From assembly GCA_947085095.1 (NCBI GenBank), contig CAMTVD010000021.1:1-48803 (forward strand): a DNA stretch of 48,803 nt, read 5' to 3'. Made by a program: the position numbers and the translations under genes. This DNA is from an uncultured Thermus sp. (lineage in GTDB: Bacteria; Deinococcota; Deinococci; Deinococcales; Thermaceae). Shown here one piece after another: positions 1-48,803 of this stretch (positions are counted from its first letter, which is position 1; every line of letters begins with the position of its first letter). Below the pieces are notes generated by a model. The model was given only the letters and a program-made list of their open reading frames with translations, was not told the DNA's origin and did no database searches.

Positions 1-1
1 C

Positions 2-829
2 CACCTCCTTCTGGCCCTCACCGAGCCCCAAGACCTCCTCCTCCTGCCCGAGGTGGCCTACCCCAGCTACTTCGGCGCTGCCCGGGTGGCCTCCCTAAGG
101 ACCCACCTCATCCCCTTGCGGGAAGACGGCCTGGCGGATCTCTCCCAGGTGCCGGAAAGCATCTGGAAGGAAGCCAAGGTCCTCCTCCTCAACTACCCCA
201 ACAACCCCACGGGGGCCCTGGCGGACTGGGGCTACTTTGAGGAGGCCTTGGCCCTGGCGGAAAGGCATGGGCTTTGGCTGGTCCACGACAACCCCTATGT
301 GGACCAGGTCTACCAGGGGGAGGCCCCCTCCCCCCTGGCCCTTCCCGGGGCCAAGGAACGGGTGGTGGAGCTCTTTAGCCTCTCCAAAAGCTACAACCTG
401 GCAGGCTTCCGTCTGGGCTTCGCCCTGGGGAACGAGGAGGCCATAGCCCGGCTGGAAAGGGTGAAGGGGGTCATGGACTTCAACCAGTACGCCGGAATCC
501 TGCGCATGGGGATCGCCGCCCTTAAGACCCCTAGGGAGGTGACCCGGGGCTTCGCCCAGGTCTACCAAAAGCGGGCCCTGGGAATGGCGGAAGCCCTTAA
601 AGGGGTGTTAGACCTCCTCCCTCCCAGGGCCACCATGTACCTCTGGGGGAAGCTTCCCCAGGGGGTGGATGACCTGGAGTTCACCCTAAGCCTGGTGGAG
701 CGGGGCGTGGCCGTGGCCCCGGGGAGGGGGTTCGGCCCTGGGGGAAGGGGACACGTGCGGATCGCCCTGGTGCAACCCATGGAGACGCTACAGGAAGCCG
801 CCCGCATCCTGCGGGAGGCCCTGGACTGA
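2..829 (+). CDS. PLP-dependent class I/II aminotransferase, 5'-truncated by the window edge
   Basis: Open frame from base 2; motifs NYPNNPTG, HDNPY and SLSKSYNLAGFRLG (PLP lysine). Confidence 0.9.
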   Translation, partial: HLLLALTEPQDLLLLPEVAYPSYFGAARVASLRTHLIPLREDGLADLSQVPESIWKEAKVLLLNYPNNPTGALADWGYFEEALALAERHGLWLVHDNPYVDQVYQGEAPSPLALPGAKERVVELFSLSKSYNLAGFRLGFALGNEEAIARLERVKGVMDFNQYAGILRMGIAALKTPREVTRGFAQVYQKRALGMAEALKGVLDLLPPRATMYLWGKLPQGVDDLEFTLSLVERGVAVAPGRGFGPGGRGHVRIALVQPMETLQEAARILREALD

Positions 830-830
830 T

Positions 831-864
831 ACCACCCCACCCCGGCTTCGCCCGGTGGGGTGGT
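831..864. terminator. Hairpin between convergent genes (likely bidirectional terminator)
   Basis: ACCACCCCACC...GGTGGGGTGGT inverted repeat between the aminotransferase and folC stops. Confidence 0.65.
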
Positions 865-865
865 G

Positions 866-2107
866 CTACTGCCACCTTTCCTCCGGGGGAAGCCCCAAAA
901 GGGCCCGCTTCACCTCCCCCACCAGGTAGAGGCTCCCCGCCACCACCACCCGGTTCTCCAGGGTGAAGGCCCTTTCCACGGCCTTTAAGGGTTCTTCCTC
1001 CACCAGGGCCCCCGGGAAGAGGGGGAGGAGGGCCCTGGGGTCTTGGCTTCTAGGAGAGGCGTAGCGGGTGAGGACCACCGGCCCCAACCCCTTAAGGGCC
1101 TCGGCCATGGCCCGGTGGTCCTTCTCCCGGCTGAAGCCCAGGACCAAGGCGGCAGGCAGAAGCCCGTGGAAGCGAAGGGCTTGCCGCAAGGCCCAGGCCC
1201 CTTCCGGGTTGTGGGCCCCATCCAGGAGGAGCTCCCTCCCCCCGGGCCAAGGAAGGCGCTCCAGCCGCCCCGGGTTCTCCGCCCGAAGGAGGCCCTTTTC
1301 CACCGCCTCCCAACCCGCCCCAAGGAGCCTTCCCGATACCGCCGCCAGGGCCAGGTTTTCCGCCTGGTGGGGGCCAAGAAGCCGCGTGCGGAAGGTCCTC
1401 TCCTCCCCCCGGATCCGCAGGCGGAAGGCCAGGCCCTCTCCCAAAGCCTCCACCCCGAGAAGGGAAAACTCCTCCCCCAAAACCCAAAGGGGGGTGCCCA
1501 TAGTCCGGGCCCTCTCCCGAAGCTCCTCTAGCCCCTCCCCCCTGGCGGCGGTGAGGGCCGGCACCCCCTTGCGGAAGATCCCCGCCTTCTCCCGGGCCAC
1601 ATCCCTCAGGGTGGGGCCCAGGATCTCCAGGTGGTCGTGGCCGATGTTGGTCACCACGGAAAGCTGGGGCTCCGTGGCGTTGGTGGCGTCAAAGCGCCCC
1701 CCCAGGCCCACCTCGAGGACCGCAAACTCCACTCCTTCCCGGGCAAAGTGGAGGAGGGCAAGGGCGGTGGCCACCTCAAAGAAGGTGGCCTCCAAGGATT
1801 CAGCCTGGGGACGGATCTCCTCCAGAAGGGAAAGAACCGCCTCCTGGCCTATGGGTCGGCCCTGGATGGCCACGCGCTCCCGGAAGTCCACCAGGTGGGG
1901 GCTGGTGTAAAGCCCCACCCTTAAGCCCGCCTCCTCCAGGATGGCCGCCAGGGCCCGGGCCACGGTCCCCTTACCGTTGGTTCCCCCAACGAGGGCCACA
2001 GGGTAAGCCTCCTGGGGATTCCCCAGGCGGGCAAGGAGAGCCAGGATGCGCTCCAGCCCCGGCTTCACCCAGCCCTGCCGGGCGTAAAGCCAGGCCAAGG
2101 GTTCCAT
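866..2107 (-). CDS. folC: Bifunctional folylpolyglutamate synthase/dihydrofolate synthase
   Basis: GTNGKGT P-loop, YTSPHL, EVGLGGRFDATN, LDGAHNP, AGSLYLVG. Confidence 0.95.
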   Translation of the reverse strand: MEPLAWLYARQGWVKPGLERILALLARLGNPQEAYPVALVGGTNGKGTVARALAAILEEAGLRVGLYTSPHLVDFRERVAIQGRPIGQEAVLSLLEEIRPQAESLEATFFEVATALALLHFAREGVEFAVLEVGLGGRFDATNATEPQLSVVTNIGHDHLEILGPTLRDVAREKAGIFRKGVPALTAARGEGLEELRERARTMGTPLWVLGEEFSLLGVEALGEGLAFRLRIRGEERTFRTRLLGPHQAENLALAAVSGRLLGAGWEAVEKGLLRAENPGRLERLPWPGGRELLLDGAHNPEGAWALRQALRFHGLLPAALVLGFSREKDHRAMAEALKGLGPVVLTRYASPRSQDPRALLPLFPGALVEEEPLKAVERAFTLENRVVVAGSLYLVGEVKRALLGLPPEERWQ

Positions 2108-2129
2108 CAAGATGGCCCTCCGGGCCGAC

Positions 2130-2525
2130 CTAGCCCTTAAGGGCTGCCTTGCAGGTGGGGCAGAGGCCCTTGTAGGTGACCTCCACCTCCCTTACCTCCA
2201 GCTGGGGGTAAGCCTCCTGGACGGAAGTGAGGAGGTCGGGAAGGTCCACCTCCAGATCCACGATGGCCCCGCACCCCTGGCAGACCAGGTGCAGGTGGGG
2301 GTGCAGGTTGGCGTCGTAACGGGTGGCCTCCCCCGCCTTGGTGATGGGGATGAGGTAGCCCTCCTCCACCAGGGCCTCGAGGGTGCGGTAGATGGTCCCC
2401 AGGCTCACCTTGGGCACCACCTTGCGCACCTCCTGGTAGATCCAGGCGGCATCGGGGTGGTTGTGGGCCCTCTTCACCACCTCCAAAACAGCCTTACGCT
2501 GGCGGGTCAAGCGCTTAAGCGCCAT
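2130..2525 (-). CDS. Fur-family (PerR-like) transcriptional regulator
   Basis: LTRQR, HPDA, SLGTIYRTL, HLHLVCxxCG and C-terminal CxxC. Confidence 0.9.
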   Translation of the reverse strand: MALKRLTRQRKAVLEVVKRAHNHPDAAWIYQEVRKVVPKVSLGTIYRTLEALVEEGYLIPITKAGEATRYDANLHPHLHLVCQGCGAIVDLEVDLPDLLTSVQEAYPQLEVREVEVTYKGLCPTCKAALKG

Positions 2526-2567
2526 CTACCCCACTATACCCTAGGCCGGGGGAAAACTCCAGCAAAC

Positions 2568-3473
2568 CTATCGGGTTTGGGCAAGAATCTCCCGCCCTCC
2601 CTGCTCCAACACGTCCTGGGCCAGCTCCAACCCCAGCTCCTCGGCCTCGGAGGCGTCGCCTTCGATCTCCGCCCGGATGAAGCTCTTGCCGTCGGGGGTG
2701 AGGACCATCCCCTCGAGGAGGAGGGTGCCGTCCTCCGCCACCTGGGCCAAGGCCCCCACCGGGGCCAGGCACCCAGCCCCAAGGCCCTTCAAAAAGGCCC
2801 GCTCCGCCCGCACCCGGTCGTGGGAAGGATGGTGGTGAAGGGCGTAGCAGAGCTCCTCCGCCAGATCGTCCCCCTGGCGCACCTCCAGGGCCAAGGCCCC
2901 TTGGCCGGGAGCGGGAAGCATCACCTCGGGTTCCAGGAACTGGTCGATGCGGTTGCGCAGATCCAGCCGGATGAGCCCCGCCGCCGCCAGGATGATCCCG
3001 TCATACTCTCCATTCCCCAAGGCAGCCAGCCGGGTGTCCACGTTGCCCCTCAGGTCCTTCACCACTAGGTCCGGGCGGTAGGCCAAAAGCTGGGCCTTGC
3101 GCCTTATGGAGCTCGTTCCCACCACAGCGCCTTCAGGGAGGTCCTCGAGGCGCTTATACACCTTACCCAAGAAGGCGTCCCGGGGGTCCTGCCTGCGGGG
3201 TATGGCGGCGATCTTGAGCCCCGGGGGTTCCTCCGTGGGGAGGTCCTTCAGGGAGTGCACGGCGATGTCGATTTCCCGGGAAAGAAGCGCCTCCTGAAGC
3301 TCTTTAACGAAGATGGCCCGCTCCGTGGGGCTCGCCCCCTGGTCCCCCCGGGTCTTGATGGTCTTCACCTTGAACTCCGCCTCAGGCCAGCTTTCCTTAA
3401 GACGCTCCACCACAAAGCGGGTCTGGGCCAGGGCCAAGGCGCTGCCCCGGGTTCCCACCACGATGACGCGCAT
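2568..3473 (-). CDS. hemC: Hydroxymethylbilane synthase (porphobilinogen deaminase)
   Basis: [35 protein letters not shown]; start trimmed to ATG at 3473. Confidence 0.96.
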
Positions 3474-3513
3474 ACTTTCCCATACTACACGAGAACCCGG
3501 GGCCGGCCACCCC

Positions 3514-4770
3514 CTATTCCAAGGCCAGGCCCAAAGGATCCTCCAGAAGCTGGGCCAGATAGCGGCAGAAGCGGGCTGCCTCAGCCCCATCTATAAGGCG
3601 GTGGTCGTAGGTGAGGCCGTAGGGCATGATGAGGCGGGGCTGGAAGGCTTCCTTCTCCGGATCCCACACCGGCTTCATCTGGGAACGAGAAACCCCTAAA
3701 ATGGCCACCTCCGGCCAGTTCACGATGGGGGTGAATCCGGTGCCGCCAATCCCCCCCAGGTTGGAGAGGCTGAAGGTGCCTCCCTGCATCTCCTCCGGCG
3801 TGAGCTTCCGCTCCCGGGCCCGTTCGGAAACTTCCTGAAGCTCTTTGGCCAGGCGCAGAACCCCCTTTTGGTCCACATTCCGGATCACCGGCACCAGGAG
3901 GCCATGGGGGGTGTCCACCGCTACCCCGATGTGCACGTAATCCTTGTAGATGATCTCCCCCCTTTCCACATCGATGGAGGCGTTGAACTTGGGGAAGGCT
4001 TTCAGGGTCAAGGCCAGGGCCTTGAGGAGGAAGGCGGTGAGGGTGAGCCGAAAGCCCCTTTCCTCCGCCCGCTTGGCGTAGCGTTTTCTTAAGCCCTCCA
4101 GCTCGGTGATGTCCGCCTCGTCAAAGTGGGTGACCATGGGCACCTGGGCCCAGGCTTGAGCCATGGCCCTCAAGGTGGCCTTGCGAACCCCGCTCATGGG
4201 CTCGGTGCGCACCGGGCCCCAGCGGCTGAAATCGGGGAGCCTGGGAGTCGGGAGGGGGCTTATGGCCTCCGCCGGCAGGGAAGGGGGAACCTGGCCCGCG
4301 GCCCGCCTCACATCCTCGGCGGTGATGCGCCCCGCAAGGCCTGTACCCCTCACCTGACGGATGTCCACCCCGAGCTCCCGGGCCAGGCGCCGCACCGAGG
4401 GAGCAGCCGGGATGAGCCGGCCTTCCTCCTGCCCTACCGGGGCCGGCGAAGGGCTGGGGGCTTTTGAAGGAGGTGCTGCCTGGACCTTCTCCTCCCTGGG
4501 TGGAGGGGGCACCTCCTGGGGCGAGGGAACCCCCACCTCCCCAGCCTCCAGCTCCAGGAAGGGTTGCCCGGGACGCACCTCGTCCCCTACCTTCACCAAA
4601 ACCCGCTTCACCACCCCGCCCGCCTCGGCAGGGACCTCCATCACCGCCTTGTCGGTTTCCAGTTCCAAAAGGGGGTCCCCCGGGGCCACCCGGTCCCCCT
4701 CCTTCACCAGCACCCCCACCACCGTGGCGGCGCTCACGTTATCGCCCAGTTCGGGAAGCCTCAGCTCCAT
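3514..4770 (-). CDS. aceF: Pyruvate dehydrogenase E2, dihydrolipoamide acetyltransferase (single lipoyl domain)
   Basis: Lipoyl motif LETDKA, E3-binding [13 protein letters not shown], catalytic DHRLIDG; directly downstream of aceE. Confidence 0.93.
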
Positions 4771-4791
4771 CTTGCCCTCCAGAATACCCCC

Positions 4792-7518
4792 TTACCTCCT
4801 GTGAGGCGGAGTCTCCAAAAGCTCGAGCCCAAGCTCCTTCCGGGCCTTGACCAAGGTCTTAGCCGGCACCTTGCCCTCCTCGGCCAAAAGGGCAAGGGCC
4901 GCGTAGGCGATGTGCCGGGCATCCACCTCAAAGAAGTCCCTTAGGGCCTCCCGGGTATCCGAGCGGCCAAAGCCATCCGTGCCCAGGGCGCAGAAGGGCC
5001 GGTCCAGATACCCTCGTATGAGGTTAGGCAGGGCCTTGAGGTAGTCGGTGGCGGCCACCACGGGGCCCTCGTGACCCTCCAAAACCTCGGCCACATAGGG
5101 CTTACGGGCCTTCCCCAAAAGCCTCCGTTCCCTTTCCGCCTCTATGGCGTCCATGTAGAGGGCCTTGTAGCTGGTGGCGCTCCACACATCCGCCACCACC
5201 CCGTAGCCCTTAAGGAGCTCCTGGGCCTTCACCGCCTGGGGCAGGATGGGCCCCGAACCCAGAAGCTGCACCCTGGGGCCCTCCCCCTCCCCCGGACGGA
5301 AGAGGTAAAGGCCCTTGAGAATCCCCTCCTTCACCTTCTCCCTGGGCTCGGGCATGGGGGGGTGGGGGTAGTTCTCGTTCTCGATGGTGATGTAGTAGAA
5401 GACATCCTCCCCCTCCCGGTACATGCGCCTAAGGCCGTCCTCGAGGATCACGGCGAACTCGTAGGCAAAGGCGGGGTCGTAGGCCAAGAGGTTGGGAGCG
5501 GCCAGGGCGTAGATGTGGCTTTGCCCGTCCTGGTGCTGCAAACCCTCCCCCTCCAGGGTGGTCCGCCCGGCGGTGGCCCCAAGGAGGAAGCCTCTGGCGC
5601 GTTGGTCGGCCGCCGCCCAGACCAGGTCCCCAATGCGCTGGAGGCCGAACATGGAATAGGTGATGAGGAAGGGAATGGTGGGGATGCCCCAGTGGGCGTA
5701 GGCGGTACCGGCAGCAATGAAGTCCGCCATGGCCCCCGCCTCGGTGATGCCCTCCTCCAGGATCTGGCCTTCCTTGCTCTCCTTGTAGGCGGTGAGGGTG
5801 CCGGCGTCCACGGGGATGTAAAGCTGTCCCTGGGGGGAGTAGATGCCCACCTGGGCGATCAAGGCCTCCATGCCGAAGGTACGGGCCTCGTCGGGCACGA
5901 TGGGAACGATGAGCCTGCCGATCTTGGGATGCCGGAGGAGCTTGGCCAGGATGCGCACGAAGGCCATGGTGGTGGAGATCTCCCGTCCCCCCGTGCCCTC
6001 GTAGAACTCCTGGAAGAACTCCTCTCCCGGCACCTCGAGGCCCCCGGTAAACCGCACCCGGCGCTCAGGGATAAACCCTCCCAAGGCCCTCCTGCGCTCC
6101 AGAAGGTACCTCACCTCGGGAGAGTCCGGCCCCGGGTGGTAGTAGGGAAGCTCGGAAAGCTTCTCCTCCGGGACGGGGATACCCAAGAAGGTCCGGGCCT
6201 CCTTCAGGTCCTCCTCGGTGAGCTTCTTCACCTGGTGGGCCACGTTTTTGGCCATGGCCGTGGGCCCCATGCCGTAGCCCTTGATGGTGCGGGCCAGGAT
6301 GACCACGGGGCTTCCCTTGTGCTCCACCGCCGCCTTGTAAGCGGCATAGATCTTCACCAGGTCGTGCCCACCCCGGCTCCGGGTGAGCTCATCCAACTCC
6401 TCGTCGCTCATGCCCTCGATGAGCCGCTTGAGCTCGGGGGTGTTGAAGAAGCGCTCCTTGAGCTCCTTGGCCCCAAAGGCGGCGTACCGCTGGGACTCCC
6501 CGTCCACCAGGGCCTCAAACCGCCTCAGGAGGTGGCCCTCCTTATCCTTGGCCAAAAGCCGGTCCCAAGCAGAGCCCCAGACGATCTTGATCACCCGCCA
6601 GCCCGCACCCCTATAGAGCCTTTCCAGCTCCTGGATGATCTTGGAGTTGCCCCGCACCGGCCCGTCCAGGCGCTGCAGGTTGGCGTTTACCACGAAGATG
6701 AGGTTGTCCAGGTTCTCCCGGGCCGCCAGGTGCAAGGCCCCCACGGTTTCCGGCTCGTCGTGCTCCCCGTCCCCCAAGAAGGCCCAGACCTTGGCGCTGC
6801 TCCTGGGCTTCAGACCCCGGTCCTCCAGGTAGCGCATGAAGCGGGCCTGGTAGATGGCCTGGATAGGGCCAAGGCCCATGGAAACCGTGGGGAACTCCCA
6901 GAAATCCGGCATCAGCCAGGGATGGGGATAGCTGGAAAGCCCCCGGCCACCCGGAACCGGAGGGTGCACCTCCCGGCGGAAGTTCTCCAGGTCCGCCTCG
7001 CTTAGCCTTCCCTCCAGAAAGGCCCTGGCGTAGATGCCGGGGGAGGAGTGGCCCTGGAAAAAGACCAGGTCCCGGTCCAATCCCGCCTCGGGCCCGCGGA
7101 AGAAGTGGTTGAACCCCACCTCGTAAAGCTCGGCGATGGAGGCGTAGGTGGAGATATGCCCCCCGATCCCCTCCGCCTTCTTGTTGGCCCGGGTGACCAT
7201 CATGGCCACATTCCAACGGAGGATGTTGACGATGCGCCTCTCCAGCTCGAGGTCCCCGGGATAAGGGGGTTCCTGCTCCTTAGGGATGGTGTTCAGGTAG
7301 GGGGTGGAGAGGCGGTTTTGAGGGGAGAAGCCCTGGAGGTAAAGGAACTCGTCCAGAAGGCGCAAAAGCTCCTCCACCCTGGCGAAGCCTTCCACCCGGA
7401 GCACGTACTCCAAGGACTCCCGCCACTCCCGGTTTTCCTCCTCCCTGAGCCGGGCCATTTCCTCTGGGGAAAGGGCCTCTAGGGCCTGCCTGAGCACATC
7501 CGCATTCACCGCCGTCAA
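4792..7518 (-). CDS. aceE: Pyruvate dehydrogenase E1, homodimeric AceE type
   Basis: [29 protein letters not shown] motif, [18 protein letters not shown]; start may be TTG 7518 or GTG 7509. Confidence 0.96.
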
Positions 7519-7612
7519 CCTCCCCCCTTTTGCGCAAAACTACACTACACCGACTCCTTTCCCAGTCTGGGGCAGACGGGGCCCTTTGTCCAATAGAAAA
7601 GCCTGGGGCGTG

Positions 7613-7633
7613 ATGATAAGCTAACCTTATCAT
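7613..7633. promoter_or_regulatory. LysR-type operator (T-N11-A palindrome)
   Basis: ATGATAAG-CTAAC-CTTATCAT perfect 8-bp inverted repeat overlapping the LysR start codon in the aceE/lysR divergent region. Confidence 0.75.
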
Positions 7634-8489
7634 GGACCTGCGCCGCCTGCGGCTTTTCCTTCTTCTGGCCGAGGAGAAAAACTTCCACCGGGCGGCAGAG
7701 AAGGCCTACCTCTCCCAGCCCGCCCTTTCCCAGCAGATCCAGGCCTTGGAGCAGGAGCTAGGGGTGAAGCTCCTGGAACGCAGGCCCTTCCGCCTTACCC
7801 CGGCGGGGGAGGTGCTGGTGCGGGAGGGCCGACAGCTTCTGCAGGAGGTGGAGGCCTTAAAGGCCCGGGTGCGGCGTGCGAATCGGGAGGAACTCCGCTT
7901 CGGGGTGCCGGAAAACCTCCTTCCCGACCTCATGCCCCTTTTGGACCACCTGCGCCGGGGCTTAGGCCAACCGGTGGAGATCCTGGAGATGCACACCCCC
8001 GAGCAGGTAAAGGCCCTTAAGGAGGGCCAGCTGGACTACGGCCTGGCGGGGCTTAGGGTGGAGGACCCCGTCATCGGCCAAGAACCCCTCCTACAGGTAC
8101 CCATCGTGGTGGCCCTGCCCGAGGGGCATCCCTTGGCCTCGAGGGAACGGGTGCCCCTCAAGGCCCTCAAGGAGGAGCCCTTCCTCCTCCTCCCCAAGGA
8201 AACCCTCCCCCCCCTTTACGAGGCCTTCATGGAGGTGTTCCGCCGGGCGGGTTTCACGCCCCGGGTGGCCCGGGAAGTGGCCCGGTTTTCCCAGGCGGTA
8301 AGCCTGGTGGCCGCCGGGGTAGGGGTCTACCTCACCCTAGCCCCTTACCGGGTCTTTCCCCATCCCGGAGTGGTGCTCAAGCCCCTAGAGGAGGAGGCTG
8401 CCTTACAGGTCTCCCTCATCTACCGCCTCACCCCTCCACCCCCTAGGCTTTTGGAGGTGCGGGAACTCCTCAAAGCCCTGGTCCTCTAA
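7632..8489 (+). CDS. LysR-family transcriptional regulator
   Basis: N-terminal HTH (NFHRAAEKAYLSQPALSQQIQALEQELG, LTPAG) plus substrate-binding domain; divergent from aceE. Confidence 0.95.
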   Translation: MDLRRLRLFLLLAEEKNFHRAAEKAYLSQPALSQQIQALEQELGVKLLERRPFRLTPAGEVLVREGRQLLQEVEALKARVRRANREELRFGVPENLLPDLMPLLDHLRRGLGQPVEILEMHTPEQVKALKEGQLDYGLAGLRVEDPVIGQEPLLQVPIVVALPEGHPLASRERVPLKALKEEPFLLLPKETLPPLYEAFMEVFRRAGFTPRVAREVARFSQAVSLVAAGVGVYLTLAPYRVFPHPGVVLKPLEEEAALQVSLIYRLTPPPPRLLEVRELLKALVL

Positions 8490-8743
8490 GCCTGCAGGCC
8501 AGGGGCATCCGCCTCCCCCCAGGCCAGCTCCACCAGGCCGATAAGCTCCTCCACCGGCAGGCCGTAGTCGCGGGAAAGGCGGGTGATCTCGTGCCCAATC
8601 CTTCTCAGGTGGGCCAGCTGGGAAGGGCTGGCCTCCTGTGCCAGATCCAAAAGCCAGGAAAGAAGGGTTTCCGCTTCCTCATCGGTGAGGCCTTCGGTCA
8701 GGGCCTCATCCTCCAGAAAGAGTGCCGCCGGGTCCTCCCTCAT
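8486..8743 (-). CDS. Hypothetical protein
   Basis: 85-aa acidic helical ORF; start overlaps the stop of the upstream DivIC-like gene. Confidence 0.75.
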   Translation of the reverse strand: MREDPAALFLEDEALTEGLTDEEAETLLSWLLDLAQEASPSQLAHLRRIGHEITRLSRDYGLPVEELIGLVELAWGEADAPGLQA

Positions 8744-9003
8744 CGCCTCCTTAGTATCTCCTCTTGCCGCACAAAACCCAACCTGCGGACCAGGGCCTCG
8801 AGGTAAGCGGGATCCTTGGCCGCCTTCACCTCGGCCTCTAGGCGGGCCACCCGGGCCTCCGCCTGACGCAGGGCTTCCTCCAGCCTGGCCCGCTCCCGGG
8901 CGAGCTCATACGCCCTAATCCCCTCTTGGCCTAAAAGGAAAAGGGCATGGGCCAAGCCCAGGGCGAAGACCAGGTGCAGGATACGGTAGATGGGCCGGTC
9001 CAA
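8740..9003 (-). CDS. Septum formation initiator (FtsB/DivIC family)
   Basis: N-terminal TM helix, coiled coil, DPAYLEALVRRLGFV motif; TTG start at 9003 below TATAAT (9013-9018). Confidence 0.8.
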   Translation of the reverse strand: MDRPIYRILHLVFALGLAHALFLLGQEGIRAYELARERARLEEALRQAEARVARLEAEVKAAKDPAYLEALVRRLGFVRQEEILRRR

Positions 9004-9182
9004 GATGGACCCATTATACCGCGGACGACCCCTTCCCCTGGGATCCCCAGCCCCCCTGGATAAGGGGCACGGCGTGATGAAACAAATCCGGAACTCCATC
9101 CAAACTTGGGGAGCAACACCTAGGGAAAACCCTTCCCAAAAGGGGAGGGGTAGTCTATACCATCCTTCGGCTATTTTAGGTG

Positions 9183-9210
9183 TTGCATTTGCACATAGCC
9201 TGTGTATACT
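9183..9210 (+). promoter_or_regulatory. Sigma-A promoter of the second Fur-family gene
   Basis: TTGCAT, 16 nt, TATACT with TG extension; GGAGG Shine-Dalgarno before ATG 9234. Confidence 0.6.
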
Positions 9211-9233
9211 GGAACTGGAAGGAAGGAGGAGCC

Positions 9234-9677
9234 ATGCCAAGGATGAGGGAAAAGGAAAACTACCGGGCGCGGCTGAAGGCGGTGGGCCTGCGGCACACCC
9301 TGCCGCGGGAGCGAATCCTGAGCTACCTGGACAAGAAGAACGTCCACCCCACGCCGGAGGAGCTCTACAACGGCCTGAAGAAGCGGGGGTATGACATCGG
9401 CCTTTCCACCGTCTACCTGAACCTGCACGTTCTTCGGGAGCACGGGCTCATCTACGAGTTCAAGGACCCCAAGGGCTACACCCGCTACGATGGCTACAAC
9501 GAGCCCCACGTCCACCTGGTCTGCACCTCCTGCGGCAAGGTGGAGGACCTCCTCCTGAAGAACCTCCCCGAGCTGGACGTTTCGCCCGCCATGCAGGGCG
9601 CAGCGGAGCGGACGGGCTGGGCTTTGGAGGGGTTCCGCCTGGAGCTCCGGGGCCAGTGCCCCAACTGCCAGAAGTAG
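9234..9677 (+). CDS. Fur-family transcriptional regulator
   Basis: HPTPEELY, GLSTVYLNL, HVHLVCTSCG, C-terminal CPNC. Confidence 0.92.
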   Translation: MPRMREKENYRARLKAVGLRHTLPRERILSYLDKKNVHPTPEELYNGLKKRGYDIGLSTVYLNLHVLREHGLIYEFKDPKGYTRYDGYNEPHVHLVCTSCGKVEDLLLKNLPELDVSPAMQGAAERTGWALEGFRLELRGQCPNCQK

Positions 9678-9680
9678 CCT

Positions 9681-9721
9681 AAAGGGCGAAAGCCCGGGGC
9701 TTCCCCGGGCTTTCGCCCTTC
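9681..9721. terminator. Bidirectional intrinsic terminator
   Basis: AAAGGGCGAAAGCCCGGG / CCCGGGCTTTCGCCCTTT inverted repeat between convergent fur and pepA. Confidence 0.85.
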
Positions 9722-9726
9722 TTTCC

Positions 9727-11112
9727 CTAGAGGGCCTGGGCCACTTCCAGGATCGTCCGGACACCAAACCCTGTACCCCCCTCGGGGCCCAGGGCGTGGG
9801 CCTTCCTGGCGAAGGCGGGCCCGGCAATGTCCAGGTGGACCAGGGGCACTCTCACGAACTCCGCCAGAAAAAGGGCGGCGGTGATGGCCCCGCCGTTCCG
9901 GTCCCCCACGTTCTTCAGGTCGGCCACGGGGCTTTTCAGCTTCTCCCGGTAGGCCCTCTCTAGGGGCATGGGCCAGACCTTCTCCCCCACCCTTCTCGCC
10001 GCCTCCCAAACCTGGTTTCCCCAAGCCTCCTCGGTGGCGAAAAGGGCGGCCACCTCCTCCCCCAGGGCCACCATCGCCGCCCCGGTGAGGGTGGAGAGCT
10101 CCAGGATGCGCTCTGCCCCTTCCCTTTCCGCGTAGAAGAGGGCGTCCGCCAAGGTGAGGCGGCCCTCGGCGTCGGTGTTCATCACCTCCACCGTCTTGCC
10201 GGAAAGGGTCCTCAGCACATCCCCCACCCGGTAGGCCCGGCCCGAAATCATGTTCTCGCAGGCGGCGATGTACCCCCGGATCTCCACGGGTATCCCCAGA
10301 AGGGCGGCGCTCTTCATGGCCCCAAGAACGGCGGCCGCCCCGGCCATATCGCTCTTCATGGTGGCCATGCTCTCCGTGGGCTTTAGGGAGTAGCCCCCGG
10401 AGTCAAAGGTGAGGCCCTTGCCCACCAGGTCCAGCCGGGCCCTGGCGCCAGGAGGGGCGTAACGGAGCCGGATAAACCGAGGCGGGTTCTCCGAGCCCTG
10501 GGCCACGGCCAAGAAGGCCCCCATGCCCAAGGCGGCGATGGCCTCCTCGTCCAGGACCTCCACCTCTATCCCCAGGGCCCGAAGCTCCAGGGCCCTTTCC
10601 GCTAGGGCGAGGGGGGTGAGGAGGTTAGGAGGCTCGTTCACCAGGTCCCGGGCCCAATAGACCCCTTCCGCCACCTTCCTGGCCCTTTCCAGGACCCCCT
10701 CCGGCACCCCGGGGAGGCGGAGGGTGAGGGCCTTTTCCTCCTTCTCGGACTTGTGGCGCTGGAAGCGGTAGGCCCCAAGGAGGAGGCCTTCCGCCAGGGC
10801 GTAAGCGTCCTCCAAGGGCTCCACCAGGGCCTCGGGGAAGCGAAGCTTGAGGAGGGCCTGAGCCAGCCTCCCGCCGCTCCTCCTCGCCTCCTCCCCCAGG
10901 CCAAAGAGGAGGACCTGGCCTTCCGGCGCGGCCAGCAGGAGGCTTTCCCCTTCCTTCAAGGAGACCCCTTCCAGGGCGCGCTTCAGAAGCCCCCCCAGGC
11001 GGGCGTCCAGGGCCTCTCCCTGGGGAAGAAGCCTTCCCTCCTTCACCCAGACCACCTTGAGAGGCACCTCGCCTTGAACCAAAGAAAGCTCGCTGTGGGA
11101 TAGGGTGATCAC
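9727..11112 (-). CDS. pepA: Leucyl aminopeptidase (M17 family)
   Basis: VGKGLTFDSGG, MKSDMAGAA, NTDAEGRL, HLDIAG; start trimmed to GTG 11112. Confidence 0.93.
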   Translation of the reverse strand: MITLSHSELSLVQGEVPLKVVWVKEGRLLPQGEALDARLGGLLKRALEGVSLKEGESLLLAAPEGQVLLFGLGEEARRSGGRLAQALLKLRFPEALVEPLEDAYALAEGLLLGAYRFQRHKSEKEEKALTLRLPGVPEGVLERARKVAEGVYWARDLVNEPPNLLTPLALAERALELRALGIEVEVLDEEAIAALGMGAFLAVAQGSENPPRFIRLRYAPPGARARLDLVGKGLTFDSGGYSLKPTESMATMKSDMAGAAAVLGAMKSAALLGIPVEIRGYIAACENMISGRAYRVGDVLRTLSGKTVEVMNTDAEGRLTLADALFYAEREGAERILELSTLTGAAMVALGEEVAALFATEEAWGNQVWEAARRVGEKVWPMPLERAYREKLKSPVADLKNVGDRNGGAITAALFLAEFVRVPLVHLDIAGPAFARKAHALGPEGGTGFGVRTILEVAQAL

Positions 11113-11154
11113 GCCTTGGGTTATACCACACCTTCCCGTGGCAGAATGAGAAGG

Positions 11155-12039
11155 ATGCGGCTTCTCCTTCTGGCCAAGCAGGCGACCCTGGGGGGGGCGG
11201 CGGCCCTCGAGGGGGTCATGATGAAGGCCCCCTGGGCCTGGGCCCTGGCGGTGCGCCTTCCCAATGGCCAGCTCCACGTGGAGCGCCACGAGGAAAAGGC
11301 CCTGAGCGTGCGCTACCCCTGGGCCAGGCTTCCCCTCCTCCGGGGGGTGGTGGCCCTTTTTGACGCCCTTTCCGTGAGCTACCGGGCCCTGGCCCGGAGC
11401 GCAGAGCTGGTGGGGGGAGAGGAGGAGATGCCCAAGGGCGCCCTCTGGGGCACCATCCTCTTCAGCCTCCTTCTGGGCATCGCCCTCTTCATCGTGCTTC
11501 CCGGCTTTCTCTCCGGCCTCCTTCTAGACCCCGCCCGCTACCCCGTCCTCTACAACCTCCTGGCGGGCCTCATCAAGGTGGGGATCCTGGTGGGCTACCT
11601 CCTCTTCATCGGGCGCATGCCGGAGATCCGCCGCTTCTTCATGTACCACGGGGCGGAGCACAAGGCCATCCACGCCTACGAGAAGGGGCTTCCCCTCACC
11701 GTGGAGAACGTCCTGAACCAGCCCCGATTCCACCCCCGGTGCGGCACCACCTTCATCGCCTTTGTCATCGTGGTCTCGGTCCTGGTCTACAGCCTCATCC
11801 CCGCCCCCGAGGTCCTCTGGTGGCGGCTTCTGGCCCGGGTCCTCTTCCTGCCCCTGGTGGCGGCCTTGGCCTTTGAACTCCTCTACTTCTCTGCCCGCCA
11901 CGAGGACCCCTTCTCCCGCCTCTTAAGGGAGCTCGGCTTCCGCTTCCAGGCCCTCACCGTGGCCGAGCCCACGCCGGACATGGTGGAGGTGGCCATAAAG
12001 AGCACGGAGGCGGCGGTGGAGGAAAGGGTGGTGGCATGA
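11155..12039 (+). CDS. DUF1385-family membrane protein
   Basis: GGAAALEGVMM, FMYHGAEHKAIH and HPRCGT motifs with several TM helices. Confidence 0.88.
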   Translation: MRLLLLAKQATLGGAAALEGVMMKAPWAWALAVRLPNGQLHVERHEEKALSVRYPWARLPLLRGVVALFDALSVSYRALARSAELVGGEEEMPKGALWGTILFSLLLGIALFIVLPGFLSGLLLDPARYPVLYNLLAGLIKVGILVGYLLFIGRMPEIRRFFMYHGAEHKAIHAYEKGLPLTVENVLNQPRFHPRCGTTFIAFVIVVSVLVYSLIPAPEVLWWRLLARVLFLPLVAALAFELLYFSARHEDPFSRLLRELGFRFQALTVAEPTPDMVEVAIKSTEAAVEERVVA

Positions 12040-13151
12040 GGCAAAGCGTCCTGGTGGCCATGTCCGGAGGGGTGGACTCCTCCGTCTCCGCCTACCTCCT
12101 GAAGAAGGCGGGGTACGAGGTGGTGGGGGCCATGATGCGCTTCTGGCCCGACCTGCCCCCCGTGAGCCTGGAGACGGGCGCGGCCCGGGCCTGGGAGAGC
12201 TGCTGCACCCCGGATGCCGCCCACGAGGCGAGAAGGGTGGCGGACCTCCTGGGCATCCCCTTCTACCTCCTGGACTACCGCGAGGTCTTTGAAGAGGAGA
12301 TCATCGCCCCTTTCCTTAAGGACTACGCCCAGGGCCGCACCCCCAACCCCTGCGCCCGCTGCAACACGTTCGTGAAGTTCGGGGCCCTCCTCAAGCAGGC
12401 CAGGCGCCTGGGCCTGGACTACGTGGCCACCGGGCACTACGTGCGCCGGGAGGGGGAGGCCCTCCTCCGGGGCCAGGACCCAAAGAAGGACCAGAGCTAC
12501 TTCCTCTGGGGCACCCCCAAGGAAGCCCTCCCCCACCTCCTCTTCCCCGTGGGGCACCTCACCAAGACCGAGGTGCGCCAGATAGCCGCAGGAGCAGGCC
12601 TCCCCACCGCCAGGAAGCCGGAGAGCCAGAACCTCTGCTTCGTGGCTGGGGACCTTAAGAGCTTCCTGAAGGAGCGCCTAAAGCCCAGGCCCGGCCCTCT
12701 GGTGGATGCCCTCACCGGGGAGGTGGTGGGCACCCACGAGGGGGCAAGCCTCTACACCCTGGGCCAGCGGAAGGGGCTGGGCCTAAGGCACAGCCACCTG
12801 GAGCGGTACGTGGTGGGCCTGGACGTGCATCAGAACGTGGTCTACGTGGGGCCCAGGGAGGCCGCCCTTTGGGAGGGGATGGAGGGGGAGGGGGAGAACC
12901 TCCTTGGGGAACTCCCGGAGGAGGTGGAGGTCCAGGTGCGCTACCGCACCCCCCCCGTGCGGGCGGTGGTGGAGTCCCTAAACCCCTTGCACCTCCGCTT
13001 CCGCGAGCCCGTCTTCGCCGTAACCCCGGGGCAGAGCGCCGCCTTCTACCAGGGGGATAGGCTTCTGGGGGGAGCGGTGATCCGGCGGGGGCTTTACAAC
13101 CTGGCAGGCCTTGACGAGACTTTGACGGGGAAGGCCTTGACCTTCTTCTGA
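12036..13151 (+). CDS. mnmA: tRNA 2-thiouridine(34) synthase
   Basis: AMSGGVDS PP-loop, TPNPC, ATGHY, KDQSYFL, TPGQ. Confidence 0.96.
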   Translation: MRQSVLVAMSGGVDSSVSAYLLKKAGYEVVGAMMRFWPDLPPVSLETGAARAWESCCTPDAAHEARRVADLLGIPFYLLDYREVFEEEIIAPFLKDYAQGRTPNPCARCNTFVKFGALLKQARRLGLDYVATGHYVRREGEALLRGQDPKKDQSYFLWGTPKEALPHLLFPVGHLTKTEVRQIAAGAGLPTARKPESQNLCFVAGDLKSFLKERLKPRPGPLVDALTGEVVGTHEGASLYTLGQRKGLGLRHSHLERYVVGLDVHQNVVYVGPREAALWEGMEGEGENLLGELPEEVEVQVRYRTPPVRAVVESLNPLHLRFREPVFAVTPGQSAAFYQGDRLLGGAVIRRGLYNLAGLDETLTGKALTFF

Positions 13152-13152
13152 C
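13111..13152 (+). promoter_or_regulatory. Candidate Pho-box-like 11-bp-spaced direct repeats upstream of pstS
   Basis: TTGAC at 13111 and 13122; TTGAC at 13137 and CTGAC at 13148; both pairs 11 bp apart. Confidence 0.5.
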
Positions 13153-13187
13153 ACAAGGCTGCCATCCTTACTCTTGGGAGGTTTGCC

Positions 13188-14159
13188 ATGGTCAAGAAGG
13201 GGACAGTTGGGCTTTTGGTCTTGGTGCTGGCGGGCTTGGGCCTGGCCCAGATCCGGGCGGACGGTTCCTCCACCGTCTACCCCATCACCCAGGCAGTAGC
13301 GGAGGAGTTCGTCCAGAGGAACCCTGGGGTCAAGATCTCCGTGGCCTACTCCGGCACTGGGGGCGGGTTCAGGAAGTTCTGCCGGGGGGAGACGGACATC
13401 CAAAACGCCAGCCGCCCCATCAGGAAGTCGGAGCTGGAGGAGTGCGAAAAGAACGGCATCAAGTTCATTGAGATTCCCATTGCCTACGACGCCCTCACCG
13501 TGGTGGTCAACAACAGGAACACCTGGGCCACCTGCCTGAAGACCAGCGAGCTTAGGGCCATCTGGGAGCCCAACTCCAAGGTGGTCCTGTGGTCCGATGT
13601 GCGCAAGGAGTGGCCCAAGGCGCGGATCGTCCTCTACGGACCCGGGACCGACTCTGGCACCTTTGACTACTTCACCGAGGCCATCATGGGCAGGTCGGGA
13701 GCCTCCCGCAAGGACTTCTTCCCCTCGGAGGACGACAACATCATCCTCCGGGGCGTGGCGGCCGGGCTCTACACCCTGGGTTACTTCGGCTACGCCTACT
13801 ACGAAGAGCACAAGGACAGGCTCAAGGCCGTGGCCATTGACCATGGAAAAGGCTGCGTGCTCCCCAGCCGGGAAACCGTGCTCAACGGGACCTACCAGCC
13901 CCTCGCCCGGCCCCTCTTCATCTACGTGAACGCGAAGAGCCTGGAGCGCAAGGAGGTCCTGGACTTCGTGGACTTCTACCTGTCCCCTGCGGCCCGCCGG
14001 GCCATCCGGGCCACGGGGTATGTGGACCTCCCCGCGGAGGCCTACGGGATCGGCCAGGAGCTGGTCAAGCGGAGGAAGACCGGCACCTTCTTCATGGAGC
14101 TTCCCCCGGGTACCCCTCTCTCCAAGTTCCTGGAGGACCTGAGGAAGGAACTGAGGTAA
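13188..14159 (+). CDS. pstS: Phosphate ABC transporter substrate-binding protein
   Basis: Signal peptide, [30 protein letters not shown]. Confidence 0.95.
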
Positions 14160-14170
14160 ACTGACCAAGG

Positions 14171-14202
14171 TTAGGGGGTGGGGGCCATCCCCACCCCCTT
14201 AA
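14171..14202 (+). other. Intergenic stem-loop after pstS
   Basis: AGGGGGTGGGG-GCCAT-CCCCACCCCCT; usual position for a transcript-stabilising or attenuating hairpin after a binding-protein gene. Confidence 0.6.
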
Positions 14203-14203
14203 A

Positions 14204-15118
14204 ATGAGCAAGGACATGGACCTCCTACGCCAGCGCCCCTCCCGCAACCCCAAGGAGACCGGCGTCCTCGCCCTCCTCCTCCTCCTCTCCTCGGTCACCC
14301 TGCTCACCTCCCTGGGGGTGATCCTGAGCCTTCTGGGGGAGGTGGTGGCCTTTTTCCAGCGGGTACCCCTCCGCGAGTTCCTCTTCGCCCCCGAGTGGAC
14401 GCCCCTCTTTGCCGAGCCCCGGTACGGCATCGCCCCCCTGATCACGGGCACCTTGCTGGTGACGGTCATCGCCCTGGCCGTGGCCATACCCCTGGGCCTG
14501 GCCCTGGCCATTTACCTTTCGGAGTACGCCCCCCACAGGATACGGGCCCGCATCATGGGGGTCCTGGAGCTTTTTGAAGGGATTCCTACCGTGGTCTTTG
14601 GCTACTTCGCCCTCCTCACCGTGACCCCCTTTCTCCAGAAGTTCATTCCCGGACTCCAGATCTTCAACGCCCTCTCCGCCGGTCTGGTGATGGGGTTCGC
14701 CATCATCCCTTACGTGTCCAACGTGGCCGCGGACGCCATGCAGTCCGTGCCCCGGGCCATCCGGGAGGCCGCCTACGCCCTGGGGGCCAGGCCCTACGAG
14801 GTGGCCCTAAAGGTGGTCTTTCCCGCCGCCATCTCTGGCATCATCGCCGCCATCATCCTGGCCGCCAGCCGGGCCATCGGGGAGACCATGATCGTGGCCA
14901 TCGCCGCGGGGCAACGCCCCACCCTGACCCTAGACCCCCGGGAGACCATCGCCACCATGACCAGCTTCATCGTCCAGGCAGCCACCGGGGACCAGCCCGC
15001 GGGCTCCACCGCCTCCTTGGCCCTTTTCGCCGTGGGGGCCACCCTCTTCCTGCTGACCCTAGGCCTCAATATCCTGGCCCAGTATGTGGTGGAGCGGTAT
15101 AGGGAGCGGTATGAGTGA
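14204..15118 (+). CDS. pstC: Phosphate ABC transporter permease PstC
   Basis: GIPTVVFG, REAAYALGA (EAA loop), SRAIGETM; alternative start 14216. Confidence 0.94.
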   Translation: MSKDMDLLRQRPSRNPKETGVLALLLLLSSVTLLTSLGVILSLLGEVVAFFQRVPLREFLFAPEWTPLFAEPRYGIAPLITGTLLVTVIALAVAIPLGLALAIYLSEYAPHRIRARIMGVLELFEGIPTVVFGYFALLTVTPFLQKFIPGLQIFNALSAGLVMGFAIIPYVSNVAADAMQSVPRAIREAAYALGARPYEVALKVVFPAAISGIIAAIILAASRAIGETMIVAIAAGQRPTLTLDPRETIATMTSFIVQAATGDQPAGSTASLALFAVGATLFLLTLGLNILAQYVVERYRERYE

Positions 15119-16316
15119 CTCCTTTCTAGACAAAACCTTGGGCCAAGACCCCTGGAAGACCCGGATAGACCGGGTCTTTGCCCGGGCCCTCATCCTTCCC
15201 CTTATCCTTGCCCTGGCCCTCCTCGCCTGGCTCCTTTTGGACACCACCTACCGGAGCTTCTCCGTGCAGGTGGTGCGCTCGGACGTGGGGCTCTCCCAGA
15301 CCTTTCCCCTGGGTACCTCCTGGAAGGAAGCCCTGGTGCCCGCGCTCCTCAAGGAGGGGTACACCGAGGAGGAGGCCAAGGCCCTCCTCGAGGACCCCAA
15401 GGAGCTCCGGATCCTCCTCAACCAGAACCGGGTGGAGCTCATGTGGAACACCCACGAAGGCCCCTTCCGCCACGTGGTCACGGGCTCCTACGACGAGCGC
15501 CTTCTGGACCTGCCCCTCCTCCAGGGCCTTAGGCGGTGGGAAGAGCTCAAGGCGAACCTGGGGGAAGGGGAGCGCCTGGTCCTAAACCCCTGGCTGGACC
15601 AGACCTTCCTTTCCCGCTTCCCCTCCCGGAACCCCCTCATCGCCGGGATGGGGGTAGCCGTGGTGGGCACGGTCTGGGTCCTCACCCTGGCCCTTCTCAT
15701 CGCCATCCCCGTGGGGGTAGGGACGGCCATCCTCCTGGAGGAGTACCTGCGGGAGGGGCGGCTGAACCGGGTCCTCGAGGTCAACCTCCGCAACCTGGCC
15801 GGGGTGCCCTCCATCGTCTACGGACTCCTGGGCCTGGCCCTCTTTGTGCGCGGGTTCGGCTTTGGCCCCACCATCCTGGCCGCCGCCCTCACCCTCGCCC
15901 TCTTGGGCATACCGGTGATCACCGTGACCGCCCGAGAGGCCCTGAGGGCCGTGCCTGAGTCCATGCGCCAGGCGGCTTTCGCCCTGGGGGCCACCCGCAG
16001 GCAGGTGGTCTTCCGGGTGGTCCTGCCCGCCGCCCTTCCCGGGGTGGTGACCGGGGTCATCCTTTCCGCCGCCCGCCTCATCGGGGAGGCCGCCCCCCTG
16101 CTCCTGGTGGGGGCCGCTGCCTACGTGCCCTTCTACCCCTCGAGCCCCCTTTCCGAGTACACGGTGATCCCGGTGCAGATCTACCTCTGGGTGGCCCAGC
16201 CCCAGCCCGAGTTCGCCCGGGTGGCCGCGGCAGGCATCCTGGTGATGCTCCTGGTCCTCTCCGGCCTTTACCTGGCCGCCCTGTACCTTAGGAACCGCTT
16301 CAGGAGGGAATGGTGA
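15111..16316 (+). CDS. pstA: Phosphate ABC transporter permease PstA
   Basis: [29 protein letters not shown]; large N-terminal soluble loop. Confidence 0.94.
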
Positions 16317-17125
16317 AGTTAGACCTTTTACAAAACCACGAGACGGTGCGCACCGCGCCCGTTCCCGAGGCCGAGGCCCTGGTGGATGTCCGCAACCTCA
16401 GCCTCTTCTACGGGAACAAGCAGGCCCTTTACAATATCAGCGTTCGCTTTCCCAAGAATCAGGTGACCGCCATCATCGGCCCCTCCGGGTGCGGCAAGAG
16501 CACCCTCCTCCGCTCCCTCAACCGCATGAACGACCTCATCCCTGGGGTGCGGGTGACGGGGGAGGTCCTCTATGAGGGGGTGAACGTCTACGACCCCCAG
16601 GTGGACCCGGTGGCGGTGCGGCGGCACATCGGCATGGTCTTCCAGAAGCCCAACCCCTTTCCCAAGACCATCTTTGAGAACGTGGCCTTCGGCCTGCGCC
16701 TCATGGGGGTGAAAGGGAGCGAGCTAGAGGACCGGGTGGTGGAGGCCCTAAAGCGGGCCGCCCTGTGGGGGGAGGTTCAGGACATCTTCAAAAAGCAGAG
16801 CGGCCTCCGGCTTTCGGGGGGACAACAGCAAAGGCTCTGCATCGCCCGGGCCATCGCCGTGGAACCCCACCTCCTCCTCATGGACGAGCCCACCAGCGCC
16901 CTGGATCCCATCGCCACCCAGGCCATTGAGGACCTGATCCTGGAGCTCAAAAGCCGCTACACGGTGGTCATCGTCACCCACAACATGCAACAGGCCGCCC
17001 GGGTTTCCGACCGGACCCTCTTCATGCACCTGGGGGTTTTGGTGGAGGAGGGGCCCACGGAAGAGCTCTTCACCAAACCCAAACACCCCTACACCGAGGC
17101 CTACATCACCGGGCGCTTCGGTTAG
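16310..17125 (+). CDS. pstB: Phosphate ABC transporter ATP-binding protein
   Basis: [37 protein letters not shown]. Confidence 0.97.
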
Positions 17126-17135
17126 ACTCTAGGGC

Positions 17136-18308
17136 ATGCCGCCCCTGGGCCTCCTCTTTCTCACCCTCTTCAACAGCATCCTGGGGCTTTCCATTCTCTT
17201 CCCCATCCTCGGACCCTTGGGACGGGAGCTGGGCCTCACTGAGGTCCAGGTGGGCCTTTTCTCCACGGGCTACGCCCTCATGCAGTTCCTCCTCGCCCCA
17301 TTCTGGGGGAGGCGGAGCGAAAGGGGGAGGAAACCCGTCCTCCTCCTGGGCATTCTGGGGTTTTCCCTAAGCTTTTTCCTCTTCGGCCTCTTTGCCCTTT
17401 TGGGGCAACGGGGTCTTCTTGCCCCGGATTTCCTTTTCCCCCTCCTCCTCCTTTCCCGCCTCCTGGGAGGGGCCTTCAGCTCCGCCACCCTACCCACCGC
17501 CCAGGCCTACGTGGCGGACATGACCGGGAGGGAAAGCCGCACCGCGGGCATGGCCCTCCTGGGGGCGGCCTTCGGCCTGGCGGTGATCCTGGGACCGGCC
17601 CTGGGGGCGGGCCTCGCCGCCACCTTCGGCCTCCTCTCCCCGGTCTTCTTTTCGGCGGGGATCGCCCTTCTAAACGCCCTCTTCGTCCATCTGGTCCTTC
17701 CCGAGTCCCGGCCTGGGGGTCATGGGGAGGGGCGGCGGCTTTCCCCCCTGGACCCAAGGGTCTTCCCCCTTCTCCTCCTGGGGTTCGCCCTCAACGTCTC
17801 CGGCGTGGCCCTGGAGCAGACCATCGCCTTTTATTTCCAAGACCGCTTAGGGCTTTCGGGGACGGCCACGGCCCGAGCGGTGGGGATGGCCTTGGTCCTC
17901 TACGGCCTGGTGGCGGTCTTCATCCAGGGGTTTTTGGTGCGCAGGCTTTCTTGGCCTCCCCGAACCCTCCTCCTCCTGGGTATTCCCGTGGGCGCCCTAG
18001 GGTTTTTGGTCCTGGTCTTCGCCCAGAGCTTCTCGGCGCTGACCCTGGGCCTCGCCCTCCAGGGAGCGGGGGCGGCCCTGGCAGGGCCTGGGGTTACGGC
18101 CGCCCTCTCCCTGGCGGTGGGGGAGAGGGAGCAGGGCCTGGTGGCCGGGCTAGGCAGCGCCGCTCAGGCCCTGGGGCGGATGCTGGGGCCCATCCTGGGG
18201 ACCGGGCTTTACCAACTGACCCCCGAGGCCCCCTACCTCCTGGGGACCGTAGTTCTCCTCCTGGCCTTCCTCTTCCTCCCCGCCCTCTTGCAGAAGGTGC
18301 GTCTCTGA
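17136..18308 (+). CDS. MFS transporter (DHA1/TetA-like)
   Basis: About 12 hydrophobic helices, GRRSERGRKP loop motif, ILGPALG antiporter motif. Confidence 0.9.
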   Translation: MPPLGLLFLTLFNSILGLSILFPILGPLGRELGLTEVQVGLFSTGYALMQFLLAPFWGRRSERGRKPVLLLGILGFSLSFFLFGLFALLGQRGLLAPDFLFPLLLLSRLLGGAFSSATLPTAQAYVADMTGRESRTAGMALLGAAFGLAVILGPALGAGLAATFGLLSPVFFSAGIALLNALFVHLVLPESRPGGHGEGRRLSPLDPRVFPLLLLGFALNVSGVALEQTIAFYFQDRLGLSGTATARAVGMALVLYGLVAVFIQGFLVRRLSWPPRTLLLLGIPVGALGFLVLVFAQSFSALTLGLALQGAGAALAGPGVTAALSLAVGEREQGLVAGLGSAAQALGRMLGPILGTGLYQLTPEAPYLLGTVVLLLAFLFLPALLQKVRL

Positions 18309-19339
18309 TGCGGCTTCTTTCCTTCCGCCAAAGGCATTTCCGCAACCTAGCCATGGCCGAGTTCCGCCCTCCCCCAGGCCTCTTCGCCGTGGTGGGGGGG
18401 AACGCCCAGGGGAAGACCAGCCTTCTTCTGGCTCTGCACCTGGCCCTGGGCGGCGAGGTGCGGGGGGCCCTGGGCGACCTGGTGCGCTTCGGAGAGAAGG
18501 AGGCCTGGCTCCAGGTGGAGGCGGAGACGGAGCTGGGGGTCTATAGGGTGGAGCACAGGATCGCCCCAGAAGGGCGGGAAATCCGCTTAAACGAAAAGGT
18601 CGTGGGCCTCAGGGCTCTCTACGAGCTCCCCGGGTCGGTCCTGGTCCTTCCCGAGGACGTGGAGGTGGTCCTGGGCCCCAAGGAGGCAAGGCGGGGTTTT
18701 TTGGACCACCTCCTCTCCCGCTTCTCCCGGCGCTACGCTGCGCTTCTTTCCGCTTACGAGAGGGTTCTCCGCCAGCGGAACGCCCTTTTGAAGGCGGGAG
18801 GGAATGGTCTATTGGTCTGGGACCAGGAGCTTTCCCGCTACGGGGAGGAGATCATGGCCCTGAGGCGGCGCTTTCTCAAGCGCTTCCTGCCCCTTTTTCA
18901 GACGATTCACCGGGCCCTGGCCCCGGGTGAGGCCGGGCTTAGGTTAGAGGAAAGCGTGGCCGGGGACTTCCTCCAGGCCCTAAAGGAAAAGCGGGAAGAA
19001 GAGCTACAGAGGGGGCAGACCCTTCTCGGCCCCCACCGGGACGACCTGGTCTTCCTCCTCCAGGGCCGTCCCGCCCACCGCTTCGCCAGCCGGGGGGAGG
19101 CCAAGGCCCTGGCCCTGGCCCTACGCCTGGCGGAGCACCGCCTCCTCTCCGAACACTACGGCGAGCCCCCCCTCCTCCTCTTGGACGAGTGGAGCGAGGA
19201 GCTGGACGAGGCCCGGAGAAACGCGGTCTTGGCTTACGCCAAGGAGCTCCCCCAGGCGGTCCTGGCCGGGCTTCTGGCCCCGGAGGGGGTGCTGGTATGC
19301 TCGGTGCAAGGGGGGGTGGTCCTGTGCCCTGGCGGCTAA
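18308..19339 (+). CDS. recF: DNA replication/repair protein RecF
   Basis: FRNL, GGNAQGKTS Walker A, QRNALLK, GPHRDDL, ASRGE, LLLDE; ATG overlaps the MFS stop. Confidence 0.94.
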   Translation: MRLLSFRQRHFRNLAMAEFRPPPGLFAVVGGNAQGKTSLLLALHLALGGEVRGALGDLVRFGEKEAWLQVEAETELGVYRVEHRIAPEGREIRLNEKVVGLRALYELPGSVLVLPEDVEVVLGPKEARRGFLDHLLSRFSRRYAALLSAYERVLRQRNALLKAGGNGLLVWDQELSRYGEEIMALRRRFLKRFLPLFQTIHRALAPGEAGLRLEESVAGDFLQALKEKREEELQRGQTLLGPHRDDLVFLLQGRPAHRFASRGEAKALALALRLAEHRLLSEHYGEPPLLLLDEWSEELDEARRNAVLAYAKELPQAVLAGLLAPEGVLVCSVQGGVVLCPGG

Positions 19340-20082
19340 AGGAGGTCATCCCCGAGGCCTTAAAGCGGGCTGGGGGAAAGGAGCGGCTCAAAAGGGGGCT
19401 GGTGCTGGCCGCCTGGCGGGAGGTGGTGGGGCGGGAGCTTGCGAAGATGACGGAGGCGGTGGCCCTCGAGGAGGGTACCCTCCTGGTGCAGGTGCCCGAC
19501 CCCGTGGTGGCCCACCAGCTCACCTACAGCCGCCTGGCCCTCCTCAAGCGCTACGAGGAGCGCTTTCCCGGGGTGGTGAAGGAGATTCGTTTCCAGGTGG
19601 GTAGGGTTGAGTCCCAAGCGGGGGCGGGAGACAAGCCCCCATCCCCGGGGCACCTCCTCGAGGCCGGCCGCAAGGCCCTGGCCCTGGCGCAAAAGGCCCC
19701 CCCGGAGCTAAGGGAGCCCGTGGCCCGGGCCGCCCTGGCCCTCTTCCGCCGCCAGAAAGGAGACCCCTGCCCCATCTGCCAGGCCCCCAGCGAAGCCCAC
19801 CCCTGCGCCACCTGCCGCCGCCTTCTGGAAGACCCGGTGGTGCGCAAGGAGGTGGAGCGCCTCAAGCGCGGGAAGCCCACCGGCCTCCAGGGGGAGGCCC
19901 TCTTGGTGGCCCGGCACCTTGCCAGGGAAAAGCTTCTTCAAGAGATGCGGGACCTCTACCCAGAGGTCCTGCGGGAGGAGGGCCTGAGGCCCCTCCTCGA
20001 GGACCTGGCCCGGCGCTTCCAAGCCCTCTTCCCCGAGGAGCCCCTCCCCGAGGGGGTGCGTAGCCTCCTGAAAGGGCCCTAA
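19324..20082 (+). CDS. DUF721/DciA-family protein with Zn-finger extension
   Basis: Follows recF; AWREVVG..LAKMT..GTLLVQV..QL pattern; CPIC...CATC. Confidence 0.8.
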   Translation: MPWRLKEVIPEALKRAGGKERLKRGLVLAAWREVVGRELAKMTEAVALEEGTLLVQVPDPVVAHQLTYSRLALLKRYEERFPGVVKEIRFQVGRVESQAGAGDKPPSPGHLLEAGRKALALAQKAPPELREPVARAALALFRRQKGDPCPICQAPSEAHPCATCRRLLEDPVVRKEVERLKRGKPTGLQGEALLVARHLAREKLLQEMRDLYPEVLREEGLRPLLEDLARRFQALFPEEPLPEGVRSLLKGP

Positions 20083-20112
20083 AGAAAAACCCCGCCTCTT
20101 TGGGAGACGGGG
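20081..20112 (-). terminator. Intrinsic terminator, probably the native terminator of the tRNA-Glu/Val operon displaced by the element
   Basis: Minus strand CCCCGTCTC-CCAAA-GAGGCGGGG followed by TTTTTCTTT, just downstream of the duplicated tRNA 3' end. Confidence 0.8.
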
Positions 20113-20119
20113 CACGGAC

Positions 20120-20164
20120 TGGTGGGCGGCAGAGGATTTGAACCTCTGGCCTCTCGCTTGTAAG
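20120..20164 (-). repeat. att site: displaced 3' half of tRNA-Val (anticodon loop to CCA)
   Basis: 39/45 identical to 27875-27919, with a perfect 15-bp core CCTCTCGCTTGTAAG. Confidence 0.92.
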
Positions 20165-20269
20165 ACGGGCCAAAAATGGCCGCTATCATGCGGAAATGCC
20201 CTTCTGGAGGTGGATTTCTCCGATGCGCTTTTCTGGAACTTACTACAATAGCCGGCCATTTTCGGGCCC

Positions 20270-20293
20270 ATAGACCGGCTGATAAACCGGCTG
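20270..20293 (+). repeat. Putative integrase arm-type site, left end
   Basis: ATAGACCGGCTGATAAACCGGCTG (tandem 12-mers), identical to 27802-27825. Confidence 0.75.
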
Positions 20294-20332
20294 GTGTTGG
20301 AATGGTTCCCTCTATTGAGGGGCCGAGCTACC

Positions 20333-20527
20333 TCAGAACTTTTTCGGTAAACCCGCCTGCTTGAGCACGGCGTTGGCGGTGTGGCGGGATTTTATCCTCC
20401 CGTCCACCACGAACTTGCGCCCGGTGAGGGGGCTGTACCAAATCTCGTGGTCCCCCTTGCCCTGACGCACGGGGTAGCAACCCGCCTCCCGAAGTAGGCG
20501 CTTGACCTCGGGGGTGTAATCCGCCAT
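20333..20527 (-). CDS. hicA: HicA-family toxin (mRNA interferase)
   Basis: 64 aa, basic; L..AG...RQGKGDHEIW and final VLKQAGL fit the HicA pattern. Confidence 0.88.
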   Translation of the reverse strand: MADYTPEVKRLLREAGCYPVRQGKGDHEIWYSPLTGRKFVVDGRIKSRHTANAVLKQAGLPKKF

Positions 20528-20748
20528 CAGGCCAGGGCTAGGGGGCGGGTGGCCTCGAGGTGGAGCTCCACCGGGGGCTCCACCCCCACCCCGTTCTCCT
20601 CAAGGAGCTCCGGCACCACCACCGCCAGCTTGGCCAGAAGCTCGTCCAGGGTGGGGGCTTCCGTAGCGAGGCCGGGCACGTCTTCGCTTTCCGCCACCCA
20701 CACCCCCGCCTCCCCGTCCCAAAAAGCCCGTACCTTGAGGGCGCGCAT
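20527..20748 (-). CDS. hicB: HicB-like antitoxin (DUF1902 type)
   Basis: WDGEAGVWVAESEDVPGLATEAPTLDELL; acidic; stop overlaps the hicA start (TGATG). Confidence 0.82.
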   Translation of the reverse strand: MRALKVRAFWDGEAGVWVAESEDVPGLATEAPTLDELLAKLAVVVPELLEENGVGVEPPVELHLEATRPLALA

Positions 20749-20785
20749 ACCCGTAGGATACCGCAAGAGGGCGTATGCTGAGGGT

Positions 20786-21496
20786 ATGGCGGTTCCCGAA
20801 ACCCAGCTTAGGAGGGCCGCCTGGGCCCTTTTCTGGGTGGCGCTTCGGGAAGAGGCCCCCGAGGTCCTGGAGGACCTGAAGGGGCTCCTACCCCTCTACC
20901 GAGAGGCCGCCCCCGCCATAAAGGTCCTGGGCGTGTGGAGCTGGGCGAGCCTGGAGAGGGCCGCCGGAACCGCCAGGGTGTTCCGGGAAGTCCCCCCTCA
21001 CGCCATCCCCTCAGGCTGGGAGCCCGTGGTGGGGAGGGCGGGGCAGGCCCTCCTCCACCTCCGGGAGGCCCTTCTGGCCTGGGCCGGGAGGTGGGGGCTC
21101 ACCGGCCCCGAGGAGCCCCTGGACGCGGGCCTGCAGAGCCTGGCCCTTTGGGCCGCCGACCCCGGCCTGCCTTTCGGCTTCGCCCTTGTGGAGGGGGTGG
21201 TGGACAAGGCCGGGCCGGGGCTGGAAATCCCGCCCTTTGACCCCCTGGCGGAAGACTGGGCCGCCTTTGAGGCCCGGGCCAGGGAGCGGTTTGAGGCGTG
21301 GCTTCGGGCCTACCGGGACTGGGCCCAGCTCCAGGCTGAGCGCCCGGAGCTGGCGGTCCATGCCCGTTGGCTGGCCTTCCGCAAGCGGGGGCTTTCCTAC
21401 CGGCAGATCGCCGATGGGGCCCGGGAGCCCGTGGGGGAGGATGCCGTGCGCCACGGGGTGGTGCGCCTGGCCAAGCTCCTCGGGCTGAGGATGTGA
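20786..21496 (+). CDS. Hypothetical element protein with C-terminal helix-turn-helix (putative regulator)
   Basis: ATG 20786 is 6 nt below TATGCT; C-terminus GLSYRQIAD...EDAVRHGVVRLAKLLG is HTH-like. Confidence 0.7.
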   Translation: MAVPETQLRRAAWALFWVALREEAPEVLEDLKGLLPLYREAAPAIKVLGVWSWASLERAAGTARVFREVPPHAIPSGWEPVVGRAGQALLHLREALLAWAGRWGLTGPEEPLDAGLQSLALWAADPGLPFGFALVEGVVDKAGPGLEIPPFDPLAEDWAAFEARARERFEAWLRAYRDWAQLQAERPELAVHARWLAFRKRGLSYRQIADGAREPVGEDAVRHGVVRLAKLLGLRM

Positions 21497-21575
21497 ACCG
21501 AAGCACATGACCGGACACGGGTAGCCCCTGCTCGTGTCCTGGACTTCCTCCGCCTTCTCCCGCCACCCTGGGGGC

Positions 21576-21791
21576 ATGAACGCTGATAAGCGGCTCCTGA
21601 AGGTTGAGGAGGTTAGGCGGCTGGTCGGTGAGGACCGTTTGGGGAGGGACGCGGCGTATGCGTTAGCCCGCCGGTTCGGGGTGCGGCTTGGCAAGCGCCT
21701 CCTGGTGCCGTCCCGGGTGGTGGAGGCCATCCTGGAGGGGCGCTTGGGGGAGCTTGAAGCGGAAGCCCGCCGTGGCGGGGCGGGCCGCTAG
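21576..21791 (+). CDS. Excisionase/AlpA-like small DNA-binding protein
   Basis: 71 aa; LLKVEEV..L...LGRDAAYAL....GVRLGKRLLVP resembles Xis/HTH_17 winged helix. Confidence 0.7.
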   Translation: MNADKRLLKVEEVRRLVGEDRLGRDAAYALARRFGVRLGKRLLVPSRVVEAILEGRLGELEAEARRGGAGR

Positions 21792-21800
21792 GGGGTGGGC

Positions 21801-21971
21801 ATGGAGCGCTCCTCCATTCAGGGGCCCGATCTGGACAGCATCATCTTGGCGCTCATCCAGGTTTTAGCGGAGATGCTGACCCCCGCTGGACGAGTTGACG
21901 CGCTTTTGGCGCTGTCCCGCCGGGTTGACGTGGACATCGTTCGGGAGGAGGGCGGCGATGAGCGCCGTTGA
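21801..21971 (+). CDS. Small hypothetical protein (56 aa, not in the ORF track)
   Basis: MERSSIQGPDLDSIILALIQVLAEMLTPAGRVDALLALSRRVDVDIVREEGGDERR; fills the gap between the xis-like and prim-pol genes. Confidence 0.55.
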   Translation: MERSSIQGPDLDSIILALIQVLAEMLTPAGRVDALLALSRRVDVDIVREEGGDERR

Positions 21972-22854
21972 GGCCGCCAGCCGCTACATCAACCTGGGCT
22001 ACCCGGTCCTGCCCTTGGCTCCAGGAGAGAAGCGCCCCCACCCTCGCCTGGTGCCCCATGGGCTGAAGGAGGCCACCCTGGACGAGGCCACCATTACGCG
22101 CTGGTGGCGGGCCTGCCCGGAGGCGGGGGTGGGCATCTTGCCTCCTGAGGACGTGGCGGTCCTGGACGCGGACGGGCCGGAGGTGGTGGCGGCCCTTCTC
22201 TCCTACTGGCCGGAGCTGGAGGGAGCCCCTCTGCAACGCACCCCAAGAGGCGGGGGGCACTTCTTCCTGAGGGTGCCCCCCCACCTGGCCGCCTCCTTGC
22301 GCACGGGGCGGGCCAAGGGGCTTTCCGAGCTAGGCCCGGTAGACGTGAAGGGGCTGGGGCGGGGCTACTTGGTGGCCGCCCCTACCCGGCTCTCCGTCGG
22401 CTCCTACGTGTGGGGGCGGCCTTTGAGGGCCCCGGGGGAGCTTCCTCTTTGCCCCGAGGCCCTGCTTGGGGCCCTCCTCCCCCCGCCCCCGCCGCCGCCC
22501 CCGGAAGTACGCCCCACCCGGGGAGGGGCCAGCCCCAAGCGGCTCCATGGGCTCCTTGAGTGGGCGTGCCGGGAGGTGGCCGCCACCCCCCCGGGGAACC
22601 GGCACAACCGGCTCCTGGCCCTGGCCCGGCTCATGGGGGGCTACTGCCACCTGGGCCTTGACCCTGAGGAGACCGCCCACGCCTTGGCCCAGGCCGGGGT
22701 GGAAGCGGGGCTTCCCTGGGGGGAGGCCCTGAGGGCGGCGCGGGACGGGGTGAGGTACGGGCTCCTGGGCCCTCTTGACCTCCCCGTCCCAACGCCCCCC
22801 GCACCCCGCACCTACCGGGCCCGCGTCTACGCCCGCGTGAGGAGGTGGGCATGA
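21958..22854 (+). CDS. Bifunctional DNA primase/polymerase (Prim-Pol, AEP superfamily) with PriCT-like C-terminus
   Basis: GYPVLPL..GEKRP...HG..EAT, GVGI, VLDAD, RTPRGGGHFF, GYLVAAPT; C-terminal GNRHNRL; GGAGG SD. Confidence 0.88.
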   Translation: MSAVEAASRYINLGYPVLPLAPGEKRPHPRLVPHGLKEATLDEATITRWWRACPEAGVGILPPEDVAVLDADGPEVVAALLSYWPELEGAPLQRTPRGGGHFFLRVPPHLAASLRTGRAKGLSELGPVDVKGLGRGYLVAAPTRLSVGSYVWGRPLRAPGELPLCPEALLGALLPPPPPPPPEVRPTRGGASPKRLHGLLEWACREVAATPPGNRHNRLLALARLMGGYCHLGLDPEETAHALAQAGVEAGLPWGEALRAARDGVRYGLLGPLDLPVPTPPAPRTYRARVYARVRRWA

Positions 22855-24590
22855 CCTTCCAGGACCTTCTCAAGCGGGTGGAAGGGGCCAAGGCGGAAAC
22901 CCTTCCCGCCCTCCTCCCCGAGCTCTTCAAGGGCATCTACGAGGGAGGCCTCCTGGATACCGAGGTGGAAGCTCTCTTCCTGGGCCTCAAGAAGAGGACC
23001 GGGGTGAGCGTGGGAGCCCTCCGTAAGGACTGGGCCCGCTACCGGGCCACGCGGGAGGAGGAGACCCGGAAGCAGGCCGCCCCGGCCCTTACCCCCGAGG
23101 CCCGGGAGGCCGCCCGGGAGCTCTCCGAGGACCCCGCCCTGCTCCACAAGGCCATTCGGGCCATAGGGGCCCTTGGGGTGGTGGGAGAGGAAGAGAACCG
23201 GGCCCTCCTGTACGTGGCCCTCCTTTCTGCCAAGACGGAAGCCCCCATCTCCGTCCTGGTGAAGGGACGCTCCTCCTCGGGGAAGTCTTTCCTGGTGAGC
23301 ACCGTGCTAAGGCTCATCCCCCCTCGGGGCTACTACGAGCTCTCCAGTATGAGCGCCAAGGCCCTGGTGTACGCCGACTTGGACTTTCGGCACCGCCACC
23401 TGGTGCTCTACGAAGAGGACGGGCTGAACAACGAGGAAGTGCTCTACCTGGTGCGCACCCTCCTCAGCGAGGGGCAAATCCGCTACCTGACCGTGGAGAA
23501 GTCCCCCCAGGGGCGCATGGTGGCCCGTGAGATCCACCGCCCAGGGCCTACCGCGCTCATCACCACCATGACCAAGGGGCTCACCAAGGAGGACAACGAA
23601 ACGCGCACCTTCAGCCTCTACATGGACGACAGCAAGGCCCACACCCTCCGGGTGGTCCAGGCCTTGGCGGAACAAGAAGCCCTGGGCGCGCGGCCCGAGG
23701 TAGACGTGGCCCCCTGGCACGCCCTCTACGAGGCCCTTCCCCAAGTGGAGGTGGTGGTGCCCTTCGCCCCGGCCATCGCCCGGCTCCTGGAGGCCCAGGA
23801 CCTCCCCGAGGACCTGACCCGGCTCCGCCGGGACTTTGGCCGCTTCCTCACCCTGCTCAAGGTGGTGGCCCTCCTCCACCACGCCCGGAGGGAGGAGCGG
23901 GGCGGGAAGCTGGTGGCCGCTTTGGAAGACTACGCCCTGGCCTACCACCTGGCCGCCCGCCCCCTGGTCCGGAGCGTGCGCACCATAAGTCCCCAGGCCC
24001 TCAAGGTGGCCGAGGCCGTGAGGCGGGTGGTCATGGACAAGGAGGCCGAGGCTGACGCTAAGGCCAAGGGCCAGGAGGGCGGGAGGGAGTTTTGGGCCAC
24101 CCCCTCCGAGGTGGGCCGGGTCCTGAAGTGGGGGCGGCGCACGATCTACCGGTGGGTTGACCTGGCCGAAGAGGGGGGGCTCATTGAGGTGCGCACCGAG
24201 GGGAACCGCAAGAAGCTGTACCCCGTGGAGGACGCGCCCCTGGACGAGGCCGCCTACCGCCTCCTGCCTGAGCCGGAGGAGCTGGCCCGGGAGCTGGGGG
24301 AGGAGCTGGCCTACGTGCACCCCGTGCACGGGGGGTGGGAAAAGAGGCTTCTCTCTTTCCCCCAAACCGCGTGCACAACGCCCGCAAAAAACGCCCCGAA
24401 CCCCGTCCTGAACGGCGAAAACCCTTGTGCACGCCAAGTGCACGAGCGTGCACGCGTGGAGGAAAACTCGCGTCCTGGGGAGGAAAAACCCCGTGCACAT
24501 GAGGAAGTGGCTTTCTCATCGCAAAAACCCGAGGAACGTGCACGCCCCGCGCACGCCCCCCGTGCACGCCCCGGGTGGAGGGAGGTGTAG
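22851..24590 (+). CDS. P-loop ATPase / putative replicative helicase of the element
   Basis: Walker A GRSSSGKS, Walker B LVLYEE, C-terminal wHTH-like segment; ATGA overlap with prim-pol. Confidence 0.78.
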   Translation: MTFQDLLKRVEGAKAETLPALLPELFKGIYEGGLLDTEVEALFLGLKKRTGVSVGALRKDWARYRATREEETRKQAAPALTPEAREAARELSEDPALLHKAIRAIGALGVVGEEENRALLYVALLSAKTEAPISVLVKGRSSSGKSFLVSTVLRLIPPRGYYELSSMSAKALVYADLDFRHRHLVLYEEDGLNNEEVLYLVRTLLSEGQIRYLTVEKSPQGRMVAREIHRPGPTALITTMTKGLTKEDNETRTFSLYMDDSKAHTLRVVQALAEQEALGARPEVDVAPWHALYEALPQVEVVVPFAPAIARLLEAQDLPEDLTRLRRDFGRFLTLLKVVALLHHARREERGGKLVAALEDYALAYHLAARPLVRSVRTISPQALKVAEAVRRVVMDKEAEADAKAKGQEGGREFWATPSEVGRVLKWGRRTIYRWVDLAEEGGLIEVRTEGNRKKLYPVEDAPLDEAAYRLLPEPEELARELGEELAYVHPVHGGWEKRLLSFPQTACTTPAKNAPNPVLNGENPCARQVHERARVEENSRPGEEKPRAHEEVAFSSQKPEERARPAHAPRARPGWREV

Positions 24591-24790
24591 CGTGCGCACC
24601 CCCCGTGCACAAAGCGCCGTGAACCCCGTCCTGGACGGAAAGGGCAATGTGCACGCCGTTTCCGCCCTCCTGGACGGGACTGGCATGGGGGGTGTGCACA
24701 CCCGTGCACACGGCGTGCACATCGGTTTTCGCCGTCCTGGACGGCATTACTGCCCGATTTTGGGCGAGTTGTGCACGCGGTTTGGGGGGG
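24315..24790. repeat. Mirror-symmetric GTGCAC iteron array (candidate replication origin)
   Basis: 15 GTGCAC copies; ~95-bp imperfect inverted arms 24359-24453 and 24694-24790; interspersed CCGTCCTGGACGG palindromes. Confidence 0.8.
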
Positions 24791-24815
24791 ATAGAGGCGC
24801 GCAAAGGAGGACCCC

Positions 24816-25418
24816 ATGACCGGAGGACTGGATGTCCTGGCCATCTCATGGAACCTGGGAAGCCTGCCCCTGACCCGGGAGCAGGGGGGGCTCCTCCTCC
24901 CGGAGGAGGCCCCTGAAGAGGTCTTCCAGGCCGTGCGCCCCCACAAGGCCCGCCTTCTTTGGGCTTTGGAGGATGGGGAGGAGGTGCCTGCCCGGGGGCT
25001 CCTGGAAGACCCCCGCCGCTTGGTGCTCCTCCTTGTGCCCGAGGGCGCGGAAGAAGGGGGCGCGAGCCTGGTGATTTACCCCGAGGGGGAGGAGCCCCCG
25101 CGCCGCTACCTGGTGCCTCCGGGGAACCTGACCCCCTTCCTCCTCTGGTCAGCCCGCCACGAGCCCAGGCCGCGCCGGGTGTGGTGCGGGGGCGTGAAGG
25201 GGCGCTGGGCCGTGGACGTGGAGGTACCCCTTGAGGCCGCCCTGGAAGCGCCCTTCCTCGGGCACGTCCTGGCCGGGCCCGAGGAGGGGGTGGAGGACTA
25301 CCTTCGCGCCCTCCGCGAGGGGACGACCGGGGGCAAGGTGCGGCTTTGGCGGCCTGGGGAGGAGGTGCTGACTCTTGGCGTGGAGGAGGCGCTGGAGCTG
25401 GCCGCGCTCCCCTTCTGA
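24816..25418 (+). CDS. Hypothetical element protein
   Basis: 200 aa, strong SD AAGGAGG, host-like codon usage. Confidence 0.75.
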   Translation: MTGGLDVLAISWNLGSLPLTREQGGLLLPEEAPEEVFQAVRPHKARLLWALEDGEEVPARGLLEDPRRLVLLLVPEGAEEGGASLVIYPEGEEPPRRYLVPPGNLTPFLLWSARHEPRPRRVWCGGVKGRWAVDVEVPLEAALEAPFLGHVLAGPEEGVEDYLRALREGTTGGKVRLWRPGEEVLTLGVEEALELAALPF

Positions 25419-25427
25419 GGAGGTGCC

Positions 25428-25733
25428 TTGAGCAGGGTTTTTGGAAACCCACCACCGTTAGAAAGGCCCGGAAGGGCCCGGGGGGAGGAGGTGGAGGCCT
25501 TCCCCTCGGGGGCGCTGGAGGAGGGGCCTGGCCCCCGTGCAACCCCCTTGCGTGAAGTGGCCGCGTGGGTGGGGTGCTGGTGGCCGCACGCCAGGTTTGC
25601 GGGGCTGACCTCCCGGGGCTGGCCCTACCTCGGGGGCCGCTTCCTCAAGGAGGGCTACCCCACCCCGTGGGGGATTGTTTGGGTTGACGGCCCCAAGACT
25701 TGCTGGGCCTGGCAACCGAGGGAGGTTTATTGA
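25428..25733 (+). CDS. Hypothetical element protein
   Basis: TTG start with GAGGAGGT SD; stop overlaps the next ATG. Confidence 0.6.
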   Translation: MSRVFGNPPPLERPGRARGEEVEAFPSGALEEGPGPRATPLREVAAWVGCWWPHARFAGLTSRGWPYLGGRFLKEGYPTPWGIVWVDGPKTCWAWQPREVY

Positions 25734-25987
25734 TGGGAACGCGTTTGAGGAAGGACTTGAGCAGGAGCAGGAGCGCCCTCATGCGGGCCCTCCGGCGTAG
25801 CGAGGAGCTTCTGGCCCACCACGACCCCGGCACGGCCCTCAAGGCGGCCCACGCCATCGCCGCCCTGGCCGGGGCCGTGGTCAAGCTGGTGGAGGTGGTG
25901 GACCTTGAGGACCGCCTTCAGGTCCTTGAGGCCCGCGTGAAGGAGCTGGCAGGTGATAGAATGGCCACAAGGAGGAAGACGGCATGA
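25733..25987 (+). CDS. Small helical/coiled-coil protein (possible small-terminase-like)
   Basis: GGAGGT SD; ALKAAHAIA...EVVDLEDRLQVLEARV. Confidence 0.7.
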   Translation: MGTRLRKDLSRSRSALMRALRRSEELLAHHDPGTALKAAHAIAALAGAVVKLVEVVDLEDRLQVLEARVKELAGDRMATRRKTA

Positions 25988-26178
25988 AGCGGCTGGAGCG
26001 CATCCTGGACAAGCTTGAGGACCTTCTGGAAGGGGGCGGGCCCGTACTCATCAGCGTTTGCTACGAGGGGGCCGATGGCACCACCCTCTACCCCACCCCC
26101 GAGGAGAAGGCCAGGGCCATCCGCGAGGCCCTGGAACGGGGGCGGGACTTCGCCGTAGCGTGGGCGCGGGAAGCCTGA
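25984..26178 (+). CDS. Small hypothetical protein with N-terminal coiled coil
   Basis: MKRLERILDKLEDLL; AGGAGG SD; ATGA overlap. Confidence 0.7.
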   Translation: MKRLERILDKLEDLLEGGGPVLISVCYEGADGTTLYPTPEEKARAIREALERGRDFAVAWAREA

Positions 26179-26202
26179 GGCTCTTCCCCGTGGGGCCAGG
26201 GG

Positions 26203-26267
26203 GTTGTGCGCGAAACAAATCTTTCGCGAACAACTAACCTGGGGGCCTCCCCTGGTCCTGCTATAAT
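26203..26267 (+). promoter_or_regulatory. Palindromic operator and extended -10 promoter of the integrase operon
   Basis: GTTGTGCGCGAAA-N6-TTTCGCGAACAAC (12/13 match), then TGCTATAAT 6 nt above ATG 26274. Confidence 0.6.
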
Positions 26268-26273
26268 GGCCCT

Positions 26274-26501
26274 ATGCCGCGAGGTCAGAACCTGAAAAGC
26301 ATCCCCCGGGAGGAGCGCGCGCGCCGCTTGGGTTTGGTGCCCATACCCCGCGGGGAGGCAGGCAGGAAGGTGTACATCCGGGCCCGGGAGAAGGCCCTGG
26401 CCCTCCTGGAGGCCCTACCTCCCCAGGAACGGGGCCGGGTGGTGGAGGCGGGCCTCGAGGCCCTGGGCTACCTAAGGGGGGAGGAGGGCCGTGAACCTTA
26501 G
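26274..26501 (+). CDS. Small basic protein, ribbon-helix-helix-like putative regulator
   Basis: RKVYIRA strand followed by two helices; leaderless promoter. Confidence 0.65.
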   Translation: MPRGQNLKSIPREERARRLGLVPIPRGEAGRKVYIRAREKALALLEALPPQERGRVVEAGLEALGYLRGEEGREP

Positions 26502-26622
26502 GCGGCTTTGGTCCTGGCTTCGCTTCGCCAAGATGCTGGCCCGGGGGCGGGTGGGCAAGAGGTGGGCCATCCGCCGGGTGAAGTGGCTTTGGCGGGGTAG
26601 GAAGAGGCGGAGGTGGTGGTGA
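26491..26622 (+). CDS. Unannotated 43-aa Arg/Trp-rich peptide
   Basis: GGAGG SD plus GTG; MNLRRLWSWLRFAKMLARGRVGKRWAIRRVKWLWRGRKRRRWW; stop overlaps the integrase ATG (TGATG). Confidence 0.5.
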   Translation: MNLRRLWSWLRFAKMLARGRVGKRWAIRRVKWLWRGRKRRRWW

Positions 26623-27797
26623 TGAAGCGGCGCGGTAGGGGGGGCGGTAGCGTTTTCTACCACGAGGGCAAGGGGAAGTGGGTAGCCCAACTTGCCTGGG
26701 TAGACCCCGCTACGGGCCGCAAGCTGAAGCGGGAGAAGCATTGCGCCACCAGGAGGGAGGCCGAGCAGGCCCTGGCCCAAATGGTGGCCGAACAGGCCCG
26801 GGGGCTCCTCATGGACCCCTCCAGGCTCACCACAAGGGAGTTTGCCCTGGAGTACCTGAAGCGCCTGGAGCGGGAGGGGCTGAGGCCGAACTCCATCCGC
26901 CTGGCCCGGGGGGAACTGGCCTACGCCATCCCTTCCCTCAAAGACCCCAAGGCTCATGACCCCCTAGGCCGCATGCGCCTCCAGGAGGTGAGGCCGGTGC
27001 ATGTGCGGGCCGCCGTGGACCGGGTGATGGAAGCGGGCTACGCCCCCCGCACCGTGGGCCGGGTGCTCATGCGCCTCAAGGCCCTCTTCCGGGAGGCCCT
27101 ACGCCTGGAGCTGGTGGCCAGGAACCCCGCGGAAGCGGTGCGGGTGCGCCTGCCTAAGGGGGAGAAGGCCGCGAGGGCCCTGGAGCCTGAGGAGGTGGCC
27201 CGGCTCCTGGAGGCCGCGGAAGCCTCCCGGTCCAAGGACATGGCCCTCCTCCTCCGGCTCATGCTGGAAACCGGGTTGCGCCGGGGGGAGGCCCTGGCCC
27301 TGCAATGGCGGGACGTGGACCTGGAGCGGGGCGAGGTGCGGGTGTGGCGGGCATGGGCCAAGGTGGGAAGCAGGGGCGCTTTCACCCCCCTGAAAACCCC
27401 CACGGCCAAACGGGTGGTGCCCCTCCCCCTCGGGCTCCTGCGCCGCTTGAAGGCGAGGAAAGAGGAACTTCTGGAGCGCCTGACCTTGGAGGAGGTAAGC
27501 GCCCTCCACCTGGTGGGTGGGGTGAAGCCGGTAGACCCTGACGCTTTCAACCACTACCTGCGCCGCCTGGCAGAAAGGGCGGGCCTGGGCCGGGTTAGGG
27601 TCCATGACCTCCGGCACACCTGGGCCACCCTGGCCCTCTCCCGGGGCATCCCCCTGGAGGTGGTGAGCGAGCGCCTGGGCCACGCCTCCCCCACCATCAC
27701 CCTGAACGTCTACCGGCACCTCCTGGAGGAGGAGCGCCGGGGGTATGTGGTGGACCTGGAAGACCTCCTCTTCCCCGGCCCCCGGGCCGTTTCGTGA
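26622..27797 (+). CDS. int: Site-specific tyrosine integrase
   Basis: N-terminal arm-binding segment (RRGRGGGSVFY..KWVAQ), TGLRRGE, HDLRH, LGHA, catalytic Tyr in NVYRH; next to the tRNA att site. Confidence 0.96.
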   Translation: MKRRGRGGGSVFYHEGKGKWVAQLAWVDPATGRKLKREKHCATRREAEQALAQMVAEQARGLLMDPSRLTTREFALEYLKRLEREGLRPNSIRLARGELAYAIPSLKDPKAHDPLGRMRLQEVRPVHVRAAVDRVMEAGYAPRTVGRVLMRLKALFREALRLELVARNPAEAVRVRLPKGEKAARALEPEEVARLLEAAEASRSKDMALLLRLMLETGLRRGEALALQWRDVDLERGEVRVWRAWAKVGSRGAFTPLKTPTAKRVVPLPLGLLRRLKARKEELLERLTLEEVSALHLVGGVKPVDPDAFNHYLRRLAERAGLGRVRVHDLRHTWATLALSRGIPLEVVSERLGHASPTITLNVYRHLLEEERRGYVVDLEDLLFPGPRAVS

Positions 27798-27801
27798 ACC
27801 G

Positions 27802-27825
27802 ATAGACCGGCTGATAAACCGGCTG
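27802..27825 (+). repeat. Putative integrase arm-type site, right end
   Basis: Identical 24-mer to 20270-20293. Confidence 0.75.
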
Positions 27826-27831
27826 AAGGGA

Positions 27832-27857
27832 TTCCCCCCACGCTACCGTGGGGGGAA
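27832..27857. terminator. Hairpin between convergent int and tRNA-Val
   Basis: TTCCCCCCACG-CTAC-CGTGGGGGGAA perfect 11-bp stem. Confidence 0.7.
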
Positions 27858-27874
27858 GCATTGTGTCCTGGAGC

Positions 27875-27951
27875 TGGTGGGCGGCGTAGGACTTGAACCT
27901 ACGACCTCTCGCTTGTAAGGCGAGCGCTCTGACCAGCTGAGCTAGCCGCCC
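27875..27951 (-). tRNA. tRNA-Val (TAC)
   Basis: GGGCGGCTAGCTCAGCTGGTCAGAGCGCTCGCCTTACAAGCGAG...GGTTCAAGTCC...CCA cloverleaf. Confidence 0.97.
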
Positions 27952-27952
27952 A

Positions 27953-28027
27953 TGGTGACCCCAGGGGGAATCGAACCCCCGTTTCGGCCTTGAGAGGGCC
28001 GCGTCCTGACCGCTAGACGATGGGGCC
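27953..28027 (-). tRNA. tRNA-Glu (CTC)
   Basis: GGCCCCATCGTCTAGCGGTCAGGACGCGGCCCTCTCAAGGCCG...GGTTCGATTCC...CCA cloverleaf. Confidence 0.97.
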
Positions 28028-28058
28028 GTGCAAAAGGCCAGCGCCCACGCGCTTATCC

Positions 28059-28087
28059 AGTCTAGGCCCTTTGGACTACGCCCGCAA
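28059..28087 (-). promoter_or_regulatory. Sigma-A promoter of tRNA-Glu/tRNA-Val
   Basis: TTGCGG, 17 nt, TAGACT on the minus strand. Confidence 0.65.
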
Positions 28088-28094
28088 GCCCCGG

Positions 28095-28122
28095 AAAACC
28101 TAGCCCCCCAAGGCGGGGGGCT
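28095..28122 (-). terminator. Intrinsic terminator after tRNA-Lys
   Basis: AGCCCCCC-loop-GGGGGGCT followed by AGGTTTT on the minus strand. Confidence 0.7.
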
Positions 28123-28126
28123 GAGC

Positions 28127-28202
28127 TGGTGGGCCGTGCAGGATTCGAACCTGCGACCTACCGATTAAAAGTCGGTTGCTCTGCCAGCTGAGCTAACGGC
28201 CC
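28127..28202 (-). tRNA. tRNA-Lys (TTT)
   Basis: GGGCCGTTAGCTCAGCTGGCAGAGCAACCGACTTTTAATCGG...GGTTCGAATCC...CCA cloverleaf. Confidence 0.97.
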
Positions 28203-28214
28203 AAGGCCTTCCCG

Positions 28215-28243
28215 ATTATAGGGGGCTAAGAGGGCCTGCGCAA
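28215..28243 (-). promoter_or_regulatory. Sigma-A promoter of tRNA-Lys
   Basis: TTGCGC, 17 nt, TATAAT on the minus strand. Confidence 0.75.
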
Positions 28244-28927
28244 GGTTTCCATGATGAAGAGGCCCAGGGCCTCCTCCCGGGCCCGGGTCCTCAAGCTTTC
28301 TAGGTCAAAGGGGCGGGGGGCCAGGGGCTCCAGGGCCTCCTGGGGCAGGGGGGCCGCCTGCAGGAAGGCGAAAAAGCCCGGGTCCGTCCACGGGGGGACC
28401 CAGGCCCCGCTGCGGCAGAGGAAGACCCGGTGGAAGACCCCCTCCACCCTTCCCCCGGGGTCCACCTCCCGCCTTAGGGGCACCATGGGCCCTGGCTCCA
28501 GGGCCGGGTCCCGCCAGGGAGGGTAAAAGACCCGCAGGCGGGCCCCCAGGCGGTGGTAGAAGACCATCCAGTCGTCGCAGGCGGGAAGCTCCCCCAAGGG
28601 CCTGTACCCCGCGTCGTGGTGAGCGTCAAAGAGGACCACCTCCTCCACCCCCTGGCGCACCCTCTCGTGGAAGGCCAGGGCGTTGGAATCCGCATAGTAG
28701 AGCACCGCCCCCGGGGCAAAGGCAAAGCGCTCCCAAAACCCCTCCCACCCCCGGGCCTCGGGCAGGGGCAGGCCCCGGAGGAAAAAGGCCAAGGCCCTTT
28801 CCTCCCAGGCCTCCAGGAGATAGTAGGGGGTCTCAAAGTGGGCCCAGGCGAAAAGGGGGGCCAAGGGGTCCCTGGGGTCTTGGGGCACGGGGAAGAAGTA
28901 GTCAAAGTCCACCACCAGAAGCCGCAC
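28226..28927 (-). CDS. Hypothetical protein, arginase/UPF0489-like metallo-fold
   Basis: VDFDYFF and FDAHHD putative metal-binding motifs. Confidence 0.75.
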   Translation of the reverse strand: MRLLVVDFDYFFPVPQDPRDPLAPLFAWAHFETPYYLLEAWEERALAFFLRGLPLPEARGWEGFWERFAFAPGAVLYYADSNALAFHERVRQGVEEVVLFDAHHDAGYRPLGELPACDDWMVFYHRLGARLRVFYPPWRDPALEPGPMVPLRREVDPGGRVEGVFHRVFLCRSGAWVPPWTDPGFFAFLQAAPLPQEALEPLAPRPFDLESLRTRAREEALGLFIMETLRRPS

Positions 28928-28983
28928 GCCTCAAGAAATAGCAAAGCCCCCCGCCCCCAGGGCAGGGGGCCTGGGTAGGAGCG

Positions 28984-31362
<2,379 letters not shown>

Positions 31363-31370
31363 TCAACCCC

Positions 31371-32384
31371 CTAGAACTTGGGCAGGGCCTTGAAGTCTAC
31401 CCCCTCCACCCTAAGCCCGTCCAGGTAGCGGACTAAGGCATCCAGGTCCTCTTCCGAAAGCTGCGGGAAGCCCGGCATCTTCACCCCCGGCTTCATGCTG
31501 GCAGGGTCCTTGATCCAGGCCTTCAGGTTCTCCGGGGTGTAGTCCACAATCCCCGCCCCCAGGCTCACGCGGTTGCCCATGAAGCCCAGCTCGGGACCGA
31601 TGACCGCTGGAGGCATCCTCCCCTGCACCCCGTGGCAGGCCATGCAGTTCTGCTGGAAGACCTCCTGGCCCCGGGCGTCGGCCACAGGAGGCGTGTAGGC
31701 CTTGGCCGCCTCCACGAAGCGGTCAAACTCCTCCTTGGGCACCACCAGGACCCTAAAGAGCATCCGGGCGTGGCTGGGACCGCAGAGCTCGGCGCAGAAG
31801 CCGTAGTAGTTCCCGGGCTCCTTGGGGGTGAAATGGAGAAGAGTCTTTTGTCCCGGAATGGCGTCCCGCTTGCCCGCAAGCCCCGGCACCCAGAAGGAGT
31901 GGATCACGTCCTTGGAGGTGATCTCCAGCTCCACCGGGACCCCCGCGGGCAGGATGAGCTCGTTGGAGTTCCTGAGACCAAGCGCAGGGTAGTGGAAGTC
32001 CCACCAGAACTGGTAGCCGATGACCTCCACTTTCATGGCCCCAGGGATGGGGCGGTTCACCTGGATGAGGGCCATGGCCGTGAGGCCGAAGAGGACCAGG
32101 ACGATGCCCAAGGGGATGAGGGTCCAGATGACCTCGAGGCGGTCGTTCCCGTGGACCTGGGGCGGCTCCCCCTCCTGCCCCGGCTTGGCCCGGAACTTCC
32201 AGGTGACGTAGGCCAAGGCCCCGGCCACCACCAGAAAGATCACGATGGAGAAGAAGTAAACCCAGGGCCAGAGAAAGGCCACCTCCTGGTTGAAGGAGCC
32301 CCCGGGGCGGGTGATGTCCACCCGGTGCGCCTCCTGGGCCAGACCCAGACCTAAAAAGCTCAGCGCCGCTACACCTCTTCTCAT
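31371..32384 (-). CDS. ctaC: caa3-type cytochrome c oxidase subunit II with fused cytochrome c
   Basis: CuA motif DVIHSF...CAELCGPSHARM and heme c motif CMACH. Confidence 0.95.
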   Translation of the reverse strand: MRRGVAALSFLGLGLAQEAHRVDITRPGGSFNQEVAFLWPWVYFFSIVIFLVVAGALAYVTWKFRAKPGQEGEPPQVHGNDRLEVIWTLIPLGIVLVLFGLTAMALIQVNRPIPGAMKVEVIGYQFWWDFHYPALGLRNSNELILPAGVPVELEITSKDVIHSFWVPGLAGKRDAIPGQKTLLHFTPKEPGNYYGFCAELCGPSHARMLFRVLVVPKEEFDRFVEAAKAYTPPVADARGQEVFQQNCMACHGVQGRMPPAVIGPELGFMGNRVSLGAGIVDYTPENLKAWIKDPASMKPGVKMPGFPQLSEEDLDALVRYLDGLRVEGVDFKALPKF

Positions 32385-32395
32385 CCACTCCCTCC

Positions 32396-34213
32396 CTAAA
32401 GCGCCCGATCCACCGCCATGCCCACGAAGAGCAGGGCCAGATAGAGCATGGAGTATTTATACAGCGAAACCGCCGTCCTGCGCTCGGGGTGGCGGTAGAG
32501 GGCCAAGCTCTTGAGGATAAGGAGCCCGTTGAGGACCAGGCTGAAGGCCAGGTACAAAAGGCCAAGCTCCCCCAGGACGAGGGGCATTAAGGAGATCAGG
32601 GCGGTGAGGACCGCGTAGAGGGCGATCTGCATCACCGTGACCCGCTCCCCCAGGACCACGGGGAGCATGGGCACCCCCACGGCCCGGTAGTCCTCCTGGA
32701 TCATGAGGGCCAAAGCCCAGAAGTGCACGGGGGTCCAGAAGAAGATGAGGGCGAAGAGGTACCAGGCGAAGAGGTTAAGCTCCCCGGTGACCGCCGCCCA
32801 GCCCACCAAAGGAGGGAAGGCCCCCGCCGCCCCGCCGATGACGATGTTGTGCCAGGTGCGCCGCTTCAGGTAGAGGGTGTAGACCAAAACGTACCAGATG
32901 AGGCCCATCAGGGCCAGGGTGGCGGCCAGGAGGTTCGCCCCCCACCAGAGGAGGAGGAAGGCCAAGAGGGCCAGGACGAAGGCGAAGAGGAGGGCCTCTC
33001 GGCTTCCGATCTTCTGGGTGACCGTGGGCCTTTGGGCGGTGCGCTTCATGCGGGCGTCAATGTCCCGGTCCACCACCATGTTGATGGCGTTGGCCGCCCC
33101 CGCCATCATGTACCCCCCCAGGGCCACCAGCAAAAAGAGGCCTGTCCCTGGCCAGCCCTGGGCGGCGATGAGCATGGCCAAGAGGGTGGTAAAGAGGAGC
33201 AGGCTGATGACCCGGGGCTTGGTGAGGGCCAAATAGTCCTTAAAGGTGGCCCCCCCGGTTCCCCGGTGGACCTCGCTCCCCCCCTCCCCCAGCTCCACCC
33301 GCCTGGCCCCCCGGGCCAGGGCGGAAGCGGCGAGGAAGAGGAAGAGGATCCAGATAACGTAGGCCAGGAAGAGGTGGAGGATCTGCATCCAGACCGGGGC
33401 CTTGAGGGCCACGTTCACCAGGCCCGCCAGGAGCTGGGCCCCGTAGAAGTAGGCCAGGAGGTGGGCGAAGCGGCGGGTGTGGGCCGAGGGGCGGAGGTGG
33501 GCCACCAGATACCCGGCGAAGACCACGTAAAGCCCCACGCTCACGGCGATCAGGGGGTGGAGAACCCTAAGGCGCACCAGGAAGTGCTCCCCTGGGGTCA
33601 GGGAACGCTCCAGGGCCTCGAGGGTGTTCCGCACGGGGAAGAGGAGGTCCCCCAAGGCGGTGACCGCCCCGCTCATGCCCAGGAAGAGGAGGGCGAGGAA
33701 GCCAAGGAGGAGGGCGAGCCCCACCGCCCCCTGGCCCCTCAGGCGCAAAGGGGCCCCGCCCGAGGTCCACCAGGCGGTGAGGGCCAAAGCCCCCAGGAGG
33801 AAGTAGGTGTTGACCAGGTGGACCATCTGCACCACGGCCCGCTCCGGGCTCACGTTGTGGGCCACCCAACCGAAGAGGACCAAAGAGGCCCCCACCAGAC
33901 TCTCCGTGACCATGAAGAACATGGAGAGGCCGGCCCCAAAACGGGCGGGGTGGCCCTTGGGCAGGGTGCGCAGGGCCAGGATCAGAAGGGCGAGAACGGC
34001 GAGGAAGGCCAGGCCCGAGGTGGCCCGGTGGGTGAACTCAATGAGGGTTTCCACCTGGGGAGCGCGGGGGATGATCTCCCCGTTGCAGGTGGGCCAGTGG
34101 GACCCGCACCCAGCCCCCGAGCCCGTGGCCCGCACAAAAGCCCCCCAAAGGGCCACCAGGACGTTCCACAGCAAGACCCCCCAGGCGTAGCGGCTCAACC
34201 AGGTTTGGCTCAT
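32396..34213 (-). CDS. ctaB: Fused heme A synthase (CtaA/COX15) and protoheme IX farnesyltransferase (CtaB)
   Basis: N-half [18 protein letters not shown]-half [29 protein letters not shown]. Confidence 0.92.
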
Positions 34214-34350
34214 AGGAAAACCCGCCCCCCAGATGCTAACGCCTCCCATTCTGCCAGAAGGAACCGCGAAGGGGTAAAGTACATTTGTCCCTTCGTCTCA
34301 CACCGCCTTTGAGCCTAATACCCTGGCCCCCTCTTTACAAGGGGCGGCCC

Positions 34351-35940
34351 CTACTCCACCCGGGGAGCCACCTTGAGCACGGCCTCGGGCACGCCGTCCG
34401 CGTACTTCTGGAAGTTGTCCTGGAAAAGCTGGGCCAGTTTCCGCGCCTGGCGGTCGTAGGCTTCCTTGTCCGCCCAGGTCCCCCGGGGGTCCAAAAGCTC
34501 GGCGGGCACCCCCGGGACCTCGAGGGGCACCTCAAAGCCGAAGACCGGGTCCTTCCGGTAGGCTACCCCGTCCAGAAGGCCGTTCAGAGCGGCTTTTAAG
34601 AGGGCCCGGGTCACGGGCAGGGGAAAGCGGTGCCCCACCCCGTAAGGGCCTCCGGTCCAGCCGGTGTTCACCAGGTAAACCCTGGGTCCGTGCCTCCTGA
34701 TCTTCTCCCCCAGCATCCCCGCATAGACCCCGGGGTGCATGGGCAGGAAGGGGGCGCCAAAGCAGGCGGAGAAGGTGGCCTTGGGCTCGGTGATGCCCCG
34801 CTCCGTCCCCGCCACCCGGGCGGTGTAGCCAGAGAGGAAGTAGTACATGGCCTGTTCAGGGGAAAGCCGGGCGATGGGGGGCAGGACCCCATAGGCGTCG
34901 GCGGAAAGGAAGAAGATGGCCCTGGGGTGGCCCGCCATCCCCGAGTCCACCACGTTCTCCAGGTGGGCGATGGGGTAGGAGGCGCGGGTGTTCTCCGTCT
35001 TGGAGTCGTCGTCCCACTCCACCCGGCGGCTTTCCGGGTTCACCACCACGTTCTCCAGGATGGCCTCAAACTGGTTGGAGGCCTTGTAGATGAGGGGTTC
35101 ATACTCCGGGGAGAGGCGGATGACCTTGGCGTAGCACCCCCCCTCAAAGTTGAAGACCCCTTCCTCGCTCCAGCCGTGCTCGTCGTCCCCGATGAGGGGG
35201 CGGTCGGAGTCGGTGGAGAGGGTGGTCTTCCCGGTACCGGAAAGGCCGAAGAAGAGGGCCACATCCCCCTCCTTTCCCACGTTGGCGGAGGCGTGCATGG
35301 GGAAGACCCCCCGCTTGGGCATGAGGTAGTTCATCACGGTGAAGACGCTCTTCTTGATCTCCCCGGCGTACTTGGTGCCCACGATGAGGACCAGCCTCCT
35401 CAAGAAGCTGATGCCCACGAAGACCTCGCTCCGGGTGCCGTCCCGCTCGGGATGGGCCAGGAAGTAGGGGGCGTGGACCACGGTAAACCCGGGGGTAAAG
35501 CGCTCGGCCTCATCGTCCTTGGCAAAGCGGCGGGGCGGGAGGAACATGTTGCGGGCGAAGAGGGCATGCCAGGGGCTTTCCGTGACCACCCGCACCGCCA
35601 GGCGGTAGCGGGGGTCGGCGCCCGCATAAAGGTCCTGGACGTAGAGGTCCCGCTCGGACAGGTAGGCGGTCACCCGCTCGTAGAGGGCCTGGAAGGCCTC
35701 CGGGGGAAAGGGCTGGTTCACCTCGCCCCACCAGATCTCCCCCTCCACCTCCGGCTCCCGCACCACGAACTTGTCCTTGGGGCTTCTCCCCGTGTAGGGG
35801 GTGGTGTCCACCACCAAAGACCCCCTGTGGGCCAAGAACCCCTCGCTCCGGGCCAGGGTGTGCTCCACCAGAATGGGAGAGGCGGTGTTCCAGTAAACGG
35901 GCTTCTTGGGGTGTAGGCCTAGATAGTTAAGGCGGTCCAT
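34351..35940 (-). CDS. pckA: Phosphoenolpyruvate carboxykinase (ATP)
   Basis: [42 protein letters not shown]. Confidence 0.97.
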
Positions 35941-35988
35941 AGGGCCTCCTCGCGTCCAGGCTATCACAAAAGGCTTTCCACGCTTCCA

Positions 35989-37245
35989 CTAGGCCCCTTG
36001 GCGGCCCAAGAAGGCCCGGGCGAGCCGCTTCCCCAGCTCCACCCCGGGCTGGTCAAAGGCGTTCACCCCCCAAAGCTCCCCCAAGAAGGCGGTCTGCCAC
36101 ATGAGGTGTTGCAGGAGCCAGCCCACGGCGTAGGGGGAGACCTGGGAGAGGTAAAGGGCGAAGACCCTCTGCCCCGCCTCGGCCAGGGCCTGGTAGGTGG
36201 CCTCGGCCTCGGCCTGGAGGAGCTGGAAGAGGCTCTTTCCGAAGAGGTAGGAGGCCTCCCCCAGGCCCTCGTCTCCCGGCAGGATGAGGTCCTCTTGTGG
36301 GCTTTCCGGCACCACCAGGGCAATGAGCTTGTCCAAGGGGCCCTCCCGGAAGAGCTGCACCTGGGCGTGCTGGTCCTGGGGGCCCAGGGCGGGGACCGCG
36401 GTGGTGCCCACCCGGTTTCCCTCCCGGTCCACCTTGCCCAAGGACTCGTCGTGGAGCTGGACGAACCAGGCGGGGAGGTGCCTTAGCCTCTCCGAGTAGA
36501 CCATGAGGACGTGGATGGGAAGGTGACGGTGGAGGTGGAGGAGGAGGGCGGTCTTGAGGGGGAGGCTTTCCTCCACCGGGGCTAAGGCGGTCTCATTGGC
36601 CTTCCTTGCCCCCATGAGGAGGTCCTCCAGGTCCGCCCCGGCGAAGGCCAGGGGCAGAAGGCCCACCGGGGAGAGGACGGAGAACCGCCCCCCCACCTCC
36701 TGGGGGATGGCGAAGGCCCGAAGCCCCTCCCTCTTTGCGAAGGCCCTGAGGGGGCCCCCCAGGGGGTCGGTGGTCACCACCAGGTGGCGGCGCCAGGCCT
36801 CCCCCAGACCCCCCTTGAGCCAGTCCAGGAAGACGAGGAGAACGGCCAGGGTCTCGGCGGTGGCGCCCGACTTGGAGACGGCGTTGACCAAGGTCTTCCC
36901 GGGGTCCAGGGTGCGGAGGAGCCTGAGGACGGGCTCGGGCTCCACGTGGTCCACGAAGTGGAAGCGCACCCCGCTTTCGTTGAAGGCGGCCTCGAGGGCC
37001 TTAGGCCCCAGGGCGCTCCCCCCTATCCCTAAGAGGACGAAGTCCTCCACCCAGGGGTTTTGCTCGCGGAAGCGGCGGATCTCCCTTAAGGTCTCGGTGT
37101 CCTCAGGGAGGTCCATCCAGCCCAGCATGCTCCCCGGCTCCTTGCGCTTGGCGAGGAGGCGTTCCCGAGCCTCCTCCAAGAGGGGGGCGTGGCGCCCCAG
37201 GGCTTCCGGGAAATCGGGAAGGAAGCGGGTGTCCAGGCGGAGCAT
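35989..37245 (-). CDS. pgi: Glucose-6-phosphate isomerase
   Basis: GIGGSALG, SKSG.T.ET, VGGRFSVLS, ESLGK, DQPGVELGK. Confidence 0.96.
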   Translation of the reverse strand: MLRLDTRFLPDFPEALGRHAPLLEEARERLLAKRKEPGSMLGWMDLPEDTETLREIRRFREQNPWVEDFVLLGIGGSALGPKALEAAFNESGVRFHFVDHVEPEPVLRLLRTLDPGKTLVNAVSKSGATAETLAVLLVFLDWLKGGLGEAWRRHLVVTTDPLGGPLRAFAKREGLRAFAIPQEVGGRFSVLSPVGLLPLAFAGADLEDLLMGARKANETALAPVEESLPLKTALLLHLHRHLPIHVLMVYSERLRHLPAWFVQLHDESLGKVDREGNRVGTTAVPALGPQDQHAQVQLFREGPLDKLIALVVPESPQEDLILPGDEGLGEASYLFGKSLFQLLQAEAEATYQALAEAGQRVFALYLSQVSPYAVGWLLQHLMWQTAFLGELWGVNAFDQPGVELGKRLARAFLGRQGA

Positions 37246-37336
37246 AAGGCCATAGTACCCCAGGCGTCCTTCCCCTACCCGGCGACCCAAGGGGGTATGA
37301 GGCCCCGAAACCCCCAGGTTGCCGGAGAATAAGGGT

Positions 37337-39577
37337 ATGGGCTACGTGCCGCCCCCCACCCCCCAGCACGGCCTCGAGGAGGGCCCCGTCCTCCTCAAGG
37401 ACGGGCGCACCGCCCTCCTGAGGCGGGCCAGCAAGAAGGACCTCCCCCTCTTCATAGACTTCCTCAGGCGGCTTTCCCCGGAGTCCCTGCGCCTGCGCTT
37501 CTTCTCCCCCATCTCCCCGGAAAAGGCGGCGGAGCTCCTCCTCTCGGCCAAGCCGGACGAGGAGAAGGTGACCCTCATGGTCCTGGCCGGGGACCCCCCC
37601 AGGATGGTGGCCACGGGGGAGTACGTGCGGGTCAAGGGCCAGGACACCGCCGAGGTGGCCTTTTTGGTGGAGGACGCCTACCAGGGGAAGGGCCTCGGCA
37701 CCCTCCTTTTGGAGAGGCTCGCCCTCATCGCCGCCAAACGGGGCATAAGGCGCTTCCAGGCCTTCACCCTGGCGGAGAACCGGCCCATGCTGAACGTCTT
37801 CATGGAAAGCGGCTTCCGGGTGAAGGCCCACCGGGACGGGGGGGAGGTGGAGGTGGAGTTTGAGATCCTCATGGAGGAGGAGGCGGCCCGGCGCTTTGAG
37901 TGGCGGGAGAAGGTCTCCACCATCGCCAGCCTCCACCCCTTCTTCTTCCCCAAGGGAGTAGCGGTGGTGGGAGCGAGCCGCGACCCCGAGAGCATCGGCT
38001 ACCGGGTGGTGGAAAACCTCATCTTCGGCCGCTTCCAGGGGCCGGTCTGGCCGGTGAACGAGGCCATCGGCCAAGAGGGGGGGACGGTGGGGCCCCTTCT
38101 GGCCTACCCCAGCCTGGAACGCATTCCCGGCCCCGTGGACCTGGCGGTGATCGCCGTGCCCAAGGAGCGGGTGTGGGAGGCCCTCGAGGCCTGTGGCCGC
38201 CGGGGGGTGCGGGGGGCCATCGTCCTCACCACCGGCTTCACCCCCGAGGAGGCCAAGGCTCTGGCGGACAAGGCCCGCAGGCTCTCCATGCGCCTTTTGG
38301 GGCCAGGCTCTTTGGGCCTCACCCACACCGCCTCCCGCCTGGCGGCGGGCCTGGTCCCCCTGCCCAGAGGGGGGCCCTTGGCCATCTCCAGCCAGTCGGG
38401 CACCCTGGGCCGGGCGGTGATGGCCTACGCGGAGGGGATGGGGCTTGGGGTCTCCTCCTTCGTTTCCTTGGGGGCCAAGGCGGACATCTCCTCCAACGAC
38501 CTTCTGCAGTTCTGGGAGGAGGACGAGGCCACCCGGGTCATCCTTCTTTATCTAGAAAGCTTCGGCAACCCCAGGCGCTTCTCCCGCCTGGCCCGGCGGA
38601 TCGGGAAGAGGAAGCCCCTCCTGGCCGTCCACCCCTCCCGCGACCCCCTGGTGCGGACCCTTTTTGCCCAGGCCGGGGTGGTACGGGCCAACAGCCTGGA
38701 GGAGGCCTTTGACGTGGCCGCCCTCCTCTCCCTGGGCCGCCTCCCGGAAAACCGGCGGGTATGCCTCATCTCCAACGCCTCTGGCCCCTCCAACCTGGCC
38801 CTCGAGGCCCTGAAGGAGGGGGGCCTGGAGGTGGAGCACAAGGACCTGGGCTCGGAGGCCAAAGCCGGGGATTTCCAGAAGGCTTTGGAAGAAGCCCTTG
38901 CGGGCAAGGCGGGAAGCCTTTTCCTTCTCTTCGTGCCCATGGGCTTTGCCCGGGAGGAAGAGGTTCTGGCCCTCCTCCGGGAGGCCAGGAGCGAAAAGCT
39001 CCTCCTGGCCTGCTTCATGGGCGGCGAAGGACCCAGGGCCAGGCTCTGGGGCCAGGCGGTCCTCTACCGCTTCCCCGAGTCCGCGGCCATCGCCCTAAGC
39101 CGGGCCTGGGGCTACCGCAGGTGGCGGGAAGAACCCCTGGTCTTCCCCGACTTCCCCGACCTCAGGGTGGAGGAGGCGAGGAGGCTTTTGGAGGGGAAGA
39201 AGGAGCTGGGCCCAGAGGAGGCCAAGGCCCTCCTCCTGGCCTTTGGCCTACCCCTGGGAGAGGGGCCAGGGGAGGGGGTCCGCTTGCGCCTCACCGCCAC
39301 CCCCCACCCCCTCTTCGGCCCCGTCCTCACCCTCCTCTTGCCCACCCCGTTGGGGGAGGAACTCCTGGGCCTCCGCCTTACCCCCCTCACGGAGCGGGAT
39401 GCCCTGGAGCTCCTCCGGCCTCTGGAGGGACACCTGGACTCCGCCCCTTACCGGGAGCTCGTCCTCCGGGTCTCCCGCCTTTTGGAGGAGCTGCCCGAGG
39501 TGGAGCGCCTAGATCTGGAGCTTTCGGGCCCCCGGGTGGCCCGCTACAGAGTGACCCTTGCCCATGGAAATCGCTAG
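37337..39577 (+). CDS. GNAT acetyltransferase fused to NDP-forming acyl-CoA synthetase-like domains (Pat-type protein lysine acetyltransferase)
   Basis: N-terminal GNAT (AEVAFLV..YQGKGLG), CoA-binding VAVVGAS, SQSG, LYLESFGNP. Confidence 0.87.
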   Translation: MGYVPPPTPQHGLEEGPVLLKDGRTALLRRASKKDLPLFIDFLRRLSPESLRLRFFSPISPEKAAELLLSAKPDEEKVTLMVLAGDPPRMVATGEYVRVKGQDTAEVAFLVEDAYQGKGLGTLLLERLALIAAKRGIRRFQAFTLAENRPMLNVFMESGFRVKAHRDGGEVEVEFEILMEEEAARRFEWREKVSTIASLHPFFFPKGVAVVGASRDPESIGYRVVENLIFGRFQGPVWPVNEAIGQEGGTVGPLLAYPSLERIPGPVDLAVIAVPKERVWEALEACGRRGVRGAIVLTTGFTPEEAKALADKARRLSMRLLGPGSLGLTHTASRLAAGLVPLPRGGPLAISSQSGTLGRAVMAYAEGMGLGVSSFVSLGAKADISSNDLLQFWEEDEATRVILLYLESFGNPRRFSRLARRIGKRKPLLAVHPSRDPLVRTLFAQAGVVRANSLEEAFDVAALLSLGRLPENRRVCLISNASGPSNLALEALKEGGLEVEHKDLGSEAKAGDFQKALEEALAGKAGSLFLLFVPMGFAREEEVLALLREARSEKLLLACFMGGEGPRARLWGQAVLYRFPESAAIALSRAWGYRRWREEPLVFPDFPDLRVEEARRLLEGKKELGPEEAKALLLAFGLPLGEGPGEGVRLRLTATPHPLFGPVLTLLLPTPLGEELLGLRLTPLTERDALELLRPLEGHLDSAPYRELVLRVSRLLEELPEVERLDLELSGPRVARYRVTLAHGNR

Positions 39578-40334
39578 CCCCAAAAACCCCAAGGTGAAGG
39601 CCCTAGCCGCCCTAAAGGAGCGCAAGGAGCGGGAACGGACGGGCCTCTTTCTGGTAGAGGGGAGGCGGGAGGTGGAAAGGGCCCTGAAGGCGGGCTTGGA
39701 GCTGGCCCTTCTCCTCTTGGGCCCCAAGGCCTCCCCCGAGGACCGCCTCCTCTCGGAGGGCCAGGAGGTCCTCCTCCTCTCCCAGGCGGCTTTGGAACGG
39801 GTCTCCAGCCGGGAAAACCCCGCCCAGGTTCTGGGGGTTTTCCGCATCCCCCAAAAGGACCTCTCCCAGGTGCGCCTTCCGCAGAACCCCCTGGCCCTGG
39901 TGCTTCTGGGCCTGGAGAAGCCGGGGAACCTGGGGGCCATCCTGCGCTCCGCCGACGGGGCGGGGGCGGACCTGGTCCTGGTAGCGGAAGGGGTGGACCT
40001 CTTCAGCCCCCAGGTGATCCGCAACTCCACGGGAGCGGTCTTCTCCCTGCCCGTCTTTCCCGTGGCCGAGGGGGAGGCGGCCCGCTTTCTGGAGGAAAAG
40101 GGCCTACCCCTGGTGGCCGCCACCCCGAGGGGGGAGAGGGTCTACTGGGAGGAGGACTATAAGCGGGGCGTGGCCTTCCTCCTGGGGGCGGAGGACCAGG
40201 GCCTATCGGAAGGGTGGCTCAGGCGGGCCCACGCCCGGGTGCGCATCCCCATGCGGGGCCAGGCGGACAGCCTCAACGTCTCCGTGAGCGCCGCCCTTCT
40301 CCTCTACGAGGCCCTGCGCCAGCGCTCCTTATAA
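39564..40334 (+). CDS. TrmH/SpoU-family RNA methyltransferase
   Basis: PGNLGAILRSA, GAEDQGL, IPM.G..SLNVS SPOUT motifs. Confidence 0.93.
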   Translation: MEIASPKNPKVKALAALKERKERERTGLFLVEGRREVERALKAGLELALLLLGPKASPEDRLLSEGQEVLLLSQAALERVSSRENPAQVLGVFRIPQKDLSQVRLPQNPLALVLLGLEKPGNLGAILRSADGAGADLVLVAEGVDLFSPQVIRNSTGAVFSLPVFPVAEGEAARFLEEKGLPLVAATPRGERVYWEEDYKRGVAFLLGAEDQGLSEGWLRRAHARVRIPMRGQADSLNVSVSAALLLYEALRQRSL

Positions 40335-40351
40335 GACCCCCCTCAACCCCC

Positions 40352-40381
40352 TTGACAGGAACCTGTGGGGGTGGGAATAAT
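40352..40381 (+). promoter_or_regulatory. groESL promoter
   Basis: TTGACA, 18 nt, AATAAT. Confidence 0.65.
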
Positions 40382-40391
40382 AACCCTTGGT

Positions 40392-40418
40392 TTGACACTC
40401 TCACCCTTTGAGCGTCAA
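40392..40418 (+). promoter_or_regulatory. CIRCE-like element (HrcA operator), variant
   Basis: TTGACACTC-N9-GAGCGTCAA versus canonical TTAGCACTC-N9-GAGTGCTAA, between promoter and groES. Confidence 0.75.
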
Positions 40419-40432
40419 AGGAGGGAGTGCCT

Positions 40433-40738
40433 ATGGCAACGGAGGTGAAGACGGTGATCAAGCCCCTAGGCGACCGGGTAGTGGTCAAGCGGATTGAGGA
40501 GGAGCCCAAGACCAAGGGCGGGATCGTGCTCCCCGACACGGCCAAGGAGAAGCCCCAGAAGGGCAAGGTCATCGCCGTGGGCACGGGCCGCATCCTGGAC
40601 AACGGGCAGAAGGTGCCCCTCGAGGTCAAGGAGGGGGACATCGTGGTCTTCGCCAAGTACGGCGGCACCGAGATTGAGATTGACGGCGAGGAGTACGTGA
40701 TCCTCTCCGAGCGGGACCTCTTGGCGGTCCTTTCCTAA
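40433..40738 (+). CDS. groES: Co-chaperonin GroES
   Basis: [32 protein letters not shown]. Confidence 0.98.
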
Positions 40739-40747
40739 AGGAGGTGA

Positions 40748-42382
<1,635 letters not shown>

Positions 42383-42395
42383 CCTGAGCTAGGGA

Positions 42396-42424
42396 GGGGC
42401 TGGGCTTTGGCCCAGCCCCCTTTT
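42396..42424 (+). terminator. Intrinsic terminator after groEL
   Basis: GGGGCTGGGC-TTTG-GCCCAGCCCC followed by CTTTT. Confidence 0.8.
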
Positions 42425-42452
42425 CCTTTGCATCCCACCAAGCCCCAGGCCC

Positions 42453-45400
42453 TTAGAAGGGGACCACCTCCTCTTTGGCCCCGCCCCCATTCCCCTGCAG
42501 GAAGACCTCCCGGTCCGGCACCAGGTAGGCGCGGAAGCCCTCGGCCTCCAAAAGGCCCAGGACCTCCTCCCCCACCCGGACCTCCCGCAGGGCAAAAAGG
42601 GCCTCGCCGAAGGGCCCCTGGACCCTGAGGTAAAGGGGCAGGCTCCCGGGATGCTCGTCCAGAAGGCTCTTTAGATGGGCCACCCCCTTCTCGTCCAATA
42701 GGGCGTGGTCCACCTCCACCTCCAGGGCCCGGGGGGCCTCGAGGACCTCCTCCAGGGTCCAGACCGCCTGGGCCAGGACCCTGAGCTCCTCGCCCTTTTC
42801 CACCTCCGCCAGCACCAGAAGAGGGGTGTCCTCCTTGAGCTTGGGGGAGACCCCCTCGTAGGCGCGGCCAAAGGCCACCACCTCCAAGGCCCCGGTCTCG
42901 TCGGAGAGGGTGAAGCGGGCCATCATGCCCCCGGAGCGGGTGGGCTTGCGCGCCACCCCCTCCACCATGCCGGCGAGGAGAACCCGGGGCTTCCCGGGAA
43001 ACCCCCGCACGAACTCGGGAAGCTCCTCCAGGGAGCAGCTCGCCACCTCCCGGAGCCCGGGGTAGCGGAGCACGGGGTGGCCGGAGACGTAGATCCCCAG
43101 GGCCTCCTTCTCGTAGCGGAGCCGGGTGATCTCGTCCAGGGGCGAGGCCTCCACCAAAGGGGGCTCCTCCACCTCGGCGAAGAGGCCCAGCATCCCAGAG
43201 CGAGCCCGCTCTCGGCCTTCCGCCGCCCAGCGGAGGAGGGGCTCCAAAGAGGCGAGGAGCCGGGCCCGGTCCCCAAAGGCGTCCAAGGCCCCCGCCTTCA
43301 CCAAGGACTCCAGGGCCCTTTTGTTCACCACCTGCTCGGGAAGGCGCTTCAGGAAGTCCCCCAGGCTCTTAAAGGGGCCGCCCCTTTCCCGCTCTTCCAG
43401 AATGGCCCGGGCCGCCATCTCCCCCACGTTCTTCACCGCCGAGAGCCCGAAGAGGATCTCCTCCCCCACCACCTTGAAGTCAAAGCCCGAGCGGTTGATG
43501 TCCGGGGGGAGGACGGGGATGCCCATGGCCCGGGCGTCCCGGATGTACTCCGCCACCTTGTCGGAATCGTGGCGCTCCACGCTGAGGAGGGCGGCCATGA
43601 ACTCCACGGGGTAGTGGGCCTTCACGTAGGCGGTCTGGTAGGAGAGGAGGCTGTAGGCGGCGGCGTGGGAGTTGTGGACGATGACGTCCTCGGCCACGAA
43701 GGTGTGGGTCCCCTCCACGGTGAGGTCAAAGACCTCCTCCTCCCCCAAGGGCTCTATGGCCTCCACCCGGTCCCAGTAGACCTCGGCCTGGGCCAGGCGC
43801 AGTAGGGCCAGGCTTCCCGTGAGGGCCGCCAAGCGCCCAAGGGTAGCCCGGGAAAGCCCCCCCGGGCGAAGGAGCCCCCGGGCCAGGCCGGCCTCCTTCA
43901 AGAGGGCCGCCACCTGACCCCGGGAGGCCTCGGCCAGGGCCTCTTTTACGGTCTCCAGGAAGGCGAGGGGGAGGATGTCCTTGGTGCTCCGGCCCGCCGC
44001 CTCCCAGGAGGCCAGGAGGGCCTCCAGGTCCCGCCGCCTCTTGCCGACGAGGTGGGGTCCGATGACCTGGGCAAAGCGGTGGGCGGCCTCGAGGCCCCCC
44101 AGGAGGTAGACGGCGTACCCCGTGCGCCCCTCCTTGTAGGCGAAGCGCTTTTCCACCAGCCGGCTCTGCAGGCCCAGCCTGAGGAGGAGGTGCTGCACCC
44201 CTTCCGCCAGGGCCCGGGAGGCGGTGGCGTAGTGGATGAGGCGGCCCCCGGGGTCCACCCCTCCCTCCCCCGTCCAGAGCCGCCCCAGGAAGCGGGCCAC
44301 CTCCTCGGGGGGAAGCCGGTAGACCACCTCGGGCAGGCGCTTTTCCCGAGCGGAAAGCCCCAAAAGCCCCTGCTCCCGCAAGAAGGCCACCGCCCCCGCC
44401 TCCCGCTTCCGGTCCCGCCGCCCCACGTAGAGGTGGGCCACCCCCCTTCGCCAGGCCACCCGGGTGCGGGTGTTGGGGAAGCGCTTCAGGGCCTCCTCCA
44501 TGGCGGCGAGCTCCTCCTCCGAGGAGGTGTAGAGGTAGAAGCCGGAGGGGTGGCGGAGGTTGCCCTCGGCCAAGGCGAAGCCCAGGAGGTCCAGCTCAAA
44601 GGGGGCCAGGTGGGCCGAGGGCCGGTAGGGCAGGTGGCGGGGAAGGGCCACGTAGTCCCCCGGGGCCAGGGCCCCCAAGGGCCGCCACCCTTGAGGGGTG
44701 AAAAGGGGGTGGTTGGCGGTGGCCTCCAGAACCCTGCCCGTGGCGGTGCGCAGGGCGTAGACCCGGGCCCGGCCGCTGGAGAAGGCGGCCACCACCGGCC
44801 TCGGCACCAGGCGCAGGGTGGCCTCGTCCAGGGAGGCCACCTCCAGGCCCTGCACCTCCCCCCTCACCACCTCCTCCAGACGCACGAGCCTCCCGGTGCG
44901 GTGGTCCACCACCCGGGCCCTTCCCGGCAGGCACTTGTTGAAGCCATAGTTGGCGAAGGCCTCCAGCATGTCAAAGAGCCGGTTGGCCTCCTCCTCGGGC
45001 ACGCCCCGCTCCTTGGCCCCCCGGACGAAGCGCTCGCGGTGGGCCTTCATCTCCTCCACCTTCTTCTTGCCCATGGAGTTGTGGACCAAGAGGTCCCCGG
45101 CAACGAAGTTGGCAAAGGGGGGCACCCGGAGGTCAAAGGTGCGGGCCTTCCCCAAAGGCTCCACCGCCACGATGGGGTCCCACAGGACCTGGCCCTCCGC
45201 CAAAGCCACAAGGCCCGGGTCAGCAAAGGCCTTCCCCAAGAGGAGCAAGCGGTGACGGGAAAGGTAACGGCGGGGAGTCTTTAGATTGAGACCGCTAGAA
45301 AGGTGGCCGCCCGCAACCCCAACCCTCCTCCCCGCCTCGCTCCAGGAAAGCCCACTCCTCCTTTTGGCCTCCGAGATGCGGTAGGCCACCGAGGAGGGCA

Positions 45401-48400
45401 CGAGGCGAAGGTGCCAACCCTGCCCTAAAAGCCGCCTTTTGGCCTCGTTCTCCAGGGCGGCCATCCGCTCCCGCTTGGCCCCCAGGAGGTGGGGGCCGAT
45501 GACCTCTGCAAAGCGGAGGATGTCCTCCCGCCCCGAGATCAGGACCTCGTGGGCCCTGGGCCCCCTGGAGCGCACCTGGCCTACGATCCCCAAGCGGAGG
45601 AGAAGGTGGGCCACGTCCTCCACAAGGGCCAGGCTCGCCGAGCTGTAGGAGATCCGCACCCTCTCCACCGAACCATCGGTGCTGAAAAGGCGCCCGAGGA
45701 AAAGGGCCAGGGCCTCCTTATGGTAACGGAACACCTCCTCGGGGACCCGCTTCTCCTCCGCTCTTGCCACCATGCCGGCCTCTTCCACCAGGCGCTTCAC
45801 CGGGTCCTGGGCCCCTGGCTTCGGGGCGGAGGTGGCCAGGGTCACCACCCCCGTGGTGGGGTGCACGTAGGCCTTGACCCTGGCCCCCAAGGCTTCGGCG
45901 GACCGCCGGTAGGCAGCCAGGAGCTCGGGATCCTTGGAGTAGAAATAGGCGTTGGGCTTCGGCCCCTTGGGATGGGAAACCCTCGTGTTCCCGTCCCCCA
46001 GGAGCAAGGCCAAAAGGGTGATGCGCTCCTCGGGCGGGGCCAGGTGCCCACCCGTGGGAAGCTCTGCGGGAACGGCGATGGGGGTGCCCAGGGGCAGGTC
46101 GCAGAGGGGCTTCCACCCCTCCAGGGTCAGGAGGGGATGGTCGGGAGTGAGGACCAGGGTACGACCGCTTCTGGTCCTAAGCCGGACCACTTCTTGTACG
46201 CCGCTTTCCAGGACCTCCAGCACCGGGACCCGGTAGAAGCGGTAATCGGGCCCAAGGGAGAGGACCTCCATCCCGGGCTTCACCGCCTCTATGGGGACCC
46301 TCTGCCCCGTGGCGGCATCCAAGACCAGGCTCCCCTCCGCCAAGCACCGGCGCAAAAGGTCCGCCTCCCCCAGGGAGTACCCCGCCACCGCCGAGGCGAT
46401 CTGCATGATCTGCTCCTGGTAGACGGGGATGCCGTAGGTTTCCTCCAGGATGGGCCTTAAGTACTTCTCCGCGTGGGGAAACTCGCTGTAGCCCACGGGC
46501 TCCTGGCCGTGGTGGCGGCGGATGTAGGCGGGGATGTGCTCCATGGGCCCGGGGCGGTAGAGGGAGACCAGGGCGATGATGTCCTCTATGCGCCTCGGTT
46601 TCAGGCCCCGCACCGTGGCCGTCATCCCCCCGGACTCCAGCTGGAAGACCCCCTTGGTCTCCCCCCGGGAGAGGAGGGCGAAGGTCTTGGGGTCGTCCAG
46701 GGGGAGGCGGTCGTAGTCCAGCTCCACCCCCCTGGACTCCTTGACGATCCGCTTGGCCTCGTCCAGGAAGCTGAGGGTCCTGAGGCCCAGGAAGTCCATC
46801 TTGAGAAGGCCCAGGGCCTCCACCGCCCCCATCTCGTACTGGGTCACGGGGCGGCCCTCCTGGTCCCGCATGAGGGGGACCAGGTCGGTGAGGGGCTCGG
46901 CGGCGATGACCACCCCGGCGGCGTGGACCGAGGCGTGGCGGTTCAGGCCCTCGAGGCGCATGGCCACCTCTATGACCTGGCGGATCCGCTCGTCCTTCTC
47001 CATCTCCGCCTTAAGCTCCGGCACCACCTGGACCGCCTCCTGCAGGGGCTTGGGCTTGCCGTACTGCACGGGGATCAGCTTGGCCAGCTCCTCTGCCCGC
47101 TTGTGGGGGATGCCGTAGACCCGGGCCACGTCCTTCAGGGCCGCCTTGGAGGCCAGGCTCCCGAAGGTGCCGATCTGGGCCACCCTGTCCTCCCCGTACC
47201 GCTCCCGCACGTACTGGATAACCCTGTCCCGCTCCCGGTCGGAGAAGTCGGTGTCAATGTCGGGCATGGAGACCCGCTCGGGGTTCAGGAAGCGCTCAAA
47301 GAGGAGGCCGAAGCGCAGGGGGTCAATGTTGGTGATGCCCACGGCGTAGGCCACCAGGCTCCCGGCGGCGCTCCCCCGGCCCGGCCCCACGGAGATGCCC
47401 TGGTCCTTGGCCCAGTTGATGTAGTCCTGGACGATGAGGAAGTAGCCAGGGAAGCCCATGCGCTCAATGACGGCAAGCTCGTAAAGGGCCCGGTGGAGGA
47501 TGGCCTCGGCGGTCCACTCCCGGACCTCCTCCAGAGGGGGAAGCCGCCTCTTAAGCTCCTCCCAAGCCTCCCCCTCCACCCGGGCCAGGGCCTCCGCCAG
47601 GGCCCCTTCGTCCCCATGGGGAGGGATCCTGCCCAAGAGGCGGAAGACCTCCCGGTAGAAGGCCCCGGTGATGCGGTCGGGGTAGCGCCTTAGGAGACCC
47701 AGGAAGGTGAGTTCCCTGAGGTACTGGGCCTCGGTGCGCCCCTCGGGGAGGGGAAAGCGGGGAATGCGGTAGACCATCCGGTCCCCGATGGGCAGGTCCA
47801 CCTGGCACATCCGGGCGATCTCCACGGTGTTGTCAAAGGGCTCGTCCCCCCACTCCTCCTCGGGGAGCATGGCCCGCATCTCCTCCGGGGTCTTCACGTA
47901 GAACTCGTCGCAGGGGAAGCGCCAGCGATTGGGATCGTCCAGGGTGGTCTTGGACTGGATGGCGAGAAGGACCTCGTGGGCCCGGGCGTCCTCCCTTTTC
48001 ACGTAGTGGCCGTCGTTGGTGGCCACCATCCCCAGGCCGTATTTGCGGGCGAACTCCTTGAGGACCTGGTTGACCTTTTTCTGCTCGGGCAGGCCGTGGT
48101 TCTGGATCTCTATGAAGAAGCGGTCGCCGAAGATGGAGAGGTACTCGTTGAGCCGGGCCTCGGCCAGGTCCAGGCGGTCCTGGAGGATGAACTGGGGGAT
48201 CTCCGCCCCCAGGCAGCCGGAGAGGGCGATGAGGCCCTCGGAATGCTCCCTCAGGATCTCCCGGTCAATGCGGGGCTTCTCGTAAAAGCCCTCCAGATAG
48301 GCCCTCGAGGCCAGGCGCACTAGGTTCTGGTAGCCGGTGAAGTCCTTGGCCAGCAGGGTGAGGTGGAAGTACCCCCCGTCCAGGCCCTTCCCCCTTTTGC

Positions 48401-48647
48401 GGTCAAAGCGGCTTTCCGCCGCCACATAGGCCTCGTAGCCGATGATAGGCTTCACCCCCAAGGCGGTGGCCTTCTGGTAAAACTCCACGGCCCCAAAGAG
48501 GTTGCCGTGGTCGGTCATGGCCAGGGCGGGGTCCTCGGGCGTGGTCTCCTTGACCCACTTGAGGAGGTCCTGGAGCTTGGCCGCCCCGTCCAGGAGGGAG
48601 AACTGGGTGTGCTGGTGCAGGTGGGCGAACTTGAGCTTGGACCCCAT
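42453..48647 (-). CDS. dnaE: DNA polymerase III alpha subunit precursor with two inteins (2064 aa; about 1220 aa after splicing)
   Basis: PHP HLHQHT, GRGSAAGS, PDIDTD, KMDFLGL, YGFNK/SH; start trimmed to ATG 48647. Confidence 0.97.
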   Translation of the reverse strand: MGSKLKFAHLHQHTQFSLLDGAAKLQDLLKWVKETTPEDPALAMTDHGNLFGAVEFYQKATALGVKPIIGYEAYVAAESRFDRKRGKGLDGGYFHLTLLAKDFTGYQNLVRLASRAYLEGFYEKPRIDREILREHSEGLIALSGCLGAEIPQFILQDRLDLAEARLNEYLSIFGDRFFIEIQNHGLPEQKKVNQVLKEFARKYGLGMVATNDGHYVKREDARAHEVLLAIQSKTTLDDPNRWRFPCDEFYVKTPEEMRAMLPEEEWGDEPFDNTVEIARMCQVDLPIGDRMVYRIPRFPLPEGRTEAQYLRELTFLGLLRRYPDRITGAFYREVFRLLGRIPPHGDEGALAEALARVEGEAWEELKRRLPPLEEVREWTAEAILHRALYELAVIERMGFPGYFLIVQDYINWAKDQGISVGPGRGSAAGSLVAYAVGITNIDPLRFGLLFERFLNPERVSMPDIDTDFSDRERDRVIQYVRERYGEDRVAQIGTFGSLASKAALKDVARVYGIPHKRAEELAKLIPVQYGKPKPLQEAVQVVPELKAEMEKDERIRQVIEVAMRLEGLNRHASVHAAGVVIAAEPLTDLVPLMRDQEGRPVTQYEMGAVEALGLLKMDFLGLRTLSFLDEAKRIVKESRGVELDYDRLPLDDPKTFALLSRGETKGVFQLESGGMTATVRGLKPRRIEDIIALVSLYRPGPMEHIPAYIRRHHGQEPVGYSEFPHAEKYLRPILEETYGIPVYQEQIMQIASAVAGYSLGEADLLRRCLAEGSLVLDAATGQRVPIEAVKPGMEVLSLGPDYRFYRVPVLEVLESGVQEVVRLRTRSGRTLVLTPDHPLLTLEGWKPLCDLPLGTPIAVPAELPTGGHLAPPEERITLLALLLGDGNTRVSHPKGPKPNAYFYSKDPELLAAYRRSAEALGARVKAYVHPTTGVVTLATSAPKPGAQDPVKRLVEEAGMVARAEEKRVPEEVFRYHKEALALFLGRLFSTDGSVERVRISYSSASLALVEDVAHLLLRLGIVGQVRSRGPRAHEVLISGREDILRFAEVIGPHLLGAKRERMAALENEAKRRLLGQGWHLRLVPSSVAYRISEAKRRSGLSWSEAGRRVGVAGGHLSSGLNLKTPRRYLSRHRLLLLGKAFADPGLVALAEGQVLWDPIVAVEPLGKARTFDLRVPPFANFVAGDLLVHNSMGKKKVEEMKAHRERFVRGAKERGVPEEEANRLFDMLEAFANYGFNKCLPGRARVVDHRTGRLVRLEEVVRGEVQGLEVASLDEATLRLVPRPVVAAFSSGRARVYALRTATGRVLEATANHPLFTPQGWRPLGALAPGDYVALPRHLPYRPSAHLAPFELDLLGFALAEGNLRHPSGFYLYTSSEEELAAMEEALKRFPNTRTRVAWRRGVAHLYVGRRDRKREAGAVAFLREQGLLGLSAREKRLPEVVYRLPPEEVARFLGRLWTGEGGVDPGGRLIHYATASRALAEGVQHLLLRLGLQSRLVEKRFAYKEGRTGYAVYLLGGLEAAHRFAQVIGPHLVGKRRRDLEALLASWEAAGRSTKDILPLAFLETVKEALAEASRGQVAALLKEAGLARGLLRPGGLSRATLGRLAALTGSLALLRLAQAEVYWDRVEAIEPLGEEEVFDLTVEGTHTFVAEDVIVHNSHAAAYSLLSYQTAYVKAHYPVEFMAALLSVERHDSDKVAEYIRDARAMGIPVLPPDINRSGFDFKVVGEEILFGLSAVKNVGEMAARAILEERERGGPFKSLGDFLKRLPEQVVNKRALESLVKAGALDAFGDRARLLASLEPLLRWAAEGRERARSGMLGLFAEVEEPPLVEASPLDEITRLRYEKEALGIYVSGHPVLRYPGLREVASCSLEELPEFVRGFPGKPRVLLAGMVEGVARKPTRSGGMMARFTLSDETGALEVVAFGRAYEGVSPKLKEDTPLLVLAEVEKGEELRVLAQAVWTLEEVLEAPRALEVEVDHALLDEKGVAHLKSLLDEHPGSLPLYLRVQGPFGEALFALREVRVGEEVLGLLEAEGFRAYLVPDREVFLQGNGGGAKEEVVPF
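43671..44933 (-). mobile_element. DnaE intein 2 with LAGLIDADG homing endonuclease (421 aa)
   Basis: YGFNK|CLPG ... VIVHN|SHAAAY; block B TANHPL; LLGFALAEG and FLGRLWTGEG. Confidence 0.93.
45078..46346 (-). mobile_element. DnaE intein 1 with LAGLIDADG homing endonuclease (423 aa)
   Basis: LLRR|CLAEG ... LLVHN|SMGKK; block B TPDHPL; LLALLLGDG and FLGRLFSTDG. Confidence 0.93.
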
Positions 48648-48692
48648 ACCCCACCAGTTTAGGGCTAAGTGCCAACCCCTTATCATGTCAAC

Positions 48693-48803
48693 ATGGCAGC
48701 CCCTCTTCAGATCCAGCTGACCCCTGAGGAGGACCGGCTCCTGCTGGAACTCTCCCTGGACCCGAAGACCCACAAGAAAACCCGCCTCTGGGCCGCCATG
48801 GTC
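48693..48803 (+). CDS. 5' end of a gene cut by the window edge; resembles an IS630-family transposase N-terminus
   Basis: TATCAT-N6-ATG; MAAPLQIQLTPEEDRLLLELSLDPKTHKKTRLWAAMV, open to the edge. Confidence 0.45.
   Translation, partial: MAAPLQIQLTPEEDRLLLELSLDPKTHKKTRLWAAMV

Follow-up and report, generated by a model that had tools for sequence, protein, structure and literature searches.

A probable ICETh2-family integrative element in a chimeric tRNA-Val(TAC) gene of an uncultured Thermus

A 7,755-bp insert in a contig of an uncultured Thermus sp. (the window, a stretch of 48,803 nucleotides) is probably an integrative element of the Thermus ICETh2 family that is not conjugative by itself. 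The insert is flanked by a tRNA-Val(TAC) gene and by a displaced copy of the 3′ half of that tRNA, and it is syntenic with nine sibling elements. Its gene order is the one given by an earlier, sequence-only reading, namely hicAB, Prim-Pol, ATPase, repeat array, small ORFs and integrase, and every gene is open in the window copy, also as claimed there. That reading had seen an integrase-borne tRNA-Val insert with its own replication module, which stands, and had proposed a possibly poorly described Thermus satellite family, which does not: PICI-type markers are missing, and ICETh2-like elements, HicAB-bearing ones included, were catalogued in Thermales in 2020, according to the available text of Garcia-Quintans et al. 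(PMC7693054). The element appears to belong to an already described, ICETh2-like family rather than to a new one. Baquedano et al. reportedly also catalogued ICETh2 homologues in Thermales in 2020. Its features are as follows (genomes used for comparison carry G numbers).

20120..20170 (about), reverse strand: left att repeat, displaced native 3′ half of tRNA-Val(TAC), T-stem CAGAGG/CCTCTG
20270..20293, forward strand: left arm-type tandem repeat, 2 x 12 nt (ATAGACCGGCTG / ATAAACCGGCTG), ~100 nt inside the left core
20333..20527, reverse strand: hicA toxin, 64 aa (Pfam HicA_toxin, E 1.7e-9, 38.1 bits, cut-off 27; phrog_353 'toxin', E 1.4e-14)
20527..20766, reverse strand: hicB-position antitoxin candidate, 79 aa (Pfam DUF1902, E 2.2e-28)
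20783..21496, forward strand: ORF of 237 aa, possible regulator (GC1/2/3 0.79/0.53/0.87)
21576..21791, forward strand: ORF of 71 aa, candidate Xis/AlpA-like DNA-binding protein (52-74% identical in 7 related loci)
21795..21971, forward strand: ORF of 58 aa (GC1/2/3 0.73/0.42/0.76)
21958..22854, forward strand: Ppol, archaeo-eukaryotic Prim-Pol, 298 aa (Pfam Prim-Pol, E 1.3e-26)
22851..24590, forward strand: Hel, predicted MCM-like AAA+ ATPase with C-terminal winged helix, 579 aa (PF27228, precomputed)
24315..24796, unstranded: putative origin, 15 GTGCAC repeats in two 103-nt inverted arms (24351-24453 and 24694-24796)
24816..25418, forward strand: ORF of 200 aa, family-conserved (17 homologues)
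25428..25733, forward strand: ORF of 101 aa, weak coding signal (GC1/2/3 0.64/0.64/0.78; 51-61% identical in G031, G014, G003)
25700..25987, forward strand: ORF of 95 aa (GC1/2/3 0.69/0.48/0.81; 46-51% identical in G023, G010)
25984..26178, forward strand: ORF of 64 aa (GC1/2/3 0.72/0.48/0.85)
26274..26501, forward strand: ORF of 75 aa, upstream of int (GC1/2/3 0.79/0.50/0.83; 48-56% identical in G014, G023, G010, G031)
26491..26622, forward strand: micro-ORF encoding 43 very basic aa, conserved along with int (82-98% identity across 5 sibling elements)
26613..27797, forward strand: tyrosine integrase, 394 aa (Phage_integrase, E 2.4e-29; phrog_1, E 1.6e-74)
27802..27825, forward strand: right arm-type tandem repeat, same 24 nt as 20270-20293, ~50 nt before the right core
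27834..27855, unstranded: G+C-rich hairpin that separates int from the tRNA 3′ end and probably terminates both
27875..27951, reverse strand: right tRNA-Val(TAC), chimeric, with native 5′ half and anticodon loop and non-native 3′ end

The element appears to have swapped the native 3′ half of tRNA-Val(TAC) for one whose T-arm is identical to that of tRNA-Val(CAC). The chimeric gene, next to which lie tRNA-Glu and then tRNA-Lys, is identical to tRNA-Val(CAC) over its 3′-terminal 38 nt and scores 74.3 bits as an Rfam tRNA, versus 70.5 bits for the native gene of G018. The left remnant has retained the native T-stem, in which base changes compensate each other, and its T-arm is of the same type as that of the intact tRNA-Val(TAC) at the empty sites of G018, G008 and G017. 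In each of these genomes (3/3 examined), an intact tRNA-Val(TAC)-tRNA-Glu pair directly adjoins the left-flank gene, and alignments of the empty sites confined the overlap to the tRNA 3′ half. The T-arm mismatch between the two junctions indicates that the element was acquired from another lineage. The direct repeats of the tRNA 3′ half were confirmed and proved imperfect, left and right copies being identical at 40/47 or 43/51 positions. They match exactly in two blocks, one in the anticodon stem and loop (15 nt, CCTCTCGCTTGTAAG) and one at the acceptor end (11 nt). Where the locus of a related integrase held a tRNA, that integrase adjoined tRNA-Val(CAC) (7/7). A hairpin similar to that at 27834..27855 follows tRNA-Val(TAC) in G030, G023 and G022. 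As a separate observation, the 40/47 repeat and the TAC isoacceptor target count against a plain ICETh2 pattern, which combines an identical repeat with a CAC target.

Integration through integrase-mediated recombination between an element-borne tRNA-Val 3′ half and chromosomal tRNA-Val(TAC) is largely established. Crossover would have taken place inside the 15-nt block common to both junctions, displacing the native 3′ half by 7,755 bp and leaving a tRNA-Val(TAC) whose 3′ end is now element DNA, with the hairpin of the element after it. The integrase is 72-88% identical to sibling integrases, and its R, K, HxxR, H and Y catalytic residues are at the expected positions on by-eye reading of the translation. 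The 20-nt core of the arm repeat is present solely in the left-end copy and at 27806-27825 (0.01 expected; two copies in 0/100 shuffles), and the N-terminal domain of the integrase probably uses the paired 24-nt repeats as arm sites. No excisionase was identifiable by family among the element's ORFs.

The replication module consists of Ppol, Hel and a repeat array. Ppol is just 50-54% identical to the Ppols of sibling elements, and it is present in the representative library at a length of exactly 298 aa. A direct Pfam search with Hel yielded sub-threshold matches only. Its AF2 model (pLDDT 82.6; residues 502-579 below 50) ranked MCM subunits best in Foldseek (E 4e-9) and gave Z 23.1 versus MCM in VIA, with an rmsd of 3.2 A over 294 residues; the ATPase/helicase called in the sequence-only reading is predicted to have an MCM-like AAA+ fold. 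The length of the Hel ORF is given as 579/581 aa. A natural Prim-Pol::PF27228 fusion protein also exists (P0038). Hel was present in 5/61 related genomes, hence a patchy distribution. Its 75% identity to AAS81005.1 of T. thermophilus HB27 falls within the published range of 72-95%.

The repeat array proved to be real. GTGCAC occurs 21 times across the window, versus 6.5 +/- 2.3 expected from shuffles, which reached 21 in 0/100 cases; 15 of the 21 copies fall within 24315-24776. The last ~80 residues of Hel are disordered, and their coding region overlaps the array. By 8-mer repetition, the interval at or after the hel 3′ end ranked first in 5/5 loci (8-10 copies versus a median of 3-4), and sibling elements carry a different repeat at the equivalent position: GTGCAC here, CGTGCAAG in G023, and CGCGCACG in G031, G015 and G030. 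The three elements with a common motif have Hel C-terminal domains that are 91-96% identical to one another and 60-64% identical to that of the present element, whose Hel N-terminal part is 93.6% identical to that of Hel in G031. The repeat motif appears to track the Hel C-terminal domain, and from this co-variation (three motif classes, five related elements) we infer that Hel may bind the GTGCAC array. Once excised, the element would rely on Hel to replicate the circle, with the variable winged-helix part at the Hel C-terminus contacting the array at and beyond the hel 3′ end. Prim-Pol would serve as accessory primase or would keep incoming DNA out, the latter role being reported for ICETh2. 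In the available text of PMC7693054, replication of ICETh2 after excision is described as low or absent and Ppol as dispensable for it, so that 'self-replicating', as the element had been called, is not established for the family.

GC by codon position (GC1/2/3), used as a coding test, backs most ORFs. Its signal is weak in 25428-25733, in 26491-26622 and in the final ~90 codons of the helicase ORF, where this ORF and the array overlap. Curated Pfam cut-offs were reached by 4/14 ORFs, and the hicAB, Prim-Pol and integrase calls are borne out by matches to HicA_toxin, DUF1902, Prim-Pol and Phage_integrase. hicA is 90-92% identical in 6 related loci, and its start has base 20527 in common with the stop of the DUF1902 ORF; hicAB would stabilise or defend the element. 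The ORFs labelled 'HTH protein', 'xis/alpA-like' and 'RHH-like' in the sequence-only reading matched no family in Pfam, PHROG and NCBIfam searches. The 237-aa ORF, without a match in the same three collections, has a homologue only in G014 among related loci (34% identical) and an Atlas score of 0.97 to unnamed clusters, while the 71-aa ORF lies upstream of ppol in all 7 related loci and is represented in the protein collection by a 71-aa entry with 28 homologues and no Pfam family. Homologues of the 58-aa and 64-aa ORFs are absent from related loci, and the 75-aa ORF gave Pfam matches at chance level only. The micro-ORF differs from that of G014 by 10 nt, 7 at third codon positions, with 1 aa change. 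The 200-aa ORF is modelled with a confident fold (pLDDT 93.5, pTM 0.89), for which Foldseek against PDB and BFVD returned nothing at E <= 0.001 and VIA no structural neighbour among 48,161 chains (best Z 3.1).

Gene content bears directly on how the element could move. None of its ORFs matched head, packaging, tail or lysis categories in PHROG (0/14); a Pfam search found no relaxase or T4SS family among them, and Pfam and PHROG together no homologue of terS, terL, capsid, capsid-redirecting, psu, sid or delta genes, in agreement with the earlier statement that capsid, tail, relaxase and T4SS genes are absent. Neither the element nor the rest of the genome, which has one FtsK-family gene only, encodes an identifiable relaxase, coupling protein, T4SS or second FtsK-like translocase. 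A self-transmissible ICE, suggested by the published name of its relative ICETh2 and by nothing else, is already contradicted by this gene content and deserves almost no credence; moreover, the HB27 DNA translocation system resides on a separate element, ICETh1, and not on ICETh2 (PMC9751324, available text). We also consider it very unlikely that the element is a decaying, effectively fixed remnant that has lost mobility and persists for its cargo, namely hicAB and, as a foreign-DNA barrier, Ppol. On a 12.3-kb contig from run X3 (same study as the window), the element does lack 257 nt (26538-26794), and with them the integrase start and the first 61 codons of int, so part of the population may be immobile; hicAB and an integrase fragment at a tRNA are all that remains in G018, and hel is split in G023 and G031. 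However, the window copy has open genes, well-placed integrase residues, two intact arm repeats and the mismatched junctions of an element that arrived from elsewhere.

Rather unlikely, although a satellite role is possible, is dependence on a phage: a Lalka-type myophage (or other Thermus phage) would induce excision, perhaps via its own related integrase, Hel and Ppol would replicate the element, helper capsids would package it, and the element would interfere with the phage, its orphan ORFs serving in the hijacking. As a hypothesis this is already in print: the available text of a 2026 preprint reports that spacers of Lalka phage CRISPR (Cas12r-CRISPR) target Thermus tRNA-specific integrative elements, which its authors propose as satellites (bioRxiv 10.64898/2026.04.20.719267). 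We reproduced the targeting, since Lalka8 spacers match 6/9 sibling elements tested, one at 31/32 in G003, G015, G030 and G002 and at 26/26 in G016, and a second at 30/33 in G010. None of the Lalka8 and Lalka27a spacers matches the present element, however, the best reaching 22/32, which is chance level, and CRISPR targeting is a sign of conflict, not of packaging. The integrase shows 48-49% identity to those of Lalka8 and Lalka27a, and Ppol residues 221-290 weakly match a Lalka 'primase' (40% identical, E 6.5e-6), but this is everything in common: there is no DNA similarity to either phage outside int, no cos-like similarity, and no match of at least 28 nt to any of 50,697 phage records. Distant Hel relatives are encoded on IMG/VR contigs of 9-15 kb, alongside an integrase and a large terminase; three of these contigs have a gene for a major head protein as well (cfPICI-like). 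The 7.7-kb size and the layout of int, small regulators, primase-helicase and origin fit a satellite; family-specific markers of PICI, cfPICI and P4 fail, with terS, terL, capsid and known capsid-redirecting genes all absent. The studied relative ICETh2 excises as a circle, without phage, and moves by transjugation (PMC7693054, PMC9751324, available text).

As an ICETh2-family element with no transfer or virion genes, it must use a host or helper route and would spread like ICETh2, by transjugation or natural transformation, or possibly by a phage. New here are the 40/47 repeats with the chimeric tRNA, the predicted MCM-like fold of Hel, the apparent co-variation of motif and Hel C-terminal domain, and the neighbourless fold of 24816-25418.

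ICETh2 is described in the available text of PMC7693054 by tRNA-Val, a 47-nt repeat, Int2, Ppol then Hel, and HicAB in some strains. Like ICETh2 of T. thermophilus HB27, the present element has an integrase adjoining the tRNA-Val 3′ end, a distal ~47-nt repeat of that end, Ppol directly followed by Hel, small conserved hypothetical genes after hel and no transfer genes; HicAB at the far end is shared with some members. Unlike ICETh2, it measures 7.7 kb instead of 11.3 kb, is without peptidase or transposase genes, and occupies tRNA-Val(TAC), where its repeat matches at 40/47 positions and the tRNA is chimeric; its motif GTGCAC and divergent Hel C-terminal domain set it apart from ICETh2 and kin. 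It resembles the Lalka-targeted elements, as the available preprint text presents them (bioRxiv 10.64898/2026.04.20.719267), in size class (6-15 kb), in Ppol plus helicase, in hicBA (one member there), in an integrase that is related to Lalka integrases and has an intact tRNA after it, and in the partial tRNA copy that lies upstream (42-46 bp there). It differs in that the Lalka8 and Lalka27a arrays find no protospacer in it. With PICI, cfPICI and P4-like satellites it shares an integrase, small DNA-binding genes, primase and helicase, origin repeats, small accessory genes, a size under 15 kb and tRNA or site-specific integration; unlike them, it has no known helper, and terS, capsid, terminase, HNH, psu/sid/delta and capsid-size genes were undetected in it. 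The pair of AEP Prim-Pol and MCM-like AAA+ protein appears to differ from usual satellite replication proteins. Prim-Pol and MCM-like helicase modules of other mobile elements likewise join an AEP primase to an AAA+ MCM-fold helicase; the SCCmec MCM-like helicase of Mir-Sanchis 2016 is reportedly an example, and the primase-MCM of a Bacillus cereus prophage is another. Hel differs from other MCM-like helicases in forming a separate sequence family (PF27228) and in having a short helical N-terminus in place of the MCM N-terminal OB-fold tier, and its model aligns solely with the MCM AAA+ and winged-helix parts (residues 67-477).

In the window, ARAGORN placed a tRNA-Val(tac) gene at 27875-27951 on the reverse strand, with tRNA-Glu and tRNA-Lys directly after it. 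A partial copy of its 3' half was found at ~20120-20170, 7,755 nt upstream. [quoted passage not shown] The two copies match exactly at the acceptor end and over a 15-nt stretch covering the anticodon stem and loop, and their mismatches are concentrated in the T-stem as compensating changes (left copy CAGAGG/CCTCTG, right copy GTAGG/CCTAC). An integrase gene on the forward strand, int (26613-27797), adjoins the 3' end of the oppositely oriented tRNA-Val. A second terminal repeat, which the sequence-only reading had not mentioned, is a 24-nt tandem of two 12-mers (the arm repeat) at 20270-20293 and again at 27802-27825. Its 20-nt core has only these two copies in the window (0.01 expected; two copies in 0/100 shuffles). 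In a circular form the arm repeats would lie on either side of the core, at roughly -50 and +100 nt, like the arm sites of integrases.

Using the left flank as query against 32 genomes of the genus, we found the left-flank gene contiguous with the tRNA fragment in many of them. In three (G018, G008 and G017), the flank gene was followed immediately by an intact tRNA-Val(TAC) and tRNA-Glu, that is, by an empty site. Alignments of these three genomes to the left and right window junctions overlapped solely across the ~50-nt tRNA 3' half, which identifies the intervening 7.7 kb as an insert. The tRNA, its displaced 3' half and the empty sites bear out the insertion structure that the sequence-only reading had described; the empty sites are those of other species. 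The gene left of the insert (19189-20082) encodes a DciA-domain protein (E 3.5e-19) and is a chromosomal housekeeping gene.

Among 14 candidate ORFs of the element, the Pfam cut-off was reached only by the following four.

Element genes assigned to a protein family
20333-20527, reverse strand: HicA toxin (HicA_toxin, 38.1 bits against a cut-off of 27)
20527-20766, reverse strand: DUF1902 protein (E 2e-28), the adjacent, overlapping partner upstream of hicA
21958-22854, forward strand: Prim-Pol, ppol (Pfam E 1e-26)
26613-27797, forward strand: tyrosine integrase, int (Phage_integrase E 2e-29)

DUF1902 is a HicB-type antitoxin domain; a HicA-family toxin gene and an adjacent, overlapping candidate antitoxin gene are both present. 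By eye, the integrase has residues at the expected R, K, HxxR, H and Y catalytic positions, and Ppol a DxD motif and the conserved His. The gene directly after ppol, hel (22851-24590), overlaps the ppol stop and encodes a 579-aa ATPase. Among fused homologues of Ppol, the two nearest (P0181 and P0183) have a helicase of another type in place of Hel. The starts of ppol (21958), hel (22851) and a 71-aa ORF (21576) agreed with proteins in collections, and GC by codon position fitted the listed ORFs, weakly for the last ~90 helicase codons, 25428-25733 and 26491-26622. The last of these, a 43-aa micro-ORF, is conserved together with the integrase (82-98% amino acid identity in five related elements); compared with G014, another Thermus genome, it has 10 nucleotide differences, 7 of them at third codon positions, and one amino acid change. 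It was one of three excisionase candidates (with 26274-26501 and 21576-21791), none of which matched a family. NCBIfam and PADLOC gave nothing above cut-off and no defence-system model for the 14 ORFs, an Rfam scan returned the three tRNAs alone, a sigma-70 promoter scan found 0 sites, and terminator-like sites were uninformative (9 against 6.4 expected).

Pfam and PHROG scans of the 14 ORFs agreed with the sequence-only statement that the element has no capsid, tail, relaxase or T4SS genes, and 0/14 ORFs matched head, packaging, tail or lysis PHROGs. Neither a relaxase nor a coupling ATPase, mating pore or FtsK-like translocase was found in the element. By content, lacking these genes, it is not a self-transmissible ICE. 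The only FtsK_SpoIIIE match in the assembly holding the window was a 910-aa frame on another contig.

Published accounts describe ICETh2 of T. thermophilus HB27 as an 11,276-bp element that sits at tRNA-Val and is bordered by direct repeats of 47 nt, published as identical (PMC7693054). They place an integrase (Int2) together with an excisionase beside the tRNA, and Ppol (the commercial TthPrimPol) before Hel (TTC_0657); homologues are reported in several Thermus and Meiothermus strains, some with HicAB (PMC7693054; PMC9751324). According to the same accounts, ICETh2 excises at 1e-4 to 1e-5, Ppol is dispensable for replication and restricts transformation by environmental DNA, Hel is required for the UV-induced rise in circles, and the DNA translocation system is carried by ICETh1, not ICETh2 (PMC7693054; PMC9751324). 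Like ICETh2, our element has int beside the tRNA-Val 3' end, a ~47-nt distal repeat and Ppol followed by Hel; the ICETh2 repeat is reported as identical, whereas that of the element matches at only 40/47 positions. The element is very probably a member of the ICETh2 family. The earlier suggestion of a poorly described family therefore gives way to a described one.

Related elements were present in other species (G031, G014, G030, G002, G003, G016, G015, G023 and G010), with identities of 72-88% for the integrase, ~75% for Hel where present and 50-54% for Ppol. Their modules are shuffled, some carry hicAB, and their sizes range from ~6.5 to 20 kb. The assembly holding the window has two further integrase-borne inserts: one with an integrase (69% identical) adjoining tRNA-Val(CAC), as in the related elements (C28:1-6000, L042), and one with an integrase (42%) and a Ppol (54%) beside a tRNA-Pro/Gly/Arg cluster (C22:32000-46000, L041). 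A decayed relative of ~1.3 kb in G018 (C4:1650282-1651503, L040) retains only an integrase 3' fragment, hicB-hicA and left-end sequence.

The tRNA adjoining the integrase was Val(CAC) in 7/7 related loci having a tRNA (G030, G003, G015, G014, G031, G010 and contig C28 of the window's own assembly; loci L012 and L014 were left out of the count). The window element sits in Val(TAC) instead. Alignment revealed that the 3' 38 nt of the window tRNA-Val(TAC) are identical to tRNA-Val(CAC), that the TAC type is kept in its anticodon loop and 5' half, and that the T-arm of the displaced left remnant is that of the empty-site tRNA-Val(TAC) genes. The window tRNA-Val(TAC) gene is a chimera. It scored 74.3 bits with the tRNA model, against 70.5 for the native G018 gene. 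An attP carrying a pure tRNA-Val(CAC) half was considered and rejected, the TAC anticodon loop being found at both junctions; therefore attP must already have joined a CAC-type T-arm to a TAC-type loop.

The same 34-nt hybrid was found in 4/32 genus genomes. G002 has two copies, one in a Lys-Glu-Val(TAC) cluster, after which the same arm repeat follows before the contig ends, and the other a remnant elsewhere. We infer that, order of events aside, a sub-lineage changed isoacceptor. The combination of CAC-type T-arm and TAC loop was likewise seen in the tRNA-Val(TAC) of G005 (C2:184041-184157, L067), with no adjoining arm repeats, and the hybrid was found once in G003 (C1:60541-60574); these could be a native allele or the scar of an earlier element. 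A hairpin that the element puts after the tRNA (27834-27855) resembles the one following tRNA-Val(TAC) in G030, G023 and G022, and this likeness to element-free genomes gives the impression that a tRNA-Val locus, terminator included, was at one time the source of the attP region. The chimera suggests that this integrase lineage moved between tRNA-Val isoacceptors with the tRNA kept functional, and bears on the evolution of att specificity.

Hel had no match among PDB sequences at E <= 1 and sub-threshold matches only in the local Pfam library; a large collection tags it and most of its homologues PF27228. Of 8,000 candidates scored, 699 were homologues at E <= 1e-5, many of them fused to zf-CHC2 primase fingers or a MarR-type wHTH, and one (P0038) to a Prim-Pol. 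An AlphaFold model built from 30 homologues had a pLDDT of 82.6 and a pTM of 0.73, with residues 502-579 below 50. Foldseek ranked MCM subunits first (E 4e-9), and VIA re-alignment to MCM gave Z 23.1 and an rmsd of 3.2 A over 294 residues (model residues 67-477), covering the MCM AAA+ tier and C-terminal winged helix. G144 and K145 (Walker A) and E188 were invariant in the 30 homologues. Since both the Foldseek rank and the VIA alignment point to MCM, Hel is, as modelled, an AAA+ ATPase of MCM-like type that carries a DNA-binding domain at its C-terminus and lacks the MCM N-terminal tier; an AAA+ core, winged helix and Walker A/B motifs make it a predicted helicase. It is 75% identical to HB27 AAS81005.1, within the published 72-95%, and AAS81005.1 is probably TTC_0657. 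Counting the window's own assembly, Hel was present in 5/61 related genomes. The gene is split into two frames in G023 (C6:52745-54453; one in-frame TGA) and in G031 (C39:793-2426), which may reflect decay or sequencing error.

GTGCAC occurs 21 times in the window (shuffles expect 6.5 +/- 2.3), and 15 of the copies fall within 24315-24776. The array lies inside two 103-nt inverted arms, 78% complementary, overlaps the disordered Hel tail and reaches the next gene. The GTGCAC cluster was absent from the related elements, which carry other motifs at the same place.

Repeat motifs at or after the hel 3' end
Window element: GTGCAC, 15 copies
G023: CGTGCAAG, 10 copies
G031, G015 and G030: CGCGCACG, 6-9 copies

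In 5/5 loci this stretch ranked first among 800-nt segments when scored by 8-mer repetition (8-10 copies; median 3-4). In the C-terminal part of Hel (residues 327-500), the CGCGCACG elements are 91-96% identical to one another and 73-74% identical to G023, and the window protein is 60-64% identical to all relatives compared; in the N-terminal ATPase part, by contrast, it shares 93.6% identity with G031. Across three motif classes in five related elements, motif class appears to follow the Hel C-terminal part, a correspondence that is suggestive and not proof. Such a pattern would arise were the C-terminal domain to read the adjacent repeats, with domain and repeats exchanged as a unit. Hel probably works at the array as an initiator-helicase. 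An MCM-like Hel and an array co-varying with its C-terminal domain offer a testable model of origin recognition; for ICETh2, published genetics had given no clear picture of replication.

The window is of metagenomic origin, and four sequencing runs of one study (X1-X4) contained 0.88-0.98 of its sampled words; two of these runs may be the one it came from. Contigs bridged the left junction in X1, X2 and X3. No X1-X4 contig over 19000-29000 joined ~20170 to ~27875, as an empty site would, or joined the element ends, as a circle would, contigs being an assembly form that drops rare variants; the long-range joints that did occur had sides of 20-30 nt and involved repeats or other organisms. On a 12.3-kb contig from X3 the element had lost 257 nt (26538-26794) between direct repeats of 11 nt. 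This loss takes the integrase start and first 61 codons, presumably the arm-binding domain, and by arithmetic joins the first 15 micro-ORF codons in frame to integrase codon 62. This variant in one sample illustrates decay within a natural population.

Past hel lies a 200-aa ORF (24816-25418) that is conserved in the element family and present in G014 and G010; the large collection lists 17 homologues, none of them named. Its model was of high confidence (pLDDT 93.5, pTM 0.89), yet Foldseek searches of PDB and BFVD gave no match at E <= 0.001, and a VIA search of 48,161 representative chains reached a Z of 3.1 at best. Residues 1-55 weakly resembled beta-hairpin docking domains, agreeing with a weak Atlas lead (TubC_N-like, score 0.86). 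The predicted structure may represent a candidate new fold, and possible roles for the protein include replication accessory, anti-phage factor and hijacking factor.

According to a 2026 preprint, tRNA-integrating elements of Thermus that measure 6-15 kb and carry int, ppol and a helicase gene are targeted by Cas12r-CRISPR spacers from Lalka phages, the integrases are related, and the elements may be satellites (10.64898/2026.04.20.719267); we found no other relevant literature on Thermus phage satellites. In the phage records, the array of the myophage Lalka8 has 8 repeats and that of Lalka27a has 2. We compared their spacers with the window's own assembly and all fetched loci. Lalka8 spacer 2 matched the elements of G003, G015, G030 and G002 at 31/32 positions and that of G016 at 26/26, and the identical spacers 3 and 4 matched G010 at 30/33. 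No spacer of either phage matched G014, G031, G023 or the window's own assembly, the best value against the window element being 22/32. The sequence targeted by spacer 2 is found immediately upstream of the micro-ORF homologue and belongs to a segment that the window element does not share. Conflict between the element family and Lalka phages is clear.

The window integrase is 48-49% identical to those of Lalka, and the only other protein likeness joins Ppol residues 221-290 (window 22618-22827), in its C-terminal domain, to the 'primase' of Lalka8/Lalka27a (L029:9942-10157; 40% over 72 aa, E 6.5e-6). DNA likeness to the two phages was absent outside int, the element had no megablast match even at E 10 among 50,697 phage records, and Lalka MCP and TerL queries found nothing in the window's own assembly (93% complete). 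Were the ICETh2-type elements satellites, their archaeal-style Prim-Pol and MCM-like module would replicate them, the related integrase of Lalka-type myophages would mobilise them, family orphans such as the 200-aa protein would do helper hijacking or interference, and the phage would counter with its own CRISPR array. We consider it unlikely that the element spreads as a phage satellite, and likewise doubt that ICETh2-type elements, this one included, form a new satellite class without a recognisable packaging gene. Chances are about even that it spreads by transformation or transjugation. None of these findings overturns current views. They describe a compact, apparently intact member of a family that yielded a commercial enzyme (TthPrimPol) and whose members are now suspected to be parasites of Thermus phages.

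Five IMG/VR contigs of 9-15 kb (L071-L075) encode distant relatives of Hel (34-41% identity), each joined to a DnaG-type primase. An integrase and a large terminase were present in 5/5, a major head protein in L071, L073 and L075, and terS and HNH also in L071. This layout resembles that of capsid-forming satellites, the contigs use the same helicase family, and the window element does not have the layout. Packaging genes of satellites (terS, capsid, terminase, capsid-redirecting genes) were not detected among its 14 ORFs, nor a helper cos/pac site in DNA comparison with Lalka8 and Lalka27a; seven orphan ORFs without an assignment may yet serve a novel mechanism. What it does have in common with known satellites (PICI, cfPICI, P4-like and PLE) is an integrase, regulators, a primase/helicase module and an origin.
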